Shown here: one piece after another, positions 1 through 64,000 of the stretch
Layout: each line of letters opens with the position of its first letter
How positions within the stretch are numbered: the first letter of the stretch is position 1
Program-made: the position numbers and the translations under genes
DNA from: Patescibacteria group bacterium
GTDB lineage: Bacteria; Patescibacteriota; Minisyncoccia; Phycocordibacterales; Phycocordibacteraceae
NCBI GenBank assembly: GCA_004322365.1
Contig: SCTS01000005.1
Span: 3,697 to 67,696 of the forward strand
DNA length: 64,000 bases
Direction of reading: 5' to 3'
The notes under the pieces: model-generated
The model's input: only the letters and a program-made list of their open reading frames with translations
What the model was told of the DNA's origin: nothing
Databases searched by the model: none

Positions 1-306
1 ATACAAGTCGCTCGTTGTTGTCGCGAATTTTAGTGCGGTTGTACTTGCGATTGTTGTACCGTTTGAGAGAAGTACCGAGCCTTGAATTCCTCGCGGTGCG
101 ACTTTAGTTGCACTGATTACTGCACTATTTGAAACATCTATATCAAGAATTGTGCCATTCAGTATGTGAGTGCTTTTTACATCTCCAATTTGCAAAAGTG
201 TGCCACCTGCAAACGAAGTTGCAGCGAAAGCCTGCACTGCTCCAATAAGTATTGCCACAGCAACCGTTACAACCACTGCCCAAGCTATATATGTTTTTGT
301 GTGCTT
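1..306 (-). CDS. hypothetical membrane-anchored or secreted protein, N-terminal part only (gene runs off the window edge); Thr/Ser/Ala-rich after an N-terminal hydrophobic segment
   Basis: My own minus-strand translation gives MKHTKTYIAWAVVVTVAVAILIGAVQAFAATSFAGG... from an ATG at 304-306. It lies directly downstream of the endolysin on the same strand. The + ORF 170..607 in the track overlaps it and looks spurious. Confidence 0.4.
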
Positions 307-310
307 CATA

Positions 311-823
311 TTATATTTTGAATTGATTAATAAGTTCGTGCCACGAAAAGCCAGGGTGGTATTCAAAGTGTCCGAAGTCGTCAAAGTTTCCGCCCCATTC
401 AAGACCGAGCCGTTCACCGCACACACCAACATGCGTGTAGTCGGTTTTGTCTGCCTCTCTGCCATCTTCTTTGTACACAACGAGGTCAAAAGCAAGGCCG
501 TAGTTGTGGTAACTTTGTCCACCCATTGCGTTAGTTACCTTGCTCCCTGGAATTGTTCTACCTTGTGCATAGAGTGCGTTTTGCTTTGCAAATGTGCGAA
601 AAGTTGAAACAACTTGCGCTTTCAACTTTAACTTTCCAACATCAATGAGTAGGGAATCGAGTAGAGGTTTAATATTTGGATGCAATGCAAAAACGCCCTT
701 TTCTTCGTAAAGAGCGACTTTTGCGAGATGCAGAGCAACAGAGCGTGACGGTGCTAGAGCAACATCTTGACCGATGAGCGCATCAAACATTGCCCTGTCT
801 GTTTCATTATTCATGTTATACAA
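311..823 (-). CDS. peptidoglycan hydrolase, M15-family zinc peptidase (L-alanyl-D-glutamate / D-Ala-D-Ala peptidase type, phage-endolysin-like)
   Basis: Motifs typical of M15 peptidases (VanY / phage L-Ala-D-Glu endopeptidases): ...YAQGRT..., ...SYHNYGLAFDLV..., ...EWGG.... A small membrane protein sits next to it. Confidence 0.75.
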   Translation of the reverse strand: MYNMNNETDRAMFDALIGQDVALAPSRSVALHLAKVALYEEKGVFALHPNIKPLLDSLLIDVGKLKLKAQVVSTFRTFAKQNALYAQGRTIPGSKVTNAMGGQSYHNYGLAFDLVVYKEDGREADKTDYTHVGVCGERLGLEWGGNFDDFGHFEYHPGFSWHELINQFKI

Positions 824-1028
824 TTTTTGCTTTCACACCCCCAAGACCACCAACACCCATTGCGATTGCTTGCATCACATCGGGAATGTGGGCTCCTAAA
901 TAACTCATCATGGCGAGCACTCCTGCGGTAATTGCAGCGCCAATTGCTCCCTTGCACAAATCCCAAAGTTCCTTTTTTAGTTTTGGATTCATATAGCTAT
1001 TGAGGTGTTGTTGTCTTAGTTTCTTCAC
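816..1028 (-). CDS. holin-like small membrane protein
   Basis: 70 aa with two hydrophobic helices (AIGAAITAGVLAMMSYLGA, AIAMGVGGLGGV). It overlaps the start of the endolysin gene, the classic holin-endolysin arrangement. Confidence 0.45.
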   Translation of the reverse strand: MKKLRQQHLNSYMNPKLKKELWDLCKGAIGAAITAGVLAMMSYLGAHIPDVMQAIAMGVGGLGGVKAKIV

Positions 1029-1338
1029 TTGGTAAGGTTGTCTCTACAACATTAACGATTTGGTCAGCAGTATCAGCAACGAGCCAGAGGTCTTGTTTGT
1101 TGTATGCTTCATCGCTTGCATCGTAGAAATTCGAACCGTCTGCTGCACCCGAGTTGAGAACAAAATCCCAAGAGTTACTGTTCGGGTCGGCAATTGGCGC
1201 AGAGCCAAACTTTCCATAGACGAGACCAGTGTTGCCTGCTGATATTGAATTAGGCAACAACTGCACTGTAATTTGATGACGATGAGAATTTGGTCTCGCC
1301 ACCTGTATTGGATTAAGTCCTACTGCGATACGAGCCAT
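997..1338 (-). CDS. hypothetical protein (phage-module associated)
   Basis: 113-aa ORF tightly packed between the capsid-like and lysis genes. No recognisable motif. Confidence 0.4.
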   Translation of the reverse strand: MARIAVGLNPIQVARPNSHRHQITVQLLPNSISAGNTGLVYGKFGSAPIADPNSNSWDFVLNSGAADGSNFYDASDEAYNKQDLWLVADTADQIVNVVETTLPSEETKTTTPQ

Positions 1339-1340
1339 GA

Positions 1341-1526
1341 TTATTCACCACGAAGCTCTACAGCTTTTAAGTTACGAACTGCGCCATTCTCCATTCTCAC
1401 GCGATAGAATGTGTGGTCACCGTCTGAGGGTTTTTCTACAAACTCAGAGGATACAACAACGCCTTTACCGTAGTTTTTAGTGACAACACGGTCACCAGCA
1501 GAGAATTCTTTTGTATTGATTGCCAT
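1341..1526 (-). CDS. hypothetical small protein
   Basis: 61-aa ORF separated from its neighbour by a 2-nt gap. Gene packing is consistent with a phage structural operon. Confidence 0.35.
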   Translation of the reverse strand: MAINTKEFSAGDRVVTKNYGKGVVVSSEFVEKPSDGDHTFYRVRMENGAVRNLKAVELRGE

Positions 1527-1562
1527 AAATTTAGAAGAAATTAATGTTTTGTAAGCTACTAA

Positions 1563-2426
1563 CTACGCAATTTCAAGGATAGGAATGACTACAATTGCAT
1601 CAGAGACATCCTGCACATCAAATGCAATTGAAAGCTCATTGGTTTTTGCATCAATTCCATTCTCACCAAGCTCAAAGACTCGGAATGGTCGCAAAAGGTC
1701 TGCGAGAGGCGATGGAGTAACATAGTCCATGTTGTCAATGAGGGTCTTTGCGTCGGTCAAATCATTCCACGAGGCTATTTCTTGACCACCTGAAAGGAGC
1801 TTCAAGCGTTGTACGGAAGTATCAATGTTGCCGTCGGCAAATCCGTTTGGCACTTTGATCATAATTGCTTTGAGTGTTCCTACTGACGGAATACGAGGTT
1901 GGAACTGTTCGATACCTGCAGTACCAGCAGTTGTGTGTGGAATACGCACAGCATGAATTGGTTTCTTGCCGTCTGGTTCAACATCTGAGTATGCGGTTAG
2001 AGAAAGCGTTTCCGTTGCAATATTTGTCTGTGCAGCACGGTCGAGTTGATACAAGAACTGTGCGTTCTGGTCGAATTTGTCATTAATTGGAATTTTGATA
2101 TTGCCGAGGAAATTGTTTCCTGTAGCATCGGTATTTTCACCAATTGCAGGTGTTTCGCCATAAAGGAAAACAGAGAGGGCGACGAGCTCATCACCAAACA
2201 AAACAATGCGATTGTCTGCACCCTTGCGGAGCACAAGACCCGAAAGCAATAGAGCAAATGTTTCAATCGCAACCGCAGCAGTTGAAACTGCACCTTTAAG
2301 GGATAGCTTCAAGTAATTGAGGGTAGTGCCGAGTACAGGAATTGCTTTCTGATTGATGGAAGCTGTAAACACCGCACCTGGCGTTGCTGAACCGTCTGCT
2401 GCATCTTCAACTTTAAATATTCTCAT
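1563..2426 (-). CDS. putative phage major capsid-like protein (or other virion structural protein)
   Basis: 287 aa, same strand, and a few genes upstream of the holin/endolysin. No signal peptide. The size fits HK97-fold or encapsulin-like shells. The assignment rests on context, not on a motif. Confidence 0.3.
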   Translation of the reverse strand: MRIFKVEDAADGSATPGAVFTASINQKAIPVLGTTLNYLKLSLKGAVSTAAVAIETFALLLSGLVLRKGADNRIVLFGDELVALSVFLYGETPAIGENTDATGNNFLGNIKIPINDKFDQNAQFLYQLDRAAQTNIATETLSLTAYSDVEPDGKKPIHAVRIPHTTAGTAGIEQFQPRIPSVGTLKAIMIKVPNGFADGNIDTSVQRLKLLSGGQEIASWNDLTDAKTLIDNMDYVTPSPLADLLRPFRVFELGENGIDAKTNELSIAFDVQDVSDAIVVIPILEIA

Positions 2427-2481
2427 AGTGTCTTTTTAGAATTTAATGATTTGAATAAGAGGGTAGGGGAGTAGAAACGAG

Positions 2482-2904
2482 TTATTTGCTCGAGCCAACT
2501 TTCAAGTCACGGAGAGCCTTACCAACGGCCTTTGATCGTGCGAAATTTGCTTCTGAACCTTTCACACCGCGTGGAAGTGAGCGAGCTGCTTGTCGTGCAC
2601 CGTCGTACCTACCTGATTCTGTGGCGTACTTATCTGCACTTGCACGAGCACCTTCGCCGAAACGAACCGCACCCTTATCTTCAACGCCCTTTAACCAGCC
2701 AACCTTGCCTGACTTCTGCAAACCTTTTTCGTATGAGCCACGAGTAAAACTTTCAGCCAAAGCTGTTCTGTAAACATCTTTTGCAGCAATTGCTGCAGCC
2801 GACTGATCTTTATCAGTTGTCTTTGCACCCTCTACATACTCACCAGTTGCATTTGCTGCGCGTTCTGCAAACTTTGTTGAAACCTGTTGTGCTGTTTTTG
2901 CCAT
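2482..2904 (-). CDS. hypothetical Ala/Lys/Gly-rich protein (possible scaffold or decoration protein)
   Basis: 140-aa low-complexity A/K/G-rich ORF immediately upstream of the capsid-like gene on the same strand. Confidence 0.35.
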   Translation of the reverse strand: MAKTAQQVSTKFAERAANATGEYVEGAKTTDKDQSAAAIAAKDVYRTALAESFTRGSYEKGLQKSGKVGWLKGVEDKGAVRFGEGARASADKYATESGRYDGARQAARSLPRGVKGSEANFARSKAVGKALRDLKVGSSK

Positions 2905-4146
2905 ATATATTTTCTAAATAATTAATTGAGCTAATTAATTGCAAGCCCTGGGCGACGGTTGGCTCTGCGCGTAGTTGATGTAAAGAGTTTTTACTACACC
3001 AACCACCGCCCGCGACTTACAATTTTTTTCTAGTGCTATTTAATAATAATTTTTAAGTCGAGCGAAGCGCTGACTTCGGAGTTTAGGAAGGGGTTCCAAG
3101 GGGAAACCAACAACTTTTTAATAAGTTGCCTCCTATAGACCCGATATCTCTATGGTTCTTCGGCGATAGAAAGTTTATGCGGGGAACTCAGAGCTTTCTT
3201 TCGCCCCTCGGGTTCCTTGTGTTCAAGGGTTCCGATTCGAAAGAGAGATACTTTCCCCGGGAGTTTTCTTTCCCGTCGCACGATATAACTACGCGCAGTA
3301 TTTGAGAGCTAGTTTTAAAAAGACTGGAGTTGTTTACACTTTTCACAACGGCCACTTTTGCGAACGCGAAGCACTGAAGCGCTTCGGTGTCAGGCTGAGA
3401 AAGGCTTTCCCAAAAGAAAGCCGTGCCTGATACTTCGTAAAAGATATATTGTGCGAAGTACTCCTAATCCTATTCCCTATACAGTACTCAACAATAAAGG
3501 ATCTGCGGATTAACAGATTGTGATTCCCTTGCGACAAAAAACTTAGGTATCGCTTTTTTTATTTACTACTTTCTTCTTTGTAGGAGTTAACTCTGAAAGA
3601 GCTCGGGCCATTTGACTTACCCTGCTTTCTAAGGACCGCACCCGATCTTTTAGGAGTCTGATTTCAACTGATTCAGGCATAGTAAGTATTTTGTTCTTTG
3701 ACTGTAGCTTTACTCATCACCCAAAAGCCTTAGGGTTGCAAGGCGATCTTTATTCTTTTTGTGAATTTCCTTTTGATGGCGATTACGACTAGCACCACCC
3801 ACAGGAAGTCTTCCATTTCTTTTTTTAGTTCGCGCACCTTCAAAAACCCTACCGGCCTTCGAAAAAGATTCTTTATCAAAACTTCCTTGCCCCATATGAT
3901 TTTTATCCTACTAACATTTAAAACAATGTCAATAATACACAGATTCTGGGACTGAAAACACTTTACTGAATTCCTTACTTATGACAACATTAAGAATGAT
4001 AGAAAATGATATAAGTCACTGGCTCAACTTGGCATTTTTTGCCATAGTCATACTCGCCTTCTTGAAGGATAGTAATAGTTAATTTTAATTTCGGTAACTC
4101 GAGCGCTCTTTTGCTATACTGCGTCTTATTCGTAACAATTACCGCT

Positions 4147-4434
4147 ATGCCACAAGAATTTGATTTTAACTCTGTCCCTTCAAAGCTTTTCGTCGATACC
4201 GTTAATGTTCGAGTTATCAATGGGCTCCTGCACCTTGCGGTAGAGTCAGGTCAAGCAACTTCATGCTTCTTACTTCCCTTGCCTGCTGCAAAAATGATCG
4301 CGAAAGCAATCACTAAACAAGTCGAGGAAATAGAAGAGAAAAACAACATCAAGTTTGATGATCGTCTTTCCAATGAGCCAGTCTTGAGCCCTTGGACCTC
4401 AGGGTCTAATGAAAATCCTGAGCAAAAGAAGTAG
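4147..4434 (+). CDS. hypothetical protein
   Basis: Internal Met of the track ORF 4111..4434 (MPQEFDFNSVPSKLFVDTVNVRV...). Acidic C-terminus. No recognisable motif. Confidence 0.3.
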   Translation: MPQEFDFNSVPSKLFVDTVNVRVINGLLHLAVESGQATSCFLLPLPAAKMIAKAITKQVEEIEEKNNIKFDDRLSNEPVLSPWTSGSNENPEQKK

Positions 4435-4500
4435 CAGAAGAGTGGTCAGCGCACTCGAAGCTCAGCTGTTATACTAGAATCATCTTATTATTTTAGTTTT

Positions 4501-4908
4501 TTGAGTATGGATAAATACGCATCCGCTTTAGCACTTGTTGGTCGCCTCGCTCTTGCAGGCATCTTTGTAATCTTTGGTTTTACTAAAATTTCTGGCTTTG
4601 CCGGTATGGTTGCCTACGCAGGCTCTGTTGGGGTTCCCTTCCCTGAACTTGCAATCGCTCTAGCAATTGTTGTGGAGCTTCTGGGTGGAATCATGCTTGT
4701 CATAGGATTCAAAACAAAGTGGGTCGCTCTCGCTATTGCACTTTTTCTCGTTCCGGTTACCTATTACTTCCACACTGACTTCACCAATCCAGTGAACATG
4801 ATAATGCTCTGGAAGAATGTCTCAATTATAGGAGGCATGCTTGTCCTTGCTGCACACGGCGCGGGCAAGTACAGTTTGGATAGCATGCTCGCAAAAAAGA
4901 GCTACTAA
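4501..4908 (+). CDS. DoxX-family membrane protein
   Basis: 135 aa with 4 TM segments and a DoxX-like pattern (ALALVGRLALAGIFVIFGFTKI..., ...ELLGGIMLVIGF...). Followed by a strong terminator. Confidence 0.8.
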   Translation: MSMDKYASALALVGRLALAGIFVIFGFTKISGFAGMVAYAGSVGVPFPELAIALAIVVELLGGIMLVIGFKTKWVALAIALFLVPVTYYFHTDFTNPVNMIMLWKNVSIIGGMLVLAAHGAGKYSLDSMLAKKSY

Positions 4909-4918
4909 ATACCAATAC

Positions 4919-4948
4919 AAAAAACCTCCCCATGTGGGGAGGTTTTTT
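4919..4948. terminator. bidirectional rho-independent terminator (aaaaaacctccccatgtggggaggtttttt)
   Basis: Perfect GC-rich hairpin with an A-run on one side and a T-run on the other, between convergent genes doxX (+) and the HtrA-like gene (-). Confidence 0.85.
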
Positions 4949-4953
4949 GTTAT

Positions 4954-5904
4954 CTATCCTATAGCCTCTCCCTTCTTAGTTGGCTCCGAAGAAAATGAAA
5001 CTCCAAATTTCTTCTCTAATGCATCTTGATATCTAGAAGAACGAGCAGGCCTCAAGAGCTCTCGGAAGTAGTACTGTACCGCCGCATCGCTCACGATTTC
5101 TTTCATCGATACTTCTCGTCCTTGGGACGAAAGTTCTTGCTTGAAGATTATATCCAATCCCTGAAGAGCAAGAGCGAATGCTTGTTCGAGTGAAATCGGC
5201 TCTTCTGCTTCACGATGTTCTCGTATCTGCACGAAGAGTGCTTGTATTCCCTGAAAAACACGAGGATGTTCAATAATCACTTTAACTTCGTTAATGGGAA
5301 TAGCACCACCAATTGAGCCGGTCGAATCTAGATTTGCAAAGGTATTGATACCTATGACTTCATCTTTTGCATTAAGCATCACTCCACCCGAGCTACCTGA
5401 GCGTATGTCAGCATCTGTTCTGAAGGCGAATTGTTCGTGGCCATCAGGAACCGAAGTAACAGTCCCTTGAGAAAAACTTCCTCCTACACCAAGAGGATTG
5501 CCAGCAATTGTAATTGTTGCTCCTCTCCGCACCTTATCTGAATCTCCAATAACAAGTGGTTCGTGCTTAGTTCCCGCTACTTTTAAGAGGGCGAAATCAC
5601 GAACAGGATCGATATAAAAAATCTCTGCTGTTAACTTTTTCTTTGAATCCAATTGCACCACCAAAGCCTCATCTTGACTACCACCTGAAACAACATGTCT
5701 ATTGGTAACAATAAGGCCGTCCTTTGACACAAAGAAACCACTTCCTTCAGCTGTTGGAGCCCAATGAGACTCTTGTGCTCGCTCAGGGCTCTTCGGGTCT
5801 ATCGACCCCGTAACTTCCTTAAAGACTTTCACACTGACTACCGAGGGTGCAACACGCTCGACGGTACGCTCTAATGGAGTTTTTTCTGTATATGCTTCAA
5901 TCAT
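4954..5904 (-). CDS. trypsin-like serine protease (S1C, HtrA/DegP-like catalytic domain) with an atypical C-terminal domain
   Basis: His/Asp/Ser triad context: TNRHVV, DFALLK, GSSGGVM (GxSGG). Standard PDZ motifs were not recognised. The C-terminal roughly 100 aa is charged and helical. Confidence 0.75.
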   Translation of the reverse strand: MIEAYTEKTPLERTVERVAPSVVSVKVFKEVTGSIDPKSPERAQESHWAPTAEGSGFFVSKDGLIVTNRHVVSGGSQDEALVVQLDSKKKLTAEIFYIDPVRDFALLKVAGTKHEPLVIGDSDKVRRGATITIAGNPLGVGGSFSQGTVTSVPDGHEQFAFRTDADIRSGSSGGVMLNAKDEVIGINTFANLDSTGSIGGAIPINEVKVIIEHPRVFQGIQALFVQIREHREAEEPISLEQAFALALQGLDIIFKQELSSQGREVSMKEIVSDAAVQYYFRELLRPARSSRYQDALEKKFGVSFSSEPTKKGEAIG

Positions 5905-5940
5905 AATTCTTTGTATTGTACCTCATATATATCTATATGT

Positions 5941-5966
5941 CAATACCCGCCTAAGGGCGGGTATTG
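5941..5966. terminator. hairpin (caatacccgcctaagggcgggtattg) downstream of the SLT-like gene
   Basis: 10-bp GC-rich perfect stem immediately 3' of the minus-strand gene that ends at 5992. Confidence 0.5.
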
Positions 5967-5991
5967 AGTAGTTAATCTGTATTGAAAAACT

Positions 5992-6423
5992 TTATTTTTG
6001 AGCCAGTGTAGCTCCTTCTGTCGATTTCTTTGAGAGAGGTCCCCAACAAGCTTTAGAAGACGCCCAAGGCTTTGTGCCCTCTTTCTCATATAAACGCTTA
6101 GCGTAGGCAAGGTTACCGTCAAGGGTGTGCAGGTCGAGATTCATAGCCTCTGCTTGCTCTTCGTGATACTTGGTATTAATTTGCATCACACCTATATCCT
6201 TAGGGTTGACGACACCGCGCAATATATCGCCCTCTTTATCGACATGACGAATTCTGGACTCACACCATGCTATATCGGCCAAAATAGGCGTATCAGCGTA
6301 ATATTGTTTTACATACTGCCCTAAGGTCTCTACCTTTGGACCTTGTGGATTTGTGGTCGTAGAAAGCGCCGTAGGCGTAGACATAGCAACGCTGGCTAGC
6401 AATAGCATGATTGGTAAGAACAT
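5992..6423 (-). CDS. secreted lytic transglycosylase-like (SLT-domain) protein
   Basis: N-terminal signal peptide. Motifs ...IAWCESR..., ...GVMQIN..., ...AYAKRLY... resemble the SLT/lysozyme-like catalytic core (E-S ... GLMQ ... AY). Confidence 0.55.
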   Translation of the reverse strand: MFLPIMLLLASVAMSTPTALSTTTNPQGPKVETLGQYVKQYYADTPILADIAWCESRIRHVDKEGDILRGVVNPKDIGVMQINTKYHEEQAEAMNLDLHTLDGNLAYAKRLYEKEGTKPWASSKACWGPLSKKSTEGATLAQK

Positions 6424-6737
6424 AAAATTTAATGATTTTGGCCCATAAGGGCCGTTAGTGCTGGTGTACGACTGCTTTGAGTTCCCCTTCCTAATAATCG
6501 ATGATCGGGGTACTAAAAAAGCCGGCCCGAAAGCCGACTACCTCATTACGTTAGCACTGGCTACTTTTGGTGTCAAGGCTTGCGGAACCCAAAATCACCT
6601 TTATACGGCTCTATAAAGCCGTATAAATGGAAAATGGAAAATAGGGTTTTTAGGTCTTTTTGATCTTTAAAAAGCTTCCCCGCCTAAACGCTAAATGATC
6701 CCTGCGGATCCGATGAGGCATCGCCTAGCCCCTGCTC

Positions 6738-7463
6738 TTAGCATTTAACGAGGGTCAAAATTGCCTGATGAGCCTCCTCAGGAGTGTCGACGACAACAAA
6801 AAGGTCTAAATCCTCCTTATTGATGGTCTTATATTTAAGAAGAAGGTGGTCTTTAAAGAAAGCGATAAGTGGTGTCCAGTATTCCTTATTGTAGAGAATG
6901 ATAGGAATCCTTTTAATTTTATTAGTCTGAACTAGGGTCAAAATTTCAAATAGCTCATCCATAGTTCCAAAACCTCCTGGGAAGTAGATATAGACCTCTG
7001 AGGCAAAGGAAAGCATCACTTTCCGAGTGAAGAAGTAGTTAAATGTGGCAGTTTCCGTAAGGTATGGATTTGGCTTCTGCTCCATAGGGAGATTAATATT
7101 TATTCCTACAGATTGCCCACCAGTTTCAAACGCCCCCTTACTTGCAGCCTCCATTACACCGTTCCCCCCTCCAGTAATGACTACAAAGCCAGATTGAGCC
7201 AGCTTACCTGCAAGCAAAGTTGCATCCTCATATATCTTTGGATCCATATGAGAACGCGCCGAACCAAAGAAAGTGGCTGCGAGACGATACTTACGGAGCA
7301 TGGAGAACCCATCAATCAACTCACCCATTATCTTGAATATGCGCCACGACTCCATGTCCTTAGTGTGGTCGGTCTTTTCAGGATCACAGACGCGAAGATC
7401 ACCTTCCATGCGGTGCTCGCTTGGCGGATTTACTATTCTATATTTTCGTTGTGGATCAGGCAT
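6738..7463 (-). CDS. LOG-family protein (cytokinin riboside 5'-monophosphate phosphoribohydrolase / lysine-decarboxylase-like Rossmann)
   Basis: VITGGGNGVMEAASKGA and YIYFPGGFGTMDELFE match the conserved LOG motifs (TGGGxGxMEA, PGGxGTxEE). Confidence 0.85.
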   Translation of the reverse strand: MPDPQRKYRIVNPPSEHRMEGDLRVCDPEKTDHTKDMESWRIFKIMGELIDGFSMLRKYRLAATFFGSARSHMDPKIYEDATLLAGKLAQSGFVVITGGGNGVMEAASKGAFETGGQSVGININLPMEQKPNPYLTETATFNYFFTRKVMLSFASEVYIYFPGGFGTMDELFEILTLVQTNKIKRIPIILYNKEYWTPLIAFFKDHLLLKYKTINKEDLDLFVVVDTPEEAHQAILTLVKC

Positions 7464-7539
7464 GGTTAGAGTGTAACATTTGAAACTACGAGGTTATAGC
7501 TTTCAGGTGCCAGGTTCCAGCTTTTAAGATGGGGAGAAA

Positions 7540-8139
7540 TTAGTGCGAAAGCCAAGGGATTGGAAAAGGAGAGAACTCTGGAAGAAGAGGCTTGCCATAG
7601 AGGAGTCGTGAAGCAACTTCAGCATGTGAAAGAGCGCCGGTAAGAGCCTTATGAGGTTTTGGCTCTTCTGGGATGCCGACATACTTGAGTGCAACATCGA
7701 GAGTAAGCTTGGTGTGATGTTTTTCTTCATCAAACGGAGGAGTAATGCCTCGCTCCACCATGTGCATGTAGGTGAGAGTATGGGTATCGAGTGTGCGGTG
7801 TGCAAACGGAAAATTAATACCCCCTCTCTCGCAAGCGGCAATCAAGAAATCTCTATCAAAAGATGGGTTTTGTCCTACAAAAGTTCGATCATGTACAGTA
7901 AGTGTCCATGAAATAAAATCTTGCACGAGCTCTATTTCGCTTTTCTTTGAAAGATCAATGGCTTGTGCGTGTGAAAAACCATTAACCCCAAGTGCCTCTT
8001 CATTAATATGAGCTCCGTCCCATACCCTACACTCGCCATAAAAACGATTCGTAGGAGTAGCAACATCAACTCCCCCAATTGAGAGTATTGAATTCTTATG
8101 AGACTCTGTGCCTGAGCATTCGATATCTAGAGCAATCAT
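7540..8139 (-). CDS. DEDDh-family 3'-5' exonuclease (DnaQ/RNase T-like)
   Basis: MIALDIECSGT... (Exo I, D-x-E); ...FVGQNPSFDRDFL... (Exo II); ...HKALTGALSHAEV (Exo III, H-x4-D-like). Confidence 0.65.
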   Translation of the reverse strand: MIALDIECSGTESHKNSILSIGGVDVATPTNRFYGECRVWDGAHINEEALGVNGFSHAQAIDLSKKSEIELVQDFISWTLTVHDRTFVGQNPSFDRDFLIAACERGGINFPFAHRTLDTHTLTYMHMVERGITPPFDEEKHHTKLTLDVALKYVGIPEEPKPHKALTGALSHAEVASRLLYGKPLLPEFSPFPIPWLSH

Positions 8140-8274
8140 CTTACTAGGGTACAGGTTCTAGGTTCTAGGTGCCAGCTTTTTATGAACTAAAACTATGCCT
8201 TAAACCTAGAAGCTAGCACCTAGAACCTTCTAAAAATCACCCCGTGCATCTCTCATGCTCTCAGGCATTTTCAC

Positions 8275-8316
8275 CTGTATAGTTTAATCTAACGATCGTT
8301 AAATTAAACTATACAG
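8275..8316. repeat. family-B 42-bp palindromic repeat, copy 1 (ctgtatagtttaatctaacgatcgttaaattaaactatacag), followed by a T-run
   Basis: One of 4 near-identical palindromes in the window (see findings). Located 3' of the Ada-like gene. Confidence 0.8.
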
Positions 8317-8391
8317 TTCTTTTTTCATCTTTATGTGTTTATTTGATTTGAAAAGCTAAAACCTAACACCTAGAACCTAGCCCCTTCCCCG

Positions 8392-8796
8392 CTAAAGTCC
8401 ATTACAACGGCCAGCGTGGTAGCCCGCACTCTCAGCGGAAGCCCTGCTGTTGAAATAAATTCTGTCTGTTGAGGGAATCTTTACTGCAAGCGGGCACCAT
8501 GGGAAAAAGTAGGTACTGCCTGTTTTTGACGCTACAAAATAGCCCGCAGCCTGAGGTGGTGGCGGTAAAACAATTTCTTCTCTTATGCCGCCAAGGCCTA
8601 AGAATCCGGCGAGAGTTGAAGTACTTTGACCATCTGGATAAAGAACCTTAAATTGACCCTTTTCTGAATAAAAAACAGAAAGCCTACCGAGTCCAAAGGC
8701 CAGAAAAGCAACCAATACAATTACAAGAACAATTAGGGCGTTTTCCCGTACCCTTCCCCACAGAGCCTTGATTTTATTAGTGAAATCACGAAACAT
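8392..8796 (-). CDS. membrane-anchored protein with a C-terminal Ada-like metal-binding (Zn-ribbon) domain
   Basis: N-terminal TM helix. C-terminus YFVASKTGSTYFFPWCPLAVKIPSTDRIYFNSRASAESAGYHAGRC resembles the Ada N-terminal Zn-binding fold (FxxxKtgxYhxPxCpxaxxIxxxNrvxFxSxxeAxxAGyxpCkxC). Confidence 0.5.
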   Translation of the reverse strand: MFRDFTNKIKALWGRVRENALIVLVIVLVAFLAFGLGRLSVFYSEKGQFKVLYPDGQSTSTLAGFLGLGGIREEIVLPPPPQAAGYFVASKTGSTYFFPWCPLAVKIPSTDRIYFNSRASAESAGYHAGRCNGL

Positions 8797-8984
8797 ATTG
8801 AGTGGATTTCAGTTATACCCTGTTAAATCTGGCTCAAAGCCAGCCAGCTTGAAATTTTCCCTGAAAACAGTTATATTCTATAGTATAGAGTACGCAATGA
8901 GCGGTTTTCTATACACCTAAGTCCAAGCTGGATTTAACAGGGTGTAAGAATTTCTAAGCTCGATACTCGCTAAGAACTTCTAAC

Positions 8985-9257
8985 ATGGCAACAAAAAAAG
9001 CAGCCGGCTCAGCGAAAAATCTCACAGATTCCAATCCGCAATACTTGGGCGTTAAGCTCTATGAGGGTCAAAAGGCAAAGAAAGGCTCAATCATCATCCG
9101 TCAGCGCGGTACAAAATTCATGCCAGGAAAGAATGTTGATGTAGGTAAAGACCACACACTCTATGCAGTTGAGGAAGGTACTGTTTCTTTCCGCCTCGCT
9201 CGAAAAGTTCGTTTTGATGGCTCTACCATCAAACGCAATGTCGTCGATGTAAAGTAA
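8985..9257 (+). CDS. rpmA: 50S ribosomal protein L27
   Basis: Contains [28 protein letters not shown], canonical bL27. Followed by a terminator. Confidence 0.92.
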
Positions 9258-9279
9258 ATACCTTTCGTACGCAATAAAC

Positions 9280-9309
9280 AAAAAACTCCACATATCTGTG
9301 GAGTTTTTT
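9280..9309. terminator. bidirectional rho-independent terminator (aaaaaactccacatatctgtggagtttttt)
   Basis: Perfect hairpin between convergent genes rpmA (+) and rplI (-). Confidence 0.85.
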
Positions 9310-9757
9310 AATTAACGCCCGTCAGAGAAACAGTAAGTTCTGCAAAAGCGCTTTGAATTTTTACTTCAACTCGGTGAGATCCGAGCTTTTTTATTGGGCC
9401 ATCAACAATCAAAATTGAATCCTCAGGCACTGACATTTTAAATTGCTTCAAAATAGCTTGGGCAACTTGTTTTGCATGAATAGACTCAAAGAGCGTCCCT
9501 TTTTCATTTGCTTTGGCCTGAATTTCAATGACCTTTCCATCAATCTCAGCAAGTGCTTTTTTAGCTAAGGTGGCATCCATAGCCACTTTATCTTTTGCGC
9601 TCTGATTTCGTTTTTCAAAACTACGAACATTCTCAGCTGTAGCAGGCAAAGCCAACTTCTTTGGAATCAAGACATTCTGAGCGTACCCATCAGCCACAGT
9701 AATCAGAGTTCCCCGTTGACCTACCTTCTTAACATCGGCGAGCATTATGACTTTCAT
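9308..9757 (-). CDS. rplI: 50S ribosomal protein L9
   Basis: Starts MKVIMLADVKKVGQRGTLITVADGYAQNVLIPKKLA..., canonical bL9 N-terminus. Confidence 0.9.
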   Translation of the reverse strand: MKVIMLADVKKVGQRGTLITVADGYAQNVLIPKKLALPATAENVRSFEKRNQSAKDKVAMDATLAKKALAEIDGKVIEIQAKANEKGTLFESIHAKQVAQAILKQFKMSVPEDSILIVDGPIKKLGSHRVEVKIQSAFAELTVSLTGVN

Positions 9758-9849
9758 TCCTATCAGTTTACAGGTTTCAGCTGTCAGGTGCCAGCTTTTT
9801 TTCTGAATTCAAAGCTGGAAGCTGAAAGCCGACAGCTGAAAGCTAACTC

Positions 9850-11064
9850 CTACTTTCCTGTAATCAAAAACTCCGCAGCCCTCTCTAGTTGAGGATCGCG
9901 CTTTGCGTCTATGTCTTCCTTAGTAACTGCCACTTCAATATCAGGAACTATGCCCTCATGAGAAATAGAGATTCCATTAGGAGTTAGCCAACGAGCAATA
10001 GTTATTTTTAATGAAGTATCTGCGGTTACATTAAAAAGTTGCTGTACCGATCCTTTACCGAATGATTTTCCGCCAATAAGAGTTGCCTTGCCATGATCAC
10101 GGAGTGCCCCCGCTAGAATCTCTGATGCGGAAGCAGAGCCTTCGTCAATTAAAATCGCAAATTTTACCTTGTCAGAAAAAACATCATACCCACGACTTCG
10201 ACTCACATCAGGAGCCTGCTTAGAACCAAAATCTTCAGTAACTATCACCTTCCCTACTGGCAAAAACCAACTAGCAATGTCAACGGCCACCTCCAAGTAG
10301 CCACCAGGGTTACCGCGAAGATCAATAATCATTTTATTGGAACCTGAATCAGCAAACTCACGAATAGCCTGACGGAACTTCTCGGGAGCATTTGCATTAA
10401 ATGTAAAGAGACGGATTACAAACACACCATCAGGGCGCGATGTTGTCTTAATGGTTGGGAGGTTAATAGTGGCTCGAACGAGCGTCACATCAAATGGAGC
10501 GTCTTTGCCACGAATCACTGTGATAGTGACTGGCGTACCAATTTCTCCTCGAATAACACTGACTGCATCATCAACAGATATGCCAACAGTATCTTTACCT
10601 TCAATTTTTAGAATGACATCCCCACTCCTCATTCCAGCCTTTGATGCAGGTGTACCTTCAAGTGGCGCTACTACGGTAAGTATTCCATCTTTAAGACCTA
10701 ACTCCATCCCAACACCGCCAAAATCACCTTGAACTTGACTATCAAAAAGTTTTTTCTCTTTTGGAGGGAAAAAGGTTGTATAAGGATCACCATAAGAAGC
10801 GGCGAGGCCTTCTATCATTCCCCACAACCTGTCTTCATCAGTGCTCGCTGCTGTAGTGGTGGATGGAGTAAAATTTTGATCAAGTAATTCCCACGCCTTA
10901 AATAACGGCTGCAAATCAGCTTTTGAATGATCGGTGGCACCACGCGCCTGAGTTGTCCAAGGAACCATTCCTCCAGCTTCTGTACCAACAAAGAAGGCAA
11001 CAATGGCAACAAGTACTACCGCTATCAGTGCAGTGCGAAGTCCAATCTTAGAATTCTCTTTCAT
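9850..11064 (-). CDS. ctpA: carboxyl-terminal processing protease (S41 family, CtpA/Prc-like) with PDZ domain
   Basis: N-terminal TM anchor. PDZ region (GDVILKIEGKD). S41 catalytic motifs DLRGNPGGY and a Ser/Lys dyad context. Confidence 0.9.
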   Translation of the reverse strand: MKENSKIGLRTALIAVVLVAIVAFFVGTEAGGMVPWTTQARGATDHSKADLQPLFKAWELLDQNFTPSTTTAASTDEDRLWGMIEGLAASYGDPYTTFFPPKEKKLFDSQVQGDFGGVGMELGLKDGILTVVAPLEGTPASKAGMRSGDVILKIEGKDTVGISVDDAVSVIRGEIGTPVTITVIRGKDAPFDVTLVRATINLPTIKTTSRPDGVFVIRLFTFNANAPEKFRQAIREFADSGSNKMIIDLRGNPGGYLEVAVDIASWFLPVGKVIVTEDFGSKQAPDVSRSRGYDVFSDKVKFAILIDEGSASASEILAGALRDHGKATLIGGKSFGKGSVQQLFNVTADTSLKITIARWLTPNGISISHEGIVPDIEVAVTKEDIDAKRDPQLERAAEFLITGK

Positions 11065-11209
11065 TGTTTCCTATTATGCCACACTCGAGTAGGTGTCAGG
11101 TTTTAGGTTACAGGTTTCAGCGTGTGGATACTAAACCGAGAAGCTCAAACCCTCTCCCCTGAAAGCTGAAAGCTGGCACCTGAAAGCTCATCAAAACAGG
11201 TATACTGTT

Positions 11210-12127
11210 TTGATGATAAACCGTTACGAATACGAGGGCATAACTTGGATAGACATAGAAAATCCAACCGCTGATGAAATTGCCGAGGTTGGGCAAGAAT
11301 TCAACCTTGGTCTATTGCTCCGACAAGAATTGTTAGCGCCAACAATAAAGCCCCGTGTAGATTTATATCCTGAGATTGTCTACACACTTCTTCATTTCCC
11401 AGCACGAAGACACACTCACAATGCACAAGAAAGTCAGGAGGTCGATTTCGTTATCGGCAAACACTTCATCATTACGGTGCATTATGACACCATTGATGCT
11501 CTTGTTGATTTTGCTCGATCATTTGAAGCAGCGATGCTTCTTAAGCGCACGACAGGAAAATTCCACAGTGGGCATGTACTTTTGGAACTTACGCAACGAC
11601 TCTACCAAGAAGTTGAATACGAATTAGATTCACTTGAAGATTCTGTAACTGCAATTGAAACAGCAATATTCTCAGGACACGAGAAAGATATGGTCTTAGC
11701 AATATCGCGCGTCACCCGTGAACTCATCGATCAAAAACGCACACTCTCTATGCATGCTGAGGTGCTTGCCTCCTTAGAACAAGCGACCACTACTTTATTC
11801 GGTGAACACTTCACCGAATATCTCCGTGGAGTATCTGCATTCCACTACCGTGCACATCAACGAGCACTTGCCATGATGGATATCGTCACCGAACTTCGAA
11901 AAACAAATGACTCCCTCTTGACCACACGCCAAAACGAAATCACAAAAAACCTTACTATCATGGCATTCATCACCTTTCCGCTTTCCGTGGTAGCGGCAGT
12001 GTTCGGGATGAATACTGAACACACACCGATCGTCGGATCCCAGAATGGTTTCTGGATTATCACGGGAGCCATGGTCGTCCTTACCGCAGTCTTTTTCATC
12101 TACTTTAAGATTAAGAAGTGGTTCTAG
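11210..12127 (+). CDS. corA: CorA-family Mg2+/Co2+ transporter
   Basis: C-terminal two TM helices with the GMN signature (VFGMNTEHTP). 305 aa is typical. Confidence 0.85.
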   Translation: MMINRYEYEGITWIDIENPTADEIAEVGQEFNLGLLLRQELLAPTIKPRVDLYPEIVYTLLHFPARRHTHNAQESQEVDFVIGKHFIITVHYDTIDALVDFARSFEAAMLLKRTTGKFHSGHVLLELTQRLYQEVEYELDSLEDSVTAIETAIFSGHEKDMVLAISRVTRELIDQKRTLSMHAEVLASLEQATTTLFGEHFTEYLRGVSAFHYRAHQRALAMMDIVTELRKTNDSLLTTRQNEITKNLTIMAFITFPLSVVAAVFGMNTEHTPIVGSQNGFWIITGAMVVLTAVFFIYFKIKKWF

Positions 12128-12152
12128 ACCCGGAACGGGTCAGGTACTAGGT

Positions 12153-12192
12153 GCTAGGCGATGCTTCATCGGATCCGAAGGGATCATTTAGC
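12153..12192. repeat. family-C 40-bp repeat, copy 2 (gctaggcgatgcttcatcggatccgaagggatcatttagc)
   Basis: 4 copies in the window, all sharing the core atcggatccgaagggatca. Flanked by family-A heptamer arrays. Confidence 0.8.
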
Positions 12193-12321
12193 TTTTTGGA
12201 GCTGAGTTTTATGCTAGAACCTAGCCCCCAGCACCTAGTACCTATTCCTCCTTCTGTGTAAAACTCAGTGTACAAACCTCCGCATAACGGCTCTTTTTAT
12301 AGATTTCTTTAAAAACGACGA

Positions 12322-13719
12322 GTGCTACAATGCACTGCTATGGCAAACCAAGGTGCACGAATCCCTCCACAATCCACTGAAGCAGAGCGAGCACTTTTAG
12401 GCTCAGTGATGATCAAGCCTGACTCAATTCATGAAGTCACCGACTTCGTTTCTTCTGATTCTTTTTACGTAGAAAAACATCGTCTTATTTACCGAGCGTT
12501 CACTGATCTTACGACCGGCGGTAATCCTATTGACCTATTGTCTACCGCCAATCGTCTTAAAGAAACAAATGACTTAGAGCGTGCCGGTGGTAACGCATAC
12601 TTGGCTGAACTCGTGAGCGCAGTACCAAGCTCAGCAAACCTCAAACACTATGCTGAAATTGTTCAGAAAAAATCAATGATGCGTTCTCTCATTTCTGCAT
12701 CGTCAGACATTGGCGAGATGGGCTATGACGAATCGCAAGATATTGATGAATTATTGAATAGTGCTGAAAAAAGAATTTACGAAGTAACAAGCTCTCCTTC
12801 TGTTAGAAAGTTCGTCGCCATTGGAGATGCACTTGGAGAAGCGTGGGAGCGTTTTGATAACCTCCACAAAGGCGAATACCAAATGCGTGGCATTCCCACC
12901 GGCTTTGATGCCCTCGACAACATGCTTGCTGGCTTTCAACGCTCTGACCTCATAATCCTTGCCGCTCGTCCTTCCGCAGGTAAAACAGCTTTTGCCTTGG
13001 ACATTGCACGACAAACCGCCATTAAGCACGGCACACCGGTGGGAATTTTTTCACTTGAAATGAGCGCCCAACAATTGGTTGACCGTATGCTCGCAGCTGA
13101 GGCTCGAGTAGATGCATGGAAACTCCGTACTGGAAAAATTTCTACTGATGAAGAGTTTGAAAGAATTCGTGATGCCATGGGTCGTCTGTCTAAAGCTCCT
13201 ATCCATATCGATGATCAACCTGCAACAAATGCACTCGGTATGCGTTCAGCCGCTCGTCGATTAAAACGAGAGCACGGTATTGGCCTCCTTGTGGTTGACT
13301 ACCTCCAGCTTATGAGCCCAACATCGTCTCGCTCATCAGACTCAATGGTTCAGCAAGTCACCGAAATCTCTCGTTCTCTAAAAACCCTCGCTCGTGAACT
13401 CGATGTTCCTGTACTTGCACTCTCCCAGCTTTCGCGTGCCATTGAACAAAGGCGAGGTCGTCCTCGCCTCTCAGACCTTCGTGACTCAGGCTCAATCGAG
13501 CAGGACGCAGACGTCGTTATGTTCATTCACAATGAAGATAGGTACAACGACAACAAAGAAGAGCGCAGTAATGTTACTGAAATCTTGATTGAAAAACACC
13601 GCAATGGTCGCACAGGGAAAATAGATCTCTTCTTCGATGTAGAACGAGCAACCTTCCTTCCTATTGAAAAATCAGGCTTCAGTGGAGGAGTGCCGGGAAA
13701 TGCTCAGGATGATTTTTGA
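12322..13719 (+). CDS. dnaB: replicative DNA helicase DnaB
   Basis: Walker A (ARPSAGKTAF), RecA-like motifs (VVDYLQLM, SQLSR). 465 aa. Possible alternative start at 12340 (MANQG). A TACAAT -10-like box lies about 15 nt upstream. Confidence 0.92.
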   Translation: MLQCTAMANQGARIPPQSTEAERALLGSVMIKPDSIHEVTDFVSSDSFYVEKHRLIYRAFTDLTTGGNPIDLLSTANRLKETNDLERAGGNAYLAELVSAVPSSANLKHYAEIVQKKSMMRSLISASSDIGEMGYDESQDIDELLNSAEKRIYEVTSSPSVRKFVAIGDALGEAWERFDNLHKGEYQMRGIPTGFDALDNMLAGFQRSDLIILAARPSAGKTAFALDIARQTAIKHGTPVGIFSLEMSAQQLVDRMLAAEARVDAWKLRTGKISTDEEFERIRDAMGRLSKAPIHIDDQPATNALGMRSAARRLKREHGIGLLVVDYLQLMSPTSSRSSDSMVQQVTEISRSLKTLARELDVPVLALSQLSRAIEQRRGRPRLSDLRDSGSIEQDADVVMFIHNEDRYNDNKEERSNVTEILIEKHRNGRTGKIDLFFDVERATFLPIEKSGFSGGVPGNAQDDF

Positions 13720-13726
13720 TTAAAAA

Positions 13727-13770
13727 GCTGTCAGGCGATTCTTAATCGGATCCGAAGGGATCACCTAGCT
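13727..13770. repeat. family-C repeat, copy 3
   Basis: gctgtcaggcgattcttaatcggatccgaagggatcacctagct. Confidence 0.75.
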
Positions 13771-13833
13771 GTTAGCTTTCAGTGTTCAGCGTTTTCACTT
13801 CTTAAATCAAATAAATACAGATATTAAAAATAT

Positions 13834-13875
13834 CTGTATAGTATAATTTAACGACCGTTAAATTATACTATACAG
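13834..13875. repeat. family-B palindrome, copy 2 (ctgtatagtataatttaacgaccgttaaattatactatacag)
   Basis: Perfect 42-bp palindrome between dnaB and recR. Preceded by a second small palindrome, cagatattaaaaatatctg. Confidence 0.8.
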
Positions 13876-13929
13876 TTACAAACAAGAAAAAGCTGGCACC
13901 TGTAAGATGTAAGCTGTAAGCTAGTTGTT

Positions 13930-14529
13930 ATGTCTCGTCCTACACAAGACCTCATTGAACATATTGCTGAATTCCCTGGCATTGGCCCAAGGCAAGCTCG
14001 TCGTGTGGTGCAATTTCTTCTCTCTGCTGGGGCACCATTTCGTGAAAAGTTAGCACAGCTCATCATCGACTCAGGTACATCCACTTCACCTTGCACAATA
14101 TGTTTTCGTTTTGATGACGCTAAGGACTCAGGTGTATGCTCAATTTGTTCTGACGGCTCACGCGACCACACAACATTGATGGTGGTTGAAAAAGATATCG
14201 ACATAGAGGGCATAGAAGGCTCAGGGGCGTATAGAGGAATCTATTTCATTCTAGGAGGACTCAAAACTATGACTGAGAGAAAGAACTCTCGAATGGTACG
14301 AACAAAAGAACTACTAGAGCGTGTAGCAAAAAACGATACGAAAGAAATTATTTTTGCACTTTCAACCACACCTGAGGGTGACTACACTGCTCGCGAACTT
14401 TCAAAAGAAATACAAAAAGCACATCCAGGTAAAAAAGTAACCCTTCTTGGGCGAGGGCTTTCAGTAGGAGCAGAAATAGAATACGCGGACTCGGAAACAC
14501 TCCGAAGTGCTTTTAGAAATCGGTCTTAA
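13930..14529 (+). CDS. recR: recombination protein RecR
   Basis: HhH (FPGIGPRQARR), C4 zinc finger (CTICFRFDD...CSICSD), Toprim region. 199 aa. Confidence 0.9.
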   Translation: MSRPTQDLIEHIAEFPGIGPRQARRVVQFLLSAGAPFREKLAQLIIDSGTSTSPCTICFRFDDAKDSGVCSICSDGSRDHTTLMVVEKDIDIEGIEGSGAYRGIYFILGGLKTMTERKNSRMVRTKELLERVAKNDTKEIIFALSTTPEGDYTARELSKEIQKAHPGKKVTLLGRGLSVGAEIEYADSETLRSAFRNRS

Positions 14530-14706
14530 ATACGGGTGCGATTTTGCTTTCGACGCGCATGACGTCCAACTAACTTGTCCGCTCGCTCTTCAGGCATACC
14601 GCCAGGCAAAAGACCATCAAATCCTGACAACCAAGCCTTCAAAAAAGAACCAAAAAGACTAGTGGCTGGAATACGACTTCGTTCAGGAAGTAATGGCATA
14701 AACAAA

Positions 14707-14901
14707 TTATTTTTTAAAAAGACCAGCAAAAAATCGTCTTACTTTTTCTCCATTAGAGGCTTTGTAGATATTTTCATATCTTTGGGCAGCACGTTCTGCT
14801 CTACCAGGAGGTAATCCACGCTGGAGATACTCGGACTCTATACCGTGTAAAAAGAAATTAGACATAGCAAACGAACGAAAGGAAAACTTAAACAGTCTCA
14901 A
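14707..14901 (-). CDS. hypothetical small basic protein (uncertain; region 14530-14887 has two overlapping small ORFs)
   Basis: ORFs of 64 and 67 aa on the minus strand downstream of rplU. No motif recognised. Could be a degraded gene. Confidence 0.2.
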   Translation of the reverse strand: MRLFKFSFRSFAMSNFFLHGIESEYLQRGLPPGRAERAAQRYENIYKASNGEKVRRFFAGLFKK

Positions 14902-15199
14902 TCTTGACCTTCATGTTGGGCTGTTTGTGCCCTCGTTTCTTGTAGTATCGGCTTTTTGCTTTGTACTTTACGACGACAACTTTAGGAGCGCGCCCTACCA
15001 CGAGGACGGTACCAGTAACTTTTGCGCCTGAAACGGTTGGATCACCCACTGATGCTTTTGTTCCGTCGTCAGTAAAAAGGACAGCATCAAAGGTGATTTT
15101 GTCGTCCTTCTTGACATCGGCTATTTTTTCAATCGTAATCAAAGAACCCTCTTTTACAAGGTACTGCTTCCCTCCTGTCTTTATAACCGCAATATTCAT
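14888..15199 (-). CDS. rplU: 50S ribosomal protein L21
   Basis: Internal start MNIAVIKTGGKQYLVKEGSLITIEKI... is canonical bL21. The track ORF extends upstream to 15280, but the conserved N-terminus begins at the Met at 15199. Confidence 0.85.
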   Translation of the reverse strand: MNIAVIKTGGKQYLVKEGSLITIEKIADVKKDDKITFDAVLFTDDGTKASVGDPTVSGAKVTGTVLVVGRAPKVVVVKYKAKSRYYKKRGHKQPNMKVKIETV

Positions 15200-15242
15200 A
15201 TCAGAGCATCGTACCAAAAAAGCCTTAAAAAGCAACCCTCTA

Positions 15243-15494
15243 CTAGCCGGTAAAGCCCTCTCTACCAAGGGAACCCTCAATCAATTCAGGACGCAAGACT
15301 GTCTTTGTGGGATGGAATAGTCGTCGCACAAATCTCTCTGCAGTAGTAGATGCTAAACCTACTTTTCCTCTGCGAAATAGTGCCGCCCAAAAGACCGTCC
15401 TCTTAACGGCATGGCCATCCAGAATCGGTTTTAGAGAATCCTCATCAGTAAAAAATCTGTCGTGCTGGAGCCAAGAGTCTAGATTTTTTGACAT
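15243..15494 (-). CDS. hypothetical protein
   Basis: 83-aa ORF upstream of rplU. No motif recognised. Confidence 0.25.
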   Translation of the reverse strand: MSKNLDSWLQHDRFFTDEDSLKPILDGHAVKRTVFWAALFRRGKVGLASTTAERFVRRLFHPTKTVLRPELIEGSLGREGFTG

Positions 15495-15570
15495 AATTTA
15501 AAGACTACTCTACCGCAAGTGGGACTTCCTGTCATCATTCGCTCGGTAGTATCCAAGCCACGATCTTCAT

Positions 15571-15612
15571 GTTCGTACCTGTATAGTATAATCTAACGGT
15601 CGTTAGATTATA
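15571..15612. repeat. family-B palindrome, copy 3 (ctgtatagtataatctaacggtcgttagattatactatacag)
   Basis: Carries mirrored (compensatory) substitutions relative to copy 2. Lies 3' of glmS. Confidence 0.8.
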
Positions 15613-15747
15613 CTATACAGGTCTTTTGACTCTTAATTCGGCCATTTGATTTAAGGGGTGGAACAGCTGACACCTATTCTACGCAAGCAAAGCTTCCTCT
15701 CATCGTTCGTTCGGGAATATTCAAACCTAGCACCTAACATCTCCTAT

Positions 15748-17568
15748 TTATTCTACGGTGACTGATTTCGCAAGATTGCGAGGACGGTCTACATTAAGGC
15801 CCTTGTCTGCCGCAAAGTGATACGCAAAGAGTTGAAGCGCAATGATAGAAAGCACTACTGAGAGTTCTTCCGATGCTTTTGGAATGTAGATAACATGATC
15901 AGAGACCTCTTTGATTTTCTCATCACCAGCAGTTGCAATAGCAATCACAGGCCCTTTACGTGTGCGTATCTCAATCATATTAGAAACAGTTTTCTCGTAC
16001 ACTGAATCTTGAGGAACCACAGCGACTGTTGGGAAATTTTCATCAATCATTGCCAAAGGGCCGTGTTTCATCTCCCCTGCCCCATAGCCTTCTGCATGAA
16101 CATATGAAACTTCTTTTAGCTTCAGCGCTCCTTCTAAGGCTGCTGGATAGCTAAACTTACGCCCAATAAACAGGAAGTCTCGTGAGTCTTTATATACACT
16201 GGCAACCTTACGAATTTCCTCAGATTGCTCTAATACTTTTTTTGCTAACTCTGGCAAACTCTTAAGTGCATTAGCTAGTGCAACACCATCATCTTTAGAA
16301 AGTGAGCGAGTACGGCCAAGGAAGAGTGCAACAAGTGAAAGAATAACCACTTGAGAAACAAGAGCCTTGGTGGAAGCAACACCAATTTCGGGACCTGCAT
16401 GGTTATACACTCCAGCGTCTGTCTCACGGGCAATAGTAGAGCCAACAGTATTCACAATGCCAAGAGTAAGTGCGCCATGTCGCTTCGCTTCACGAATAGC
16501 TTCAAGTGTATCGAGAGTCTCGCCTGACTGGGAGATTGCCAAGACTGCGGTGTTTGGTCTGATAACTGGCTTTCTATAACGAAATTCCGAAGCAAGTTCC
16601 ACTTCAACAGGAACACCAGCAAGGGATTCAATTAGATACTCACCAATGAGTCCTGCGTAGTATGCGGTTCCACAACCAACAATAATAAGTCTGTCGATAT
16701 TTTGAAGCTCCTTTTCAACTGCTTCTAGTCCGCCAAGTTTTGCCTTCCCTTCTTCCATAATAAGTCTGCCTCGAAGTGCATTCTCTATAACCTCAGGTGA
16801 TTCCATCATCTCTTTCAGCATGAAATGTGGGTATCCTCCGCGTGATGCCTCTCCAACATCCCAAGTAATGGTTTCAGACGGGCGATCAACCTCGGTTTCC
16901 AAAAGCGTACGCACACGGTGTATTGTAGGCGTGATAATCGCAACATCTCCATCGGAGAGAAACATCATTTGCTTCGTGTGTTTCAAAATTGGCGTTGCAT
17001 CAGAAGCAATAAAATTTTCTCCGTCTCCAAGACCTACAACAACAGGAGAACCCATTCGTGCAGTAATAATGGTGTCGGGATCTTTTGCATAGGAAATCAG
17101 AAGACCATAAGTACCTCGGAGTTTCTTCAAGGTATCAATAACTGCATCTTCAAAATTAAGTTTGTCTTTCAGAGCTCCTTCAATAAGGTGCGCAATGACT
17201 TCAGTGTCTGTTTCTGATTTGAACGTATGACCTCCAGCTACAAGCTCTTCTTTAAGTTCACGGAAGTTTTCAATAATGCCGTTATGTATAACAAACACAT
17301 CTCCATCACAGTCGCCATGCGGGTGTGCATTCACTTCATTTGGGGCTCCATGCGTTGCCCAGCGTAGATGCGCTATCCCGGAAGTTGCAGGATAGTCTTT
17401 TGTCATTCTTTTCGTAAGCTCTGCAACTGCGCCGGGGGTTTTCACCACATCAAAGCCGGGCATGTATATTCCTGCAGAATCGTACCCGCGGTACTCAAGC
17501 ATTGAAAGTCCTTCGAGAAGGATTGGAGACGCTTTTTTAGAGCCAGTGTAGGCAAAGATTCCGCACAT
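15748..17568 (-). CDS. glmS: glutamine--fructose-6-phosphate aminotransferase (isomerising)
   Basis: N-terminal MCGIFAY (Ntn-hydrolase Cys2), two SIS domains, C-terminal ...VTVE. 606 aa. Confidence 0.95.
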   Translation of the reverse strand: MCGIFAYTGSKKASPILLEGLSMLEYRGYDSAGIYMPGFDVVKTPGAVAELTKRMTKDYPATSGIAHLRWATHGAPNEVNAHPHGDCDGDVFVIHNGIIENFRELKEELVAGGHTFKSETDTEVIAHLIEGALKDKLNFEDAVIDTLKKLRGTYGLLISYAKDPDTIITARMGSPVVVGLGDGENFIASDATPILKHTKQMMFLSDGDVAIITPTIHRVRTLLETEVDRPSETITWDVGEASRGGYPHFMLKEMMESPEVIENALRGRLIMEEGKAKLGGLEAVEKELQNIDRLIIVGCGTAYYAGLIGEYLIESLAGVPVEVELASEFRYRKPVIRPNTAVLAISQSGETLDTLEAIREAKRHGALTLGIVNTVGSTIARETDAGVYNHAGPEIGVASTKALVSQVVILSLVALFLGRTRSLSKDDGVALANALKSLPELAKKVLEQSEEIRKVASVYKDSRDFLFIGRKFSYPAALEGALKLKEVSYVHAEGYGAGEMKHGPLAMIDENFPTVAVVPQDSVYEKTVSNMIEIRTRKGPVIAIATAGDEKIKEVSDHVIYIPKASEELSVVLSIIALQLFAYHFAADKGLNVDRPRNLAKSVTVE

Positions 17569-17640
17569 TTGAGTAAAATTTATTGGTTAGTGAAAGGCTC
17601 AGCTAATACTACCTGAAAGATAGGCATTCGGTAACAGCAA

Positions 17641-18729
17641 TTAATCTTCATCTCGGGCAGGTGCGTCAATTATAGGCATGGCAATCCCTGGGGCATCACC
17701 AGTAATGCGCATCACATCCTTATCTATCTTCTTAAACTCCTTCCCTGAGTTATTGAAATGATTAACCACGGTACCAAGTGCATTTCCAAGTTTCGCATGA
17801 TACTCCTCAAAGGTTTTTAAGTGCTTACCAAGCTCCCCGACTCGCTGAACAATATCCTTTGCTTGCTCCTCTATTTGCATAGCACGGAGCCCCTGCAAAA
17901 CGGTCTGTAAGTACGCAAGAAATGAGGTTGGTGAGACGATGATTACCTTATACCTTCCTGCTGCACGCTGAATGAGGTTTTCTGTGTCCTCCGTTACGGC
18001 GCCAATTTTGTTGATGAGCAAATCGTAATAAATAGCTTCATGAGGAATAAACATGAACGCAAAATCCATGGTTCCTTCAGCGGGGCGAATGTATTTTGCC
18101 GTTTCTTGAATACGAAGCTTTAAGTCATTCACAAACAGTTTTTCCAATCGTAATTTCTCTGATGGGTCAGTAGCCTCCGTAAGACGATTATAGTTTTCAA
18201 GTGAGAATTTTGAATCAATTGGAATAACTTTGTCTTTCACAAACACCGCCGCATCCACTATCTCACCATTAGCAAAAGCATACTGCATTTGGTACTGCCC
18301 TGGTGGAAGAACATTTTTGAGCAATGTTTCCAAATAATACTCACCTAAAATTCCCCGTTGTTTTGGATTTTTAAGGATGTCCTGCAAGTTTTGAAGTTGA
18401 TCGGCAAACGAAACCACTTGCCTGTTAGTTTCATCGAGCTTCGTAAGACGCTCTGTAACATCGCGAATGATGCGATTGGCTTCAGTAGACTGAGCTTGGG
18501 TTGAGCGCATCAGATTCTCGGATGTCTTGTCGAGTCGCTCGTCCAGTGTTCGAGAAAGTTCGGCAATACGCTGATTTATCATAGTAACTCCCTCCCCTTG
18601 TCCGGTGTCCTTTTTTCTTGAAAGGGAAAACACTACCGCCCCAGCATTGAGAATCAAGAGTGCTACCACCAAAACAATAAGCAAAGTTTCCATCCCGTTG
18701 ATTATAACAGAGTGCCAATGTATGCTCAT
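17641..18729 (-). CDS. rmuC: DNA recombination protein RmuC
   Basis: N-terminal TM segment, long coiled-coil, conserved RmuC C-terminal region (MFIPHEAIYYDL..., IVSPTSFLAYL). The start could instead be the Met at 18693. Confidence 0.85.
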   Translation of the reverse strand: MSIHWHSVIINGMETLLIVLVVALLILNAGAVVFSLSRKKDTGQGEGVTMINQRIAELSRTLDERLDKTSENLMRSTQAQSTEANRIIRDVTERLTKLDETNRQVVSFADQLQNLQDILKNPKQRGILGEYYLETLLKNVLPPGQYQMQYAFANGEIVDAAVFVKDKVIPIDSKFSLENYNRLTEATDPSEKLRLEKLFVNDLKLRIQETAKYIRPAEGTMDFAFMFIPHEAIYYDLLINKIGAVTEDTENLIQRAAGRYKVIIVSPTSFLAYLQTVLQGLRAMQIEEQAKDIVQRVGELGKHLKTFEEYHAKLGNALGTVVNHFNNSGKEFKKIDKDVMRITGDAPGIAMPIIDAPARDED

Positions 18730-18936
18730 TTCATGAACGCTGAACGCCTCATCCCTGATACCCTTTGGGAGTCATTTGAAAAAGCATTGGCGTCATTACG
18801 ACAGGCTGAAAATGAAGGAGCCGTGGGAAGCCTAGACTATGTAAGCGAGTTAGATAGATTAAGCCGACTCGGAGATCTTGCAAAATTTTTCGAAATTGAT
18901 TTTAGATAAAGAGATATTCTGAGGTAAAATACACAC

Positions 18937-19389
18937 ATGCTACAAACACAAATTAAATCTGACATGGTGACCGCGATGAAGGCACGAGAAGCCCTTAAGG
19001 TTGAAGTGCTTCGCGGACTTATGTCTTCATGCACTAACGAGCTCGTCTCTTTGAAACGCCTCCCGACAGAAGAGCTTTCTGATCAAGAAGTGCTCACTGT
19101 TATTCGCCGAGAAGTAAAGAAGCGTAAAGATGCATATGAGCAATTCACTAAAGGCAATCGACCTGAGTTGGCACAAAAAGAAGAAGCTGAGCGTATCATG
19201 CTCGAGGCCTACCTACCGGCAATGATGAGCCAAGACGACATTCGAAAGATTGCAGAAGCTAAAAAAGCAGAGATGGGTGTCACGGACAAAAAAGAAGCGG
19301 GTAAATTTATGGGAGCTTTAATGAAAGACCTACAAGGCAAGGCTGACGGCACGGATGTGAAAGTCGTCATTGATTCACTGTTCAATTGA
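18937..19389 (+). CDS. GatB/YqeY-domain protein
   Basis: 150 aa with the YqeY pattern (…LKVEVLRGL…, …EAYLP…MSQDDIRKI…). Confidence 0.85.
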   Translation: MLQTQIKSDMVTAMKAREALKVEVLRGLMSSCTNELVSLKRLPTEELSDQEVLTVIRREVKKRKDAYEQFTKGNRPELAQKEEAERIMLEAYLPAMMSQDDIRKIAEAKKAEMGVTDKKEAGKFMGALMKDLQGKADGTDVKVVIDSLFN

Positions 19390-19618
19390 TCCGCTAAATT
19401 GTATGTCACACGAAATTGGCGTACACAAAAAACATCGTATAACTTCAGCCGATAGATTTCGGGGACAAACTTTTCAAAGAGTTGCTTCGGGCACTAGAGA
19501 TATCATTACCGCAACCAAAAAATGGGCAGAGATTCAGCATGAAATGTTGTCACTCAAAGCTAAGAGAATTAAACACAGAAGAAACCGACGAAAAGACCCG
19601 GACATGTGGGCATAATAT

Positions 19619-19651
19619 AATAATGAACGACCTACGAGGTCGTTCATTATT
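19619..19651. terminator. bidirectional terminator hairpin (aataatgaacgacctacgaggtcgttcattatt)
   Basis: 13-bp perfect stem between convergent genes. Confidence 0.8.
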
Positions 19652-19668
19652 ATTTAAGAAGGGCTAAG

Positions 19669-20643
19669 TTAATTTTCCTTATGAGATGCGAGGTAGCATA
19701 CAAGCCCTGCACTTTCTTGATGCTCTGGTTTTTTTGGAAACAGAATAATTCCGTCTAATGGTGACTGCACAGGAATGCCCCCTTGATGCCCAATAATTTC
19801 ACCTTTTGCTATAGGGACAAATCCCTGATCCTTCCCTTCCGCAAATACAAATGGTCGGCTGGCGTCATACGGGATTGATGTCATCACTGTGTATTCAGAG
19901 CTCGGTGTTGGAAGTTCCGGCAACACGCCATCTACCATTCCTCGTTCAATGAGGATGGCACGAATGGCTTCAAATACAGGAACGACATTTCGCATATCGG
20001 TTGCCTGTCCTGATTCGTAGCAAATACCAACTTTCCCAAAATCATCTGCCACTTCATCAATAGAGCCACCTCCACTTGAAACTATTCTCTCAGGGTCAAG
20101 CACTACAGACTCCCGTGGAAGCCATTTGTAGACCGAACTATGCTCCTCGTCTCCTAGGGCGCACACGAACGCTGGCGACGGTCTATTGGTTGAATGGAGG
20201 TCAATAACGATGTCCGACGAACGGATAGCCTCGGTAATTTTTTGCGCACGACGACCTTCCCACCCTTTATCTTCCTTACCTGAGATAACTGATGGCAGAA
20301 AGATTCTGTTCAAATCAACTCCCCCTGAGGCTGTTCGTTGGTCAGCTTCTATAGCCCGCGTATTACCAAGGGTGAGCTGTACTTCTCCAGATTTGAGCAC
20401 CAATGCTCCAGTCCCCAAGCTTTCACGGAGAAGATCTGCAACAAGAACACCAAGAACTTCATTTCCGTGAGTACCGCCAATAATAAGAATAGAAGGTCCA
20501 GCTTTCTCACCAGAATATCTCAATGTTTTTTCACCAAAGGTACGGAGCGTTTCAAGAACACGCTCTCTGACTTCAGGCTCTCGAGTTTCTCCTGCAATAT
20601 TCATAGGTTTATTTTCGTGTCCATTTCTCATATGTTTTACCAT
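19669..20643 (-). CDS. succinylglutamate desuccinylase/aspartoacylase-family (M14-like) zinc hydrolase
   Basis: IIGGTHGNE motif (Zn-binding H-x-x-E) and a downstream His region (IDLHS). AstE/AspA superfamily. Confidence 0.7.
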   Translation of the reverse strand: MVKHMRNGHENKPMNIAGETREPEVRERVLETLRTFGEKTLRYSGEKAGPSILIIGGTHGNEVLGVLVADLLRESLGTGALVLKSGEVQLTLGNTRAIEADQRTASGGVDLNRIFLPSVISGKEDKGWEGRRAQKITEAIRSSDIVIDLHSTNRPSPAFVCALGDEEHSSVYKWLPRESVVLDPERIVSSGGGSIDEVADDFGKVGICYESGQATDMRNVVPVFEAIRAILIERGMVDGVLPELPTPSSEYTVMTSIPYDASRPFVFAEGKDQGFVPIAKGEIIGHQGGIPVQSPLDGIILFPKKPEHQESAGLVCYLASHKEN

Positions 20644-20850
20644 TTTTATGGTGTTATTTTTTGTGTAGATTTCAGTAAAAGAAAAACAGCCCCCTTCGAG
20701 GCTGTTTTGGAATCTTTATTTTTGAAATTTAAAAATCCGCGAACAGCCTCAAAGGAGGCTTCGCTTTGCTGAACTCAAAACTGTCATTGATGTATGCCCA
20801 TTCATGCCTTTATAGTATGTATCGTTTTAATAGATGTGTCAATAATACCG

Positions 20851-21381
20851 TTAGAATAACTGAACAAGCAGCGGGAGAACATACAAAAAGCTGAGATACG
20901 CGCTCACAATGCCAATAAGGCATCCTGCAAGCATGTCCGATGGATAGTGCACACCTGCCATAACTCGCGCAGTGGCAATACTTAGAGTGATGAGAAGAAA
21001 TATAACTCCAAGCAAGGGATAAAAGAAAAAAACAAAGGTTGAAAGTGCGAAGAAAAAGAGCGCATGCCCAGAAGGAAACGAGGGTGACTTCAGATTAATG
21101 AGCGGTTTCAATGCATGTGTTACCGGTGGTCGAGGTACAGGGTGGAAAAATCTGATTGAACTTCCAAATACAAGTCGCGCAATAAGCCCTGCCATGAGAG
21201 CTGAGGCAGAGATAATAATCCCCTCTCTCATCGGAGTTTGTACAAGGAAGAGATACAAAGGAAATGCTACAGCAAGTGGGTATGCGATGTAGGAACCAAA
21301 AAACATAATCAAAAAATCATCGCGTTTGCTCTTATGGGCAAAGTTGTTCAATTTAAAAAATAGTTTTGTATCAAGGTTCAT
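20851..21381 (-). CDS. PAP2-family phosphatase (undecaprenyl-diphosphatase-like)
   Basis: PAP2 motifs KxxxxxxRP-like, PSGH (SFPSGHA) and SRxxxxxHxxxD (ARVMAGVHYPSD). Multiple TM segments. Confidence 0.85.
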   Translation of the reverse strand: MNLDTKLFFKLNNFAHKSKRDDFLIMFFGSYIAYPLAVAFPLYLFLVQTPMREGIIISASALMAGLIARLVFGSSIRFFHPVPRPPVTHALKPLINLKSPSFPSGHALFFFALSTFVFFFYPLLGVIFLLITLSIATARVMAGVHYPSDMLAGCLIGIVSAYLSFLYVLPLLVQLF

Positions 21382-21593
21382 ACCTTAATTACTTTTTTAG
21401 GTTTCTTTCTGAAGATGTTCTGAAATACTCTCTTTAATGTTGGAAGATTATCTAGTACTTCAACTACTGAAGAGAATATCGGTGGGCCTTCACTCATAGA
21501 ATCAGTATAGCCGAAATGTAACCTCACCACACATTCAAATTAATCAGATACCTTGTAAAGACTTACCTTTCATTTTAAAGTGGTCTATAGAAT

Positions 21594-21935
21594 ATGGGGC
21601 GTAAAGAATATACATCCTCTTTGCGGAACAGTCTTGAAAGACTGCCTCCAAACGAACAATCTACTTATGAGTCAGTGCGTAGTATTGCTAACAGCGCAAT
21701 GCATGAATACGAAACTGGAAACGAAGAACCTTATAATCAGTTGATGGATTTTGCATCGCATCTCAAACAAAAGTATCAAGAGAATGATGCGTATGCTCTC
21801 TACACGCTTTATCATGCACTTTCAAACAGCACACCGCCTTCAAACTGTACTCGATTTGATTTTCCTCAACCTGACTCCATCACCGTGTTCGCAAGTAAAC
21901 TTTTCCCTAAACCAGAGAGTAAAAAAGTAGCTTAG
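21594..21935 (+). CDS. hypothetical protein
   Basis: First of three tightly packed + strand ORFs (gaps 7 nt and 1 nt). No recognisable motif. Confidence 0.4.
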   Translation: MGRKEYTSSLRNSLERLPPNEQSTYESVRSIANSAMHEYETGNEEPYNQLMDFASHLKQKYQENDAYALYTLYHALSNSTPPSNCTRFDFPQPDSITVFASKLFPKPESKKVA

Positions 21936-21942
21936 GACAACA

Positions 21943-22176
21943 ATGGAAAAACTACCAAATCCTCATGAGTTTCGAAAAGAATTTGGTAGTGGTTACTCAG
22001 CAACTTTTGTAGAAACAGACCATGGGGTTGATTGGTCACATATAGATTCACCGCAATGGTCTCGTGGAGACGAACCTCCAGAACAAGTAATTGGCAAACG
22101 ACGACTGGCTCAAGGACTACGAGAAGCAAAAGCCTACTTTCATACTAAAAGACCACGAGTGTCTGTAAAAGAATGA
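21943..22176 (+). CDS. hypothetical protein
   Basis: Second ORF of the same apparent operon. Confidence 0.4.
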   Translation: MEKLPNPHEFRKEFGSGYSATFVETDHGVDWSHIDSPQWSRGDEPPEQVIGKRRLAQGLREAKAYFHTKRPRVSVKE

Positions 22177-22177
22177 T

Positions 22178-22492
22178 ATGACTAATGAAAATCCAACATA
22201 CCCTCACGCTGCACGCTTTAATAGGTGGCTCGGACAAAAAAGAGTCTTGCGAGAAGGGTCTGGTTTTTCAAATAAAGTTTTGGAAGGTTGGGCGGATGAT
22301 TTTTTGAACTTAACGAATCTGAATATGTCTCCCGGCGAGCTCGTAACCGAACTACGTTCTATCTGGGGAAAGAAAGGTGCAGAAACAAAAAAGAGAAGAA
22401 AAACAATCGCGCAAACTCCTCGAATGATAGGACGCAATAAAGAAGCGAGGGCTAGGACTGATTTGGCTGAGAGACAAATGGATCTGTTTTAA
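22178..22492 (+). CDS. hypothetical protein (basic C-terminus)
   Basis: Third ORF of the operon, with a KKRRK basic patch. Confidence 0.4.
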   Translation: MTNENPTYPHAARFNRWLGQKRVLREGSGFSNKVLEGWADDFLNLTNLNMSPGELVTELRSIWGKKGAETKKRRKTIAQTPRMIGRNKEARARTDLAERQMDLF

Positions 22493-22521
22493 TTCCTCTC
22501 TCGCACATTAAGGTAGAACTG

Positions 22522-22836
22522 CTAGAAGTATCTGGATAGAAACAGACAGGCAAAGAGAATTGCCGTAATAACTGCAAATGCTCCTACTGTTTGTAGGGCG
22601 AGGTTTACTCCTCTGGCTTTCTCACCTTCCATATACATAAGTACTGGTTGATAGAAAAATACAAATGCCATCACAGCTACCGAGAGCGAGAACAGACACA
22701 ACATTGCAATAGGTACTAACACTGTTTCTTCTATTGGAACTGCTAATGAGGAGCCAAAAAACATAATAGATGCAACGGTGCATATATAGAGGACTGCCGA
22801 GAGAGCATTGAGAATTGGGTTTTTAGTCATGTTCAT
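22522..22836 (-). CDS. hypothetical membrane protein (3 TM)
   Basis: 104 aa, strongly hydrophobic. Confidence 0.5.
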   Translation of the reverse strand: MNMTKNPILNALSAVLYICTVASIMFFGSSLAVPIEETVLVPIAMLCLFSLSVAVMAFVFFYQPVLMYMEGEKARGVNLALQTVGAFAVITAILFACLFLSRYF

Positions 22837-22904
22837 CTAACCTAGGTTGCTTGAGTAAAGTTACCTCGAGCCATTACTTGCTCTCTTGAGCGTGAAGCGC
22901 GAAT

Positions 22905-23099
22905 GTGTATACTGCCCGCATGCCTCACGAATCAGACAAAGTTATTCTTGAAAGACTTCAGCGAGAACCTCAAGGAGGAAGACCTTTTGGAGGGATGACT
23001 GATGCGGAGCGCGCTCTGCGCAATCAACAAAGACTGAAAGAGGCGCTCGCTGACGATGGTGATCTTGATGGCGATAGTGATGCTGAGCTGGATTGGTAA
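22905..23099 (+). CDS. hypothetical small acidic protein
   Basis: 64 aa with an acidic C-terminus (DDGDLDGDSDAELDW). A second similar-flavoured 46-aa ORF follows at 23137..23277. Confidence 0.3.
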   Translation: MYTARMPHESDKVILERLQREPQGGRPFGGMTDAERALRNQQRLKEALADDGDLDGDSDAELDW

Positions 23100-23136
23100 G
23101 GCTCTTATTTTAGATTAACTCCCATATACTATCTGC

Positions 23137-23277
23137 ATGTCTAATGAATCATTTGAAGATGCTCTTGAAAGATTTTTGGCGGAGGAGGAGAAAAACCCAC
23201 CCGGAATACGAAGTGCGGAGAAAGTTAATGAACGGAACAGAGAGATATTCAGACGAGCCATGGAAGAAGATGATTAG
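23137..23277 (+). CDS. hypothetical small acidic protein (46 aa, below the ORF-track cutoff)
   Basis: My own translation gives MSNESFEDALERFLAEEEKNPPGIRSAEKVNERNREIFRRAMEEDD. Followed by the terminator at 23306-23334. Confidence 0.25.
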   Translation: MSNESFEDALERFLAEEEKNPPGIRSAEKVNERNREIFRRAMEEDD

Positions 23278-23305
23278 GATTGATAGGAAGTCTGGCGCCA
23301 ATTTA

Positions 23306-23334
23306 AAAACACACCTCTAGAGGTGTGTTTTTTA
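23306..23334. terminator. bidirectional terminator (aaaaacacacctctagaggtgtgtttttt)
   Basis: Perfect hairpin with flanking A-run and T-run. Confidence 0.8.
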
Positions 23335-23358
23335 ATTTATAAGTAATAAATGCTGAAG

Positions 23359-24279
23359 TTACCGTACCTTTGTCCAAGCATCTCCACCATTGATGCTCTT
23401 ATACAAGCTGTTCCCGCTCGTCAAAGCGTACACAGTGCCTTGCTGTGATTTGCTGAACGCAAGATATAGCACTGCTTCAGTCCCAAATGATTCTTGTACC
23501 TTTTGCCATGTAGCACCTCCATCAGTGCTTTTACCCATTCCACCAAGCGTTTGGGAGAATGCGAGCGCATAACTAGACTGGGGGTCTAGGGCAAATACGC
23601 TTACGGCACCTCCTTCAAGCTCTTTAGAGACACTCTGCCATGTATCACCCCCATCCCTACTTACCTGTACTCCATTTTGCGTTGAAGCGTAGAGAACATT
23701 TTCATTCTTCGGATCAGAAGAAAACGAGATAGCTTGAACAGAACCTTCTGTAAACTTCCACGAAAGCCCACCATCGGTAGTTCTTTGGATTTTCCCTCCA
23801 AACGAACCGTAGGCAATGTTTGGATTTACTTGGCTCACCGTCATTGCGTGGAAATCAACGGGACCACCAAGTCCATCAGAAAGTCTTGTCCAAGTCACTC
23901 CCCCATCGGTTGTTTTTTGGAAGCCTATGTTGCCTCCGCGAGCCGGGTGTCCACTACTAAAGAAAGTTTTTGCTTCCGTAGGATCCGCACTGAAGCCCAT
24001 GAGATCATCGTGTGTTTTACCGATTTGGAACAGGTCTTTATCGCTCTGAAGTAGATACAATCCTTCGTGCGTGGCGATGTAGACCTTCGTTGCGTCAATC
24101 GTATCTACAGCAATACCGTGCGAATGACTGAATGAAGATACGGGTGTCAATGCGCCTTCAGAATCACTTCCTTCCGAAGCACTACGAGAATTGAATAAGA
24201 ACAGACCAAGAAGGAGAAGTGCTATCACCCCTCCGCCTATAAGGTATTTTTTCTCCATAGGAATTACTGAGCGAACCAA
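23359..24279 (-). CDS. BNR/Asp-box repeat protein (Ycf48-like / sialidase-fold beta-propeller), secreted or membrane-anchored
   Basis: Repeated S-x-D-x-G-x-T-W Asp-box motifs (TTDGGVTW, TTDGGLSW, SRDGGDTW, STDGGATW, INGGDAW). N-terminal TM or signal peptide. Confidence 0.7.
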   Translation of the reverse strand: MVRSVIPMEKKYLIGGGVIALLLLGLFLFNSRSASEGSDSEGALTPVSSFSHSHGIAVDTIDATKVYIATHEGLYLLQSDKDLFQIGKTHDDLMGFSADPTEAKTFFSSGHPARGGNIGFQKTTDGGVTWTRLSDGLGGPVDFHAMTVSQVNPNIAYGSFGGKIQRTTDGGLSWKFTEGSVQAISFSSDPKNENVLYASTQNGVQVSRDGGDTWQSVSKELEGGAVSVFALDPQSSYALAFSQTLGGMGKSTDGGATWQKVQESFGTEAVLYLAFSKSQQGTVYALTSGNSLYKSINGGDAWTKVR

Positions 24280-24656
24280 TTGCTTCGCCAGTCTTTCATC
24301 ATCTGTATCTCCCCAGTTTGAGCTGTGATGATGTCATTGCCGAGCTTTATGAGCTCTGGTCGCTTTGTACCCTTAAGAAGTGTTTGCGCCATCTCTACCG
24401 CACCTTCGTGGTGAATAATCATGCCGTCCAAAAATGCCTTATCAAGAGCATCTCCTGTTTTTCCCTCAAGGCCCATAGTCATGCCGTTCATAGCACCGTG
24501 CATACCACTGTAACCATCCATATCTCTCGTTTGAGTGTAGCTACCTCCCATCATTCCAAAAGGGCAATACGAGCTCGTGCCAGCAAAGTAGCCAATCACA
24601 AGACCAAGAATGAGAGTAAGAAGTCCGATAATGAGTGTGTTGTTTTTTGTTTCCAT
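24264..24656 (-). CDS. DUF305-family protein (membrane-anchored)
   Basis: IIHHEGAVEMAQ matches the DUF305 signature (HHxGAxxMA). N-terminal TM. Confidence 0.65.
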   Translation of the reverse strand: METKNNTLIIGLLTLILGLVIGYFAGTSSYCPFGMMGGSYTQTRDMDGYSGMHGAMNGMTMGLEGKTGDALDKAFLDGMIIHHEGAVEMAQTLLKGTKRPELIKLGNDIITAQTGEIQMMKDWRSNWFAQ

Positions 24657-24697
24657 AGTTTTTTATGAGTGTAAATAATGCAAAAACAAAAAACTAC

Positions 24698-25093
24698 CTA
24701 CGGTGCACGCGGACTTATACTACTGCCAAGAAAAAACGAGACCAGAAAATATGCGTATGAATCCCTTGAGTACAGAGAAGTAGAATGTTGTTTTGAGGTG
24801 TCTGGTGGGTCAAAAAGATTCCGAAACAATGCGAATGTAAGAAGAATCGCAAAAAGGAGTGCCCCGAAGGTGACAAGTTCAGGAGCGACTGTTGCAAACA
24901 GTGTCTGCCACGAATTAAGGTGAGCGAAAATATTCATTTCGCACAAAACCGCCTCGCCCGGCATAAACGGACAATCCCCCATACTACCCATGCCGTGATG
25001 ACTCATTCCCACCATGGCAAGTGGAGCAAAAATTGCTACCAAAACAAAAGCTAGGATGAGCAGCGCGGGGAGGAGTTGGTTTCTTGAGGACAT
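24698..25093 (-). CDS. hypothetical membrane protein with a Met/His/Cys-rich segment
   Basis: SHHGMGSMGDCPFMPG between TM helices, which may be a metal-binding loop. Overlapping ORFs on both strands make the exact frame and ends uncertain. Confidence 0.35.
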   Translation of the reverse strand: MSSRNQLLPALLILAFVLVAIFAPLAMVGMSHHGMGSMGDCPFMPGEAVLCEMNIFAHLNSWQTLFATVAPELVTFGALLFAILLTFALFRNLFDPPDTSKQHSTSLYSRDSYAYFLVSFFLGSSISPRAP

Positions 25094-25144
25094 GGGTCTA
25101 TTTTAGCATTTAGGAAAGGGGTGGCATATTATTGTATTAGGATC

Positions 25145-25387
25145 CTAGAGATTTCTTATCTTCTCTATAAAATGCTCTTTTGAAATACTTAGGGTTCTTA
25201 GGTTATTCAATATTATGAAATCAGGGAGAGATTTATAACGAGGAACGATTATTGGTCTAGCCAGACCAATTTTCTTGTATTTATTATGACTACCTACCTT
25301 ACCTTTGAATACACAGCCCTCAACAATGAGAAACCTTTCGAACCTCCTCCAATCTATGTTTCCAACCTCCTTCATGGAGGATTTCAA
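25145..25387 (-). CDS. hicA: HicA-family toxin (YcfA-like mRNA interferase)
   Basis: 80 aa with ...GCVFKGKVGSHNKYKK...ARPIIVPRYKSLP... (the GSH-x-x-y motif of HicA). Overlaps the hicB stop by 4 nt. Confidence 0.75.
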   Translation of the reverse strand: MKSSMKEVGNIDWRRFERFLIVEGCVFKGKVGSHNKYKKIGLARPIIVPRYKSLPDFIILNNLRTLSISKEHFIEKIRNL

Positions 25388-25704
25388 GCTAACGCAGGAA
25401 CTTTAACTCCGATTGATTCTTGGGAAACTACAGGCGGTACCCACGAAGCTTGCTTAAGGTCTTTTTTCCAACCCAACCCACTCAACACTTCGTCAACCGT
25501 ATTACTCTCTACTAAGTCATCAAAAAATATTTGAACTGCCTCTTCAAACATTTTCTTAGCTTCTGTTTTATTTTGACCACACGTTGAAAGATCTAAAGAG
25601 GGCGTATAGGCAATTACCGTAGTACCTTCTTCAATAAAAGCCACTGGCAGACTTACTGCCAACTCAGTAACACGGATTCTAGGCTGTGAATTCAACCAAT
25701 TCAT
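25384..25704 (-). CDS. hicB: HicB-family antitoxin
   Basis: 106 aa. N-terminal HicB-like fold pattern (VAFIEEGTTVIAYTPSLDLSTCGQNKTEAKKMFEEAVQIFFDD) comparable to UPF0150/HicB (EDGGYxAxxPxLPGCxSxGxTxEEAxxNxxEAI). Confidence 0.7.
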   Translation of the reverse strand: MNWLNSQPRIRVTELAVSLPVAFIEEGTTVIAYTPSLDLSTCGQNKTEAKKMFEEAVQIFFDDLVESNTVDEVLSGLGWKKDLKQASWVPPVVSQESIGVKVPALA

Positions 25705-25776
25705 GAAAGATTATTGTAACATATAGCCCAATTCTCTACTCTCGTCCAACAAGTCAGGTCGGCTCTAACGGCTAAC

Positions 25777-25938
25777 CTACGAAGTGATAGCTAGTGCAAC
25801 ACCAAGGTAGTACGGCCAGATGATGAGAGCTAACACTCCTTTCCAAAAACTAAGTTGCAAGTAGCCGATGGTGAAGAGCCATGCTGCAATCCAAAATCCT
25901 CCTGACAGTGTGTGGTGTTCTATTTTTATTTTTTCCAT
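25777..25938 (-). CDS. hypothetical small membrane protein (53 aa, below the ORF-track cutoff)
   Basis: My own translation gives MEKIKIEHHTLSGGFWIAAWLFTIGYLQLSFWKGVLALIIWPYYLGVALAITS. It is preceded by the same roughly 55-bp upstream sequence as the gene at 28371..28634. Confidence 0.3.
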   Translation of the reverse strand: MEKIKIEHHTLSGGFWIAAWLFTIGYLQLSFWKGVLALIIWPYYLGVALAITS

Positions 25939-26003
25939 ATTTTTAAATAATTATTAATGATGTGCGTGTTCAGGGACAATGAATGTTGCCTACTTACGCT
26001 TAT

Positions 26004-27161
26004 CTATAAACCACACGTAGCTTCACTAGATTCTTGCATCATTTTAATCTCTTTCATTCGAACATCTGCTATTTTCGTTCCGTAGGTTGCATCAGCCATA
26101 CTTAACAATTCCTGCTTGCGTGACTCTAAGTCCACTATATCTGCATTCGCATAGTCTTGTATTTGCTTGAGTAAAGCACTATTTGTAGCATACCCTCGTT
26201 GAGCTTCTTGTGCTGAAGCAAGATCGTTTTGGAGTTTTATTTTAATTTGGGCTATTTGCGAATCATATTGGTTTACGACAGAAGACTTGGATGTCGCCAT
26301 TGAAGAGTTAAGGGTCGCAATCGCTGCATCAACTGCCTGCTGAATCTGTGCTTGAGTTGGATGAGTATTGAGACATGTCTGTCTTTTAGCCAAAGCATCT
26401 TCCTTTTGTTGCATCTGTAATTTTTGAACTTGAGAGTCTCTTTGTAACTGCTCAGCTTTTAATTCTTGGCGTTGTAGTTCAAGCTCTGACAAGGAAATAG
26501 CAGGAGGCAGTTGTTTTGGTGCAGGCTCGGCTACGCTTTTTTGTTTAAGTACCTCAACTTCATTCTTCAATTTCTCGACTTCATTCGCCCGTGTATCAGT
26601 TTCGCTTCCTTTGTATCCTTTTTTCAATTTCTCCACCTCATTCTTCAATTTCTCAATTTCACTTTTGAGTTCAACAATTTGTTTCATGGCTTCCTCTTGA
26701 CCTTTCTTACTTACTTCAATTGCTTTTGTGATTGCTTCTCGCGCTTCTTCGGGGACTTTAAGTAAGACGGCGGATAACACCTCTTGATTTCTTGAGGCAC
26801 TGTCCGCGATTGAAGTGAGCAGAATTTCCGCTTGTCCTTTGTCTTTGACCTCTTTTGATTTCTCCGTCGCGAGCGCGACATTGCTTTCATAGTTGGCGAG
26901 GGCCGTCTTGACCCCATCCGGATTTTTTTCTTCCGCAACAGCTTCCATTTCAGCCAAACGTTCGTCTGCATATTCCAGCGCTTTTTGGGCTTTCTGTTCA
27001 GGATTAAAAGTGAAGAAAAGACCTATATTTTCAAAAGTGGTATCAAAAAAGTAGAGAAAGTTTCCCGGCTTGATGCCTGCATTCATCCCTGCAGACGCTT
27101 GTACTGGAGCGACAAAGGCGAAAGCAATGAATAGGACTAATAGTAGGGTTAAATTTTTCAT
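26004..27161 (-). CDS. secreted coiled-coil protein with a DUF5667-like N-terminal domain
   Basis: Signal peptide, then a ...LYFFD...FENIGLFFTF... block (as seen in DUF5667-type secreted proteins), followed by a long E/K/Q-rich coiled coil. Confidence 0.55.
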   Translation of the reverse strand: MKNLTLLLVLFIAFAFVAPVQASAGMNAGIKPGNFLYFFDTTFENIGLFFTFNPEQKAQKALEYADERLAEMEAVAEEKNPDGVKTALANYESNVALATEKSKEVKDKGQAEILLTSIADSASRNQEVLSAVLLKVPEEAREAITKAIEVSKKGQEEAMKQIVELKSEIEKLKNEVEKLKKGYKGSETDTRANEVEKLKNEVEVLKQKSVAEPAPKQLPPAISLSELELQRQELKAEQLQRDSQVQKLQMQQKEDALAKRQTCLNTHPTQAQIQQAVDAAIATLNSSMATSKSSVVNQYDSQIAQIKIKLQNDLASAQEAQRGYATNSALLKQIQDYANADIVDLESRKQELLSMADATYGTKIADVRMKEIKMMQESSEATCGL

Positions 27162-27219
27162 ATCTTAAAATATATTAGTAATAATTGATTATGTGCGTGT
27201 TCGTCGTAACCCCTTGTAA

Positions 27220-27978
27220 CTAAATAGACATATCCGACAAAAATCCAAGTAACGCAAAAACAAAGAGTACCCCGCCAACTACAGCGAGCAATACTTCTCC
27301 GACAGAGAATTTCTTAGATGCTGTATAGGTGCTATCTAAGTTTTTATTATTGAAATTAATTGCTTTTTGAATTTGAATGAGAGGTGCGACGCTGAAAAAG
27401 CTAAGAATCCAAAGTAAAGTAAAAATAGCATCATCACCTCTTGCGGATATACTTCCAGCAAAAATAAGCACAATGAATGCCCAGGCGAGAGCCGACGCAG
27501 ACATTACTTCACTGAACCCTTGTTTTACCGAGGAATCAACAATGCGCTTAAAAAGTGCGTGAGTGAAGAACATAAGAAAGAAAGAACGCCAGAAAGGTCG
27601 AATATCACTTCCGTCAGCGAGTCTTATCGCTTGCCAGTTTCGGTAGTGCCAATATATTTGATAGAGACCAAAGGTTGCGGTTGTTAATGCAATCAATTTC
27701 CAAGTGGAAACCGAAAAGAACTTAATTGGAGGAGTATCCATCTGTATACTGTTTTTTATAGACTCGATCTTCTTTGTTTTTTCTAGCACCAAAGTCGACT
27801 TATTTGCGTTTCTCCAACCAAGGACATAGAAAGCTAAAAGCCCTGGAATAATTATAATTAAAGCGAGGGCAATGTTTGATGCCTCATACGAGTCCAAAAC
27901 AAATAATATATCTCCAAACCAAAGAATTATCCCAACGGCTAGCAAAACCATAAACTGGCCTTTAGAAATTTTATACAT
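27220..27978 (-). CDS. hypothetical polytopic membrane protein
   Basis: 252 aa, about 6 TM segments. No motif recognised. Confidence 0.5.
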   Translation of the reverse strand: MYKISKGQFMVLLAVGIILWFGDILFVLDSYEASNIALALIIIIPGLLAFYVLGWRNANKSTLVLEKTKKIESIKNSIQMDTPPIKFFSVSTWKLIALTTATFGLYQIYWHYRNWQAIRLADGSDIRPFWRSFFLMFFTHALFKRIVDSSVKQGFSEVMSASALAWAFIVLIFAGSISARGDDAIFTLLWILSFFSVAPLIQIQKAINFNNKNLDSTYTASKKFSVGEVLLAVVGGVLFVFALLGFLSDMSI

Positions 27979-28010
27979 AAATTTTCATATATTTATTAGA
28001 TAATTGAAGA

Positions 28011-28277
28011 CTATGGAAGAGTTTCACAAGCAATACCGTCCCCATCACGATCTAAAGCATGGGGGTCGCCAGAGCCTGCTGATTCAAAGAAATCTTGAGC
28101 TTCTGCGTGTGTAGAAAAATCAGCACAGTCCTTATCTGGCTCTCCAGTAGAAAGCTTCGTACGGGTATTTGAATAATTGCCGCCTTCTAAGCTTGTAGGT
28201 TGATTTAAATAATATGCTCCAGTACCAAGCATAGCTAATGTCGCAACTCCAGCAAAAGTTTTTTGTATATTATTCAT
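28011..28277 (-). CDS. secreted Excalibur-domain (extracellular Ca-binding) protein
   Basis: Signal peptide, then DCADFSTHAEAQDFFESAG...DPHALDRDGDGIACE, which matches the Excalibur DxDxDGxxCE motif. Confidence 0.75.
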   Translation of the reverse strand: MNNIQKTFAGVATLAMLGTGAYYLNQPTSLEGGNYSNTRTKLSTGEPDKDCADFSTHAEAQDFFESAGSGDPHALDRDGDGIACETLP

Positions 28278-28370
28278 TTACAGCCTACCTTCAGAGTACT
28301 CTTTAAAAACATCATTGCAAACTCGTAACAGTAAAAAGTAAATGGGGTCAATCTCTATTCCACTAGGTTT

Positions 28371-28634
28371 TTACGCAATGAAAGTAAAGAAAGAAAACAC
28401 TATCGCATAGAATACTGAAGCCATGATTAGACCTACAGTGGCTGATTGGTCAACATTTCTTTTATTGAGAATCCATTGGAAAAGTTTTTGAAGAAGTGCT
28501 ATTGCAATTCCCCACCCTATAATTGAACCAAATAACCCAGCTGTGGCACTATCAAACTTCGAAACAAATAACAAAACTAAATCTAGTGTAATAAATATTA
28601 CAGCAACAATCTTTAGTGCGTTTTTATTTTTCAT
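28371..28634 (-). CDS. hypothetical small membrane protein (3 TM)
   Basis: 87 aa, hydrophobic. It shares its upstream leader with the 25777..25938 gene. Confidence 0.45.
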   Translation of the reverse strand: MKNKNALKIVAVIFITLDLVLLFVSKFDSATAGLFGSIIGWGIAIALLQKLFQWILNKRNVDQSATVGLIMASVFYAIVFSFFTFIA

Positions 28635-28648
28635 GTGTTTTTAAATAA

Positions 28649-28873
28649 TTATTGATGATGTGAGTGTTCAGGGACAATGAATGTTGCAATGATGTAGGCA
28701 ACGATGCCTGGCACCACTCCTGTAAAGATTACCACTAAGACCCATATAAGGCGTAGAAGCACGGGGTCGATGTCGAAGTATTCACCAAGCCCTCCGCAGA
28801 TGCCTGCGAAAACTTTATTGGTGTTGCTTTTGTAGAGGTGTTTGTGGGGCATGGGGGGGGTATCGGAATTCAA
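28649..28873 (-). CDS. PspC-domain membrane protein
   Basis: GICGGLGEYFDIDPVLLRLIWVLVV is the canonical PspC domain. The start codon overlaps the stop of the upstream 2-TM gene (ATGA). Confidence 0.85.
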   Translation of the reverse strand: MNSDTPPMPHKHLYKSNTNKVFAGICGGLGEYFDIDPVLLRLIWVLVVIFTGVVPGIVAYIIATFIVPEHSHHQ

Positions 28874-29469
28874 AAATTATATAATTTTTGAATTAATGTC
28901 TTCAAACTAATATCAATTTTAGTATATTCAACATTATGTTGAAAATTAAAATGAGAATCTACACTCAGAAAATGTTCACTCATTAAATCTCCTCCAGTAA
29001 CAAATTTGTAATATATTTTTGATTTTAATTTTAAATCCTTCACTATTTCAAGCACTTTTGCAGGAAAGGCAATTGTTAATTGTTCTTCAAACGCAATAAT
29101 CTGTAAATCTGCTTCCTCTAAACAAATTTGGATATGGTCTTTATCTAATTTAGTAATTTCTCCTTTAAATTGAGTATCACGTAATATATTTTTTATTTTT
29201 TGATAAGTAGAGAGTAGTGCTTTAAGTTCATCCACCAAAATAGTTTTTATTACCTTCCTATTCTCTAACAATCTATTAACAAACACAGGAATCATGAGTG
29301 CAATTCCAATAGTGAAAAGCAAATCTAACAAATCCAAAATATTAACCTCTGTATCAATTTCAAGAGGCCAAAGCGCACACAGATAGCCAACAACTACACC
29401 GAGGAAAAGAGCGGGGGCGGAAAAAATTAATATCCTCTTAAGATTCATAACCGTGTCCCTATAGATCAA
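28870..29469 (-). CDS. hypothetical 2-TM membrane protein with a cytoplasmic alpha-helical domain (candidate effector/sensor of the GHKL-STAS operon)
   Basis: Two N-terminal TM helices, then about 130 aa of charged helical domain. Translationally coupled on both sides (to the STAS-like gene and to pspC). The likely start is the internal Met at 29448. Confidence 0.5.
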   Translation of the reverse strand: MIYRDTVMNLKRILIFSAPALFLGVVVGYLCALWPLEIDTEVNILDLLDLLFTIGIALMIPVFVNRLLENRKVIKTILVDELKALLSTYQKIKNILRDTQFKGEITKLDKDHIQICLEEADLQIIAFEEQLTIAFPAKVLEIVKDLKLKSKIYYKFVTGGDLMSEHFLSVDSHFNFQHNVEYTKIDISLKTLIQKLYNF

Positions 29470-29815
29470 CTCCGGTTGGATCTTTTATTTCATCTATAAT
29501 TTTATCAATCCTTAGTGGGTTATCATCAGACTTAAGCTTTATATGTTTGAGAATTAAGTCTGCTCCTTTCTCTAAGGAAAGTTTTCCAAATGAACCTGAA
29601 ACAAACGAAGAGGGGTACCCAAATCCTTTATCTAAATCAACAAACAAAACATAACCTCCCTGAACTGCTTTTTCAAACTTTGGCAAAAGAATAGTCTCCA
29701 GAAAAAGCTCTCCTGAAAATGGTCCTTCTCGCTTATAGCGAGCCCCGACATGGTCAGAAAAATCTTTTGCTATGATTATTTCGTCTTTAATTTCCATACT
29801 TAGTACATTAGACAT
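29459..29815 (-). CDS. STAS-like (DUF4325-like) small protein
   Basis: 118 aa from the MSNVLS start. Core ...GYVLFVDLDKGFGYPSSFVSGSFGKL... resembles the STAS/anti-sigma-antagonist-like DUF4325 block. The start ATG overlaps the ATPase stop (ATGTCTAA). Confidence 0.45.
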   Translation of the reverse strand: MSNVLSMEIKDEIIIAKDFSDHVGARYKREGPFSGELFLETILLPKFEKAVQGGYVLFVDLDKGFGYPSSFVSGSFGKLSLEKGADLILKHIKLKSDDNPLRIDKIIDEIKDPTGVDL

Positions 29816-30836
29816 TTTGTAGCTCCCAATGAAGAAGGGTACCATTTAATGGGTATTGCAACCTCTCCTTCTTCTTAGTCTTGAGATCTATTTTAACGTC
29901 ATTAGCTAATATGTAAAAGGATCGAAAAATTGTGTTATTTGCATCCTCATTAATTTGAGGAATACCTTTACCTCGTAAAGCTGTGTCTTTTTTACTTCGA
30001 GATTTAAGCCTCCCAGCTAATAATTCGTCAGCTAAAATCATGTTATCGAAAAAAGGTGTTTTTTTCATAAATTTTTGTACAGGTCCTTTGACAACGGCAC
30101 TTTCGAATATTCCGACCCCTAAATCAATGAATGTGTAGGATGTAATTTTTTCTTTCGGATCACTATAAACAAATAGCCACCAATTACACTTTCCAAGCCC
30201 TGTAAGGTCAGCATGACTGTGGGTATTCGACATACACTCAACGAGAGTATTGTATAGAGGGTCTAACGGTTTGGCATTTCCAAACACATGCTCTGTGCCA
30301 ATGATTGATGCCTTTTTTACAACAGTTCCTAGAACTTTTGTATCCATGCCTCTATGCATCATATTTTCTGCTCCTATAGTAAAGAATCCAGGAGTAATTA
30401 CGTGGTCATAAAATCCTGATTCAATAAATAATGCATTTGGAGCTAGAGCTTCCGGGGCGTTTCCAGTTACGTTGGAGGCATGATGAAATTCTTTACTATT
30501 TATACTTGCAGCCATCAAAGCTACAGTATCTGGAGTCATTCTTGTTACTTTTGAAATATCTAAAAACACCACCTGCCCAAATTTTAATTTTTTCTCTGCA
30601 TCACTAAAGTACTTAAGAACTGCATTGGCATTTTCAACAAGTGAGAAATTTTTAGGTGCAATAAGGGTAACCGGCGGTAGTTTTGCATTATATTCGCGTT
30701 GAAATTTAACACGACGCGCAGTTTCTTTTTTGCTTTTTTTCCTTAATTTCCATTTTAAGGTTCGTCGTTTTTCAGCGTAACGAACTTGAGAAAAAAAACG
30801 CCTAATTTTTTTCTGTGTACGATTAATTTGCACCAT
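29808..30836 (-). CDS. GHKL-superfamily (histidine-kinase-like) ATPase with a roughly 200-aa basic N-terminal extension
   Basis: C-terminal region has an N-box-like ECMSNTHSHA, a G1-like FIDLGVGIF (DxGxG) and a G2-like RGKGIPQI. N-terminus is very basic (KRRTLKWKLRKKSKKETARRVKF). Start taken at MVQINRT (30836); the track ORF extends to 30899. Confidence 0.45.
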   Translation of the reverse strand: MVQINRTQKKIRRFFSQVRYAEKRRTLKWKLRKKSKKETARRVKFQREYNAKLPPVTLIAPKNFSLVENANAVLKYFSDAEKKLKFGQVVFLDISKVTRMTPDTVALMAASINSKEFHHASNVTGNAPEALAPNALFIESGFYDHVITPGFFTIGAENMMHRGMDTKVLGTVVKKASIIGTEHVFGNAKPLDPLYNTLVECMSNTHSHADLTGLGKCNWWLFVYSDPKEKITSYTFIDLGVGIFESAVVKGPVQKFMKKTPFFDNMILADELLAGRLKSRSKKDTALRGKGIPQINEDANNTIFRSFYILANDVKIDLKTKKKERLQYPLNGTLLHWELQNV

Positions 30837-30987
30837 GGTTTCAAATACAAGAACAATGAGATCACTTACCCCCAGGAGGAATTGGTCACCGTTCCCCAAG
30901 CATTTTACTCCTAGAGTTCATAAAACACTAAGTGTCCAAAGCCCACGAGAATTGCCTACAATTCTCACCTCACCCATGTTAAAAACC

Positions 30988-31352
30988 CAACCCCACGGGG
31001 AATCTCTCCTTACAGGAGCTGTACACCTCATTTAACAGAATGACTCTTGGAGTAAATGGATTTTTTCTTTCGGGGGCTCAGAAAAAATGCTCACAAGGTT
31101 ATTCGATTCCCCGCCGTAAAGCCCCCCCCAGACCACGGGGAAACCGGTCACAGATAAAATGCCTGCTGTCGCAGACTAATTAATTTAATCATGTGGTCAC
31201 CCGTCACTAAGTATTTTGTTTCGGAAACTCACAAAATACTAAGTGCGCTCGACCCCGGCTCACGGTCGCTTTGCGACATCGTTCCGCCCGTCACAAACTG
31301 AAAAAAGCCCAACTAAGGGCTTGTTTTCTAGTTTGTGACCCCACGGGGAATC
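30988..31352. repeat. degenerate direct repeats derived from the 3' end of tRNA-Glu (att-site-like scars): at least 3 copies of the ccccacggggaatc core plus two roughly 65-bp hairpin units resembling the tRNA T-arm
   Basis: tgaccccacggggaatc occurs at 31336-31352 and again as the tRNA 3' end at 31509-31525. caaccccacggggaatc is at 30988-31004, and gaccacggggaaac near 31131. The units ggattttttctttcgg..ctcagaaaaaatgc.cacaaggt..ttcgattccccgccgtaaagc repeat at about 31062-31125 and 31383-31445. Confidence 0.75.
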
Positions 31353-31508
31353 TCTCCTTACAGGAGCTGTACACCTTGTGGATTTTTTCTTTCGGAAACT
31401 CAGAAAAAATGCGCACAAGGTCTTCGATTCCCCGCCGTAAAGCTCCCAGCTTTACTTGGGGTCATGAACAAAAAAGGACTGCCTTTTGCAGTCTCTTTTT
31501 TGTAATCA

Positions 31509-31580
31509 TGACCCCACGGGGAATCGAACCCCGATTCCATCCTTGAGAAGGATGTGTCCTAACCGTTAGACGATGGGGCC
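31509..31580 (-). tRNA. tRNA-Glu (anticodon CUC)
   Basis: Manual cloverleaf fold: GGCCCCA/TGGGGTC acceptor stem, D-arm GTCT-AACGGTTA-GGAC, anticodon stem CATCC/GGATG with loop TTCTCAA (anticodon CTC), T-arm CGGGG-TTCGATT-CCCCG, discriminator A. 72 nt. CCA is not encoded. Confidence 0.88.
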
Positions 31581-31770
31581 GAACGAGAAGGAGAACGAAA
31601 ACTCGTTTTCATTCTCTTCGAGAGAGGCCCCGCTTAGCCTATACCTATAGGCGACTGGGGCCCCGCTGAGAGCTTAAAGTACAGCATTCTTAGTCTTTTC
31701 TCAACCTCTTCTCTTCTCCCGAAAAGCTGGAAGCTGACAGCTGGAACCTGAAAGCTATTAAAAACTTTTC

Positions 31771-32577
31771 TCAACCTCTTGCGAGCTCGGTGGCAAAAAC
31801 TTTTGCTGTTATTTCTACAACAGATTCATGAATCTGTGGCGTCGAAACTATCAAGCCACCTTTAAACATATCTTTTTCTGCACCAACAAGATCAGTAATG
31901 CGTGCACCAGCTTCCAGTGCGACTATCATTCCTCCTGCCATGTCCCATGCCTTGAGTCCGCGGTGCGCCATGGCATCACTCTCTCCCAATGCTACAGCGC
32001 AGAGCTCTAAGCTCGCTGCCATTTTTGATTCAACAACGGCACCCGTTTCAATACACCCTTCTCTAATCGCACCATGCATACGGAGCGTTTGTTCACTTGC
32101 TCCTGTGTCCAAAAGAATATGCGCACCTTGCATAGACTGACATGAAGAAACTGAGATTTTTTTCCCGTTTAAAAATGCGCCACTTCCTCGCTTCGCACTA
32201 TAGAGTTTATTTTCAGCGGGAGAGTACACCACGCCAACTTCAGGTACTCCATCTACAATAAGCCCAATTGAAATACCGAAGTAGGGGTTACCGCTCGAAA
32301 AGTTTTTAGTGCCATCGATGGGATCAACAATCCACATTGAATTCCCCTCTGGCATACCCTTCACTTCTTCGCTGAGAATTGGATACTCAGGAAACTCTTT
32401 TCGGAGAGCATCGAGAATGTAGGTGTTCACCGCAAGGTCAGCCACGGTGAGAAGTGAACCGTCATCTTTAATGCTTCTGTCTGCATCTGTTATTTTTCCA
32501 AAATATTGGAGTGCAATGTCGCCAGCACCACGGGCAATTACTTCTAGTTTTTCTAAAGAGATATCAGACATACTCAA
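31771..32577 (-). CDS. inositol monophosphatase-family protein
   Basis: Contains WIVDPIDGTKNF, the canonical IMPase signature. 268 aa. Confidence 0.85.
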   Translation of the reverse strand: MSMSDISLEKLEVIARGAGDIALQYFGKITDADRSIKDDGSLLTVADLAVNTYILDALRKEFPEYPILSEEVKGMPEGNSMWIVDPIDGTKNFSSGNPYFGISIGLIVDGVPEVGVVYSPAENKLYSAKRGSGAFLNGKKISVSSCQSMQGAHILLDTGASEQTLRMHGAIREGCIETGAVVESKMAASLELCAVALGESDAMAHRGLKAWDMAGGMIVALEAGARITDLVGAEKDMFKGGLIVSTPQIHESVVEITAKVFATELARG

Positions 32578-32580
32578 TAA

Positions 32581-33879
32581 TTATCGAATGCTCCATTCAG
32601 CATCTTGGCGTACTAATAGGTCTTTTGCTTTTTCAGGTTCAGCCATCAAAGACTTCACTACCCTCTCCATACGCATCGACTGAGAACCTTTTACGAGGAT
32701 TACATCGCCTGATTGAATAAGAGACAACAGTGCAGTTGAGGCATCAGACCCCCTCTCACATTCAATAATCACATTCTCGGGCATACCTGAGGCTCGTGCG
32801 CCTTCTGCAATGCCTTTGGTGCGCACACCCACCGTTACAAGTATGTCTGCTGACTTTGCAACTAGGGCACCAATGCGGTTATGTTCAGTTACTGAAAAAC
32901 CTCCCAATTCAAGCATATCTGCCAAGACAGCAATACGACGGCCTGTTCGAGGAATATCCCCAAGAGCTATGAGTGCTTCCTCCATCGCTGCAGGAGAAGC
33001 ATTGTAGGTATCATCAATAATCACGGAAGTTCGCATACCGTTAATCAAACGCATTCTGCCGGCAGGTGTCTCATGTTTTTGAAAAGCGCTTACAGCTTCC
33101 TCAAGAGAAACTCCAACACTGAGCGCTACAGCTATTCCTGCAAGTACCGAGTACACATGGGAGCGACCAGCGACATCTGGAATCGATACCACTCCCCGCT
33201 CGTCACCATAGCTAACATCGAAAGAAATTCCACTTGGCATACCATCCTCACTTGTTGCATGAAGATTCTCTGCCTTCAAGTTTGCATTCTCTCCAAAACC
33301 GAAAGAAAGACGCCTCACTCCAGGTGCTGTAACGGCGGTACGTGCCCGCTCATCATCTTCGTTGAAAACCAACACTCCATTATTCTGAAGCCATCCCACA
33401 GGAGCAAGTTCTTCTTTAATCACATCTTCTGGAGAAGCGTAAAATTCAACATGCACTGAAATATCAGGAAATCTTGTTGCAACTACTACATCTGGCTTTA
33501 ACCATGAAAGAGATTTAGTTATGTCGCCCGGCCTGTCTGCCCCAACCTCAACTATTAACCATTTCGGATATGGAGTAGTAAGAACAAGGAGTGAAATACC
33601 GTCTACAAGATTTCTCATCCACTGAAACACATTGGACCAGCCATTCCGAACACCAAGCACCGTTAGAGGGACGCCGATATCGCCATTGAAGCTCTTTTCA
33701 CTTCTTCGTACAAAAAATGATTTAGAGAGAGCCGTATAAATGGCATCTTTTGCAGAAGTTTTACCAACACTCCCCGTTACGGCAATTATTTTTGGACGGT
33801 GCTTCCGAAGTACAAGTTTTGCCTCAAGCGTGAGCAGGAATACTATTACTTGGCGAAAAAGTTCTTTTAGATTTCCCAT
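32581..33879 (-). CDS. murF: UDP-N-acetylmuramoyl-tripeptide--D-alanyl-D-alanine ligase
   Basis: Mur ligase P-loop AVTGSVGKTS, central and C-terminal Mur domains. Position in the dcw cluster after ftsI. Confidence 0.9.
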   Translation of the reverse strand: MGNLKELFRQVIVFLLTLEAKLVLRKHRPKIIAVTGSVGKTSAKDAIYTALSKSFFVRRSEKSFNGDIGVPLTVLGVRNGWSNVFQWMRNLVDGISLLVLTTPYPKWLIVEVGADRPGDITKSLSWLKPDVVVATRFPDISVHVEFYASPEDVIKEELAPVGWLQNNGVLVFNEDDERARTAVTAPGVRRLSFGFGENANLKAENLHATSEDGMPSGISFDVSYGDERGVVSIPDVAGRSHVYSVLAGIAVALSVGVSLEEAVSAFQKHETPAGRMRLINGMRTSVIIDDTYNASPAAMEEALIALGDIPRTGRRIAVLADMLELGGFSVTEHNRIGALVAKSADILVTVGVRTKGIAEGARASGMPENVIIECERGSDASTALLSLIQSGDVILVKGSQSMRMERVVKSLMAEPEKAKDLLVRQDAEWSIR

Positions 33880-33896
33880 AGTCAGTTAGACCTAAC

Positions 33897-35636
33897 CTAT
33901 CCTCCAGTTTGTGCACGGTCAGGAGGGATCTCGTAATAGTTTATAAGAAAATGCACAGTATTCATAAAGGGTTGAGTCCACGTCTCTGAAGCGTACTGTG
34001 CTCCCTTAGGATACACCGCAAAAAAGAAGACGAGAAACTTTGGATTGTAGGCTGGGAAATAGCCAAAAAATGAGTGGAGATAGCGGTCGGTGTAGTATTC
34101 ACGGGCGTCAGGGCGGGCAACCTGCGCTGTTCCTGTTTTTGCGGCAATGCTGTAGTCGGCCATTTTTATTTTTCCACCCTGAAGAGCATCATCTACTACC
34201 GTTACCAACATTCGCGTAATGGCTTCATCACTCTCTTTACTTATTGCTTGCATAGGAGGACTCCACCCGAGTTTTTTAGTTATACCTCCACCATAGCGAA
34301 GCTCAACGCCAACATGTGGTGCAGGCACTACCCCACCATTTGCAAGCGTAGCGAGTGCTCGAGTCATAGCGATGGGAGAAATTGCAATACCCTGCCCGAA
34401 CGAGGCAGTTGCATATTCAACAGCACGAGGACTTTTAAGGTTGCTAACAAGTGGTGATGCTTCGTTAGGAAGATCAATGCCTGTTTCGCTCGCAATGCCA
34501 AACTTTTCTAAGTAGCCGGCAAATTTTGCAGTGCCCATTCTAGCAACCACAAATGAAACACCAGTATTGAGCGACTGATTCAACACCTCCTGCATAGGCA
34601 CTACTCCGCGCGCTTTGTGGTCGTAGTTGTTAATGCGTAAACCATCGAGAATAAGGAAGCCTTTGTCGTTGTAGGTGGTCGTGGGAGTAACCGCACCTGA
34701 ATCAATTCCTGCAGCCATAGTTATAGGCTTCATAGTGGAACCGAACTCATACACACGCTCAACGAGGGGGTTTGCAAATGCATTAGGGTCTGCATTTTTA
34801 AAGTCATTTAAATCAAAACCTGGGCGTGATGCCATTGCAATAATGGCACCGGTTTTTGGATCCATAATAATTCCCCCAACCGTGTCGGAATTCCATGACT
34901 CATCGTATTTTTTCAAAGCATCTTCAAGAAATTGTTGCACTGATGGCTCAATTGAAGTTACCAAATCAGCACCCGGCTCTACTGTGTCGGGAGAAAATTT
35001 TGCACGAATGTTTGTAAAAAGATCCGCAAAGAAGTTTACATACAGCCCTCCATCTGAACGAGACAAAGCGCCATTGTAATAACGCTCCAAACCATATTGC
35101 CCCGCAACACTTTTACCATCAGCACCAAAACCCAAAAAGCCAATAGACTGTGCAGCAAGCACACGCCCAGGGTAAAAACGCCAGTGTGAAGCAAGTACCT
35201 GTACTCCAGTTATTTTTAACGCAGAGATAGCAACTCCAACCTCTGGTGTTACCTGCTTGGCTATTTCAGCATATACACTGTCTTTCTTTCGAGCCTTTTC
35301 AAGAAATACTGATTCATCAAGGTCGGGCAATATTTTTTTTAAAGCGCGATAGACACTTTCTGGATCTCCAAGCCGTGAAGGATTAATAACGATAGTATTC
35401 CCCGCTGCGATGGTTGCAGCGGAAATAAGTGAACCATCACGAGAGGTGAAAAAGATAGTACCTCGGTCAATTTGGTTGGTGCTTTGTTGCACATATTGGC
35501 TTTCAGCTTTCAAACGATACTCCTTCCCGTGGACCACTTGTAAAAAATACAAGCGTACCAAAAGCACTAACGCAATCAGCAAAATAATACCCGCAATAAT
35601 GCGAATACGAAAAGCGAAGTTGGACTTAGCAGACAT
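33897..35636 (-). CDS. ftsI: penicillin-binding protein, class B transpeptidase (FtsI-type)
   Basis: N-terminal TM helix. SxxK (GSTMKP), SxN and KTGT (AAKTGTAQ) motifs. dcw-cluster context. Confidence 0.9.
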   Translation of the reverse strand: MSAKSNFAFRIRIIAGIILLIALVLLVRLYFLQVVHGKEYRLKAESQYVQQSTNQIDRGTIFFTSRDGSLISAATIAAGNTIVINPSRLGDPESVYRALKKILPDLDESVFLEKARKKDSVYAEIAKQVTPEVGVAISALKITGVQVLASHWRFYPGRVLAAQSIGFLGFGADGKSVAGQYGLERYYNGALSRSDGGLYVNFFADLFTNIRAKFSPDTVEPGADLVTSIEPSVQQFLEDALKKYDESWNSDTVGGIIMDPKTGAIIAMASRPGFDLNDFKNADPNAFANPLVERVYEFGSTMKPITMAAGIDSGAVTPTTTYNDKGFLILDGLRINNYDHKARGVVPMQEVLNQSLNTGVSFVVARMGTAKFAGYLEKFGIASETGIDLPNEASPLVSNLKSPRAVEYATASFGQGIAISPIAMTRALATLANGGVVPAPHVGVELRYGGGITKKLGWSPPMQAISKESDEAITRMLVTVVDDALQGGKIKMADYSIAAKTGTAQVARPDAREYYTDRYLHSFFGYFPAYNPKFLVFFFAVYPKGAQYASETWTQPFMNTVHFLINYYEIPPDRAQTGG

Positions 35637-35798
35637 CTTTGTATTCTAACTTAGGAAAAAGCTTTCAGGTTTTAGCTTTCAGCTGTCAGCTTCGATTTTC
35701 TACCCTATATATATTCTAGCTTTTTGCAAAATGCTAGAATGATATCCCTCTAGTTTTTTTAGATTCTACCCCCCTACCCTAAACACTACACCCTTCCT

Positions 35799-36176
35799 CT
35801 ACCTTGCATCTTTAAACGCAACACTTCCCTTGCTTACAAATGAACGGTCACGCACAGATACAAAACCAAGTGAACGAGCGTACGGTTCAGTAATTGTTTG
35901 TGTTTTTGAAAGATACGCGGTCTCTAGAGTTGCAACTTCTGCAGATGCGCGTGAAGCAGACCGAACAAGCTCTTGGCGAGCAGCAACATGCACTACTGAT
36001 GAAATCATGAAATAGATATATAAGACCGACAGAAGAAGGAATGCGACACCAAACACTACAACGGTACGGCGTTCAAATACATTTGCATACGCCAATATCC
36101 CCGAATGGGTATTTCTAGAAAATGGCAACGAGGCCTGATGTTCTGATGCTTTTTTGGTGTTTCGATTTTTATTCAT
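35799..36176 (-). CDS. ftsL: FtsL-like cell-division protein
   Basis: Start taken at MNKNRNTKK (36176), immediately after the rsmH stop. Basic N-terminus, single TM helix, then a short coiled-coil. Located between rsmH and ftsI as in dcw clusters. Confidence 0.5.
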   Translation of the reverse strand: MNKNRNTKKASEHQASLPFSRNTHSGILAYANVFERRTVVVFGVAFLLLSVLYIYFMISSVVHVAARQELVRSASRASAEVATLETAYLSKTQTITEPYARSLGFVSVRDRSFVSKGSVAFKDAR

Positions 36177-36180
36177 AGTT

Positions 36181-37104
36181 TTATTTTTTATTTTTTTCAA
36201 AAATTCTGAGTTTAGCACTTCTGGCGCGAGGGTTCTTTTTCCTCTCTGCCTCACTGGGCACAATGGGTTTTTTGGTAATACGCACACCAATGTCAGCATC
36301 TTCTGCTTGTCGAAATGCATGCTTCACAATTCTGTCTTCAAGACTATGAAATGAAATGACCGCAAGTCTTCCTTGTGGCGCTAAAAGATCCAACGCTTCT
36401 TTGAGTGCCTCTGTAAGAGCGCCAAGTTCATCATTCACTGCAATGCGAAGCGCTTGGAATGTTCTTGTTGCGGGATGAATTTTCCCATTTCTGTAAAAAC
36501 TAGGGACAGCCGAAGAAATTATGTCTGCAAGTTGTTTTGCGGTGTCGATGCTGTGGCGCCTTCGCTCTTCAACAATGACGCGAGCAATGCGTCCTGAAAA
36601 TTTCTCTTCTCCGTATTCTTTGATGATTCGTGCAATCTCTTCTTCATCCCAATCTTTAATAATGTCTTTTGCGGTATAGAGATGCTCATCACCAGAGCCG
36701 AGTGTCATCAAAAGTGGTTCATCACTTTTAAACGAGAGCCCACGCCCTCCCGCTAGTTGTTCTGAGTGCCACCCTAAATCAAACACAATCCCTTCAGCGC
36801 TCGTAATGCCTGCACTTTCTGCAAGTGCTTTGATGTTACGAAAATTTCCTTGTACATACATAACCTTTCCTGATGCATCGCTCAGACGTTCACGAGAACG
36901 AGTTAAAGAGTTTTCATCAAGATCAAGAACCAGCAAAGTTCCCTTCTTACCTAATATCTTTGAAATTTTTTCAGAATGTCCGCCAGTTCCTACCGTTGCA
37001 TCTATCGCAGTTGCCCCTGCCTTCAACAGCAAACCATCCACAGTCTCATCCAAAAGAACCGTCTCGTGCTTTACCTCTTTGGTTGCTGTATCTGTTTTGT
37101 TCAT
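36181..37104 (-). CDS. rsmH: 16S rRNA (cytosine1402-N4)-methyltransferase
   Basis: SAM-MTase motifs (IDATVGTGGHS, VFDLGWHSEQL). MraW/RsmH family, immediately after mraZ. Confidence 0.9.
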   Translation of the reverse strand: MNKTDTATKEVKHETVLLDETVDGLLLKAGATAIDATVGTGGHSEKISKILGKKGTLLVLDLDENSLTRSRERLSDASGKVMYVQGNFRNIKALAESAGITSAEGIVFDLGWHSEQLAGGRGLSFKSDEPLLMTLGSGDEHLYTAKDIIKDWDEEEIARIIKEYGEEKFSGRIARVIVEERRRHSIDTAKQLADIISSAVPSFYRNGKIHPATRTFQALRIAVNDELGALTEALKEALDLLAPQGRLAVISFHSLEDRIVKHAFRQAEDADIGVRITKKPIVPSEAERKKNPRARSAKLRIFEKNKK

Positions 37105-37131
37105 TTTCTTTTCTGTTTCTCTAAACGCTTC

Positions 37132-37593
37132 CTAAATCACTCCTATCTCCCCCAACTTCGCAGCCATTGCATCTCCTTGCGACTCAATCTGCTCTTTGTA
37201 CGAAGCCCAGCGCTTCTTATCCCAAACTTCAATGCGGTCATTCACACCTGCAAGTACGACATCGGTTTTGAGAGTCGCAAAATCTTTCAAGTAATCAGGA
37301 ATAAGAATGCGTCCTGCAGAATCAACATCAGCCTCCACTGCACCCGCAAGCATGAAGCGATTAAAACCTCGCGTATCTGATGAGCCTATAGAAAGCTGAC
37401 TAAACTTCTCTGCAAGTTTTTTCCACGATGCTACTGAGAAAACAAAAAGACAGTGGTCGAGTCCTCGAGTAACGATAACGGTCTTACCAAGTTCTTTACG
37501 AAAGCGAGCCGGAAGTGAAAGGCGTTTTTTAGGATCAAGTGTGTGTTGGTATTCGCCAATGAGCATGAAAATAAAGGGGATTTTGTGGCTCAA
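37132..37593 (-). CDS. mraZ: transcriptional regulator MraZ
   Basis: Two MraZ repeats with DxxxR motifs (TLDPKKRLSLP, DSAGRILIP). The likely start is the Met at 37563. Confidence 0.85.
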   Translation of the reverse strand: MSHKIPFIFMLIGEYQHTLDPKKRLSLPARFRKELGKTVIVTRGLDHCLFVFSVASWKKLAEKFSQLSIGSSDTRGFNRFMLAGAVEADVDSAGRILIPDYLKDFATLKTDVVLAGVNDRIEVWDKKRWASYKEQIESQGDAMAAKLGEIGVI

Positions 37594-37771
37594 AACTTAT
37601 ATGCCACTTTGTCCCACTTACTTCGTATTATATGCCACTCTGCCCCACTTTATGTTTACTTATCCCCACTTGGAACAACTAGGTTTTAGGTGCGAGGTGC
37701 CAGCTTTCAGGTAAAAAAAATCCCCACCAATGGCAGGGATTTTAGTTTTTCTTAGGAGCTACAAAAATGTA

Positions 37772-39370
37772 TTAGGAAACCTCTTTGAGGCGAGAAATCA
37801 CGAAATCCCTATCCAAAACACTAAGAAACCAGCCGACTTTAGGCCCGTGATCCTTCCCTAAGAATGCTTGGTAAATAGCTCCAAAGAAAGCTTTTGGCTC
37901 TATGGCATGTCGCTTTCGTATCTCATGGATTTCTGTGTGGAGCTGTAAACCGTCGAGCTTTTCATGACTCTCTATGAAAGTGAGCAATTCCAACAGCGTA
38001 CCCTTTTGCTCAGCAGATAAATTCTTTGCAGATTCAGGAACACTATCCATTGAAAGTGAAAATTTAAATTCATCGGAGGCTGATTTCTCCAACCAAATTT
38101 TGGCGTACTTTGCTCGAAGCTCAAGCTCTTCTCTATCAAGAGGTGTTATTGCCTCTCCCTTCAGACGAAGCGCCTCAGACTCTAAATCAAGGTGAGGCAT
38201 CTGCACGAGGAATGCTACTTGCGAGAATCTCGGAAGAAATCGCTTTCTACTTTTGAGCACTGCCCGTTCGACTGGTGTATGAACATATTCAAATAATCGT
38301 GAATCATCATCAACGATTCCTGACCAATACTTCTCCGCAAGAGTGTCATAGGTATCAAATAACACTGGAATAGTGTCACCAGCTGGATCAAAGTTAATTT
38401 GCTGATTCATGTCTTTTCCAAAAAGTGCGAGTCTAAATATTTGCGGAGGTAAAAGATCAACAATCTCACGCGCCGAGGATCCTGCACCTTTTGAAGAAGA
38501 CATTTTCTTTCCACCCACCAAAAAGAATTCATTTGGTACACCGAATGGTTCAGGGTATTCAAATACTTCTTCCGAAATACGGCGCGCAACATCACGCGAA
38601 CCGCCTTTTGAATAATGATCCTTCCCTCCGCCCTCAACATCAACACCTATCACTTTCCACTTTGCTGCCCAATCAAGCTTCCATAATAGTTTTCCGTTTC
38701 CATTGAATGGAGAAATCTTCCCGGAGTGGGCACACCCTTCAGTCCACTTCACTGCCGTTGGATAGCACGTATAGGTTACTTTTTCACCATCGAATGCCGT
38801 CACTTTTGTAGTACTCATTTTCCCGCAACTCTCGCAAATAACCTGGATCGGAAACCAATCGGCTGGACGAGGTGTTCCATATATTTCTTGATAGATCTTC
38901 CGAACAGTTTCTACTTTATTAAGCGCCATAGTTATGACACCGTTCATTTTTCCCGACACATACAACTCGCTTGCACGGTAAAACTCAGGATTGAATCCCG
39001 CCCCATGAATTGCCGAAATGTAATCACTTGCAACGTCTTCAGCAAAATTTGGCGCAAGCGAACCCTCTGGCGCTGGAATCTTATAAAGAGGCTTCCCCAT
39101 TTCTTTTTGATACACCGATGCATCTAAGTACACGGGGAGTCCGTCCATTGGATCAAAATCGTTTATTTCATATTTAAAAATGTTTGGAACGCCCGCTTCT
39201 GTAAGTCGCTCTGAAATAGCAGCGTGGAGTGCAAGTGCACGCATAGAGCCAACATGTACTCTCCCTGAGGCAGTTTTTTCATCACGAACTGTGAGCGTAT
39301 CGCCAGACGCTATTTTTTCTTTGAGCGAATTTTCTAGTTGTTCGTATACCTTATCAAGCCAGAACATCAT
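37772..39370 (-). CDS. lysK: lysine--tRNA ligase, class I (LysRS-I type) — class-I aaRS with KMSSSKG
   Basis: HIGH-like motif (SGRVHVGSMR) near the N-terminus and KMSKS-like KMSSSKGAG. 532 aa. The pattern fits class-I LysRS best of the class-I synthetases. This is inference from motifs only. Confidence 0.65.
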   Translation of the reverse strand: MMFWLDKVYEQLENSLKEKIASGDTLTVRDEKTASGRVHVGSMRALALHAAISERLTEAGVPNIFKYEINDFDPMDGLPVYLDASVYQKEMGKPLYKIPAPEGSLAPNFAEDVASDYISAIHGAGFNPEFYRASELYVSGKMNGVITMALNKVETVRKIYQEIYGTPRPADWFPIQVICESCGKMSTTKVTAFDGEKVTYTCYPTAVKWTEGCAHSGKISPFNGNGKLLWKLDWAAKWKVIGVDVEGGGKDHYSKGGSRDVARRISEEVFEYPEPFGVPNEFFLVGGKKMSSSKGAGSSAREIVDLLPPQIFRLALFGKDMNQQINFDPAGDTIPVLFDTYDTLAEKYWSGIVDDDSRLFEYVHTPVERAVLKSRKRFLPRFSQVAFLVQMPHLDLESEALRLKGEAITPLDREELELRAKYAKIWLEKSASDEFKFSLSMDSVPESAKNLSAEQKGTLLELLTFIESHEKLDGLQLHTEIHEIRKRHAIEPKAFFGAIYQAFLGKDHGPKVGWFLSVLDRDFVISRLKEVS

Positions 39371-39450
39371 CCAATCCTAAGCTAAAGAGGCTTGATATAC
39401 AAGAAAATTCTCCCAACAGGGAGAATAATAAACATCTATTATTAAGAAAA

Positions 39451-39636
39451 CTAATTTTTCTTTCCGCTCTTTGCTTCTCTATCTAATTTTTCCTGCCGTT
39501 TCTTCTTCCACCCTGTTTTAGTCCATTTTGGAAAGCCGTCTATTCCTCCTGCTGTTTCAGCCTTCGTTACTTCAACGCCCGTAATGTAGAAGGTCTCGTG
39601 ATTTTGTTCTATGCCCATGGACTTAAGAAATCTCAA
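39451..39636 (-). CDS. hypothetical small basic protein
   Basis: 61-aa ORF overlapping the greA stop. No motif. Confidence 0.25.
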   Translation of the reverse strand: MRFLKSMGIEQNHETFYITGVEVTKAETAGGIDGFPKWTKTGWKKKRQEKLDREAKSGKKN

Positions 39637-40114
39637 TAACCGTGTACTCCTGCCTTCCGCTTGGAGTTGAAAAAGTAAATGTCTCGCCTTTCTTTTTGTT
39701 CATCATCGCTTCACCTAGAGGCGAGAGGTGAGAAATTTTGTGCTGACGCATATCTGCTTCCTCACTTCCTACAATGGTGTATGCATGTTCTCCCTTATCG
39801 CCTTTTTTGCGAATCGTAACTGTTGAGCCAAAACCTGCAACTCCTTTTTTCTTTTCTGAAATAATGACCGCTGATTTTATGATGTGCTCGAGCCTGCGAA
39901 TGCGCTCTTCCGTCGCTGCCTGTAATTCACGCGCTGCCTGATATTCAGCATTCTCTGAAAGGTCACCAAGAGAACGAGCGTACTCAAGGCCTTCTGCGAT
40001 TTCCCTTCTTGCAACGGTAACTAAACGCTCGAGCTCCAACTTTAATTCATCAAATTTTTCCTGAGAGAGAAGATTTTGTTCTTCTGATTGATCACCTTTT
40101 GTACGTGCTTTCAT
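39623..40114 (-). CDS. greA: transcription elongation factor GreA
   Basis: Start taken at MKARTKG. N-terminal coiled-coil with conserved acidic residues, C-terminal FKBP-like domain (GSTVTI..., GEAMMNKKKGETFTF). Confidence 0.85.
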   Translation of the reverse strand: MKARTKGDQSEEQNLLSQEKFDELKLELERLVTVARREIAEGLEYARSLGDLSENAEYQAARELQAATEERIRRLEHIIKSAVIISEKKKGVAGFGSTVTIRKKGDKGEHAYTIVGSEEADMRQHKISHLSPLGEAMMNKKKGETFTFSTPSGRQEYTVIEIS

Positions 40115-40239
40115 AGTGGTATGCGATATTGTAAGTGGCATTGCAAAAATACGCAATGCCCACCAAATAGACCGAATTCTAAGTAGAAAATCGTACCTCT
40201 CTTTCTCTTCTTTTTAATCTCACTCCCGCCATCTGACAC

Positions 40240-41967
40240 CTACTTAACCATCTCTGGTCTTTCGCTAACGATAAAACGCAACACTTCTCCCATCACGGCA
40301 GGTGCCCCTTGCGGTGTCCCTGCCTTTGCGCGTTCCATCACCACCGCAAATGCATAGCGTGGATTTTCATACGGGAAAAATCCAACAACAAGTGAGTTGA
40401 TGGATTCTTTGCGCGCACCAACTTCTGCAGTCCCCGTCTTTGCAGCGGCGCGCACACCGGGAACTGCAAGCGCTTGTGCCAAACCTTCCGTAACAGCGAG
40501 CCGCATACCTTCGCGAACAATCTGCAAGTTACTAGAACTCACTGCAACATTTGTATGCAGTCCCGTTTGTCCTGCCTCAATCACTGGTGTAACTAACATG
40601 CCGTCGTTTGCAATCGCTGCAATGCTCCGAACTAACTGCATCACCGTTACCTGAAATCCGTACTGCCCAATTGCTGTATGGTATGTGTTTCCAAGAAACC
40701 ACCGCTCTCCATCAAACATATTTGCTTTCCACTCTGGGTCTGGAACCGTACCAAATTCTTCACCTGACATTGGTACGCCTGTTTCTTTTCCAAAACCAAA
40801 CATACGCATGTACGTATCAATTTTTGCAATACCAAGTCCTGCCTGATCTTGATACCCGCCACCTATCGCGTAGAAATAAACATCAGACGACACTGAGAGC
40901 GCCTTGCGAATATCAACCCACCCATGTGCTTTCCAATCTTTAAAAACAGAAGGCTTGGAAGGATCATACGGATTAGGAATGGAAATTGATCCAGTCGATA
41001 AAATTTGCTTGGTGGGACTAATGATGCGCTCTTGGAGAGCGGCGCTCGCCATAAAAGGTTTTACCACTGAACCTGGCGTGTAGAGCCCTGAGACTGCCCG
41101 ATCAAGAAATGGTGAGCGATCACTGGCAAGAAGTTTTGCAACAGCATCTTTAGGTGAACCGCTCGACATAACTTCAGGATCAAACGACGGATAACTCACT
41201 ACCGCTAAAAGTTCCCCTGTTTGTACATCCATAATCACACCCGACCCCCCGCGCCATTTTGATTCTTCAGACCGATGTGCAATAGCTTCATGCATTGCCT
41301 TCTGAAGACCTGCATCAATAGAAAGACGAATGTCACTCCCCGTCTTTGCGGTGCGCACCATACTGCCCGAAACCACATTTCCCGATGCATCTGTTTCAGC
41401 AATACTGAGGCCATTCGTCCCAGAGAGTGCCTCGTCATACAAAGATTCAACTCCAACGACACCTGCCGTGTGGTCTTGGTACCAATACCCATTTTGATCC
41501 GCTTTTGGATATGACACATACCCCACCAACACTGACGCAGAAGAACCAAAAGGATATTTCCTTGTTGCAAAAAGACCGAGAGGCGCATCTTTTTTTGTCG
41601 TTGAAGAAGCAAGTGTTTCTGATATTCCTACAGTATTACCTGCCAAGACTACCCCGGTCCGATCAAGAATAAGACCACGGTCAGCAATAATTACTGAATG
41701 TGCAAGTCGATTAGCTTCAGCGCGCGCAGATAGAGACTGGTATTGGACAATCTGTAAATTAATCAGTGCTCCTATAAATATGACCCCAACAAGCAATGTT
41801 ATAGAAAAAAAACCAGTGAATACAGAAGTGCCTACAGGCCTCTCAATTCTTCCTTCGAGCCTTGAAGTATCAAACGCAGGTAAGTTTGCTGCATCAATAA
41901 GAATTTCGTCAGGTTCAATTTCCTGATATCGTTTTTTTCGATTAAAGATGCGACGAAACACAGTCAT
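40240..41967 (-). CDS. mrdA: penicillin-binding protein 2 (class B transpeptidase, elongasome-type)
   Basis: TM anchor. SxxK (GSVVKPF), SxD/N and KTGTAE motifs. Immediately downstream of mreBCD. Confidence 0.85.
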   Translation of the reverse strand: MTVFRRIFNRKKRYQEIEPDEILIDAANLPAFDTSRLEGRIERPVGTSVFTGFFSITLLVGVIFIGALINLQIVQYQSLSARAEANRLAHSVIIADRGLILDRTGVVLAGNTVGISETLASSTTKKDAPLGLFATRKYPFGSSASVLVGYVSYPKADQNGYWYQDHTAGVVGVESLYDEALSGTNGLSIAETDASGNVVSGSMVRTAKTGSDIRLSIDAGLQKAMHEAIAHRSEESKWRGGSGVIMDVQTGELLAVVSYPSFDPEVMSSGSPKDAVAKLLASDRSPFLDRAVSGLYTPGSVVKPFMASAALQERIISPTKQILSTGSISIPNPYDPSKPSVFKDWKAHGWVDIRKALSVSSDVYFYAIGGGYQDQAGLGIAKIDTYMRMFGFGKETGVPMSGEEFGTVPDPEWKANMFDGERWFLGNTYHTAIGQYGFQVTVMQLVRSIAAIANDGMLVTPVIEAGQTGLHTNVAVSSSNLQIVREGMRLAVTEGLAQALAVPGVRAAAKTGTAEVGARKESINSLVVGFFPYENPRYAFAVVMERAKAGTPQGAPAVMGEVLRFIVSERPEMVK

Positions 41968-41976
41968 ATTACTATT

Positions 41977-42234
41977 TTATTCTGAAAGAGTTCGGTGAAG
42001 ATACCATGAAAGTATAACGAGCATGAAAAAAAGTGCTGTGTAGAGATATTGGAATCCTCCAAATGGAACCATTGGTGCACCAAACACTACATCCATACAG
42101 AGACCCCCAATAATGACGAGTACGCTAGCTTCAAAAAGTGAAAGCAAAAGAATACCCAAAGTTACAGTGAGCCACCAAGGACAGAAAAACACACTCGCGA
42201 AAAACGCCACACTCAGTCCTATGCGGGCAATCAT
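41977..42234 (-). CDS. mreD: rod shape-determining protein MreD
   Basis: 85-aa polytopic membrane protein in the mreB-mreC-[mreD]-mrdA position. Confidence 0.6.
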   Translation of the reverse strand: MIARIGLSVAFFASVFFCPWWLTVTLGILLLSLFEASVLVIIGGLCMDVVFGAPMVPFGGFQYLYTALFFMLVILSWYLHRTLSE

Positions 42235-42998
42235 CGGGTAGGAATAATTCGAATAAAATCAAGTTCAGAAAATGAAAATGGAATGGTGAATCGTATTGTT
42301 TGAGATACATCACGCACCTCGGCAGAAATACTTTGAACAACGCCAGCAACGAGCGACTCAGTTGCAGGGAATCGCACCGAATCTCCTAGTGCAACTTTTA
42401 CACCTTGAGGAACAGAAACTTCAAACGCGCCACCGCCCAAACCTTTGGCTACTGCAACCGCGCGTGGATCGCCCAAAATGACATCGTGCGAAACACCTGA
42501 ACTTGAAAACAAAGTCACTGTCGCACTACTGCTATCAACAGCACTAATGCGCCCAAGCACCACACCTTGATATATAGCCACATCATTTTCATTGATACCG
42601 CCCGATTTCCCTACATCAATGAGGAGTGTGTCGTAATTTGTTCGAGGAGGTCTCGCAATAACACGAGCAGTAACGCCATAGGGAGTTGCCACTGCACCAG
42701 CAGAGTCACGAAGTGATGCATTTTCGTCCGCAAGGAGACTATAGAGAAGTGCTTGGTACCGTATGCGTTTCAAATCAGCATCGGCATCGCTCAGGCGAGC
42801 GATGAGTGCATTTTTCGACAGTGCACTATACTCATCGGCCTTCGCGCGAGGAGCTACAACATTTGCCACAATTCCCCTTGTGAACGAGCCAATGCTTGAA
42901 CTAAAAACAAACACAATAACCAAACTTGCTAACGCAATAGCGCCAGTAAGAAAATGGAGTCGTGTTTTAGAACCCCGCGAGTACGCCATCATCGTCAT
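42231..42998 (-). CDS. mreC: rod shape-determining protein MreC
   Basis: N-terminal TM helix, coiled-coil, then a beta-rich periplasmic domain. Sits in an operon between mreB and mreD. Confidence 0.75.
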   Translation of the reverse strand: MTMMAYSRGSKTRLHFLTGAIALASLVIVFVFSSSIGSFTRGIVANVVAPRAKADEYSALSKNALIARLSDADADLKRIRYQALLYSLLADENASLRDSAGAVATPYGVTARVIARPPRTNYDTLLIDVGKSGGINENDVAIYQGVVLGRISAVDSSSATVTLFSSSGVSHDVILGDPRAVAVAKGLGGGAFEVSVPQGVKVALGDSVRFPATESLVAGVVQSISAEVRDVSQTIRFTIPFSFSELDFIRIIPTR

Positions 42999-44028
42999 CG
43001 ACTAATACTGCACGATATTTTTCAACGTCTTCGAGCACAATGCCAGTTCCACGGACAACCGTAGTCAACGGGTCATCGACTACATGAATAGGTACCTTAA
43101 GCTCTGATGCCAAAAGTTCAGGTAAACCTCGAAGTAAGGCGCCTCCACCCGTAAGGAAAATACCGAGACGCATCACATCAGAAACTACTTCTGGTGGTGC
43201 AGTTTCAATAACTTCTTTTATTGCTTCAACAATCGAAATAATAGAGGAACCAGTGGCTTCTCGTATATCTGCATCAGTAATAACAATTTCACGAGGAAGC
43301 CCTGTCACCAAATCACGGCCTCGAATGTGTGTTTCTAGAGCGATTGGTAACTTGATTGCCGAACCAACTGCAACCTTTACATCCTCAGCGGTGCGCTCAC
43401 CAATTAAAATTTTAAATTCGCTACGAATGTAGCTCGCAATATCATCATTCAAAACATCTCCTGCGATTCGAATATTCTTTGCACGAACTATTCCACCCAA
43501 AGACATGAGCGCGATGTCGGTAGTGCCTCCACCTATATCCACCAACATAGTTCCTACTGCGCTCTCAACAGGTAATCTGGCACCTAAAGCGGCAGCCATT
43601 GGCTCTTCAATAATGAGCACCTCTCTCGCACCAGCATTTTTTGCAGCATCTCTGACGGCGCGAATTTCTACATTGGTAATACCTGAAGGAACACCAATAA
43701 CAACACGGGGTCCTAATAACATTCGCTCCGTTTGTGCTTTTTGAATCAGATAGGTAAGCATTTCTTCGGTCACTTCGAAATCAGAAATAACACCCTCAAC
43801 GAGGGGTCTAATGGCAGTGATGTGTGTCGGAGTCCTGCCAATCATGTCTCTCGCAGAAGCTCCTACAGCAACCACTTGTCCAGTTTTCTGATTCAAAGCA
43901 ACCACCGATGGCTCAGTGATGACAATGCCCTTACCTTTCAAATACACCAAAGTATTCGCAGTACCGAGATCAATACCGATATCCTTTGAGAACCGCTCTG
44001 CTATTTTTCGCGGTAATTTAAAAGCCAT
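42967..44028 (-). CDS. mreB: rod shape-determining protein MreB (actin homolog)
   Basis: IGIDLGTANTLVY, LVDIGGGTTD and other canonical actin-fold phosphate motifs. 353 aa. Confidence 0.95.
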   Translation of the reverse strand: MAFKLPRKIAERFSKDIGIDLGTANTLVYLKGKGIVITEPSVVALNQKTGQVVAVGASARDMIGRTPTHITAIRPLVEGVISDFEVTEEMLTYLIQKAQTERMLLGPRVVIGVPSGITNVEIRAVRDAAKNAGAREVLIIEEPMAAALGARLPVESAVGTMLVDIGGGTTDIALMSLGGIVRAKNIRIAGDVLNDDIASYIRSEFKILIGERTAEDVKVAVGSAIKLPIALETHIRGRDLVTGLPREIVITDADIREATGSSIISIVEAIKEVIETAPPEVVSDVMRLGIFLTGGGALLRGLPELLASELKVPIHVVDDPLTTVVRGTGIVLEDVEKYRAVLVDDDDGVLAGF

Positions 44029-45271
44029 AATTTTGAGTTAACAGTGCCCGTTTTGATACCGTCTTTTTTAGCCCATCAACGCGTCGCACAATTTCAAACG
44101 AGCCTTCGGTCGACTGTCGTCCTACCACTATGCGGTACGGCATACCCAAAAGGTCTGAGTCTGCAAATTTCTCTCCCGCGCGCGTATCTCGCTCATCGTA
44201 CAAAACCTCAACGCCAACAGCCTGAAGTTCTTCATATAAAGAATCCGCAAGCGCGCGTATTTTTTCATCTCCTTGTGAGAGCTCAACAAGATGAACATCA
44301 AACGGTGCAATAGAAGCAGGCCAGACAGTTCCCTTCTCATCACATAACACTTCCACCACGGTGCCTAGTAGTCGTCCTACGCCTATGCCGTATGAGCCCA
44401 TGTGTACCTGTGCATCTTTCCCGTCTTTGTCTTTGTATTTGAGACCAAGAGCATCAGCGTACTTCGTGCCGAGTTTAAAGATGTTACCCACTTCAATAGA
44501 TTTTGCTTCTACCAACTTATTGCGATCAAGCGATAGCTCTTCAAGTACTTCCTCCGTCATAACTTCATCGTTCACTGCAATCCGCTTTTCCGTGTCTATA
44601 TATATAGTGTCTTCGCCTGCAGTTGATACTGTCTGGAACTCGTGACTATATTTTGAAAATACTCCACCTGACGCAAATGTCAGGTAGGTAATATCACCCA
44701 AGCCAACACGGCGGAATATATTTTCATAGGCAATACCTACTTCCTTATAAAATGCATCAAGTTCCTCTTCTGAACGACAAAATGAATACAAATCTTTCAT
44801 TACAAACTCACGCCCGCGCATGATGCCGGATTTTGTACGAAGTTCGTTCCGAAATTTTGATTGAAAGTGGTACACATACCGAGGTAAATCACGGTAGCTC
44901 GATACCTGCATGGCAACGGCTTTTGTGATTGGCTCTTCATGCGTAAAAGAAAGTCCAAGCTCCCCTCCTGATTTCAGTTCAGTCTTAAACCAATTATCTA
45001 TTTTTTTATCATCCCATCGATCAGTTGCTTTCCACAATTCAGGATTCTGCAAAACTGAAAAAGAAACTTCCTGTCCACCAAGTGCATTCATTTCTTCTCG
45101 AATAATGTTTTCAATTTTTTTAAAAACACGAAGTCCGAGTGGAAGTAAATCGTACACACCAGCCATCTCCTTGTGAATGTAGCCACCTCGAATCAGAAGT
45201 TGGGCATTCTCAGAAACCTCATCTTTTGGGGCATCCTTGCGGGTTTTAGTAAAGAGATGTGATTGCTTCAT
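44018..45271 (-). CDS. proS: proline--tRNA ligase (short, editing-domain-less form)
   Basis: N-terminus HLFTKTRKDAP...SENAQLLIRGGYIHKEMAGVYDLLPLGLRVFKKIENIIREEM matches the ProRS class-II motif-1 region (FxKTxRExP...SHxLMLRAGxIRxxxxGxYxxLPxGxRVxxKIExIIREEM). Confidence 0.7.
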   Translation of the reverse strand: MKQSHLFTKTRKDAPKDEVSENAQLLIRGGYIHKEMAGVYDLLPLGLRVFKKIENIIREEMNALGGQEVSFSVLQNPELWKATDRWDDKKIDNWFKTELKSGGELGLSFTHEEPITKAVAMQVSSYRDLPRYVYHFQSKFRNELRTKSGIMRGREFVMKDLYSFCRSEEELDAFYKEVGIAYENIFRRVGLGDITYLTFASGGVFSKYSHEFQTVSTAGEDTIYIDTEKRIAVNDEVMTEEVLEELSLDRNKLVEAKSIEVGNIFKLGTKYADALGLKYKDKDGKDAQVHMGSYGIGVGRLLGTVVEVLCDEKGTVWPASIAPFDVHLVELSQGDEKIRALADSLYEELQAVGVEVLYDERDTRAGEKFADSDLLGMPYRIVVGRQSTEGSFEIVRRVDGLKKTVSKRALLTQNYGF

Positions 45272-45288
45272 TCTCGAAATAGTACAGC

Positions 45289-45624
45289 CTAAAAGAGCTT
45301 TCCGCCAACAATGGCAGAATCATTGCTTGGGACAACAAGAATTGCCTGCCCTTCTGAATCAGGCACACCGAGCGTCAAACACTCCGAAACAAAAGGTCCA
45401 ATTTGCCGAGGAGGAAAATTGACTACACCAAGAACCTTCTTGCCGAGAAGCTCTTCTTTTGTGTGATGCTTCACGAGCTGTGCGGATGAATGTTTGATGC
45501 CAATGTCGGATCCAAAATCAATCGTCAACTTATACGCAGGTTTTCTTGCTTCAGGAAAATCATCCACTGCAATTATTTTTCCGACCCGAATGTCTACTAT
45601 TCCCAAATCATCTATTGTGGCCAT
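45289..45624 (-). CDS. csaA: tRNA-binding protein (CsaA/Trbp111 family)
   Basis: OB-fold tRNA-binding motifs (DIRVGKIIAVDDFPEARKPAYKLTIDFG, LLGKKVLGVVNFPPRQIGPFVSE). Confidence 0.8.
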   Translation of the reverse strand: MATIDDLGIVDIRVGKIIAVDDFPEARKPAYKLTIDFGSDIGIKHSSAQLVKHHTKEELLGKKVLGVVNFPPRQIGPFVSECLTLGVPDSEGQAILVVPSNDSAIVGGKLF

Positions 45625-45634
45625 AAAAATTTAA

Positions 45635-45913
45635 TTAACTTTCTAAGGTTGTAATTTTTCTCTGAGCTTTTTCTATTGCTCTTTCAAGTCTTCTTTTCTT
45701 TATCTCCGTAAGTTGTATAGAGTACGGAATCAGGTGGAGATTTTTTGAAGCGTCACCCGCGTCTCTCCATACTTCATACTGACATTTCTTTTCTTCGCAC
45801 ACACTTACTGAGATTCGCAAGTTCCGGACATACTCACGGAGTCGCTGAACTCTCTGCTTCGAATTCTCTTTTTTTCTTCTCTCGCTTCGGTTTTTTCTCT
45901 GCTCTAACGAACT
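45635..45913 (-). CDS. hypothetical basic protein with a possible Cys pair (VCEEKKC)
   Basis: Start placed at the internal Met (MSSLEQRKN...), because the upstream part of the track ORF is occupied by a strong hairpin at 45938-45968. Confidence 0.3.
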   Translation of the reverse strand, partial: SSLEQRKNRSERRKKENSKQRVQRLREYVRNLRISVSVCEEKKCQYEVWRDAGDASKNLHLIPYSIQLTEIKKRRLERAIEKAQRKITTLES

Positions 45914-46234
45914 CATACAATTTACTACAATTAATAAATGCCCCTCATTCCCTTTCGGGAATGAGGGGCGAGAATATCGCGGTACCACCCTTCTTTGTTC
46001 TTTAGAGAATTTTTACTATCGAGCGAGAGAGGGGGAAGAAGAACTTTTTTTCTTCCCCGAACGAGCGCTGAGAGCAAAAAATACCTCCTAGGTATTTTTT
46101 ACGGTTTCCTTTTCCGTCGCACTTATATCCACTGTGGAATTTCGTGCGCAGCTTGTTTGGCTGGGTACCAAACTCAAACGCCTGTATGTAACTAAAACTA
46201 GTGTACCAAAAGAAGCGGGAGTGTCAAAAATGAC

Positions 46235-47323
46235 TCAAGAAACTAAACGGAAAATATCGTGTGCAGTAACTGCGAGCATAAGAATAATGAGCACACCAAA
46301 CCCAGCAACATTTATGATGTCAGAAACTCGTGCAGGAATCTTACGACGAGAGATTGTTTCAATACCCAAAAGTGCTAATCGTCCGCCATCAAGAGCTGGA
46401 AATGGAAGTAAGTTAACAATAGCTAGGTTCATTGAAATTAATGCTGCGAGAGAAAGAACAGAACCCAAGCCAAACCCGCTAGCATCTCCAACAAGTGACA
46501 CAATGCCAACCGGCCCCGTAATGTTTGAAATATCTGCGGAAAATGTAAACGCCTGACCGATAAGTGTCCCTAGCCCAATTATGATTCCCTTTGTTTGAGT
46601 AATGGTATCGGTAACTCCTGCAACAAAAGCTTTTTCAACAGGTAGCGAGAGCGTCCCTACAAGCGCGGGTGCAATACCAATGACTAACCGTTCAGGGTTT
46701 TTAGAATCAAGACCTTTAAGGGGTGTAACAGTGAAATCTTGCTGGACATTGTTTCGAAGAACGCCAACTGTAATGGGGCCCTCTGCATCCCCTATGGCAG
46801 TAAGAACATCTTCAGGTTTCTCTATTTTTGTTTCAACACTATTTGAGGAGATGGAAACAATTTCATCACCTGCCTTGATGCCCGCATTGAATGCGGGGCT
46901 ACTTGGAAGCACTTGTACTGCTCGTACATGCGGATCCTGTATATACTTTGCATTCTCTGTATCCCCAACCAACGCAGGGATACCTACCATTAATGCAGTC
47001 GTAGAAAGAATGAGACCTAAAATAAGGTTAGAAAATGGTCCGGCAAATAATGTAGCGGCTTGGAGAATTTTTGGACGCCTCGCAAATGCCCGAGGATCAT
47101 CTAAACCTGCATCATCTTCACCAACAATCTTTACGAAACCACCAAATGGCAGTGCGTTGATTGTGTATTCCGTTTCTCCAATTTTCTTCCCCCACAATTT
47201 TGGAGGAAAGCCAAGACCGAATTCTGGCACCTTCATACCAGAAAGCTTTGCCACAATTAAGTGTCCAAATTCATGCCCCACAATGAGGGCAACGAGCATG
47301 ATGATGAAAATGAGTATGGACAT
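46235..47323 (-). CDS. rseP: RIP metalloprotease RseP (site-2 protease, M50 family)
   Basis: HEFGH zinc motif in the first TM region, PDZ domain, LDGG motif near the C-terminus (FPALDGGRL). Confidence 0.88.
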   Translation of the reverse strand: MSILIFIIMLVALIVGHEFGHLIVAKLSGMKVPEFGLGFPPKLWGKKIGETEYTINALPFGGFVKIVGEDDAGLDDPRAFARRPKILQAATLFAGPFSNLILGLILSTTALMVGIPALVGDTENAKYIQDPHVRAVQVLPSSPAFNAGIKAGDEIVSISSNSVETKIEKPEDVLTAIGDAEGPITVGVLRNNVQQDFTVTPLKGLDSKNPERLVIGIAPALVGTLSLPVEKAFVAGVTDTITQTKGIIIGLGTLIGQAFTFSADISNITGPVGIVSLVGDASGFGLGSVLSLAALISMNLAIVNLLPFPALDGGRLALLGIETISRRKIPARVSDIINVAGFGVLIILMLAVTAHDIFRLVS

Positions 47324-47418
47324 GGATTTTAGCTTCTAGCTTCTAGCTTTTAGCTTCTAGGCGCTAGCTTTCAATTCTAACCTAGAACCTAACACCTAGC
47401 ACCCAAAACCTCTAACAA

Positions 47419-47955
47419 CTAAGAAGCCAAGTCAGCTTCCTTCTTCTCGGTAGCAACTTCGAGTTTCCCATTTACTTCGTCAACGACCTTTTGGACTTCT
47501 GCTTTAAGACGCTTCACCTCATCCTCACTTGATTCATCCTTCTCGATATCGGAAATTGCCTTTGTTCTGAGAGCTCGAAGTTGAATGCGTGCTTCTTCAA
47601 GTTTCCCTCGCACTAACTTAATTAACTGATGTCTGCGCTCTTCGGTAAGCATCGGAAATGATACGCGAATTCCCTTGTCGTCAGAACCTACTGAAACACC
47701 TAAATCTTCTAGTGTTATAGCCTTTTCAATTGCCTTGACCTGTTCTCTATCCCACGGGCTCACATATAAGGTGCGCGCATCTTCAATGGTGATATTTGCA
47801 ACCTGATTCAACTTCATCCGAGAGCCATACACTTCAATAAAAATACCATCCAGTAATGTTGGCGTTGCACGCCCCGTGCGAAGACTCGATACTTCTGTAA
47901 GTAGCCAATCGACTTTCTCAAGCGCAAGCTTTTTGAATGTGTTCAAATCGTACAT
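47419..47955 (-). CDS. frr: ribosome recycling factor
   Basis: 178 aa with the canonical RRF pattern (…VRTGRATPTLLDGIFIEVYGS…LNQVANITIEDARTL…). Confidence 0.95.
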   Translation of the reverse strand: MYDLNTFKKLALEKVDWLLTEVSSLRTGRATPTLLDGIFIEVYGSRMKLNQVANITIEDARTLYVSPWDREQVKAIEKAITLEDLGVSVGSDDKGIRVSFPMLTEERRHQLIKLVRGKLEEARIQLRALRTKAISDIEKDESSEDEVKRLKAEVQKVVDEVNGKLEVATEKKEADLAS

Positions 47956-48025
47956 ACCTAGTGTTTAGGGTATAGCGTTTAGGGTTTAGAGTAAAGAGGA
48001 ATATGAGTGCGGTATTATTGAGCCT

Positions 48026-49174
48026 ATGAATAAGACTGCCGATCACAAGGGACTTCGCACATGGATTGAAATAGACCGCCGTGCCATAAGGCACAACTAC
48101 AAGCTCTTCCGCTCTCTCATACCCAAAACCACTAAATTACTCTCAGTTGTAAAATCAAATGCCTACGGACATTCACATATCGATTTCTCAAAAGAAGTTG
48201 AAGCGCTCGGCATTGATTACATCGCAGTAGATTCAATCGTCGAAGGGCTATCCCTCCGAAAAAGTGGCGTACGATGCCCTATCCTTGTATTGGGTCACAC
48301 GCTCCATGTACGCATCAAAGATGCGGCGGTTCACGATATACGAGTCGCAGTTTCAAGCATCACGCAATTACACCAGCTTCAAAAAGAAACATTTAAACGG
48401 CCACTTAAAATTCATATAAAAGTAGATACGGGACTGCATCGTCAGGGATTTACTCTTGACGACCTTGCAGAGGTTCGTAAATTTCTTGAGTGGAATAAAA
48501 AAACAAAACGCGTCGTCGTTGAAGGTCTCTTTACGCACTTTGCACAAGGGAAAGACCCTCTGCACCCCCTATACACCAAAAACCAACTAGGAGAATTTAC
48601 TACTTGGGTACAAGAATTTCATACACTTGGAGTGCGCCCAATTCTTCACACTGCTGCAACGGGCCCCACGCTCGTATTTCCTGAATCACATTTTGATATG
48701 GTGAGAATTGGTATTGGACTCTACGGCATCTGGCCAGATGAAAAAACAAAGAAATTTCTTGAAAAGAAATACACACTCAAGCCAATTTTGTCATGGAGAG
48801 CTGTGGTGTCTGAAATAAAAAAACTTCCAAAAGGAAGTAAGATTGGCTATGACTCAACAAAAACTTTAAAGCAAAGCAGCGTTGTTGCGGTGTGCCCTAT
48901 TGGCTACTGGCATGGATTTCCCCGCGCACTCTCATCGCACGGGTTCGTGCTCATAAACGGGAAACGTGCAAAAGTTTTGGGACGAGTTTCGATGGATATG
49001 ATTTCAGTTGATGTAACGGGAATTAAAAATGTAAAAGTTGGAAGCATTGCAACAATTATTGGTACAGATAAAAAAGATGAACTGAAGGCAGAAGACATTG
49101 CTGACTCAATGAACGCATCCACATACGAATTTCTCACACGTTTAAACCCACTTATCAAACGGCTCTATATTTAA
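48026..49174 (+). CDS. alr: alanine racemase
   Basis: PLP-lysine motif VVKSNAYGHS near the N-terminus, C-terminal beta domain. 382 aa. Confidence 0.9.
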   Translation: MNKTADHKGLRTWIEIDRRAIRHNYKLFRSLIPKTTKLLSVVKSNAYGHSHIDFSKEVEALGIDYIAVDSIVEGLSLRKSGVRCPILVLGHTLHVRIKDAAVHDIRVAVSSITQLHQLQKETFKRPLKIHIKVDTGLHRQGFTLDDLAEVRKFLEWNKKTKRVVVEGLFTHFAQGKDPLHPLYTKNQLGEFTTWVQEFHTLGVRPILHTAATGPTLVFPESHFDMVRIGIGLYGIWPDEKTKKFLEKKYTLKPILSWRAVVSEIKKLPKGSKIGYDSTKTLKQSSVVAVCPIGYWHGFPRALSSHGFVLINGKRAKVLGRVSMDMISVDVTGIKNVKVGSIATIIGTDKKDELKAEDIADSMNASTYEFLTRLNPLIKRLYI

Positions 49175-49251
49175 ATCAGCTGCGGGATTTCTGGTTCCAG
49201 CTTTCAGCTTCTGTGCAACCTCCGGAGGTTGCACAGATATCATAGATTAAC

Positions 49252-49941
49252 TCAGGTATGGGAGCGAGGGAGAGTCACCGCGAGATGTCCAAGAACTGCT
49301 TTTACTGACGAGCCTTGTTGGCGCATGTATCCTTGTGCGTCAAGCAAATCCCGAAGTGCCTGCGGTGAAGCGCCTTTTGTGTGTACTTGCTCTAGTAATT
49401 CTTTTACAAATGCCCTGACTGGTGCGCGGTCTTGGGTCTTGGTGATGTATCCGGTTATTTTCTCTACCATTTTTGAGCGCTCTTCAAAGGTTGCAGATAA
49501 AAATTCTCTCGCTTCTTTCTTTGCATCCTCATCATCAGAAAGCATGTGTGCATCAGACACTGACACCGCAACAGCTCTAGATTGAAGCGTTGGCAACACA
49601 TGCCCGAGCGCATCAATGGAGAAAAAGAAAATAGTATTGCCAGTCGCCTCTTCAACAACTTTGAGAAGAGCGTTTTGCGCTTCAGTAGTTGCACGACTAA
49701 ATGTAACTACCAAGTACTTCGAATCTTTAAGTGGTTTCAATGAAGCGTACGAAGAAATTTCACGAGCGTTATCAACGGAAAGCTCTGTAAAAGAAAGCAC
49801 GAGCACATCGGAGTTTCCTGCAGTCTTTATCCCACGCGTTTCAAGCATTGCCAAAACTTCAGAGGCTCCTTTGCCAGCGTTTCCTACAACAAGGTAGGCA
49901 TGATGTAGTTCTTTCGTATGAGCGAGTTCGGATACTTTCAT
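49252..49941 (-). CDS. holB: DNA polymerase III delta' subunit-like clamp-loader protein
   Basis: HAYLVVG..GKG (degenerate P-loop), LLKVVEEATGNTIFFF (sensor-1 / DEAD-like region), LPTLQSRA (SRC-like motif). 229 aa. Confidence 0.6.
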   Translation of the reverse strand: MKVSELAHTKELHHAYLVVGNAGKGASEVLAMLETRGIKTAGNSDVLVLSFTELSVDNAREISSYASLKPLKDSKYLVVTFSRATTEAQNALLKVVEEATGNTIFFFSIDALGHVLPTLQSRAVAVSVSDAHMLSDDEDAKKEAREFLSATFEERSKMVEKITGYITKTQDRAPVRAFVKELLEQVHTKGASPQALRDLLDAQGYMRQQGSSVKAVLGHLAVTLPRSHT

Positions 49942-49963
49942 GTGTGAATACTAGCATTTACAC

Positions 49964-50980
49964 TTATCTGCGTTTTGTAGTCATCGTTTTCTTATAGGTT
50001 TCAAGATGGTCGAGTGCGATACCAGTACCCTTCGCAACACAGAACGCTGCCTCTTCTGCAAGCACTGCGCTCACGCCTGTTCGGCGAAATACCAACTCTG
50101 GTAAATGACGGAGTTGCGATGTTCCGCCAGTCATGATGATTCCCTTATCGATAATGTCAGCGGCGAGCTCTGGTGGAGTTTCTTGAAGCACTGTGCGTAT
50201 TGCTTTTATCATCTCTCTAAGCTCTCGAGATATTGCTCGCACAATTTCATTGGTTGAAACTGTTGCAGTTCGTGGAAGACCTGACAATAAATCGCGCCCT
50301 TTGATTGCCATCGAGAGTTCTTCTTCAACGGGCACCGCTGAACCAATACCAATTTTGATATCTTCAGCTGTCTTATCGCCAATAGCGAGGTTATACGTTT
50401 TCTTTATGTAGTCTGCGATTGCTTGATCAATGCGGTTGCCTGCACATTTCACCGAAGTTGAAGCAACGATGCCACCCAAGGAAATCACCGCAACATCAAT
50501 AGTGCCTCCCCCAACATCAGCAATCATATGCCCTCGGGGTTCATGAATAGGAATGCCTGCACCGATAGCTGCAAGAATTGGCTCCTTAATAACATATGCA
50601 TTTCGAGCACCCGCTTTAAGTCCCGCCTCAACGACAGCACGACGCTCTGTTGAAGTAACTCCTGCAGGAACAGAAACAATGACATCGGGTTTAAAAAGAT
50701 TCCATGCGCCTAACGATTTTTTAATGTAGTAGCGGAGCATTGCTTCAGTGACACGATAATCAGCAATGACACCATCTTTCATAGGACGGTACGCAATTAT
50801 TGAATCAGGAGTTCTCCCAACCATCTCTTTTGCTTCAGAGCCTATTGCCAAAATTTTTCGATCATGGACTGACACAGCAACAACAGAAGGTTCATTCAGA
50901 ACAACACCGTAGCCGGGCACATACACTAAGGTAGTGGTAGTACCGAGATCAATTCCGAGCCTTGGAGAAAAGAATGACAT
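49964..50980 (-). CDS. MreB/Mbl-family actin-like protein (second paralog)
   Basis: Start taken at MSFFSPRLGIDLGTTTTLVYV. ADVGGGTIDVAV and other actin-fold motifs. Confidence 0.85.
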   Translation of the reverse strand: MSFFSPRLGIDLGTTTTLVYVPGYGVVLNEPSVVAVSVHDRKILAIGSEAKEMVGRTPDSIIAYRPMKDGVIADYRVTEAMLRYYIKKSLGAWNLFKPDVIVSVPAGVTSTERRAVVEAGLKAGARNAYVIKEPILAAIGAGIPIHEPRGHMIADVGGGTIDVAVISLGGIVASTSVKCAGNRIDQAIADYIKKTYNLAIGDKTAEDIKIGIGSAVPVEEELSMAIKGRDLLSGLPRTATVSTNEIVRAISRELREMIKAIRTVLQETPPELAADIIDKGIIMTGGTSQLRHLPELVFRRTGVSAVLAEEAAFCVAKGTGIALDHLETYKKTMTTKRR

Positions 50981-51035
50981 GGCAAATAAGTGTAACAGAT
51001 GGAGCGTACAAATGAGCACTTGACAAATACATCTA

Positions 51036-51347
51036 TTGGAGTACAGTACGTCTTCAAGTGAAGTTAGCGGAATAAATAAAAATCATATGTCTGTCGATAC
51101 ACACTTTGAAGAAGGAACTAACCCACTATCCAAAATGTGGGACAACATAAAAGACTGGGGATCACATCCAGAGGCAGATGCAGTACCTAGACATAGCTAT
51201 GCACCAGGCGGATGGAGTCCACAATACGAACCTGACGCTGAACACCCTGAAACCGTACCATCAAAGAAAAGTAACTGGGGTGAGGCTTTCATTGGCATGC
51301 TCTTAGGATGGATGATTAAAAGAGCTCAGAAAAAAAATAAACACTAG
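51036..51347 (+). CDS. hypothetical protein (C-terminal TM)
   Basis: First of three consecutive small + ORFs with 3-nt gaps between them. Confidence 0.35.
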   Translation: MEYSTSSSEVSGINKNHMSVDTHFEEGTNPLSKMWDNIKDWGSHPEADAVPRHSYAPGGWSPQYEPDAEHPETVPSKKSNWGEAFIGMLLGWMIKRAQKKNKH

Positions 51348-51350
51348 ACT

Positions 51351-51581
51351 ATGGGATTTTTTAACCTCATCGGTGGAGAGAGACCTCTACATAAAGATCA
51401 TGATGCTATACCTTTGGCCCCAGGAGTGTATGATAAAAAAACACAACTGAAAGCTCGTACCCCTGAGCAGGTAGATGGAGATGGTGAAGAGGATTCATGG
51501 GATCAAAACGTGCCGACTCAATGGGAAAATGGGGGGATAGAAGTCGTCAACAAATTTTTTCGAGGGCTCTTCAACCGATAA
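51351..51581 (+). CDS. hypothetical protein
   Basis: 76-aa acidic ORF. Confidence 0.35.
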   Translation: MGFFNLIGGERPLHKDHDAIPLAPGVYDKKTQLKARTPEQVDGDGEEDSWDQNVPTQWENGGIEVVNKFFRGLFNR

Positions 51582-51584
51582 AAA

Positions 51585-52007
51585 ATGAGTGAATCGGCAG
51601 AAGCATTGTTTGGAGACAGAGGTCCACATTTCCGTGGACCTCTTTTCGAACGTCAGTTAGAAGTTCCAACACTGAAAATGCTTTCTGGTACAAGAAGTCA
51701 GACTACAGGCACTCACGTGTCGCGACTTCCCCATCAAGAACCATCGGTTACTTTTGTTAGCAGAAGAACGGAAGAATCAAAAGAAAGAAACATCCTTGGC
51801 AGTGCTGGGCACGGATTATTAAGGATAGCTGCTCTACCTATTGGTGCTACCTTATTTACTCTTGGAATGCTCGTCGATTCTGGTCTTGCTGTCGGGTTTG
51901 CTGCTGGCGGACATCTCACAGTCCCAATTGCTGCACTAGCTACCGTTGCGACGGCAACATGGATAGCGGGGGCAAAGTTGTGGGAGTTTGGAATTGGGAA
52001 AAAATAA
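51585..52007 (+). CDS. hypothetical protein with two C-terminal TM helices
   Basis: 140-aa ORF with a hydrophobic C-terminal half. Confidence 0.35.
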   Translation: MSESAEALFGDRGPHFRGPLFERQLEVPTLKMLSGTRSQTTGTHVSRLPHQEPSVTFVSRRTEESKERNILGSAGHGLLRIAALPIGATLFTLGMLVDSGLAVGFAAGGHLTVPIAALATVATATWIAGAKLWEFGIGKK

Positions 52008-52016
52008 AAAACTTAA

Positions 52017-53291
52017 TTACGACCTTGTAATTTTTAACCCAACGCCTGCAAGGCGTTTTTCAATAGCTTCGTATCCCCTGTCCATCAAGTGAGCGTTACC
52101 GACATGCGAGGTGCCATCTGCAATCGCAGCTGCGAGGATATAAGCAAGGCCAGCGCGAATGTCAGGCCCATCAATATCGCGTGCTTTGAGTGGAGTTTTC
52201 CCTTTCACTGTGGCGCGATGTGGATTCACCACGGCAATTTTTGCACCCATACTCACAAGCTCAGTTGTGTAGTTTAAGCGACCATTAAAAATAGTTTCTA
52301 CTACGGTGCTCTCTCCTTCAGCCTGAGTAAGAGCCACCATCATGGGAGCTTGAGCATCTGTTGGGAAACCAGGGTATTCGTGCGTGCGTAACTTTACCGA
52401 ATTGAGGGTTTGAGGCGCTCGGATAGTAATTGAATCTTTTCCTACAGTAAGCATGGCACCCATCATGTGAAGAATTTCAAGTACTGCATCTAAATGTTCT
52501 GGGATAACGCCGGTGACAGTAAGCTCTTCCCCTGCAATTGCACCGAGAGCAAGAAAAGTTGCTGCTTCAATGCGGTCAGGCACTATGGCAAATGTCGATG
52601 CTGGTTGAGTAAGAGTTGAGGGATGAATAATAATAGTTGGAGTACCCGCTCCTTCAATATTTGCACCGCATGATTTTAAAAATTCAGCGAGAGCAACAAT
52701 CTCGGGTTCCATCGCACAGTTTTTTAAGGTGACAGGACCTTTTGCAAGAGGCGCAGCCATCATGAATGTCTCTGTTGCTGTTACTGAAACAATCCTGAAA
52801 AATATTTCGCCACCAGAAATACCATTTGGTGCCGAGAGTGTGTACGAGTCTCCGCTCTCCAAATAACTAGCACCAAGCTTCTGAAAACCAGAAATAAAAA
52901 TATCGATAGGTCGTTCCCCAATCACATCACCTCCCGGGTGAGGAAATGTGACGCTTCCTAGACGTGCAAGGAGTGGGCCAATGAGCACAATTGAGGCACG
53001 CATTGATTTTGCGAGTACGGGATCCAAAACACTTCCCGACAAACCCTTTGCGCTTACTGTAAGTTCACTACCTTTGTGAGTAACAAACGCACCCAAGCCC
53101 TCAAGTATCCGGCCGAGTGAAGTAACATCTGCAATATGGGGGACATTAGTGAACTTGGACTCCCCCTCAATGAGAGTAGCTGCCGCCATTACCTTTAGAA
53201 CATTATTCTTTGCGCCATACACAGGAATAGAGCCCTTAAGGGTTTTCTTTCCCGCTAGACCTTCAATAGTAAACACATTTTTTGATGTCAT
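52017..53291 (-). CDS. murA: UDP-N-acetylglucosamine 1-carboxyvinyltransferase
   Basis: 424 aa of the EPT fold. The catalytic Cys context cannot be confirmed by eye, but overall MurA identity is clear (…KNNVLKVMAAATL…, …GGDVIGERPID…). Confidence 0.92.
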   Translation of the reverse strand: MTSKNVFTIEGLAGKKTLKGSIPVYGAKNNVLKVMAAATLIEGESKFTNVPHIADVTSLGRILEGLGAFVTHKGSELTVSAKGLSGSVLDPVLAKSMRASIVLIGPLLARLGSVTFPHPGGDVIGERPIDIFISGFQKLGASYLESGDSYTLSAPNGISGGEIFFRIVSVTATETFMMAAPLAKGPVTLKNCAMEPEIVALAEFLKSCGANIEGAGTPTIIIHPSTLTQPASTFAIVPDRIEAATFLALGAIAGEELTVTGVIPEHLDAVLEILHMMGAMLTVGKDSITIRAPQTLNSVKLRTHEYPGFPTDAQAPMMVALTQAEGESTVVETIFNGRLNYTTELVSMGAKIAVVNPHRATVKGKTPLKARDIDGPDIRAGLAYILAAAIADGTSHVGNAHLMDRGYEAIEKRLAGVGLKITRS

Positions 53292-53324
53292 TGGCTCTAT
53301 TGTACATTACGTCAGCTTTCAGGT

Positions 53325-53364
53325 GCTAGGCGACGCTTCGTCGGATCCGAAGGGATCATGCTAG
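53325..53364. repeat. family-C repeat, copy 4 (gctaggcgacgcttcgtcggatccgaagggatcatgctag)
   Basis: Flanked on both sides by family-A heptamer arrays. Confidence 0.8.
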
Positions 53365-53430
53365 GTTTTAGGTTATAGCTTTTCTGACCAAAAGCTGGAA
53401 GCTGACAGCTGAAACCTGTAAGCTAATACT

Positions 53431-55362
53431 ATGTTCATCGTCCGTGTCATGCCCATAGCACGAGGGGTTTTTCGGGATCACCTAACATTCTTCTCTCGCG
53501 ACGCTATACCTGCAGGCATGATAGTAACTGTTTCTGTTCGTAATCGATCACTCCCTGCGCTTGTTATTGAGAGCACAGATGCGCGTGAAGAAAAACTCGA
53601 TCTCCGTAGTGCTGATTTTTCATTAAAGAAAATCTCACCAAAAACAAAACCAAAACGCATTGTCACGAGTGCATTTGTTGCGGCGGTGAAAGATGCGGCG
53701 CTCTGGCATGGAGTACATGAGAGCGTTATGTTTGCAACGCTTACCTCGCAGGTAATTTTGACCGCTTCCAATAAACTCGAAGCCGTTACAGAACCAACAG
53801 CACACCTCAGTCTCGAAACTGAGCCTACGGTGCGTGCAGATCTTTTGGTATTACAGGCAGAAAAAGAAGAGCGAGTTCGTACCTATAGAAATCTTGCTCG
53901 GGAATCATTCGCGCGCGGTGAATCGGTCATGATTATAGTCCCCACGGTTACTGAGGCAGAACAGATGGAAGAAAATTTGAAGCGTGGAATTGAAGACCAT
54001 GTACTTTTACTTACCAGTGAAGTGAGTAAGAAAAAAATAATTGAAGCATGGAACCGGTGTAGCACCGATTTGAAACCACTACTTATTATTGGCACAGCCT
54101 TCGCACTTTCTGCACCACGCACCAACATAGGCACAATAGTTGTTGAGCGTGAAAGTGCGCGTGGATACCGAGGATTTTCTCGACCCCATGTAGATGTGAG
54201 GAGATGTGCGGAATCCCTCTGCAGAAGAATGGGTGCGAGACTCATACTTGCAGATTTTCCGCTACGCATAGAAACACGCTATCGAGTAGATGCACATGAA
54301 ATGGACGAACTAGCGAGGTCTCAAGTAAGACCAAGCGGAACTGCCGAGATATCAATTGTCGACACGAGAAAAAAAGAAATACCATTAGAGCAAACATCGA
54401 AAAAAGTTAGACGGGTCTTTACTGCCCTCACTGAGGAAACAAAGGAAAAGATACATCGCGAAATACTTCGTGGTGGTTGTGCAATTGTTTTTGCAGCCAG
54501 ACGCGGTATTGCCCCTCTGACCGTATGCAATGATTGTGGCACTCCAGTAACTGACCCTCACACTGGAGTACCAATGGTTCTCCATAAAACTGCCGATGGT
54601 AATCAGTTCATGTCGCACCGAAGTGGTGCGACTTTACCACCAGAAACACCTTGTAAAACATGCAAAGGGTGGAATTTGGTGACCTTAGGTATTGGAGTTG
54701 AGCGAGTCGCCGATGAGTTGGCAAAAGCATTCCCTGATTCCCCACTTATCACATTTACAAAAGATAGCGCACCAACACATCGCACAGCAAAAAAACTCTC
54801 AGAAGAATTTTTCTCTACCGAAGGGGCCATACTCGTTGGTACTGAGCGAATGCTTCCCTATCTAAAAAAACCAGTAGAAATTGTGGCAGTTGCTTCACTC
54901 GACAGCATGCTCTCTATCACCGCATGGCGCGCACACGAACACACTCTTTCCATACTATTTTATCTTCAAGAACATGCCGAGCTAGAGTTTATTGTAGAAA
55001 CACGAAAACCAGACAGTGAGGTAATGAAAACTTTTGCCTCGGGAAACCCTGCTGATTTTTATCGCTCAGATATTGCGGAACGGGAACAATACGGCTACCC
55101 GCCATTCACTACCTTTATAGGGCTCCTATGGAAAGGAACAAAAGTGAGCGTAGAAAAAACTAGTCTTACTATAACAGAAATATTTTCTGACACTGATTTA
55201 GTTGGACCCCTTCCTCCTATAGCAGTTGGAAAGAGTGAGTGGAGTGCCCGCGCAGTCATCCGAGTTCTCCGAAAGGAATGGCCAGATGCTCTCCTCATCG
55301 AGCGTATCCGCGCATTACCTCCTGATATAGAGGTAACGGTAGATCCGGATGAGATAGTCTGA
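53431..55362 (+). CDS. priA: primosomal protein N' (PriA)-like protein with degenerate helicase motifs
   Basis: PriA-like architecture: Cys4 cluster CNDCG...CKTCKG between the helicase lobes and a C-terminal domain. Walker A (GSGKT) is not recognisable, and the DEEH box reads VVERES. Confidence 0.5.
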   Translation: MFIVRVMPIARGVFRDHLTFFSRDAIPAGMIVTVSVRNRSLPALVIESTDAREEKLDLRSADFSLKKISPKTKPKRIVTSAFVAAVKDAALWHGVHESVMFATLTSQVILTASNKLEAVTEPTAHLSLETEPTVRADLLVLQAEKEERVRTYRNLARESFARGESVMIIVPTVTEAEQMEENLKRGIEDHVLLLTSEVSKKKIIEAWNRCSTDLKPLLIIGTAFALSAPRTNIGTIVVERESARGYRGFSRPHVDVRRCAESLCRRMGARLILADFPLRIETRYRVDAHEMDELARSQVRPSGTAEISIVDTRKKEIPLEQTSKKVRRVFTALTEETKEKIHREILRGGCAIVFAARRGIAPLTVCNDCGTPVTDPHTGVPMVLHKTADGNQFMSHRSGATLPPETPCKTCKGWNLVTLGIGVERVADELAKAFPDSPLITFTKDSAPTHRTAKKLSEEFFSTEGAILVGTERMLPYLKKPVEIVAVASLDSMLSITAWRAHEHTLSILFYLQEHAELEFIVETRKPDSEVMKTFASGNPADFYRSDIAEREQYGYPPFTTFIGLLWKGTKVSVEKTSLTITEIFSDTDLVGPLPPIAVGKSEWSARAVIRVLRKEWPDALLIERIRALPPDIEVTVDPDEIV

Positions 55363-55467
55363 GACACCACCAGCTTTCAGGTGTCAGGTTCCAGCTGTCA
55401 GCTTTTCACATCCTCAATTTCAGTCCGAAAGCTGGAACCTGACAGCTGGAACCTGTAAACTGGAGGG

Positions 55468-56013
55468 ATGATCGATCCAATAGTTACCAAAGGCGCAAAA
55501 ATCCTCAAACAAAAAATGAAGGAGGTTCCGAAGAACCTTTTTGGAACTGCGGAACTCCGAGATATTTTGCACCGCATGTCGCACTCCCTTCGAAGCACTT
55601 CGCACGGTGTTGCAATAGCTGCAAATCAAATAGGTATTCCCTACCGTATCTTCGTCGTACGAGGATTTGTTCTTGAAAGCAAAGACAGAAACGATGTCGC
55701 CCTCAAGCCAGATGATGATGCCGACTATGCGTTCATTAATCCTAAAATAGTAAAAATTTCGAGAAAAAAAGAACTCCTTGATGAAGCATGTCTTTCAGTA
55801 CCGGGGTTTCATGGCACTATAAAGCGTTCTCTTCAAGCAACCGTACGTGCCTATGACGAGGAAGGAATTCGTTTTGAGCGAGGTGGGAGTGGATTACTTG
55901 CACAAATTTTTCAGCATGAGACAGATCATCTTGAAGGAATTCTCTATGTAGATAAAGCAGTGGAGGTGCTGAAAACAAAAGAAGAAAGTGAGTTAGAAAA
56001 AGAAGAAAAATAG
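55468..56013 (+). CDS. def: peptide deformylase
   Basis: GIAANQIG, EACLSVPG and QHETDHLEG, the three canonical PDF motifs. Confidence 0.92.
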   Translation: MIDPIVTKGAKILKQKMKEVPKNLFGTAELRDILHRMSHSLRSTSHGVAIAANQIGIPYRIFVVRGFVLESKDRNDVALKPDDDADYAFINPKIVKISRKKELLDEACLSVPGFHGTIKRSLQATVRAYDEEGIRFERGGSGLLAQIFQHETDHLEGILYVDKAVEVLKTKEESELEKEEK

Positions 56014-56040
56014 AAACACCGCATCAATACAATTAATTGT

Positions 56041-56904
56041 ATGGTACAAAAAAGTAAATTACGAATAGTATTTTTTGGGACTCCTTCTTTTTCAACATTT
56101 GTACTTGACGAACTAGAGAGCGCTGGAATACTCCCCGCACTCATTGTAACGGTCCCAGATAAACCGGCCGACAGAGGACTCCTCATAAAATCCTCCCCGG
56201 TAAAAGCATGGGGTGAAGAAAGAAGCATTGATGTGCTTCAACCTGAACGTTTAGATTTTTCAGATCCTGCCGCAGACATTATCTTAAACAGTGAGTGGGA
56301 TATGTTTATTGTTGCAGGATATGGAAAACTCCTTCCTTCTGCGCTTCTTGCGATTCCAAAATATGGCACCTTAAATGTGCATCCATCACTCTTACCAAAG
56401 TTTCGTGGCCCGTCCCCTATTGAAAGCCAGATACTGAGCAACTCAAAGGAAGTGGGTGTATCTATCATTCTTCTTGATGAGGAAACTGACCACGGACCAA
56501 TACTTGCGCAAGCTTCCATTACCCCAGAACCATGGCCATTTAGAAGAAACATGGTTGAGGATCTTTTGTGGCACGAAGGTGGAAAACTCTTAGCTGAATC
56601 CATTCCGCTTGTTGTGGACGGCTCACTCAAAGCAGAAGCGCAAAATCACATAGAGGCAACCTTCACACCAAAATTAAAGAAAGAAGATGGGCTCATTGAC
56701 CTCGCTGATGACGCCTATCAAAATTATCTCAAGTTCTGTGCGTACGAAGGCTGGCCAGGAACATACTTCTTTACAAAAAGAGGAGATAAAGAAATACGCA
56801 TCAAAATTATGGACGCAACATATGAAGACGGAACCTTCACTCCTACTCGCATCATTCCTGAAGGAAAAAAAGAAATGGACTACGCAGACTTCCTACGCTC
56901 GTAA
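56041..56904 (+). CDS. fmt: methionyl-tRNA formyltransferase
   Basis: LRIVFFGTP, NVHPSLLPKFRGPSPI (HxSLLPxxRG). def-fmt operon context. Confidence 0.9.
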   Translation: MVQKSKLRIVFFGTPSFSTFVLDELESAGILPALIVTVPDKPADRGLLIKSSPVKAWGEERSIDVLQPERLDFSDPAADIILNSEWDMFIVAGYGKLLPSALLAIPKYGTLNVHPSLLPKFRGPSPIESQILSNSKEVGVSIILLDEETDHGPILAQASITPEPWPFRRNMVEDLLWHEGGKLLAESIPLVVDGSLKAEAQNHIEATFTPKLKKEDGLIDLADDAYQNYLKFCAYEGWPGTYFFTKRGDKEIRIKIMDATYEDGTFTPTRIIPEGKKEMDYADFLRS

Positions 56905-56939
56905 TTTCAGCTACCTTTCATTACTTGAAGCTAAGAAAC

Positions 56940-56985
56940 CCCCGTATAGTATAATTTAACGGTCGTTAAATTATACTATACAGGG
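56940..56985. repeat. family-B palindrome, copy 4, with a G/C clamp and T-run (ccccgtatagtataatttaacggtcgttaaattatactatacagggg ttttt); probable bidirectional terminator
   Basis: Between convergent genes fmt (+) and the M24 peptidase (-). Confidence 0.8.
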
Positions 56986-57445
56986 GTTTTTAACACGCTA
57001 GGTTTTTGATGAGTGATCTTTTTACCTTTTCCTCCCTCTGGGTGATATTCACCCTGCTTGCGTACAAAACTAATAAAAAGCGCGGCTATTCTGTCTACAA
57101 CTTCTGGTTCAAGGTTTGGATCAAATGGATTGAGAGTGCTTGGATCAGGTACTTCTTCTTTCTTTCCCTCTCCCATATTTTTTGTATAAAAATAGAACTA
57201 ATTATCTGTAATCAAAATTTGAAAATCTTCTGGACCAGCCTCGTATATTCGCGCCTTTTGACCTGGCTGAAGTCTGGACTGCACGGCAGTAAACTCTCTG
57301 AGGGCTTGCTCGCGAGTTGGAAGACTGATGTAAAACCACTCATCAGATTTTAGACTTTCTGTAGACATATTTTCTATATATTAGCCTTTACATAAAAATT
57401 ATACCTTCACCGAGGTAAGTGTCAATAGAGCTAAAAACACATACC

Positions 57446-58774
57446 TTAATCGAGATACTCTCTCGTGAGATTTCGAATGCCAGTTTCTATCACCAACACA
57501 TCATCTTCTATGCGCACTCCACCGTAAGGCGCAAGGCGATCAATAAGCTCCCAGTTAAAATGTTTTGCGGTATCGCCATCTCTGTGTGAACGAAGCAACA
57601 TTTCAATAAAATAGACACCTGGCTCTATGGTAAACACGTGCCCAACTTCCATCATCGTATTCGTTCGTAGATTTTCCGTCTCGACAGTCTGCTGTGAATA
57701 TTTTTTTACTCCCCCGACATCATGCACTTGGAGTCCGAGCATATGCCCAACGCCGTGCGGGAAAAATGCCTTAGTTAGTCCAAGGCTCACCGCTTCCTCA
57801 CCGCTTACATTCAAAATACGGAGCGAAGAAAGTAAGTCTCCAATCTTTTTATGCGCTTCCTTTTGTAAATCCACAAAAGAAAGTCCTGGTTTCGCAAGAA
57901 CACAAAGCTCCCGCTGAAGCGTTTCAACGCCGGCAAGAAGTTTAGCAAAAAGAGGGTCGGCATCAGGTGCTACAAATGTACGGGTTACATCTGATGCATA
58001 CCCGAGGTAATTTGCGCCTGCATCGAGGAGTAATGATTTACCACCCCTTATCTCTGTACGCTTTCCTTGATAGTGAAGAGTCGAACCTTTCTCATTAAGG
58101 GCCACAATGGTTTCATAGGGTAACTCTTTTTCAGTACAACCAACGCCATACATATACACCTGATGAATTGCGAGCTCCGAAGCACCGGTCAGGAACATTT
58201 GCTTCGCTACCGCGTGACCTTTGGCAGCAATCTCGTTGGCTTTTGAGATACATGCAATTTCATATTCAGTCTTAAAGCTCCTATTCTTGTCCAAAGAAGC
58301 AATGAGTTCAGACGGGTTTATGCAATCCTCTACAATCCCTCGTTTTTTCGTCCACTCTGGGTTGTCGCCAATATATGCAATGCGCTGAATATTGGACCTC
58401 ATAGGTTCCATATTCAAAAGCTCTTGCCAAGCTGAATCGGCATTGGACACTTCGCGGAAGTCGAATTCTGAAAGCCAGAAATTGTTTTTAAGTGAAGTTT
58501 GTTCATGCCAAAAATCATCGGGCTTTACACGAATCAGTAGCGGTTTAATATTCGGGTGTATTAAAAGAAAATTACCTGGTTCGTTCAAAGGTGTCCAGTG
58601 TGCAAAGTGTGCATACGCACGAAACGGTGCGTCTTGGTCATCGGTATAGTATCGAAGTGGAGTGCCGGAATAAATAATAAGAGCATCAAATCCTGAAATA
58701 GAAATAATATCTAAAACCTTTTGTTTTTGTTCAGTAATGTGCGCAGAATAAAGAGAAAGAATCTCGTCTTTCAT
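57446..58774 (-). CDS. Xaa-Pro aminopeptidase / prolidase (M24B family)
   Basis: HGVGHMLGLQVHDVGG and other metal-ligand motifs of the pita-bread fold. 442 aa. Confidence 0.85.
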   Translation of the reverse strand: MKDEILSLYSAHITEQKQKVLDIISISGFDALIIYSGTPLRYYTDDQDAPFRAYAHFAHWTPLNEPGNFLLIHPNIKPLLIRVKPDDFWHEQTSLKNNFWLSEFDFREVSNADSAWQELLNMEPMRSNIQRIAYIGDNPEWTKKRGIVEDCINPSELIASLDKNRSFKTEYEIACISKANEIAAKGHAVAKQMFLTGASELAIHQVYMYGVGCTEKELPYETIVALNEKGSTLHYQGKRTEIRGGKSLLLDAGANYLGYASDVTRTFVAPDADPLFAKLLAGVETLQRELCVLAKPGLSFVDLQKEAHKKIGDLLSSLRILNVSGEEAVSLGLTKAFFPHGVGHMLGLQVHDVGGVKKYSQQTVETENLRTNTMMEVGHVFTIEPGVYFIEMLLRSHRDGDTAKHFNWELIDRLAPYGGVRIEDDVLVIETGIRNLTREYLD

Positions 58775-59142
58775 GAGCCACTAAACCCTCGGAAAAAATC
58801 TTTTATTTTTGTAGCACCACGGCGCATGAGCGTGCGCTTGCGCTCAAAAGTCTTTCGGATTTCCCTTCGTGCCTCTTCAGCCACTACCTCAACTGCGTGA
58901 TGGAGAGTTTCTTCTATCGCTTCCGCGCGCACAAAACCACCAGCAAACCGCACATTGATTTCAGCACGAAATACATCACCTGTTTTTTGTCCGCGCGTGG
59001 TTGTTGCAAGCTCTATATCCGCCATCGTACTCGTATCATAAGAGTCAAGAAGATGTTCAATTTTACGCACCTTTTCCGCAACAAACTCACGGAGCTCTTC
59101 CGTTAAAATTACCGAACCGCTGGCTTTGAGATTTGTGTGCAT
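58771..59142 (-). CDS. hpf: ribosome hibernation promoting factor (HPF/RaiA, S30AE family)
   Basis: ITEELREFVAEKVRKIEHL...FRAEINVRFAGGFVRAEA matches the S30AE pattern. Confidence 0.85.
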   Translation of the reverse strand: MHTNLKASGSVILTEELREFVAEKVRKIEHLLDSYDTSTMADIELATTTRGQKTGDVFRAEINVRFAGGFVRAEAIEETLHHAVEVVAEEARREIRKTFERKRTLMRRGATKIKDFFRGFSGS

Positions 59143-59151
59143 ATTTGGAAG

Positions 59152-59397
59152 TTATCTCTTATAAACTAATATCATCTTACTACGGGACTCAGAACCTTTC
59201 GTGATAATCACATTTTTCCTTGGTACCCCAAAATGCTCGGCAAGTAACTCACAAACCCGTACGTTTGCACGATTATTCTTAGCTGGATCTTTCACGCTAA
59301 CTTCAAGTACACCCTTCTTTCCTTCATTCACAGCATTCTTCTTTGTGTCAGACGTCACACGCACACGAACTATTAGAGGTTCAGTGGGAGTAGTCAT
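59152..59397 (-). CDS. DUF167 (YggU-like) family protein
   Basis: 81 aa with ...VRVTSDTKKNAVNEGKKGVLEVSVKDPAKNNRANVRVCELLAEHFGVPRKNVIITKGSESRSKMI..., the typical UPF0235/DUF167 pattern. Confidence 0.7.
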   Translation of the reverse strand: MTTPTEPLIVRVRVTSDTKKNAVNEGKKGVLEVSVKDPAKNNRANVRVCELLAEHFGVPRKNVIITKGSESRSKMILVYKR

Positions 59398-59455
59398 ATA
59401 AATTAATAGTTATCTTCAATATAGAACATTCAGCGTATTGTAGCTCTCCACTACT

Positions 59456-59495
59456 AAAAATAGAATAGGTTGCATATGCAACCTATTCTATTTTT
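59456..59495. terminator. 40-bp perfect palindrome (aaaaatagaataggttgcatatgcaacctattctattttt); bidirectional terminator-like
   Basis: Unique sequence, not family B. Long AT-rich stem with A-run/T-run flanks. Confidence 0.6.
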
Positions 59496-59517
59496 AGACG
59501 GAGAACTTTCTAGGATG

Positions 59518-60276
59518 TTACTTCCAGAAGCCGAAATGGAAACGGTCCTTGAAAGATTGAATTCTTCCTTTGAATGTTTTGTGTCCATTTACATCCTCAC
59601 GCACTATTCCGACTTTTGTGGCAGTAAAAGTTTTTGTAGCACTATCGTAAGCACCTGAAACCTTTACTTGATCAGCTACCTTGATTTGTGCGAAAGCAAG
59701 AGCAATATCACCATTAGTTATTACGGAACTTGTTGCAAGTTTAACTGTAACAACGCCTTCGGCACCTTTGCTCGCTAACATGAACTTCATATTGACTACA
59801 TCGATACTTTGCACGCTACCGTGAAGTGCTCGAATATTCTCTACCTGTACAGGACGCGACCAATCTTTAACCGCCTTAGCGTCTACGGTCAGTCCTGAAG
59901 TTCCTGTATTGAGTGTTCCTCCGAAACTTATATAGTCACCAATTAGGATTGTAGAGAGCGATGACGATCCATCAGCACGATGAGTAAAGACAGTGTTTGC
60001 ATTTGTACGAACACTCCACGAGAGAACTGTTGCACCAAAAGCAGTCTCTGCACTAATCACTGAACCAGATACGGCAGTGACTTTTGCTCCACGAACAAGT
60101 ACTGAATTGTTATCTTCGATGCGAATTTCAAGCGCTGAACCAACAGCGTGCGGACCTGACCTCTTCTTCCCTTCATTTTCATTTGCTGAAGCAAGAAAAG
60201 GACTAATGAATAAAGAACCGAGCACAATTAATGCTACTGGCGCTACGAGGGCGAAACGTTTAGAGATAGTGTACAT
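59518..60276 (-). CDS. secreted protein with repeated beta-rich modules (DUF5666-like)
   Basis: Signal peptide. Repeated V-x-V/G-x-V segments (VLVRGAKVTAVSGSVISAET, VVTVKLATSSVITNGDIAL) reminiscent of DUF5666 OB-fold-like repeats. Confidence 0.4.
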   Translation of the reverse strand: MYTISKRFALVAPVALIVLGSLFISPFLASANENEGKKRSGPHAVGSALEIRIEDNNSVLVRGAKVTAVSGSVISAETAFGATVLSWSVRTNANTVFTHRADGSSSLSTILIGDYISFGGTLNTGTSGLTVDAKAVKDWSRPVQVENIRALHGSVQSIDVVNMKFMLASKGAEGVVTVKLATSSVITNGDIALAFAQIKVADQVKVSGAYDSATKTFTATKVGIVREDVNGHKTFKGRIQSFKDRFHFGFWK

Positions 60277-60382
60277 ATTTTTATGTGTGCACGCGTACTG
60301 CGTGTCTTTTAGAATTAACGGCCTGCCAATCAGACCTACATATAAGACGCCTGACCCCGCATTCTCTTACCAAAAAATACCC

Positions 60383-61225
60383 TTACAGAACAGCTTGGAT
60401 TTCTGAAACAAGACCTTCTGTTGCTTTTCGTGAGGCTTGTGCAAAATCAGCTCCGCTCGATGCAAAAATAATACTTCTCGATGCACTAATTATCATCCCA
60501 AAACCCTTACTGTCTTTTCCTGCCATGACTGTCTTTTGAATATCTCCACCTTGTGCACCAATTCCCGGAATCAAAATTGGCATGTCGCCAATAATAGTCC
60601 GCACCTCGGCAAGCTCTTCAGGATAGGTCGCACCCACAACAACACTACAATTTCCATTTGCATTCCATGAGTTTGCGATATTTCTTGCCACCACCTTGTA
60701 GAGTGGCTCTCCAGAATCAGCAACCTTTAAATTTTGAAATTCTCCCCCTCCCGAATTTGAAGTTTTCACTAATACAATAACCCCCTTATCTTTACGATCA
60801 AGAAACGGCTGAACCGCCTCTTTCCCTAGATATGGATGGATAGTAATGGCATCAGCCCCCAACTCATCAAACACAGCCTTCACATAGTAAAGATTAGTAT
60901 TACCAATATCGGCTCGCTTTGCATCTAAGATAATTGGAATTTCTGCATACGCATCTCTGATGTGTGCCACTGTTCGCGCAAGGGCTCGTGCTCCGGCTTC
61001 TCCGTGTGCTTCATAAAACGCTATATTTGGTTTGTACGCGCACACAAGATCAGCGGTGGCGTCTATAATTTCTCTATTGAAAGCAAAGAGCACTTCTTCA
61101 ATCGACGAATTTTCTGCTTTAAGAACAGCGGGAATTTCTGCAAAATCAGGATCAAGACCAACACAAATCATACCAACCTGCGACCAACGATTCTGTATTT
61201 TTTCTGTAAAAGTGGCTTCTTTCAT
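60383..61225 (-). CDS. pyrF: orotidine 5'-phosphate decarboxylase (long, type-2 form)
   Basis: 280 aa. ILDAKRADIGNT (catalytic Lys/Asp region), VTIHPYLG. Confidence 0.75.
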   Translation of the reverse strand: MKEATFTEKIQNRWSQVGMICVGLDPDFAEIPAVLKAENSSIEEVLFAFNREIIDATADLVCAYKPNIAFYEAHGEAGARALARTVAHIRDAYAEIPIILDAKRADIGNTNLYYVKAVFDELGADAITIHPYLGKEAVQPFLDRKDKGVIVLVKTSNSGGGEFQNLKVADSGEPLYKVVARNIANSWNANGNCSVVVGATYPEELAEVRTIIGDMPILIPGIGAQGGDIQKTVMAGKDSKGFGMIISASRSIIFASSGADFAQASRKATEGLVSEIQAVL

Positions 61226-61329
61226 AAGTCTTTTGTAGAACAGAAGGTTGATTATACGACTAAGGCTATATACCTTGCGCCCATGATACTATGAATGGGT
61301 ATAATTATTTAATAAATAAGCACCACACT

Positions 61330-61491
61330 ATGGAGCCAGTTATAGGATATTGCGTTAAGTGTAAGGAGAAGCGTGAAATGAAGGATGCTTCGGAGGTCGC
61401 TATGGGTAAGACCGGAGACCGCCGTGCTATGAAGGGTACCTGCACCGTATGTAGTACGGGTATGTACAAGATTCTCGGCAAGGCAAAATAG
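61330..61491 (+). CDS. small zinc-ribbon protein (CxxC...CxxC)
   Basis: MEPVIGYCVKCKEKREMKDASEVAMGKTGDRRAMKGTCTVCSTGMYKILGKAK contains two CxxC pairs. Followed by a strong terminator. Confidence 0.45.
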   Translation: MEPVIGYCVKCKEKREMKDASEVAMGKTGDRRAMKGTCTVCSTGMYKILGKAK

Positions 61492-61501
61492 TTTTTAACT
61501 C

Positions 61502-61536
61502 AAAAAACACCCGCACCTACAGTGCGGGTGTTTTTT
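61502..61536. terminator. bidirectional rho-independent terminator (aaaaaacacccgcacctacagtgcgggtgtttttt)
   Basis: Perfect GC-rich hairpin with flanking A-run and T-run. Overlaps the 3' end of the EamA gene. Confidence 0.85.
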
Positions 61537-62407
61537 GTTTATGCTGACTCAGTAACAGCACACCTAAAAACATCGGTACGAATGCAAAAACTTGCCATAC
61601 GGTTGGAACTGCACTCAAAAGTACATAGGCAAATAGTAATGTAACGAGAGGTGAAAGACTCGCTAGGGCATTTGCCTTCGTAACACTAATACGGTGTATG
61701 CCTTCTATCCAAAGAATTTTACTGAACCCAAAAAGAAAAATACCATTAATCAAAAGAATCCATACGATCCCGCCATCAAAATTAATACTGAGAGGATTTG
61801 TACCGAAGGCATATGCAAGGCAAAAAACTGCGACAGTTGTAACAACGCTACGGACAAACATAATGCTTTCACTCGACACTTCTATCCTCGCCCTTCTTTG
61901 TAATAAATTACCGAAGGGTGCAATCAAAGATGCTCCAAGGATAAGAAGATCTCCTATTTGGAATGCGTGTATATTGGGATAGAGAATTACTCCTGCGGCA
62001 AAAATCATTAACACCGCTCCAATAAGGTGGATTGGTGGAATATGTTCTTTTCTAAATAAATGAAAAAAACAGTAACTAAAAAATAATTCCGACAATGCAA
62101 TAATGCTTGCGTTCCCTGCGCTCGTATACTGCAGACCAAAAAAGAAAAGTATGTAGTAAAGGAATCCCAAAACAAACGCCGTAAGAAGCACATCCTTCAT
62201 CGCGCGAGGATTCCATACATCTGCCCATTTCCCACGCACGGTCAGCAGAGCACCAAAAACTCCTGCCGCAAAAAGAGTGCTCCAACCTAGAGACACCAAT
62301 GGCGTGATTGAGGTGAAAGAAAGGATGGTAATGACAGGAAAAGCTCCCCACAACACTGCCTCAGAAAGAATACATACATCGCCAACGCGTTCACGACTAA
62401 GCTTCAT
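61517..62407 (-). CDS. EamA/DMT-superfamily transporter
   Basis: 296 aa, about 10 TM helices in two repeats. Confidence 0.65.
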   Translation of the reverse strand: MKLSRERVGDVCILSEAVLWGAFPVITILSFTSITPLVSLGWSTLFAAGVFGALLTVRGKWADVWNPRAMKDVLLTAFVLGFLYYILFFFGLQYTSAGNASIIALSELFFSYCFFHLFRKEHIPPIHLIGAVLMIFAAGVILYPNIHAFQIGDLLILGASLIAPFGNLLQRRARIEVSSESIMFVRSVVTTVAVFCLAYAFGTNPLSINFDGGIVWILLINGIFLFGFSKILWIEGIHRISVTKANALASLSPLVTLLFAYVLLSAVPTVWQVFAFVPMFLGVLLLSQHKQKTPAL

Positions 62408-62457
62408 GATCTTATTAGTATATATGGATACAGAAAGAAAATGATAGGATTAAAAAC

Positions 62458-63177
62458 ATGGAAATAGTCAGGAATCCCAACGAGGAGACATTGAAACAAG
62501 AAGCCGGCACATACCTCTCGTCCTTGATCGCCAAAGAAGGAAACGCCCCACTACTTATACTTTTCTCAAGTGGCTCTGCACTTGAGATACTTAGCTATGC
62601 CGCTACACCTGAAGATACATCTAATCTCACCCTTGGTGTTTTGGACGAACGATTTACAAAAAATCCAAAAGAAAATAACTGCGTATCTCTGAAAGAAACA
62701 TCGTTCTACAAAAATGTAGTGATCGGAGGCGCACGCATTATTGATACGAGTATGCGCTTTGAGAGAGTCGAGACACTTGCGGAGACCATGAACAGTGCGT
62801 GGGAGAAATGGATTAAAGAGAATCCAGGTGGACATATACTCGCGACTTTTGGCATGGGGGCTGACGGCCATACGTCCGGCATCATGCCGTACCCAGAAGA
62901 TAGCGGGATGTTCGATATACTTTTTGAAGATGAGAGGAAGGCTGTCGTTGGCTACGATGCTCGAGGGAAAAACCCAATACCTCTCCGAGCAACTTCCACA
63001 CTTCCCTTTCTGCGTACGCATATTACAGGAGGGGTAGTCTACATTGCTGGCGAAAACAAACGACCCGCACTAGAGAGAGTGCTCTGCGACACTGGAACAA
63101 TAGCCGAAACACCAGCAAGAATCTTCAAAGAAATGAAATCAATACGGCTGTTTACGAATAGTATAGAAACTAACTAA
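62458..63177 (+). CDS. 6-phosphogluconolactonase / glucosamine-6-phosphate deaminase-family protein
   Basis: GMGADGHTSGIMP matches the GxGxDGHTAS motif of the Pgl/NagB family. Confidence 0.7.
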   Translation: MEIVRNPNEETLKQEAGTYLSSLIAKEGNAPLLILFSSGSALEILSYAATPEDTSNLTLGVLDERFTKNPKENNCVSLKETSFYKNVVIGGARIIDTSMRFERVETLAETMNSAWEKWIKENPGGHILATFGMGADGHTSGIMPYPEDSGMFDILFEDERKAVVGYDARGKNPIPLRATSTLPFLRTHITGGVVYIAGENKRPALERVLCDTGTIAETPARIFKEMKSIRLFTNSIETN

Positions 63178-63182
63178 AAAAT

Positions 63183-63809
63183 ATGTTCGGTGGAATTATC
63201 AGGAACACTGAAAAAATACTTAGTGCCGAGATTGTTTCGTCACTATACGAAGTGCGCATCTCAAAGCCAACAGCATGGAGGTTACGGTTGGGTCAAAGTA
63301 TTTCTATTGACGGTATTTGTTCAACTATATCCGCATTGGGTAAAACTTTTTTTGAAGTGCAGTATGTCCCAGAAACCTGCTCTCGAACAACTGCAAAAAC
63401 CTTTATTCCAGGTCGAGTCGTAAACGTAGAGCAGTCCATCACCCTTCGTACATTGCTTGATGGACACATTATCTCAGGACACGTCGATAGTGTGGCTCAT
63501 GTCACGGACTTTAAACACAACGAAGTCAACGGAGTGCTCACGCTTCGTATACCACAGCAACTAATGCACTACATTGTCCCCCAAGGCTCTGTGGCTATAA
63601 ATGGAGTAAGCGTCACAGTACAAACAGTGAAAAGTAACACAATCCATATCGCCCTCATTCCAGAAACTCTTAAACGAACAAACCTTGGAAGCATCGAAAA
63701 AGACAGTGCTGTAAACTTGGAGATAGATATACTGGCCAGATATGCTCTCCGTGCTACGCTAAAACCACATGCAAAGAAAGCACTACGCAAAAAAAAGACC
63801 AACACATAA
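63183..63809 (+). CDS. ribE: riboflavin synthase (alpha chain)
   Basis: MFGGIIRNTEKI...SISIDGICSTIS... and a second repeat ...SVAINGVSVTVQ.... Canonical two-barrel riboflavin synthase. Confidence 0.9.
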   Translation: MFGGIIRNTEKILSAEIVSSLYEVRISKPTAWRLRLGQSISIDGICSTISALGKTFFEVQYVPETCSRTTAKTFIPGRVVNVEQSITLRTLLDGHIISGHVDSVAHVTDFKHNEVNGVLTLRIPQQLMHYIVPQGSVAINGVSVTVQTVKSNTIHIALIPETLKRTNLGSIEKDSAVNLEIDILARYALRATLKPHAKKALRKKKTNT

Positions 63810-64000
63810 CGGATCAAAATTATCCTTTGGTATTGCCGTTTCCCGTTTTAATACCGACATAACCTCATCCCTTTTGGAGAGCGCACTCAAAACCCTCAGC
63901 GAGTCAGGGGTGCATAAAAAGAATATAACGATTCTTGAAGTGCCTGGTAGTTTCGAACTACCTTATGCATGCCTCATGCTTTCTCAAAAGAAACCTGACG
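63766..64000 (+). CDS. ribH: 6,7-dimethyl-8-ribityllumazine synthase, N-terminal part (truncated by the window end)
   Basis: My own translation of frame 1 gives ...FGIAVSRFNTDITSSLLESALKTLSESGVHKKNITILEVPGSFELPYACLML..., the canonical RibH N-terminus. The only in-frame ATG is at 63766, overlapping the ribE end, so the start is uncertain. Confidence 0.7.

Follow-up and report, generated by a model that had tools for sequence, protein, structure and literature searches.

A REP-like extragenic palindrome in a genus-level clade of Paceibacterota and its possible role as a terminator or insulator hairpin

The genomes of CPR bacteria are very small and, to our knowledge, almost none of their cis-regulatory elements have been characterised experimentally. 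A 64-kb stretch of DNA from such a bacterium, referred to below as the window, contains four copies of a 42-bp palindrome, which we call PAL. The initial annotation of the window offered an RNA terminator, a hairpin-templated mobile element or the operator of a dimeric protein as explanations. The question raised by these copies is which of these, if any, accounts for the presence and the preservation of the same sequence at separate intergenic sites. No description of palindromic repeat families in CPR/Patescibacteria was found in the literature. A near-invariant 42-bp element that occupies about 20 intergenic sites, and whose neighbouring DNA has been turned over, is a handle on the limits of CPR transcription units. 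The co-evolution of its arms, which is mirrored and mostly transversional, bears on the debate between template switching and stepwise compensation and, if a specific binding factor exists, PAL would be the bait for finding it. The practical value is modest and includes the annotation of terminators and operon boundaries in Paceibacteria, a marker for mis-binned contigs and a candidate terminator part.

PAL in the window and beyond

The window was searched with the 42-mer as query allowing up to three mismatches, and four matches were found against 0.00 expected from 100 shuffled sequences. The same four sites, and none in addition, were recovered when up to 10 substitutions were allowed or when a single arm was used as the query. 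The four copies of the initial annotation are thus real, with some corrections to their description. Copy 3 had been placed at 15571-15612, 8 nt away from the 15579-15620 found here, and the range 56940-56985 for copy 4 marks the right site but includes 2 nt of flank on each side of the core (56942-56983). The 42-mer assigned to 8275-8316 has the letters of copy 2, while copy 1 reads CTGTATAGTTTAATCTAACGATCGTTAAATTAAACTATACAG. All copies consist of a 20-nt arm, a 2-nt centre and a second 20-nt arm. The centre is GT in copies 3 and 4 and AC in copy 2; copy 1 has AT, the only self-complementary centre of the four copies, so that the term perfect palindrome does not describe the family. Comparison of copy 1 with copy 2 showed the unmirrored change T15C that had been noticed before (C15/A28, a U·G pair on the minus strand), a mirrored pair of changes that had been missed (A10T/T33A) and a different centre. 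Copy 3 had been described as differing from copy 2 by two mirrored changes per arm. One of them, T15C/A28G, is indeed mirrored; the other is the replacement of the AC centre by its reverse complement GT, which amounts to a flip and does not make a second compensated pair. In copy 4, C2 and A41 are mismatched.

The predicted fold of PAL is a stem of 19 pairs with a 4-nt loop and a foot that reads CTGTATAG / CTATACAG. The core stem is A+T-rich, with G·C at six of the 19 pairs. The arms are true inverse complements, and the same hairpin would therefore be produced whichever strand is transcribed. RNA hairpins of 19 to 27 bp were predicted for either strand of each window copy, with free energies from -19 to -38 kcal/mol and z scores from -7.7 to -9.5; the DNA folds of copies 2 and 4 reached -14.6 and -19.3 kcal/mol, respectively. 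A search of the window with Rfam 15 at the gathering threshold returned a tRNA-Glu as the sole match and none for PAL.

Copy 1 (8275-8316; T10/A33 mirrored, C15/A28 unmirrored, centre AT) lies between two genes on the minus strand, an Ada-Zn-like gene of 134 amino acids (8392-8796) and a gene for an Rv2179c-like exonuclease (7540-8139). Its RNA hairpin was predicted at -18.9 kcal/mol on the plus strand and -23.3 kcal/mol on the minus strand, and its orthologues are the loci L018, L002, L013:6779 and L061. The adjoining T-run, TTCTTTTTT (8317-8325, plus strand), is antisense to both flanking genes. Copy 2 (13834-13875) has the family consensus with an AC centre and is located between dnaB (12322-13719, plus strand) and recR (13930-14529, plus strand); its only orthologue is L001, and other sequence cassettes occupy the site in sister species. 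Copy 3 (15577-15622 with its extension, core 15579-15620) is the mirrored C15/G28 variant with a GT centre. It is found downstream of glmS (15748-17568, minus strand) and upstream of the L21 region (14888-15280, minus strand), its stem is lengthened by AC/GT to 21-22 pairs (-30.4/-31.0 kcal/mol), and its orthologues are L005, L010 and L046. The segment 15623-15652 (plus strand) that follows it includes a CTTTTG T-run, also antisense to the flanking genes, and ATTTGATTT (15644-15652). Copy 4 (56936-56991 with its extension, core 56942-56983; C2·A41, centre GT) is enclosed in AAACCC...GGGGTTTTT and has the architecture of a bidirectional terminator. It lies 37 nt past fmt (56041-56904, plus strand) and faces a conserved 66-aa ORF (56976-57176, minus strand) followed by pepQ (57446-58774, minus strand). 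Its hairpin was predicted at -33.8/-37.8 kcal/mol, and its orthologues are L003, L007, L008, L029 and L050. The T-runs and the CCCC/GGGG clamp of copy 4 that had been reported were confirmed, with the qualification that the T-runs of copies 1-3 are antisense to the genes on either side. The earlier remark that all copies are found at 3' ends of genes is uninformative, since copies 1-3 lie between co-directional genes and are equally upstream of one of them.

The distribution of PAL was examined in two database scans. A total of 185,579 GTDB species genomes were scanned with the six observed variable positions set to N, and 27 loci were found, all of them in three Paceibacterota/Parcubacteria MAGs and in two short contigs binned as 'Saccharibacteria' and 'Simkania'. 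These two contigs have an overall identity of 89-90% to the window, which for L002 rises to 96% in the two genes beside PAL, and they are therefore probably mis-binned. JGI metagenomes were scanned with the pattern GTATAG-N8-AACG-NN-CGTT-N8-CTATAC, which leaves eight pairs per copy free, and true members of the family were found only in two groundwater samples, Ga0207952 and Ga0265292. Other matches to this pattern were discarded. The high-GC matches L044, L048 and L057 share with PAL only the bases fixed in the pattern, which, being palindromic, enriches for palindromes; in them, a similar quasi-palindrome extends over the start of a gene for a YYRVSTQKQ recombinase. A crossover site for a serine recombinase was considered for PAL, because the 20-2-20 geometry matches, and was rejected because no YYRVSTQKQ recombinase is present in the CPR loci. 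L053-L055 and L058, which contain another perfect palindrome, were judged to be chance matches to the palindromic pattern. A scan of viral contigs gave no matches to PAL. The nearest relatives of the window are Paceibacterota MAGs, and its identity to the PAL-bearing genomes of this phylum is 84-92%; a cyanobacterial origin was rejected on this basis and because no HIP1 sites are present in the window. At this level of identity, the window represents one more species of the clade.

According to both scans, PAL is restricted to about six sister species of a genus-level clade within the Paceibacterota (CPR). Altogether, 72 copies were collected, with 37 distinct 42-mers at about 24 orthologous loci when grouped by flank similarity. 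There are roughly 18-20 copies per genome of about 0.8-1 Mb; a single genome contained 18 pattern-matching copies over four contigs with a total of 789 kb. All 72 copies are intergenic, and the distinct 42-mers are within one to seven changes of the consensus. No degenerate, truncated or single-arm PAL was found by nhmmer at maximum sensitivity in 517 kb, and no isolated arm with up to four mismatches was found in the window. An element like the DNA uptake sequence (DUS) was rejected on these grounds, since neither the window nor the 517 kb includes half-sites. The genes beside PAL include dnaB/recR, glmS/L21, fmt, parB, pheS, polA/holA, gyrB, RNase R, L9 and gltX, and no common functional theme that would define a regulon was found among them. 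The distance from PAL to the start codon ranges from about 30 to more than 200 nt. The sole gene located between two PALs is an ORF of 103 amino acids with no Pfam match.

Constraint on the arms and mirrored change

In 90 orthologous comparisons the arms diverged by 2.2%, while divergence reached 36.7% at the centre dinucleotide and 37.2% in the 20-nt flanks; the 4-fold sites of the adjacent genes were 52-94% identical, mostly 60-80%. The arms evolve roughly 15-fold slower than nearby unconstrained DNA, and the centre is free. Within the arms, positions 2, 9, 10, 14 and 15 are variable, and hardly any change is found in the outer block, GTATAG, or in the inner one, TAACG. As both database scans fixed positions 3-8 and 17-20, the invariance of these positions is partly an artefact of detection and rests mainly on the few copies encountered by chance in flanking DNA, one of which varies at 3 and 17/26. 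Variants are shared among orthologues. C15/G28 is present at the glmS locus of three species and T10/A33 at the Sua5 locus of all species, and further loci retain A14A15/T28T29, G14/C29 or G9/C34. The PAL copies are therefore old, vertically inherited and not homogenised.

These data bear on the possibility that PAL is mobile but non-autonomous, like the hairpins of REPINs or PATEs, copied in trans by a hairpin-recognising HUH/Y1 transposase (RAYT or IS200/IS605-like), tolerated in intergenic DNA alone and devoid of host function. PAL is dispersed and exclusively extragenic, with one master sequence and a few variants one to four steps away, and the variants T10/A33, C15/G28 and G14/C29 recur at unlinked loci. 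Its location at the apex of larger hairpins and the differences in PAL presence between sister species at the dnaB-recR and L9 sites would also suit mobility, as would the known vertical persistence of REPIN populations over long times (PMC3116915, PMC8049555). However, arms that change about 15 times more slowly than neutral DNA at each orthologous locus, with no relics, point to selection at each site. The presence or absence of PAL is a matter of whole-cassette replacement and not of clean 42-bp insertion, and the flanks are inverted-complementary rather than direct repeats. The same character of the flanks, together with the entirely different cassettes at PAL-less sister sites, led us to reject a MITE. 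HUH and IS200-type N-terminal motifs were looked for in the window and in the 517 kb of retrieved loci, which cover each genome in part, and none was found. The low number of copies, only about 20 per genome, and the absence of the REP head GT[AG]G do not suit this explanation either. We consider it unlikely. For the mobile-element option of the initial annotation, no evidence of independent movement was obtained, as no target-site duplication, clean empty site, decayed copy or, in the loci scanned, transposase was found and the orthologous copies are vertically inherited.

Covariation was assessed in an ungapped alignment of 55 distinct copies with 6 nt of flank. The 19 core pairs are 98.3% paired, and at six of them both sides have changed. 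The covariation score was 0.162 compared with 0.064 ± 0.007 in shuffled alignments (0/500 reached the observed value), and partners slid out of register scored 0.053 at most. The wider alignment that had been suggested as a check thus confirmed that the mirrored substitutions are real and far above chance, and selection on a hairpin, or copying through it, was the right class of explanation. When counted by locus there are about 22 mirrored transversions (T-A to A-T or G-C) and about four transitions; since PAL copies share ancestry, independent events are fewer than such counts suggest. Among the unmirrored changes, G·T, A·C and other mismatches occur together, without strand preference. On the strand of the T-run, G·U and A·C pairs numbered 13 and 7 in the flanks and 3 and 3 in the core. 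Since G·U is not favoured over A·C on that strand, selection at the RNA level is not demonstrated. The argument that copy 1 would preserve a G·U pair in the transcript is not supported by the family as a whole, because its non-Watson-Crick pairs have no strand preference and most mirrored changes are transversions, which have no G·U route. For the same reason, the copying of one arm from the other through a hairpin template fits the mirrored pattern better than stepwise compensation by way of G·U. Template switching in quasi-palindromes is a documented maker and repairer of perfect stems (PMC8794818, PMC7202029), and the AC/GT centre flips between orthologues are also consistent with it. Copying alone does not slow evolution; therefore, selection on the sequence of the arms is required as well.

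Two other explanations were weighed against these substitution patterns. PAL could act exclusively as RNA, as an RNase III processing site or as a hairpin bound by a protein, setting the stability of cistrons. Its perfect stem of 19-27 bp would make an ideal substrate of double-stranded RNA, identical from either strand, most copies are downstream of a gene, and the conservation could reflect a specific RNA-binding protein. Nonetheless, neither wobble tolerance nor strand asymmetry was observed and the mirrored changes are mostly transversions. RNase III does not require a conserved sequence, and divergent loci, as well as those in which PAL is upstream of a leaderless-type promoter, need no transcription of PAL on the gene strand. 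An element that acts only as RNA is, in our judgement, improbable. A face-to-face pair of sigma-70 promoters is very improbable. Both arms include TATAAT at positions 9-14, and in a consensus scan copy 3 scored 10/12 matches with TTAAGA-18-TATAAT. Against this, A-11 (PAL position 10) and T-7 (PAL position 14) are among the most variable positions and change in mirrored fashion (A10T in 8/55 copies, a base other than T at 14 in 10/55), some copies are between convergent genes, and a separate -10-like box is present 5-8 nt ahead of the ATG of the downstream genes.

T-runs, gene orientation and promoter cassettes

T-runs, defined as at least five T in eight nucleotides starting 0-3 nt after the stem, were found on at least one strand in 46/59 distinct copies (78%) compared with 24.6% of 73,828 noncoding control positions. 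They were present on both sides in 11/59 copies (19%) compared with 1.7% of the controls, and 13/59 copies had none. Pairing continues into the immediate flanks of the 42-mer in combinations specific to the locus, such as CCC/GGG, AGC/GCT, CAC/GTG, AGA/TCT and others. In copies without a T-run, 33% of the pairs at offsets 1-3 were Watson-Crick and all three offsets were paired in 0/13 copies. The corresponding values were 54% and 9/34 when the T-run was on one side, and 55% (45% G-C) and 5/11 when T-runs were on both sides. The extension of the stem thus co-occurs with the T-run, and it is G+C-rich mainly where both sides carry T-runs. The arrangement A-tract, stem-loop, T-tract was observed at copy 4 and in locus groups 5, 14 and 16.

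Gene orientation at the PAL loci was assigned with a codon-usage model; calls based on the longest ORF, which include spurious antisense ORFs, gave no link between T-run and direction. By locus, in a total of about 24, the T-run follows the incoming gene at 11, is antisense only at 7 and is absent at 6. Seven loci are convergent and two or three are truly divergent. Convergent gene pairs flank 33% of PAL sites against a background of 15%, and divergent pairs 10% against 17%, in counts that were not collapsed by orthology. At two loci a canonical terminator is already ahead of PAL. One of them is L004, and the other is the rplL locus (L006), where the order is rplL, canonical terminator, PAL with its T-run, and the next gene. 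These results indicated that the terminator option of the initial annotation suits about half of the loci, as judged by T-run enrichment, stem extension, the 11/24 loci with a T-run after the incoming gene and the excess of convergent over divergent sites. It does not suit copies 1-3 of the window, where the T-run is antisense.

A different possibility is that PAL is bound as duplex DNA by a sequence-specific dimeric or tetrameric protein. This could be a global regulator, a roadblock or a factor of the nucleoid or partition type; the hairpin would then be incidental and the mirrored changes a by-product of template switching. Specific bases, and not pairing alone, are conserved (2.2% divergence in the arms compared with about 37% in the neighbouring DNA), and the GTATAG and TAACG blocks would be consistent with a pair of contact patches separated by about one helical turn. 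About 20 sites per genome with no decayed copies, a function independent of orientation and a variable centre, as in many operators, would also be expected of such a site. Furthermore, parB has a PAL about 110 nt upstream, and a canonical parS was not found in the 517 kb. The parS site is a 16-bp TGTTNCACGTGAAACA-type palindrome clustered near the origin. A parS or Noc-type site was rejected for PAL, whose TTTAAC inner half-sites are 4 bp wider apart than those of parS and whose copies are found on all four large contigs. The duplex site leaves the enrichment of T-runs, and the stem extension linked to them, unaccounted for. There is no promoter to regulate at the seven convergent loci, the neighbouring genes have unrelated housekeeping functions at start-codon distances of about 30 to more than 200 nt, and no regulator gene is consistently adjacent. 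The convergent loci, the lack of a common gene theme and the variable distances also speak against the dimeric-protein operator of the initial annotation. We regard a duplex-DNA site as unlikely.

The loci with an antisense T-run have a further feature in common. At six of the seven, including copies 1-3 of the window, PAL is embedded in about 150 nt of shared homology, referred to here as a cassette. Its components, in order, are heptamer-like arms AGGTTCTAGGTGCTAGCTT, TTAAATCAAAT, a stretch of 15-25 nt with an A-run at its end, PAL and GTAAAAAC, and on the 3' side of GTAAAAAC it continues with AAAAAGCTGGCACCTG(AAACCTG)n TAnnCT, 6-7 nt and ATG. The heptamer repeats resemble the STRR elements of cyanobacteria. 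At copy 1 the AAATCAAAT motif of this subfamily is found at 8341-8349 (minus strand), 24 nt upstream of PAL in the direction of the genes, and the promoter-like end AAAAAGCTGGCACCTAGAACCTAGAACCTGTACCCT-N6-ATG occupies 8140-8180 (minus strand), with CTGGCA beginning 36 nt ahead of the ATG of the exonuclease gene. Upstream of copy 2, the segment 13804-13833 (plus strand) contains the AAATCAAAT motif (13804-13812) and an A-run (13826-13830) that, when read on the minus strand, is the T-run after the copy 2 hairpin. Downstream, TTACAAACA followed by AAAAAGCTGGCACCTG...TAAGCT-N7-ATG (13876-13932, plus strand) forms what appears to be a leaderless-type promoter module of recR, with the -35-like CTGGCA starting 17 nt past PAL. 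This segment and 13765-13800 are the outer arms of a large hairpin with copy 2 at its apex; in the predicted fold of the whole dnaB-recR spacer (-58.6 kcal/mol, z -5.9) the heptamer arms make the outer stem. At copy 3, reading ATTTGATTT along the gene strand gives AAATCAAAT. At the cassette loci, the strand opposite the A-run of the cassette supplies the T-run, which has been inherited with the cassette and not placed independently.

In the window CTGGCA is found 36-37 nt before the start codon of four genes, and at several cassette loci PAL is located exactly 16-17 nt before the -35-like box and after the stop codon of the previous gene. Across the genomes, a TAnnnT box ending 5-8 nt before the ATG is present in 38-47% of genes compared with about 10% at control offsets, and motifs similar to Shine-Dalgarno sequences in 6-12%. 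The excess of TAnnnT boxes and the scarcity of Shine-Dalgarno motifs point to leaderless-type promoters. As promoters of this type abut the ATG, a PAL located upstream of a gene would be outside the transcript of that gene.

The cassettes are subject to turnover. At the dnaB-recR site, the PAL cassette is found in the window and L001 only; in one sister species this cassette is present but lacks PAL, and in two others the sequences are unrelated. At the site upstream of L9, one species has a PAL cassette, the window has a PAL-less cassette and two others have a GGGTTTAG-type cassette, while the coding sequences align up to the last sense codon and again from the start codon. PAL is gained and lost as part of whole-cassette replacement. 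Neither clean insertion or excision of the bare 42-mer nor target-site duplication was found at the dnaB-recR and L9 sites compared.

The explanation that we favour, to which we assign a probability of about 0.5, is that PAL is a family of REP-like extragenic palindromes whose main role is that of a terminator or insulator hairpin. This role is the best supported, with about the same confidence, by the statistics of T-runs and clamps, the sense orientation outside the cassette subfamily and the bias toward convergent genes. The family would be specific to one lineage, a genus-level clade of Paceibacterota, vertically inherited and REP-like in its behaviour. The stem of PAL would belong to an intrinsic terminator, in many cases a bidirectional one, or would insulate one transcription unit from the next. 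At about half of the loci, the hairpin together with its locus-specific extension and T-run would stop transcription from the incoming gene. In the six loci of the cassette subfamily PAL is upstream of the next promoter with its T-run antisense, and we infer that it could stop only transcription running backward from the promoter side. The identity of the arms would be kept by purifying selection and by hairpin-templated (template-switch) copying during replication, which would generate the mirrored, mostly transversional substitutions and the AC/GT centre flips. Both the termination by PAL and the template-switch mechanism are proposed from sequence comparisons. Some observations count against a terminator. 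The A+T-rich core stem, with its six G·C pairs, is atypical for intrinsic terminators, and the T-run is antisense at 7 loci, copies 1-3 among them, and absent at 6. The two or three truly divergent loci and the two loci where a canonical terminator is already ahead of PAL also count against this role.

Ordinary terminators do not preserve the sequence of their stems. The slow evolution, by a factor of 15, of 40 specific bases at about 24 loci in six species implies that PAL may have a sequence-specific reader. A speculative extension, to which we give a low probability, is that PAL is the recognition hairpin of a new CPR factor, which could be a termination or insulation protein or a domesticated hairpin-binding transposase, and at the same time a module of exchangeable promoter-terminator cassettes. 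The exchangeable-cassette part of this joint proposal, equally tentative, would draw on the swaps observed at orthologous intergenic sites, on cassette boundaries that coincide with stop and start codons and on the apparent leaderless-type promoters of these genomes.

Relation to known systems

The kind of element to which PAL belongs is known, as REP-like repeats and terminator hairpins have been described; PAL differs in its host, its low copy number, its perfect 20-nt arms, its strong constraint and its embedding in promoter cassettes. The likeness to the REP, BIME and REPIN elements of Enterobacteria and Pseudomonas, which are mobilised by a RAYT transposase whose single-copy gene is usually flanked by REPs, is considerable. 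They are short palindromic repeats confined to extragenic DNA, mostly between co-directional or convergent genes, with one master sequence per lineage and long vertical inheritance, and their hairpins are able to attenuate transcription or to stabilise the 3' ends of RNA. A REPIN consists of two inverted REPs that form one long hairpin, which matches the 20-2-20 design of PAL. The differences are also clear. PAL has about 20 copies per genome and REPs have hundreds, and the arms of PAL are perfect complements of each other that are not themselves palindromic. The foot of the REP hairpin carries a conserved GT[AG]G tetranucleotide, whereas that of PAL has neither GTAG nor GTGG. For PAL there are no clustered BIME-like arrays and no decayed copies, a partial search found no RAYT, and the host genome, that of a CPR bacterium, is about 1 Mb in size.

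PAL shares with bidirectional intrinsic terminators the A-tract/stem-loop/T-tract order, the extension of the stem base linked to T-runs and the enrichment between convergent genes. Unlike them, it has the same 40-nt stem reused and conserved at about 24 loci across species. This stem is A+T-rich and twice the usual length, about a quarter of the copies lack a T-run, and in one subfamily the T-run is antisense. Inverted pairs of the Neisseria DUS and of the Haemophilus USS are conserved inverted-repeat sequences that double as terminators, and Correia elements are intergenic, with promoter-like ends and RNase III-sensitive hairpins, comparable to the promoter-like arms of the PAL cassette subfamily. 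In contrast to these three, PAL has no isolated half-sites, no copies inside genes, a copy number 50-100 times lower and no TA target duplication. Finally, template switching in quasi-palindromes and the hairpin-loop inversions of chloroplast spacers produce mirrored multi-base changes, extension of the identity between arms and loop flips like those of PAL (PMC8794818, PMC7202029). The difference is that template switching is a mutational mechanism and not a function, and by itself it does not slow the evolution of the arms.

Heptamer-repeat cassettes and putative leaderless-type gene starts

Heptamer-like repeats, which the initial annotation had assigned to its families A and C, are located at window positions 8140-8230, 9758-9850, 11165-11215, 13885-13932 and 55371-55467. 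Their units (AGCTGNN, ACCTGNN and CTAGAAC) are laid out in the window as inverted arms of 19-29 nt each, the arm nearest the gene having the arrangement AAAAAGCTGGCACCTG...TAnnCT-N6-7-ATG, and at four window genes CTGGCA is found 36-37 nt 5' of the start codon. The repeats look like a hairpin and a leaderless-type promoter combined in one cassette. A small hairpin, (G)GATCCGAAGGGATC, occurs twice in the window (12172-12185 and about 13749-13763), with a heptamer-repeat cassette directly after each copy.

Gene starts (187 in total) were analyzed in the window and in L001-L027, loci recovered by scanning GTDB genomes for the pattern of the 42-nt intergenic palindrome PAL. In 38-47% of the genes a TAnnnT hexamer has its 3' end 5-8 nt ahead of the start codon, while the control at shifted offsets gave about 10%; Shine-Dalgarno-like motifs were present in only 6-12%. 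The excess of TAnnnT near start codons, together with the scarcity of Shine-Dalgarno-like motifs, suggests that leaderless mRNAs are widespread in the PAL clade.

Replacement of intergenic modules between species

Unrelated cassettes occupy orthologous intergenic sites when window 9758-9850 is compared with L013:5225-5392, L018 and L061, and when window 13720-13929 is compared with L005, L013 and L046. The genes flanking the swapped cassettes are ~90% identical, and this identity ends at the last sense codon and resumes at the start codon. Across the sister species the cassettes are of the CTGGCACC type (with or without PAL), of the GGGTTTAG/CCCTAAAC type, or consist of unique sequence. These comparisons indicate that whole modules of intergenic DNA undergo replacement in the PAL clade.

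Two of the loci lie on contigs binned outside Paceibacterota, L001 (CAYGDK010000094.1, 'Saccharibacteria') and L002 (JAGXTH010000098.1, 'Simkania sp.'). Their overall identity to the window is 89-90%, reaching 96% in L002 across both genes adjoining PAL, and their gene order is syntenic with Paceibacterota loci; both contigs were therefore probably mis-binned in their MAGs.

Reading frames and other palindromes

The only PAL-bracketed gene seen is a conserved 103-aa ORF (MSEKDQRKPEHLF...) between two copies ~440 bp apart (L014:7084-7609 and L023:575-1089), for which a Pfam search returned no match. A 57-66-aa ORF on the minus strand (window 56976-57176) is conserved in five species and has a positive coding score; PAL copy 4 contains the stop codon of this ORF in its right arm, making the fmt site a convergent pair. 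Two further perfect palindromes in the window have no relation to PAL, one at 59454-59497 (CTAAAAATAGAATAGGTTGCAT/ATGCAACCTATTCTATTTTTAG; 22-nt arms, spacer 0) and the other at 19617-19653 (17-nt arms, 3-nt spacer).

Comparison with recombinase and partition sites

Quasi-palindromes of 42 bp with the 20-2-20 layout of PAL were found in high-GC soil metagenome contigs (L044:1201-1242, L048:1552-1593, L057:1288-1329 and L039:2570-2611), each overlapping the initiation codon of a gene for a small serine recombinase (N-terminus ...YYRVSTQKQGRSGLG). They are probably the res/operator site of that gene itself; with PAL they share no more than the bases that the search pattern fixed, and are otherwise unrelated to it.

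At the parB locus (L033, L011, L021 and L068), PAL lies ~110 nt upstream of parB. Canonical palindromic parS (TGTTNCACGTGAAACA, up to 2 mismatches) was not found in any of the 517 kb of locus sequence, parB surroundings included. The inner part of PAL, TTTAAC-GNNC-GTTAAA (TTTCACGATCGTGAAA in one variant), resembles parS half-sites with 4 bp more between them than in parS.

Follow-up and report, generated by a model that had tools for sequence, protein, structure and literature searches.

Integration at tRNA genes is textbook biology, but a protein-less unit of less than 200 bp at such a site is not. The closest described systems are tRNA-targeting integrative elements and tRNA-anchored islands, among them the tycheposons of Prochlorococcus (Hackl et al.), which insert at the 3′ end of tRNA or tmRNA genes with regeneration of the gene and direct repeats of the tRNA end, and in which serial integrations are pushed outward, leaving partial tRNAs and decayed remnants within a hypervariable accessory and defence island (10.1101/2020.12.28.424599). 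The locus described here resembles them in each of these respects. Those elements, however, span kilobases, encode their own integrase and often carry replication genes (10.1101/2020.12.28.424599), whereas the units found here measure 155–175 bp and code for nothing; moreover, they contain the attachment segment in inverted orientation as well as a conserved three-way fold. The pattern of serial integration and partial tRNAs resembles that of tycheposons, and the tycheposon hallmark genes are absent from the window.

Several other systems resemble the locus in part. Integron attC sites are imperfect palindromes of ~60–140 nt that conserve structure rather than sequence and have a variable or branched distal part; they encode no recombinase of their own and alternate with single small ORFs, as do the units in two related loci (L054 and L062). 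In contrast, the present units lack IntI, attI and RYYYAAC/GTTRRRY core sites, their arms copy the adjacent tRNA, which serves as the anchor, and their cores can be grouped into conserved classes in which the junction nucleotides are fixed. The arms read TGACCCCACGGGGAATC and GATTCCCCG..TGGGGTCA and vary according to the adjacent tRNA, and no RYYYAAC ... GTTRRRY arrangement is present. In CTX attP(+) and other IMEX, two inverted target-like sites separated by ~90 nt form a hairpin resembling the chromosomal target, and after integration the body is preceded by a target copy and followed by the inverted copy, ~90 nt and a further target copy, as here; those elements nevertheless use dif as the target, XerC/D and a 7-kb filamentous phage, compared with a tRNA 3′ end and less than 200 bp. 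The t-elements of plant mitochondria likewise mimic an acceptor stem and T-stem beside genes and could be cleaved by RNase P/Z, but they keep the T-loop and have demonstrated transcription and cleavage, whereas here the T-loop is replaced and the tRNA copied is the one adjacent upstream (Forner et al, 2007; PMC1920247). Finally, MITEs and REP-type palindromes are also small, non-coding, strongly folded and multi-copy with inverted terminal segments. They differ in that the inverted arms here correspond to the target rather than to the element, insertion is confined to tRNA/tmRNA 3′ ends, and the flanking duplication varies in length (17–21 nt plus 0–30 nt).

The window, a stretch of 64,000 nucleotides from a Patescibacteria group bacterium, contains a repeat array (about 30883–31508) anchored at a tRNA-Glu gene. 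Module B is placed tentatively on the minus strand, as this is the sense of the tRNA. The features are:

31509–31580, minus strand: tRNA-Glu(CUC) gene (ARAGORN; Rfam tRNA model, 60.4 bits)
31466–31508, no strand: spacer of the proximal module (terminator scan of both strands)
31336–31464, minus strand (uncertain): intact class-1 module B (RNA and DNA fold z-scores; covariance model R1)
31336–31352, minus strand: direct repeat copy 2, which doubles as the 3′ arm of module B (17/17 to the tRNA 3′ end)
31290–31339, no strand: second spacer, with a bidirectional terminator-like hairpin (31305–31322)
31194–31295, minus strand: class-2 core without outer arms (aligned with 14 class-2 elements)
31126–31193, minus strand: truncated class-2 module made of repeat-copy, core and spacer-like pieces
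30988–31125, minus strand: decayed class-1 module A, retaining a 39-nt block and repeat copy 3 (30988–31004, 15/17)
30883–30987, minus strand: older remnants, comprising a third repeat type and a copy of the class-2 3′ end
25145–30836, minus strand: variable accessory genes next to the array (Pfam and PHROGs), encoding HicA/HicB-like proteins, DUF5667, a DUF4234-like membrane protein, Excalibur, PspC, a 199-aa protein, DUF4325 (STAS-like) and a 363-aa ORF (phrog_3364) that probably starts at 30836

The tRNA-Glu(CUC) gene lacks an encoded CCA, and its last 17 nt (TGACCCCACGGGGAATC; 31509–31525 on the plus strand) form direct repeat copy 1. An earlier note on this DNA, made from the sequence alone, had reported that this end recurs exactly and near-exactly within the array, and both copies were recovered (31336–31352 and 30988–31004), as was a degenerate copy near 31131, located as a 15-nt core with three mismatches at 31130–31144. 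The exact 17-nt match is, however, part of something larger: the longest exact repeat is 39 nt (30990–31028 = 31338–31376) and lies inside a tandem unit of ~315 bp (about 30883–31193 versus 31194–31510) with 77% identity and indels. Four matches to the tRNA end were found versus 0.68 expected; 3 of 100 shuffles reached this number, and these did so only with mismatches and never with three exact copies. For CCACGGGGAA, allowing up to one mismatch, there were eight matches versus 1.96 expected, and none of 100 shuffles reached eight. The two units of ~65 bp described in the note, each with a TTTTTTCT/AGAAAAAA hairpin and TTCGATTCCCCGCCG, correspond to segment pairs with 91% (31057–31099 versus 31379–31421) and 96% identity (31102–31126 versus 31423–31447). 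The proposal that TTCGATTCCCCG mimics a tRNA T-arm captures part of its role, since the same sequence is also the inverted partner of the direct repeat. Every direct copy has such a partner (TTCGATTCCCCG..TGGGGTCA), and the pair closes a multi-hairpin element of ~130 nt.

In module B, this element is complete. The outer stem is formed by TGACCCCA (31336–31343) pairing with TGGGGTCA (31457–31464) and the second stem by CGGGGAATC (31344–31352) pairing with GATTCCCCG (31426–31434); these enclose a CTCC-TTACA-GGAG hairpin (31354–31366) followed by a GTAC junction, a long hairpin (31373–31421) and a side hairpin (31437–31455). At the position of the T-loop there is AAUC/GAUU pairing and a three-way junction. 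The predicted RNA fold has an energy of −64 kcal/mol (z = −8.05 for the plus and −7.87 for the minus strand), the DNA fold gives z-scores of −9.3 and −8.4, and the covariance model R1 scores 123 bits.

Module B, next to the tRNA, is intact, and the distal module A is decayed. The proximal spacer carries a bidirectional terminator-like hairpin (31476–31494) flanked by an A-run and a T-run; it is common to the related loci L062 and L063, and a different one is present in L055. There, the second-spacer sequence sits directly after the tRNA (L055 3345–3407 is 98% identical to window 31290–31352). The class-2 core has the layout GGTCAC..hairpin..GACCCCGGCTC..hairpin..TCCGCC with a DNA fold z-score of −3.96, and the loop TTTCGGAAACTCA of its hairpin at 31205–31245 also occurs in the long hairpin of module B. 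Besides the degenerate repeat copy, the truncated class-2 module holds the 5′ half of a class-2 core (31139–31174) and a fragment similar to the tRNA-proximal spacer (31175–31193), and L055 3126–3167 matches window 31132–31174. Module A has acquired a 27-nt insertion in the long hairpin and lost the outer stem and side hairpin (R1, 43 bits; DNA fold z = −1.36). Among the older remnants, the third repeat type (30940–30975) ends in CAATTCTCGTGGG and is also found twice in L062 and once in L063, and the class-2 3′ end occurs a second time at 30883–30934, with 71% identity to 31194–31245.

Modules of this kind are not confined to the window. Scanning 185,579 species genomes with the pattern CGGGGAATC-N68-98-TTCGATTCCCCG returned 60 loci, about 40 of them in CPR/Patescibacteria with a common architecture; by our estimate, roughly eight chance matches would be expected for a pattern as long as this one in a collection of that size. 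In about 40 CPR genomes the order is tRNA, short spacer, inverted copy, a core of ~90 nt and direct copy, with the inverted copy 50–70 nt and the direct copy 140–165 nt downstream of the tRNA or tmRNA; the whole module is ~155–175 bp long without coding content. Host genes include tRNA-Glu(CTC/TTC), Gly, Ala, Ser, Val and tmRNA. The module arms match the adjacent tRNA in all cases, and modules were also found at tRNAs that the search pattern does not fit, Ser (L048, L057) and Val (L021), with the arms rewritten accordingly. A direct copy of the tRNA 3′ segment follows an intact gene at about 30 tRNAs in related loci, the identity covering 17–21 nt inside the tRNA and 0–30 nt past it. Occupancy is patchy, with a module at about 4 of 29 bystander tRNAs (~14%). 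In L054 and L062 it is modules or decayed tRNA 3′ fragments that alternate with the single small ORFs. When the ORFs located beyond 43 modules were clustered, no recurrent protein family emerged and hence no linked gene. The next ORF beyond the module is co-oriented in 23 cases and convergent in 12, which is uninformative.

The fold is maintained by compensatory change. In class 1, 96% of cells are paired and double changes occur in 24 of 36 pairs (slid controls, at most 10), and in class 2 double changes occur in 16 of 26 pairs. The stems are almost purely Watson–Crick, with wobble rare (2 one-sided changes in 388 cells), and junction and loop nucleotides are conserved (GAAR, GTAC and the TTACA loop). 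The same fold recurs behind different tRNAs in Saccharibacteria, Paceibacteria, Kaiserbacteria and other groups. Rfam 15 at the gathering threshold matched only tRNA and tmRNA in the window and 18 related loci, and at E < 10 over 30600–31800 it returned the tRNA and chance matches, nothing plausible. Hammerhead or other small ribozymes, tmRNA or permuted tmRNA, YrlA-type Y RNA, IS200/IS605 ends, casposon-type target duplication and CAST homing guides were considered and rejected from the sequence and the silence of Rfam and ARAGORN. Literature searches found no description of the module, yielding general integration papers and the tycheposon preprint.

Close relatives provide orthologous loci whose flanking genes are 87–93% identical in DNA. 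The tRNA-Glu(CUC) gene itself is 100% identical in L055, L062, L063 and L068. The module content at this tRNA differs in every relative from that of the window, where class 1, class-2 remnants and decayed class 1 are present: L055 combines class 1 with class 2, L062 has a single class 1, L063 class 1 plus others, L034 class 2, and L068 no module. Relative to L055, the window is longer by a 173-bp unit with the exact 17-nt repeat at its borders, and relative to L062 by a 348-bp segment bordered by the 39-nt repeat. Module B is 98–100% identical among relatives whose flanking genes differ by 7–13%. Outside the array, the relatives carry unrelated DNA over at least 3.5 kb; L055 lacks window 25951–28636 and 28852–31341, and L062 and L063 share nothing to the left of about 30937. 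In L068, which has no module, the tRNA is directly adjoined by the gene for a large serine recombinase. Homologues of this recombinase abut the 3′ end of tRNA-Ser in L035 and L010, and loci with the recombinase carry no modules at that same tRNA.

These comparisons bear on the earlier interpretation, which saw stacked scars of tyrosine-recombinase elements next to accessory-type cargo. Serial insertion at the tRNA 3′ end is supported by the differing units and the repeat-bounded indels in relatives. The view of the units as mere scars is not, given that the proximal unit is a member of a widespread, structurally conserved family that shows compensatory base changes, and is nearly identical among relatives. 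The tyrosine recombinase was an assumption, and the sole recombinase at the same tRNA in a relative is of the large serine type. As the note had stated, the window itself encodes no integrase: neither the 10 cargo ORFs nor 20 integrase-sized window ORFs had a recombinase Pfam match, and a regular expression for the tyrosine-recombinase motif HxxR..LGH..Y (box II) found no candidate in the window. No phage genes were found in the window element and no IntI-type integrase with attI and Pc in the window. A repeat copy that would mark the distal boundary of the 25145–30836 cargo was searched for and not found. The cargo proteins had no match in PADLOC or NCBIfam and only an unknown-function family in PHROGs, and exact-protein look-ups of SuhB and the Mur ligase returned no record.

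The explanation that we favour, with a probability of roughly one half, is serial site-specific insertion of non-autonomous structured modules by a recombinase acting in trans. What the sequences show directly is the anatomy, a fold that is conserved and covaries, arms that follow the adjacent tRNA, patchy occurrence and turnover among close relatives; recombinase-mediated insertion as the cause of that turnover, the enzyme concerned and the need for an inverted copy are inferred. In tRNA sense, a module consists of a short spacer, which here carries a bidirectional terminator-like hairpin, then the T-loop, T-stem and acceptor 3′ strand of the tRNA in inverted copy, a core of ~90 nt with the three-way fold, and a direct copy of the last 17–21 nt. 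Recombination inside this 17–21-nt segment (Campbell type) would preserve the tRNA and displace the earlier 3′ end and its followers outward, generating nested direct repeats with the newest beside the tRNA, much as serial tRNA integration displaces older elements in tycheposons (10.1101/2020.12.28.424599). The window would then contain one intact module and what is left of at least four earlier ones, with an accessory-gene hotspot beyond the array. The direct arm joined to the spacer (GATTCCCCGTGGGGTCA followed by TGATTAC...) would be the junction of a circle or tandem. Because the modules encode nothing, the recombinase must act in trans, and the enzymes encoded at such sites in relatives are large serine recombinases. 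The indels that end in repeats (173 bp at 17 nt, 348 bp at 39 nt) support insertion, although they could also come from unequal homologous recombination or deletion without a dedicated enzyme. The near-identity of module B is as compatible with purifying selection on a host function as with recent spread, and the conserved junction and loop nucleotides are unexplained by a pure recombination-site role. Searches for an excised or free form found none: blastn gave no copies in INPHARED phages or PLSDB plasmids, and the single match of an arm-pattern scan of IMG/VR, in coding sequence without a tRNA, was judged to be chance.

Alternatively, the modules could be tRNA-like non-coding RNAs in tRNA sense, comparable to the plant-mitochondrial t-elements, whose 5′ and 3′ arms form an acceptor/T-stem stack identical to the one in the adjacent tRNA. 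This stack could be recognised by RNase P, RNase Z or the CCA-adding enzyme, the core would bind a partner, and the repeats would be a by-product of duplication of the tRNA 3′ end. We consider this unlikely. It would account for the compensatory changes that keep a strong fold in two classes and for a module B almost as perfectly conserved in relatives as the tRNA; the side hairpin stands at the place of the tRNA D and anticodon arms with the 3′ strand continuous, and the spacers of L028, L032 and L056 are short and lack a terminator, making co-transcription with the tRNA possible. Raw folding energies also favour the tRNA-sense strand, in 43 of 45 elements. However, shuffling attributed about 5 of the 6.5 kcal/mol to the G-richer composition of that strand, so that raw energy does not assign the strand; with composition controlled, the z-scores are −5.96 versus −5.55 (28/43; p = 0.04). 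In the window, module B lies between bidirectional terminators, and no promoter-like site was found. The T-loop is exchanged for a 4-bp stem extension and junction, and the outer (acceptor) stem is poor in more than half of the elements, reaching at least 7/9 in only about 18 of 43. The rarity of wobble pairs, the absence of an element at the same tRNA in L068, the low occupancy of bystander tRNAs, the decay of distal copies and the lack of an Rfam match also argue against an RNA.

A specific mechanistic version of the favoured explanation is that the module recombines as a folded single strand, in which the arms would rebuild a double-stranded tRNA 3′ end that a recombinase swaps with the chromosomal tRNA gene, as for attC and the CTX attP hairpin, resulting in tRNA-anchored cassette arrays. 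The order repeat 1, body, inverted copy, ~90-nt core and repeat 2 matches exactly the layout left by the CTX-type single-strand integration reportedly described by Val et al. in 2005. Conservation of structure rather than sequence recalls attC, the stems are almost purely Watson–Crick, the element is stable as ssDNA, the side hairpin, present on a single strand between the two helical boxes, resembles the extrahelical bases of attC, and the small-ORF alternation in L054 and L062 is cassette-like. Yet strand preference is weak. Both precedents use tyrosine recombinases, none of which was found here, and the large serine type that was seen acts on duplex DNA; the cores also share conserved sequence motifs, whereas the terminal structure of attC is variable. 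This version is distinctly doubtful.

It is very improbable that the modules are inert leftovers of deleted large islands amplified by local tandem duplication, with hairpins that are incidental terminators, for although the hotspot is real (unrelated cargo in relatives, a recombinase insert in L068) and the ~315-bp duplication with truncated pieces and two terminator-like hairpins fits, neither the compensatory retention of a multi-hairpin fold across CPR groups and tRNAs nor 98–100% identity beside ~10% divergence of neighbouring genes would be expected; covariation largely refutes this reading for module B, while it is valid for the distal debris (30883–31193).

Taken at their widest, the data may point to a new class of non-autonomous mini-cassettes at tRNA/tmRNA genes in CPR and some Firmicutes and Gammaproteobacteria, a proposal that we regard as speculative and on balance improbable. 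One folded strand would be a double-stranded replica of the tRNA/tmRNA 3′ end that a recombinase splices in from trans, building tRNA-anchored cassette arrays. If true, this would combine integron- and CTX-like logic with tRNA docking, and might be a way for tiny genomes to gather accessory and defence genes. What sets the module apart is the inverted and direct target copy around a conserved fold, at many tRNAs and across a whole superphylum, with no Rfam family. Two structures with covariance support, together with about 45 loci as examples, are now available for testing these views. If the modules are mobile, they would be among the smallest site-specific elements and a handle on the shuffling of accessory and defence genes at CPR tRNA hotspots; if they are RNAs instead, they would constitute a new tRNA-mimicking family.

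Behind the tRNA-Glu(CUC) gene lies an array (~30883-31508) in which the tRNA's 3′ end recurs within folded, module-like units. The features of the region are as follows.

31509-31580, minus strand: tRNA-Glu(CUC), the single tRNA gene in the window
31336-31464: module B, an intact module of the first of two core folds (class 1); TGACCCCA pairs with TGGGGTCA as the outer stem and CGGGGAATC with GATTCCCCG as a second stem, a short hairpin (TTACA loop) leads to a GTAC junction, and the fold also has a long hairpin and, on one strand only, a side hairpin that interrupts the two outer stems
31194-31295: armless core with a fold other than class 1, between modules A and B
31126-31193: truncated copy of the 31194-31295 fold, also between modules A and B
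30988-31125: module A, the second, decayed class-1 copy, with blocks as in module B and a 27-nt insertion that breaks the long hairpin
30883-30987: older fragments

The 17-nt tRNA terminus (plus strand TGACCCCACGGGGAATC) is repeated exactly at 31336-31352 and at 15 of 17 positions at 30988-31004, and a degenerate copy (a 15-nt core with three mismatches) was located at 31130-31144, confirming what the earlier note had described; its two ~65-bp units also proved sound, with blocks 91% and 96% identical. Allowing at most one mismatch, a window scan for the core CCACGGGGAA found 8 occurrences against 1.96 expected (equalled in 0 of 100 shuffles), and all four exact copies in the window fall within 30993-31523. 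Three features had been overlooked: the exact repeat extends over 39 nt (30990-31028 = 31338-31376), ~30883-31510 is a ~315-bp tandem duplication with indels, and TTCGATTCCCCG and TGGGGTCA (plus strand) are inverted copies that pair with the direct repeat. The direct arm matches the tRNA over 17-21 nt, from the T-loop onward, and for 0-30 nt past it, and thus the target duplication is not of fixed length. Upstream of the tRNA gene, a ~50-nt palindrome-like block at 31619-31670 (GAGAGGCCCCGCTTAGCCTATACCTATAGGCGACTGGGGCCCCGCTGAG), kept in two related loci (L055 and L068), may belong to the promoter region of the tRNA or form a leader structure.

Module B forms a single compact fold (-64 kcal/mol; z for the plus strand -8.05, for the minus strand -7.87) that is equally marked with DNA folding parameters (z = -9.3 and -8.4). 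In the tRNA sense, the order is tRNA, 43-nt spacer, inverted copy (matching the T-loop, T-stem and acceptor 3′ strand), ~90-nt core and direct copy (matching the tRNA 3′ end). Module A has lost its side hairpin and outer stem (z = -1.4, DNA fold). A 13-nt loop, TTTCGGAAACTCA, tops two hairpins with unrelated stems, one in a core of the second fold (class 2; 31219-31231) and one in a class-1 core (31390-31402); its counterpart in L055 and a further relative, L062, differs by 1-2 nt, and it might be a common binding loop for a protein or nucleic acid.

A pattern scan (CGGGGAATC-N68-98-TTCGATTCCCCG; one genome per species) returned 60 loci, ~40 of them from candidate-phyla-radiation (CPR) bacteria/Patescibacteria: Saccharibacteria, Paceibacteria, Kaiser-, Nomura-, Vogel-, Campbell-, Colwell- and Lloydbacteria. 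These ~40 share a common architecture with two core classes, and in nearly all of them 50-200 bp separate the unit from a tRNA or tmRNA gene whose relative orientation is constant (tRNA-Glu(CTC and TTC), Gly(GCC, CCC, TCC), Ala(GGC) or tmRNA). When the search was started at tRNAs, spacing was constant, with the inverted copy at +51 to +70 and the direct copy at +140 to +165. Modules also follow tRNAs outside the pattern's selection, namely Ser(CGA) in two loci (L048, L057) and Val(GAC) in another (L021), where the arms are changed to fit the tRNA and the class-1 core architecture is retained; of the 29 bystander tRNAs in the fetched loci, only about 4 have a module. Beyond CPR, a Firmicute MAG (Acutalibacteraceae, L023 4160-4435) has two tandem 169-bp units behind tRNA-Lys with the encoded CCA within the repeat, and two gammaproteobacterial MAGs (L007, L041) have single units of the module layout behind tRNA-Glu. 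A longer duplication follows tmRNA in Leucobacter (L008), where ARAGORN calls a pseudo-tRNA, and in three unrelated CPR genomes (L028, L032, L056) the spacer directly behind the tRNA has a common motif, ACGAACGAAGTGAG, and not a terminator hairpin.

The class-1 consensus, built from eleven elements, has compensatory double changes in 24 of 36 pairs (at most 10 covarying pairs in slid controls), with 96% of alignment cells paired against 75% in shuffles, and 16 of 26 pairs covary in class 2 (fifteen elements). Stems are almost purely Watson-Crick, one-sided changes occurring in only 2 of 388 cells. The class-1 covariance model has exactly two matches in the window (123 and 43 bits) and more in the fetched loci, and no Rfam family matched the module in the window or in 18 loci. 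Judged from these base changes, the module fold is under selection. The earlier term "scars" undersells the locus, since an intact member of a conserved structured family is present.

Six loci represent the orthologous suhB/tRNA-Glu(CUC) junction.

L055 (~89% DNA identity to the window): a spacer unlike the window's, followed by one class-1 module and, after it, class-2 modules
L062 (SuhB 92% aa): a single class-1 module with remnants behind it
L063 (SuhB 91% aa): a single class-1 module, followed by other modules
L034 (71% DNA identity): a single class-2 module
L068 (SuhB 94% aa): no module
L069 (SuhB 91% aa): contig ends at suhB; uninformative

The L055 spacer equals the window sequence following the repeat copy at 31336-31352, so that the window holds an additional unit of 173 bp with the 17-nt repeat at its borders; compared with L062 it carries an additional segment (348 bp) delimited by the 39-nt repeat. 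The serial integration proposed in the earlier note is supported in outline. In L062 and in L054, single small ORFs alternate, cassette-like, with modules or decayed tRNA 3′ fragments. Across L055, L062 and L063, module B itself keeps 98.4-100% identity, with few differences, all in one loop or the direct arm; by comparison, identity is 87-93% for suhB and the Mur ligase gene and 83-91% for the tRNA-suhB spacer. This near-identity reflects either strong purifying selection or recent spread, and fits a functional element. Because L068 has no module at this tRNA, the element is dispensable for tRNA-Glu(CUC).

The main rival reading is that the module is a tRNA-mimicking RNA. At the window locus strong expression is argued against, because two bidirectional terminator-like hairpins bracket module B (one within the 43-nt spacer) and no sigma-70-like promoter was found in 30600-31800; in several other loci the spacer is short and terminator-free. 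Raw folding energies favoured the tRNA-sense strand in 43 of 45 elements; strand assignment on this basis was dropped, shuffles showing that strand to be merely G-richer. Shuffle-normalised z-scores (-5.96 for the tRNA-sense and -5.55 for the other strand; 28 of 43, p = 0.04) differ little, and hence no strand is claimed.

The earlier note invoked a tyrosine recombinase, which was not borne out: the enzyme next to the same tRNA in L068 is a large serine recombinase (Resolvase, Recombinase and Zn_ribbon_recom domains), encoded convergently with the tRNA in a GC-richer segment starting ~14 nt past it. Homologues adjoin tRNA-Ser 3′ ends in L035 and L010, with fragments in L016 and L005. The ORF (L068 1182-2708, minus) runs through the insertion junction into tRNA-Glu antisense; the final ~20 codons are tRNA antisense, so that in tblastn this tail hits all tRNA-Glu loci. 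The 3′ end of the recombinase gene may contain the attachment site.

No copy of the repeat bounds the 6-kb cargo distally. For at least 3.5 kb left of the array, neither L062 nor L063 has anything in common with the window, and L055 lacks segments 25951-28636 and 28852-31341. The cargo island seems rich in defence and toxin genes. HicA/HicB-like genes occupy 25145-25704, L063 has a Shedu defence gene (SduA_C) at the equivalent place, and next to the array (29459-30836) a DUF4325 (STAS-like) gene accompanies a ~340-aa protein matching only PHROG 3364 (function not known), a pair found in none of the relatives. A 67-nt direct repeat (25923-25989, 27154-27220, 28621-28687; first and third copies 90% identical) flanks exactly a 2.7-kb segment missing from L055 (DUF5667, a 252-aa membrane protein, Excalibur, an 87-aa protein), and marks a second, tRNA-independent indel boundary within the cargo.

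Other repeats are dispersed through the window. Short arrays of a ~7-nt unit (AGCTGGA / AGCTGAC / ACCTGAA) are found between genes, on both strands, at 13 or more positions (direct: 31711-31760, 53379-53428, 9799-9848, 11143-11192, 13877-13926, 55402-55465; inverted: 7484-7526, 8139-8181, 9758-9800, 11084-11126, 37667-37709, 47331-47373, 55365-55407). One array lies just upstream of tRNA-Glu, and L055 and L068 have such arrays too. A ~45-nt nearly perfect palindrome, CCTGTATAGTATAATCTAACGGTCGTTAGATTATACTATACAGG, in four copies 78-100% identical (8274-8323, 13833-13882, 15578-15627, 56941-56990), is a dispersed element of REP-like or terminator-like type, and a ~50-nt repeat with GGCGATGCTTCATCGGATCCGAAGGGATCAT lies at 12139-12187, 13716-13764, 53311-53359 and, inverted, 6683-6733.

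Most economically, the array is explained by small, structured, non-autonomous modules inserting serially and site-specifically at the tRNA 3′ end. Insertion would be Campbell-type, with the recombinase supplied in trans; the DNA beyond the array is an accessory island. Single-strand integration of the CTX-phage hairpin leaves a target copy, body, inverted copy, ~90 nt and target copy, an order that the module shows, and, like integron attC sites, the module keeps structure rather than sequence. Both likenesses concern its possible working rather than family membership; hallmarks of the CTX-phage-type family (a dif target, phage genes) and of integrons (an IntI integrase, attC core sites) were looked for at the locus and not found. 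With tycheposons, tRNA-anchored islands in which newcomers displace older ones outward and partial tRNAs pile up (10.1101/2020.12.28.424599), the locus shares the general logic of tRNA-anchored islands. What is unusual about the module is that it is under 200 bp and non-coding, and carries an inverted and a direct target copy around a conserved fold.
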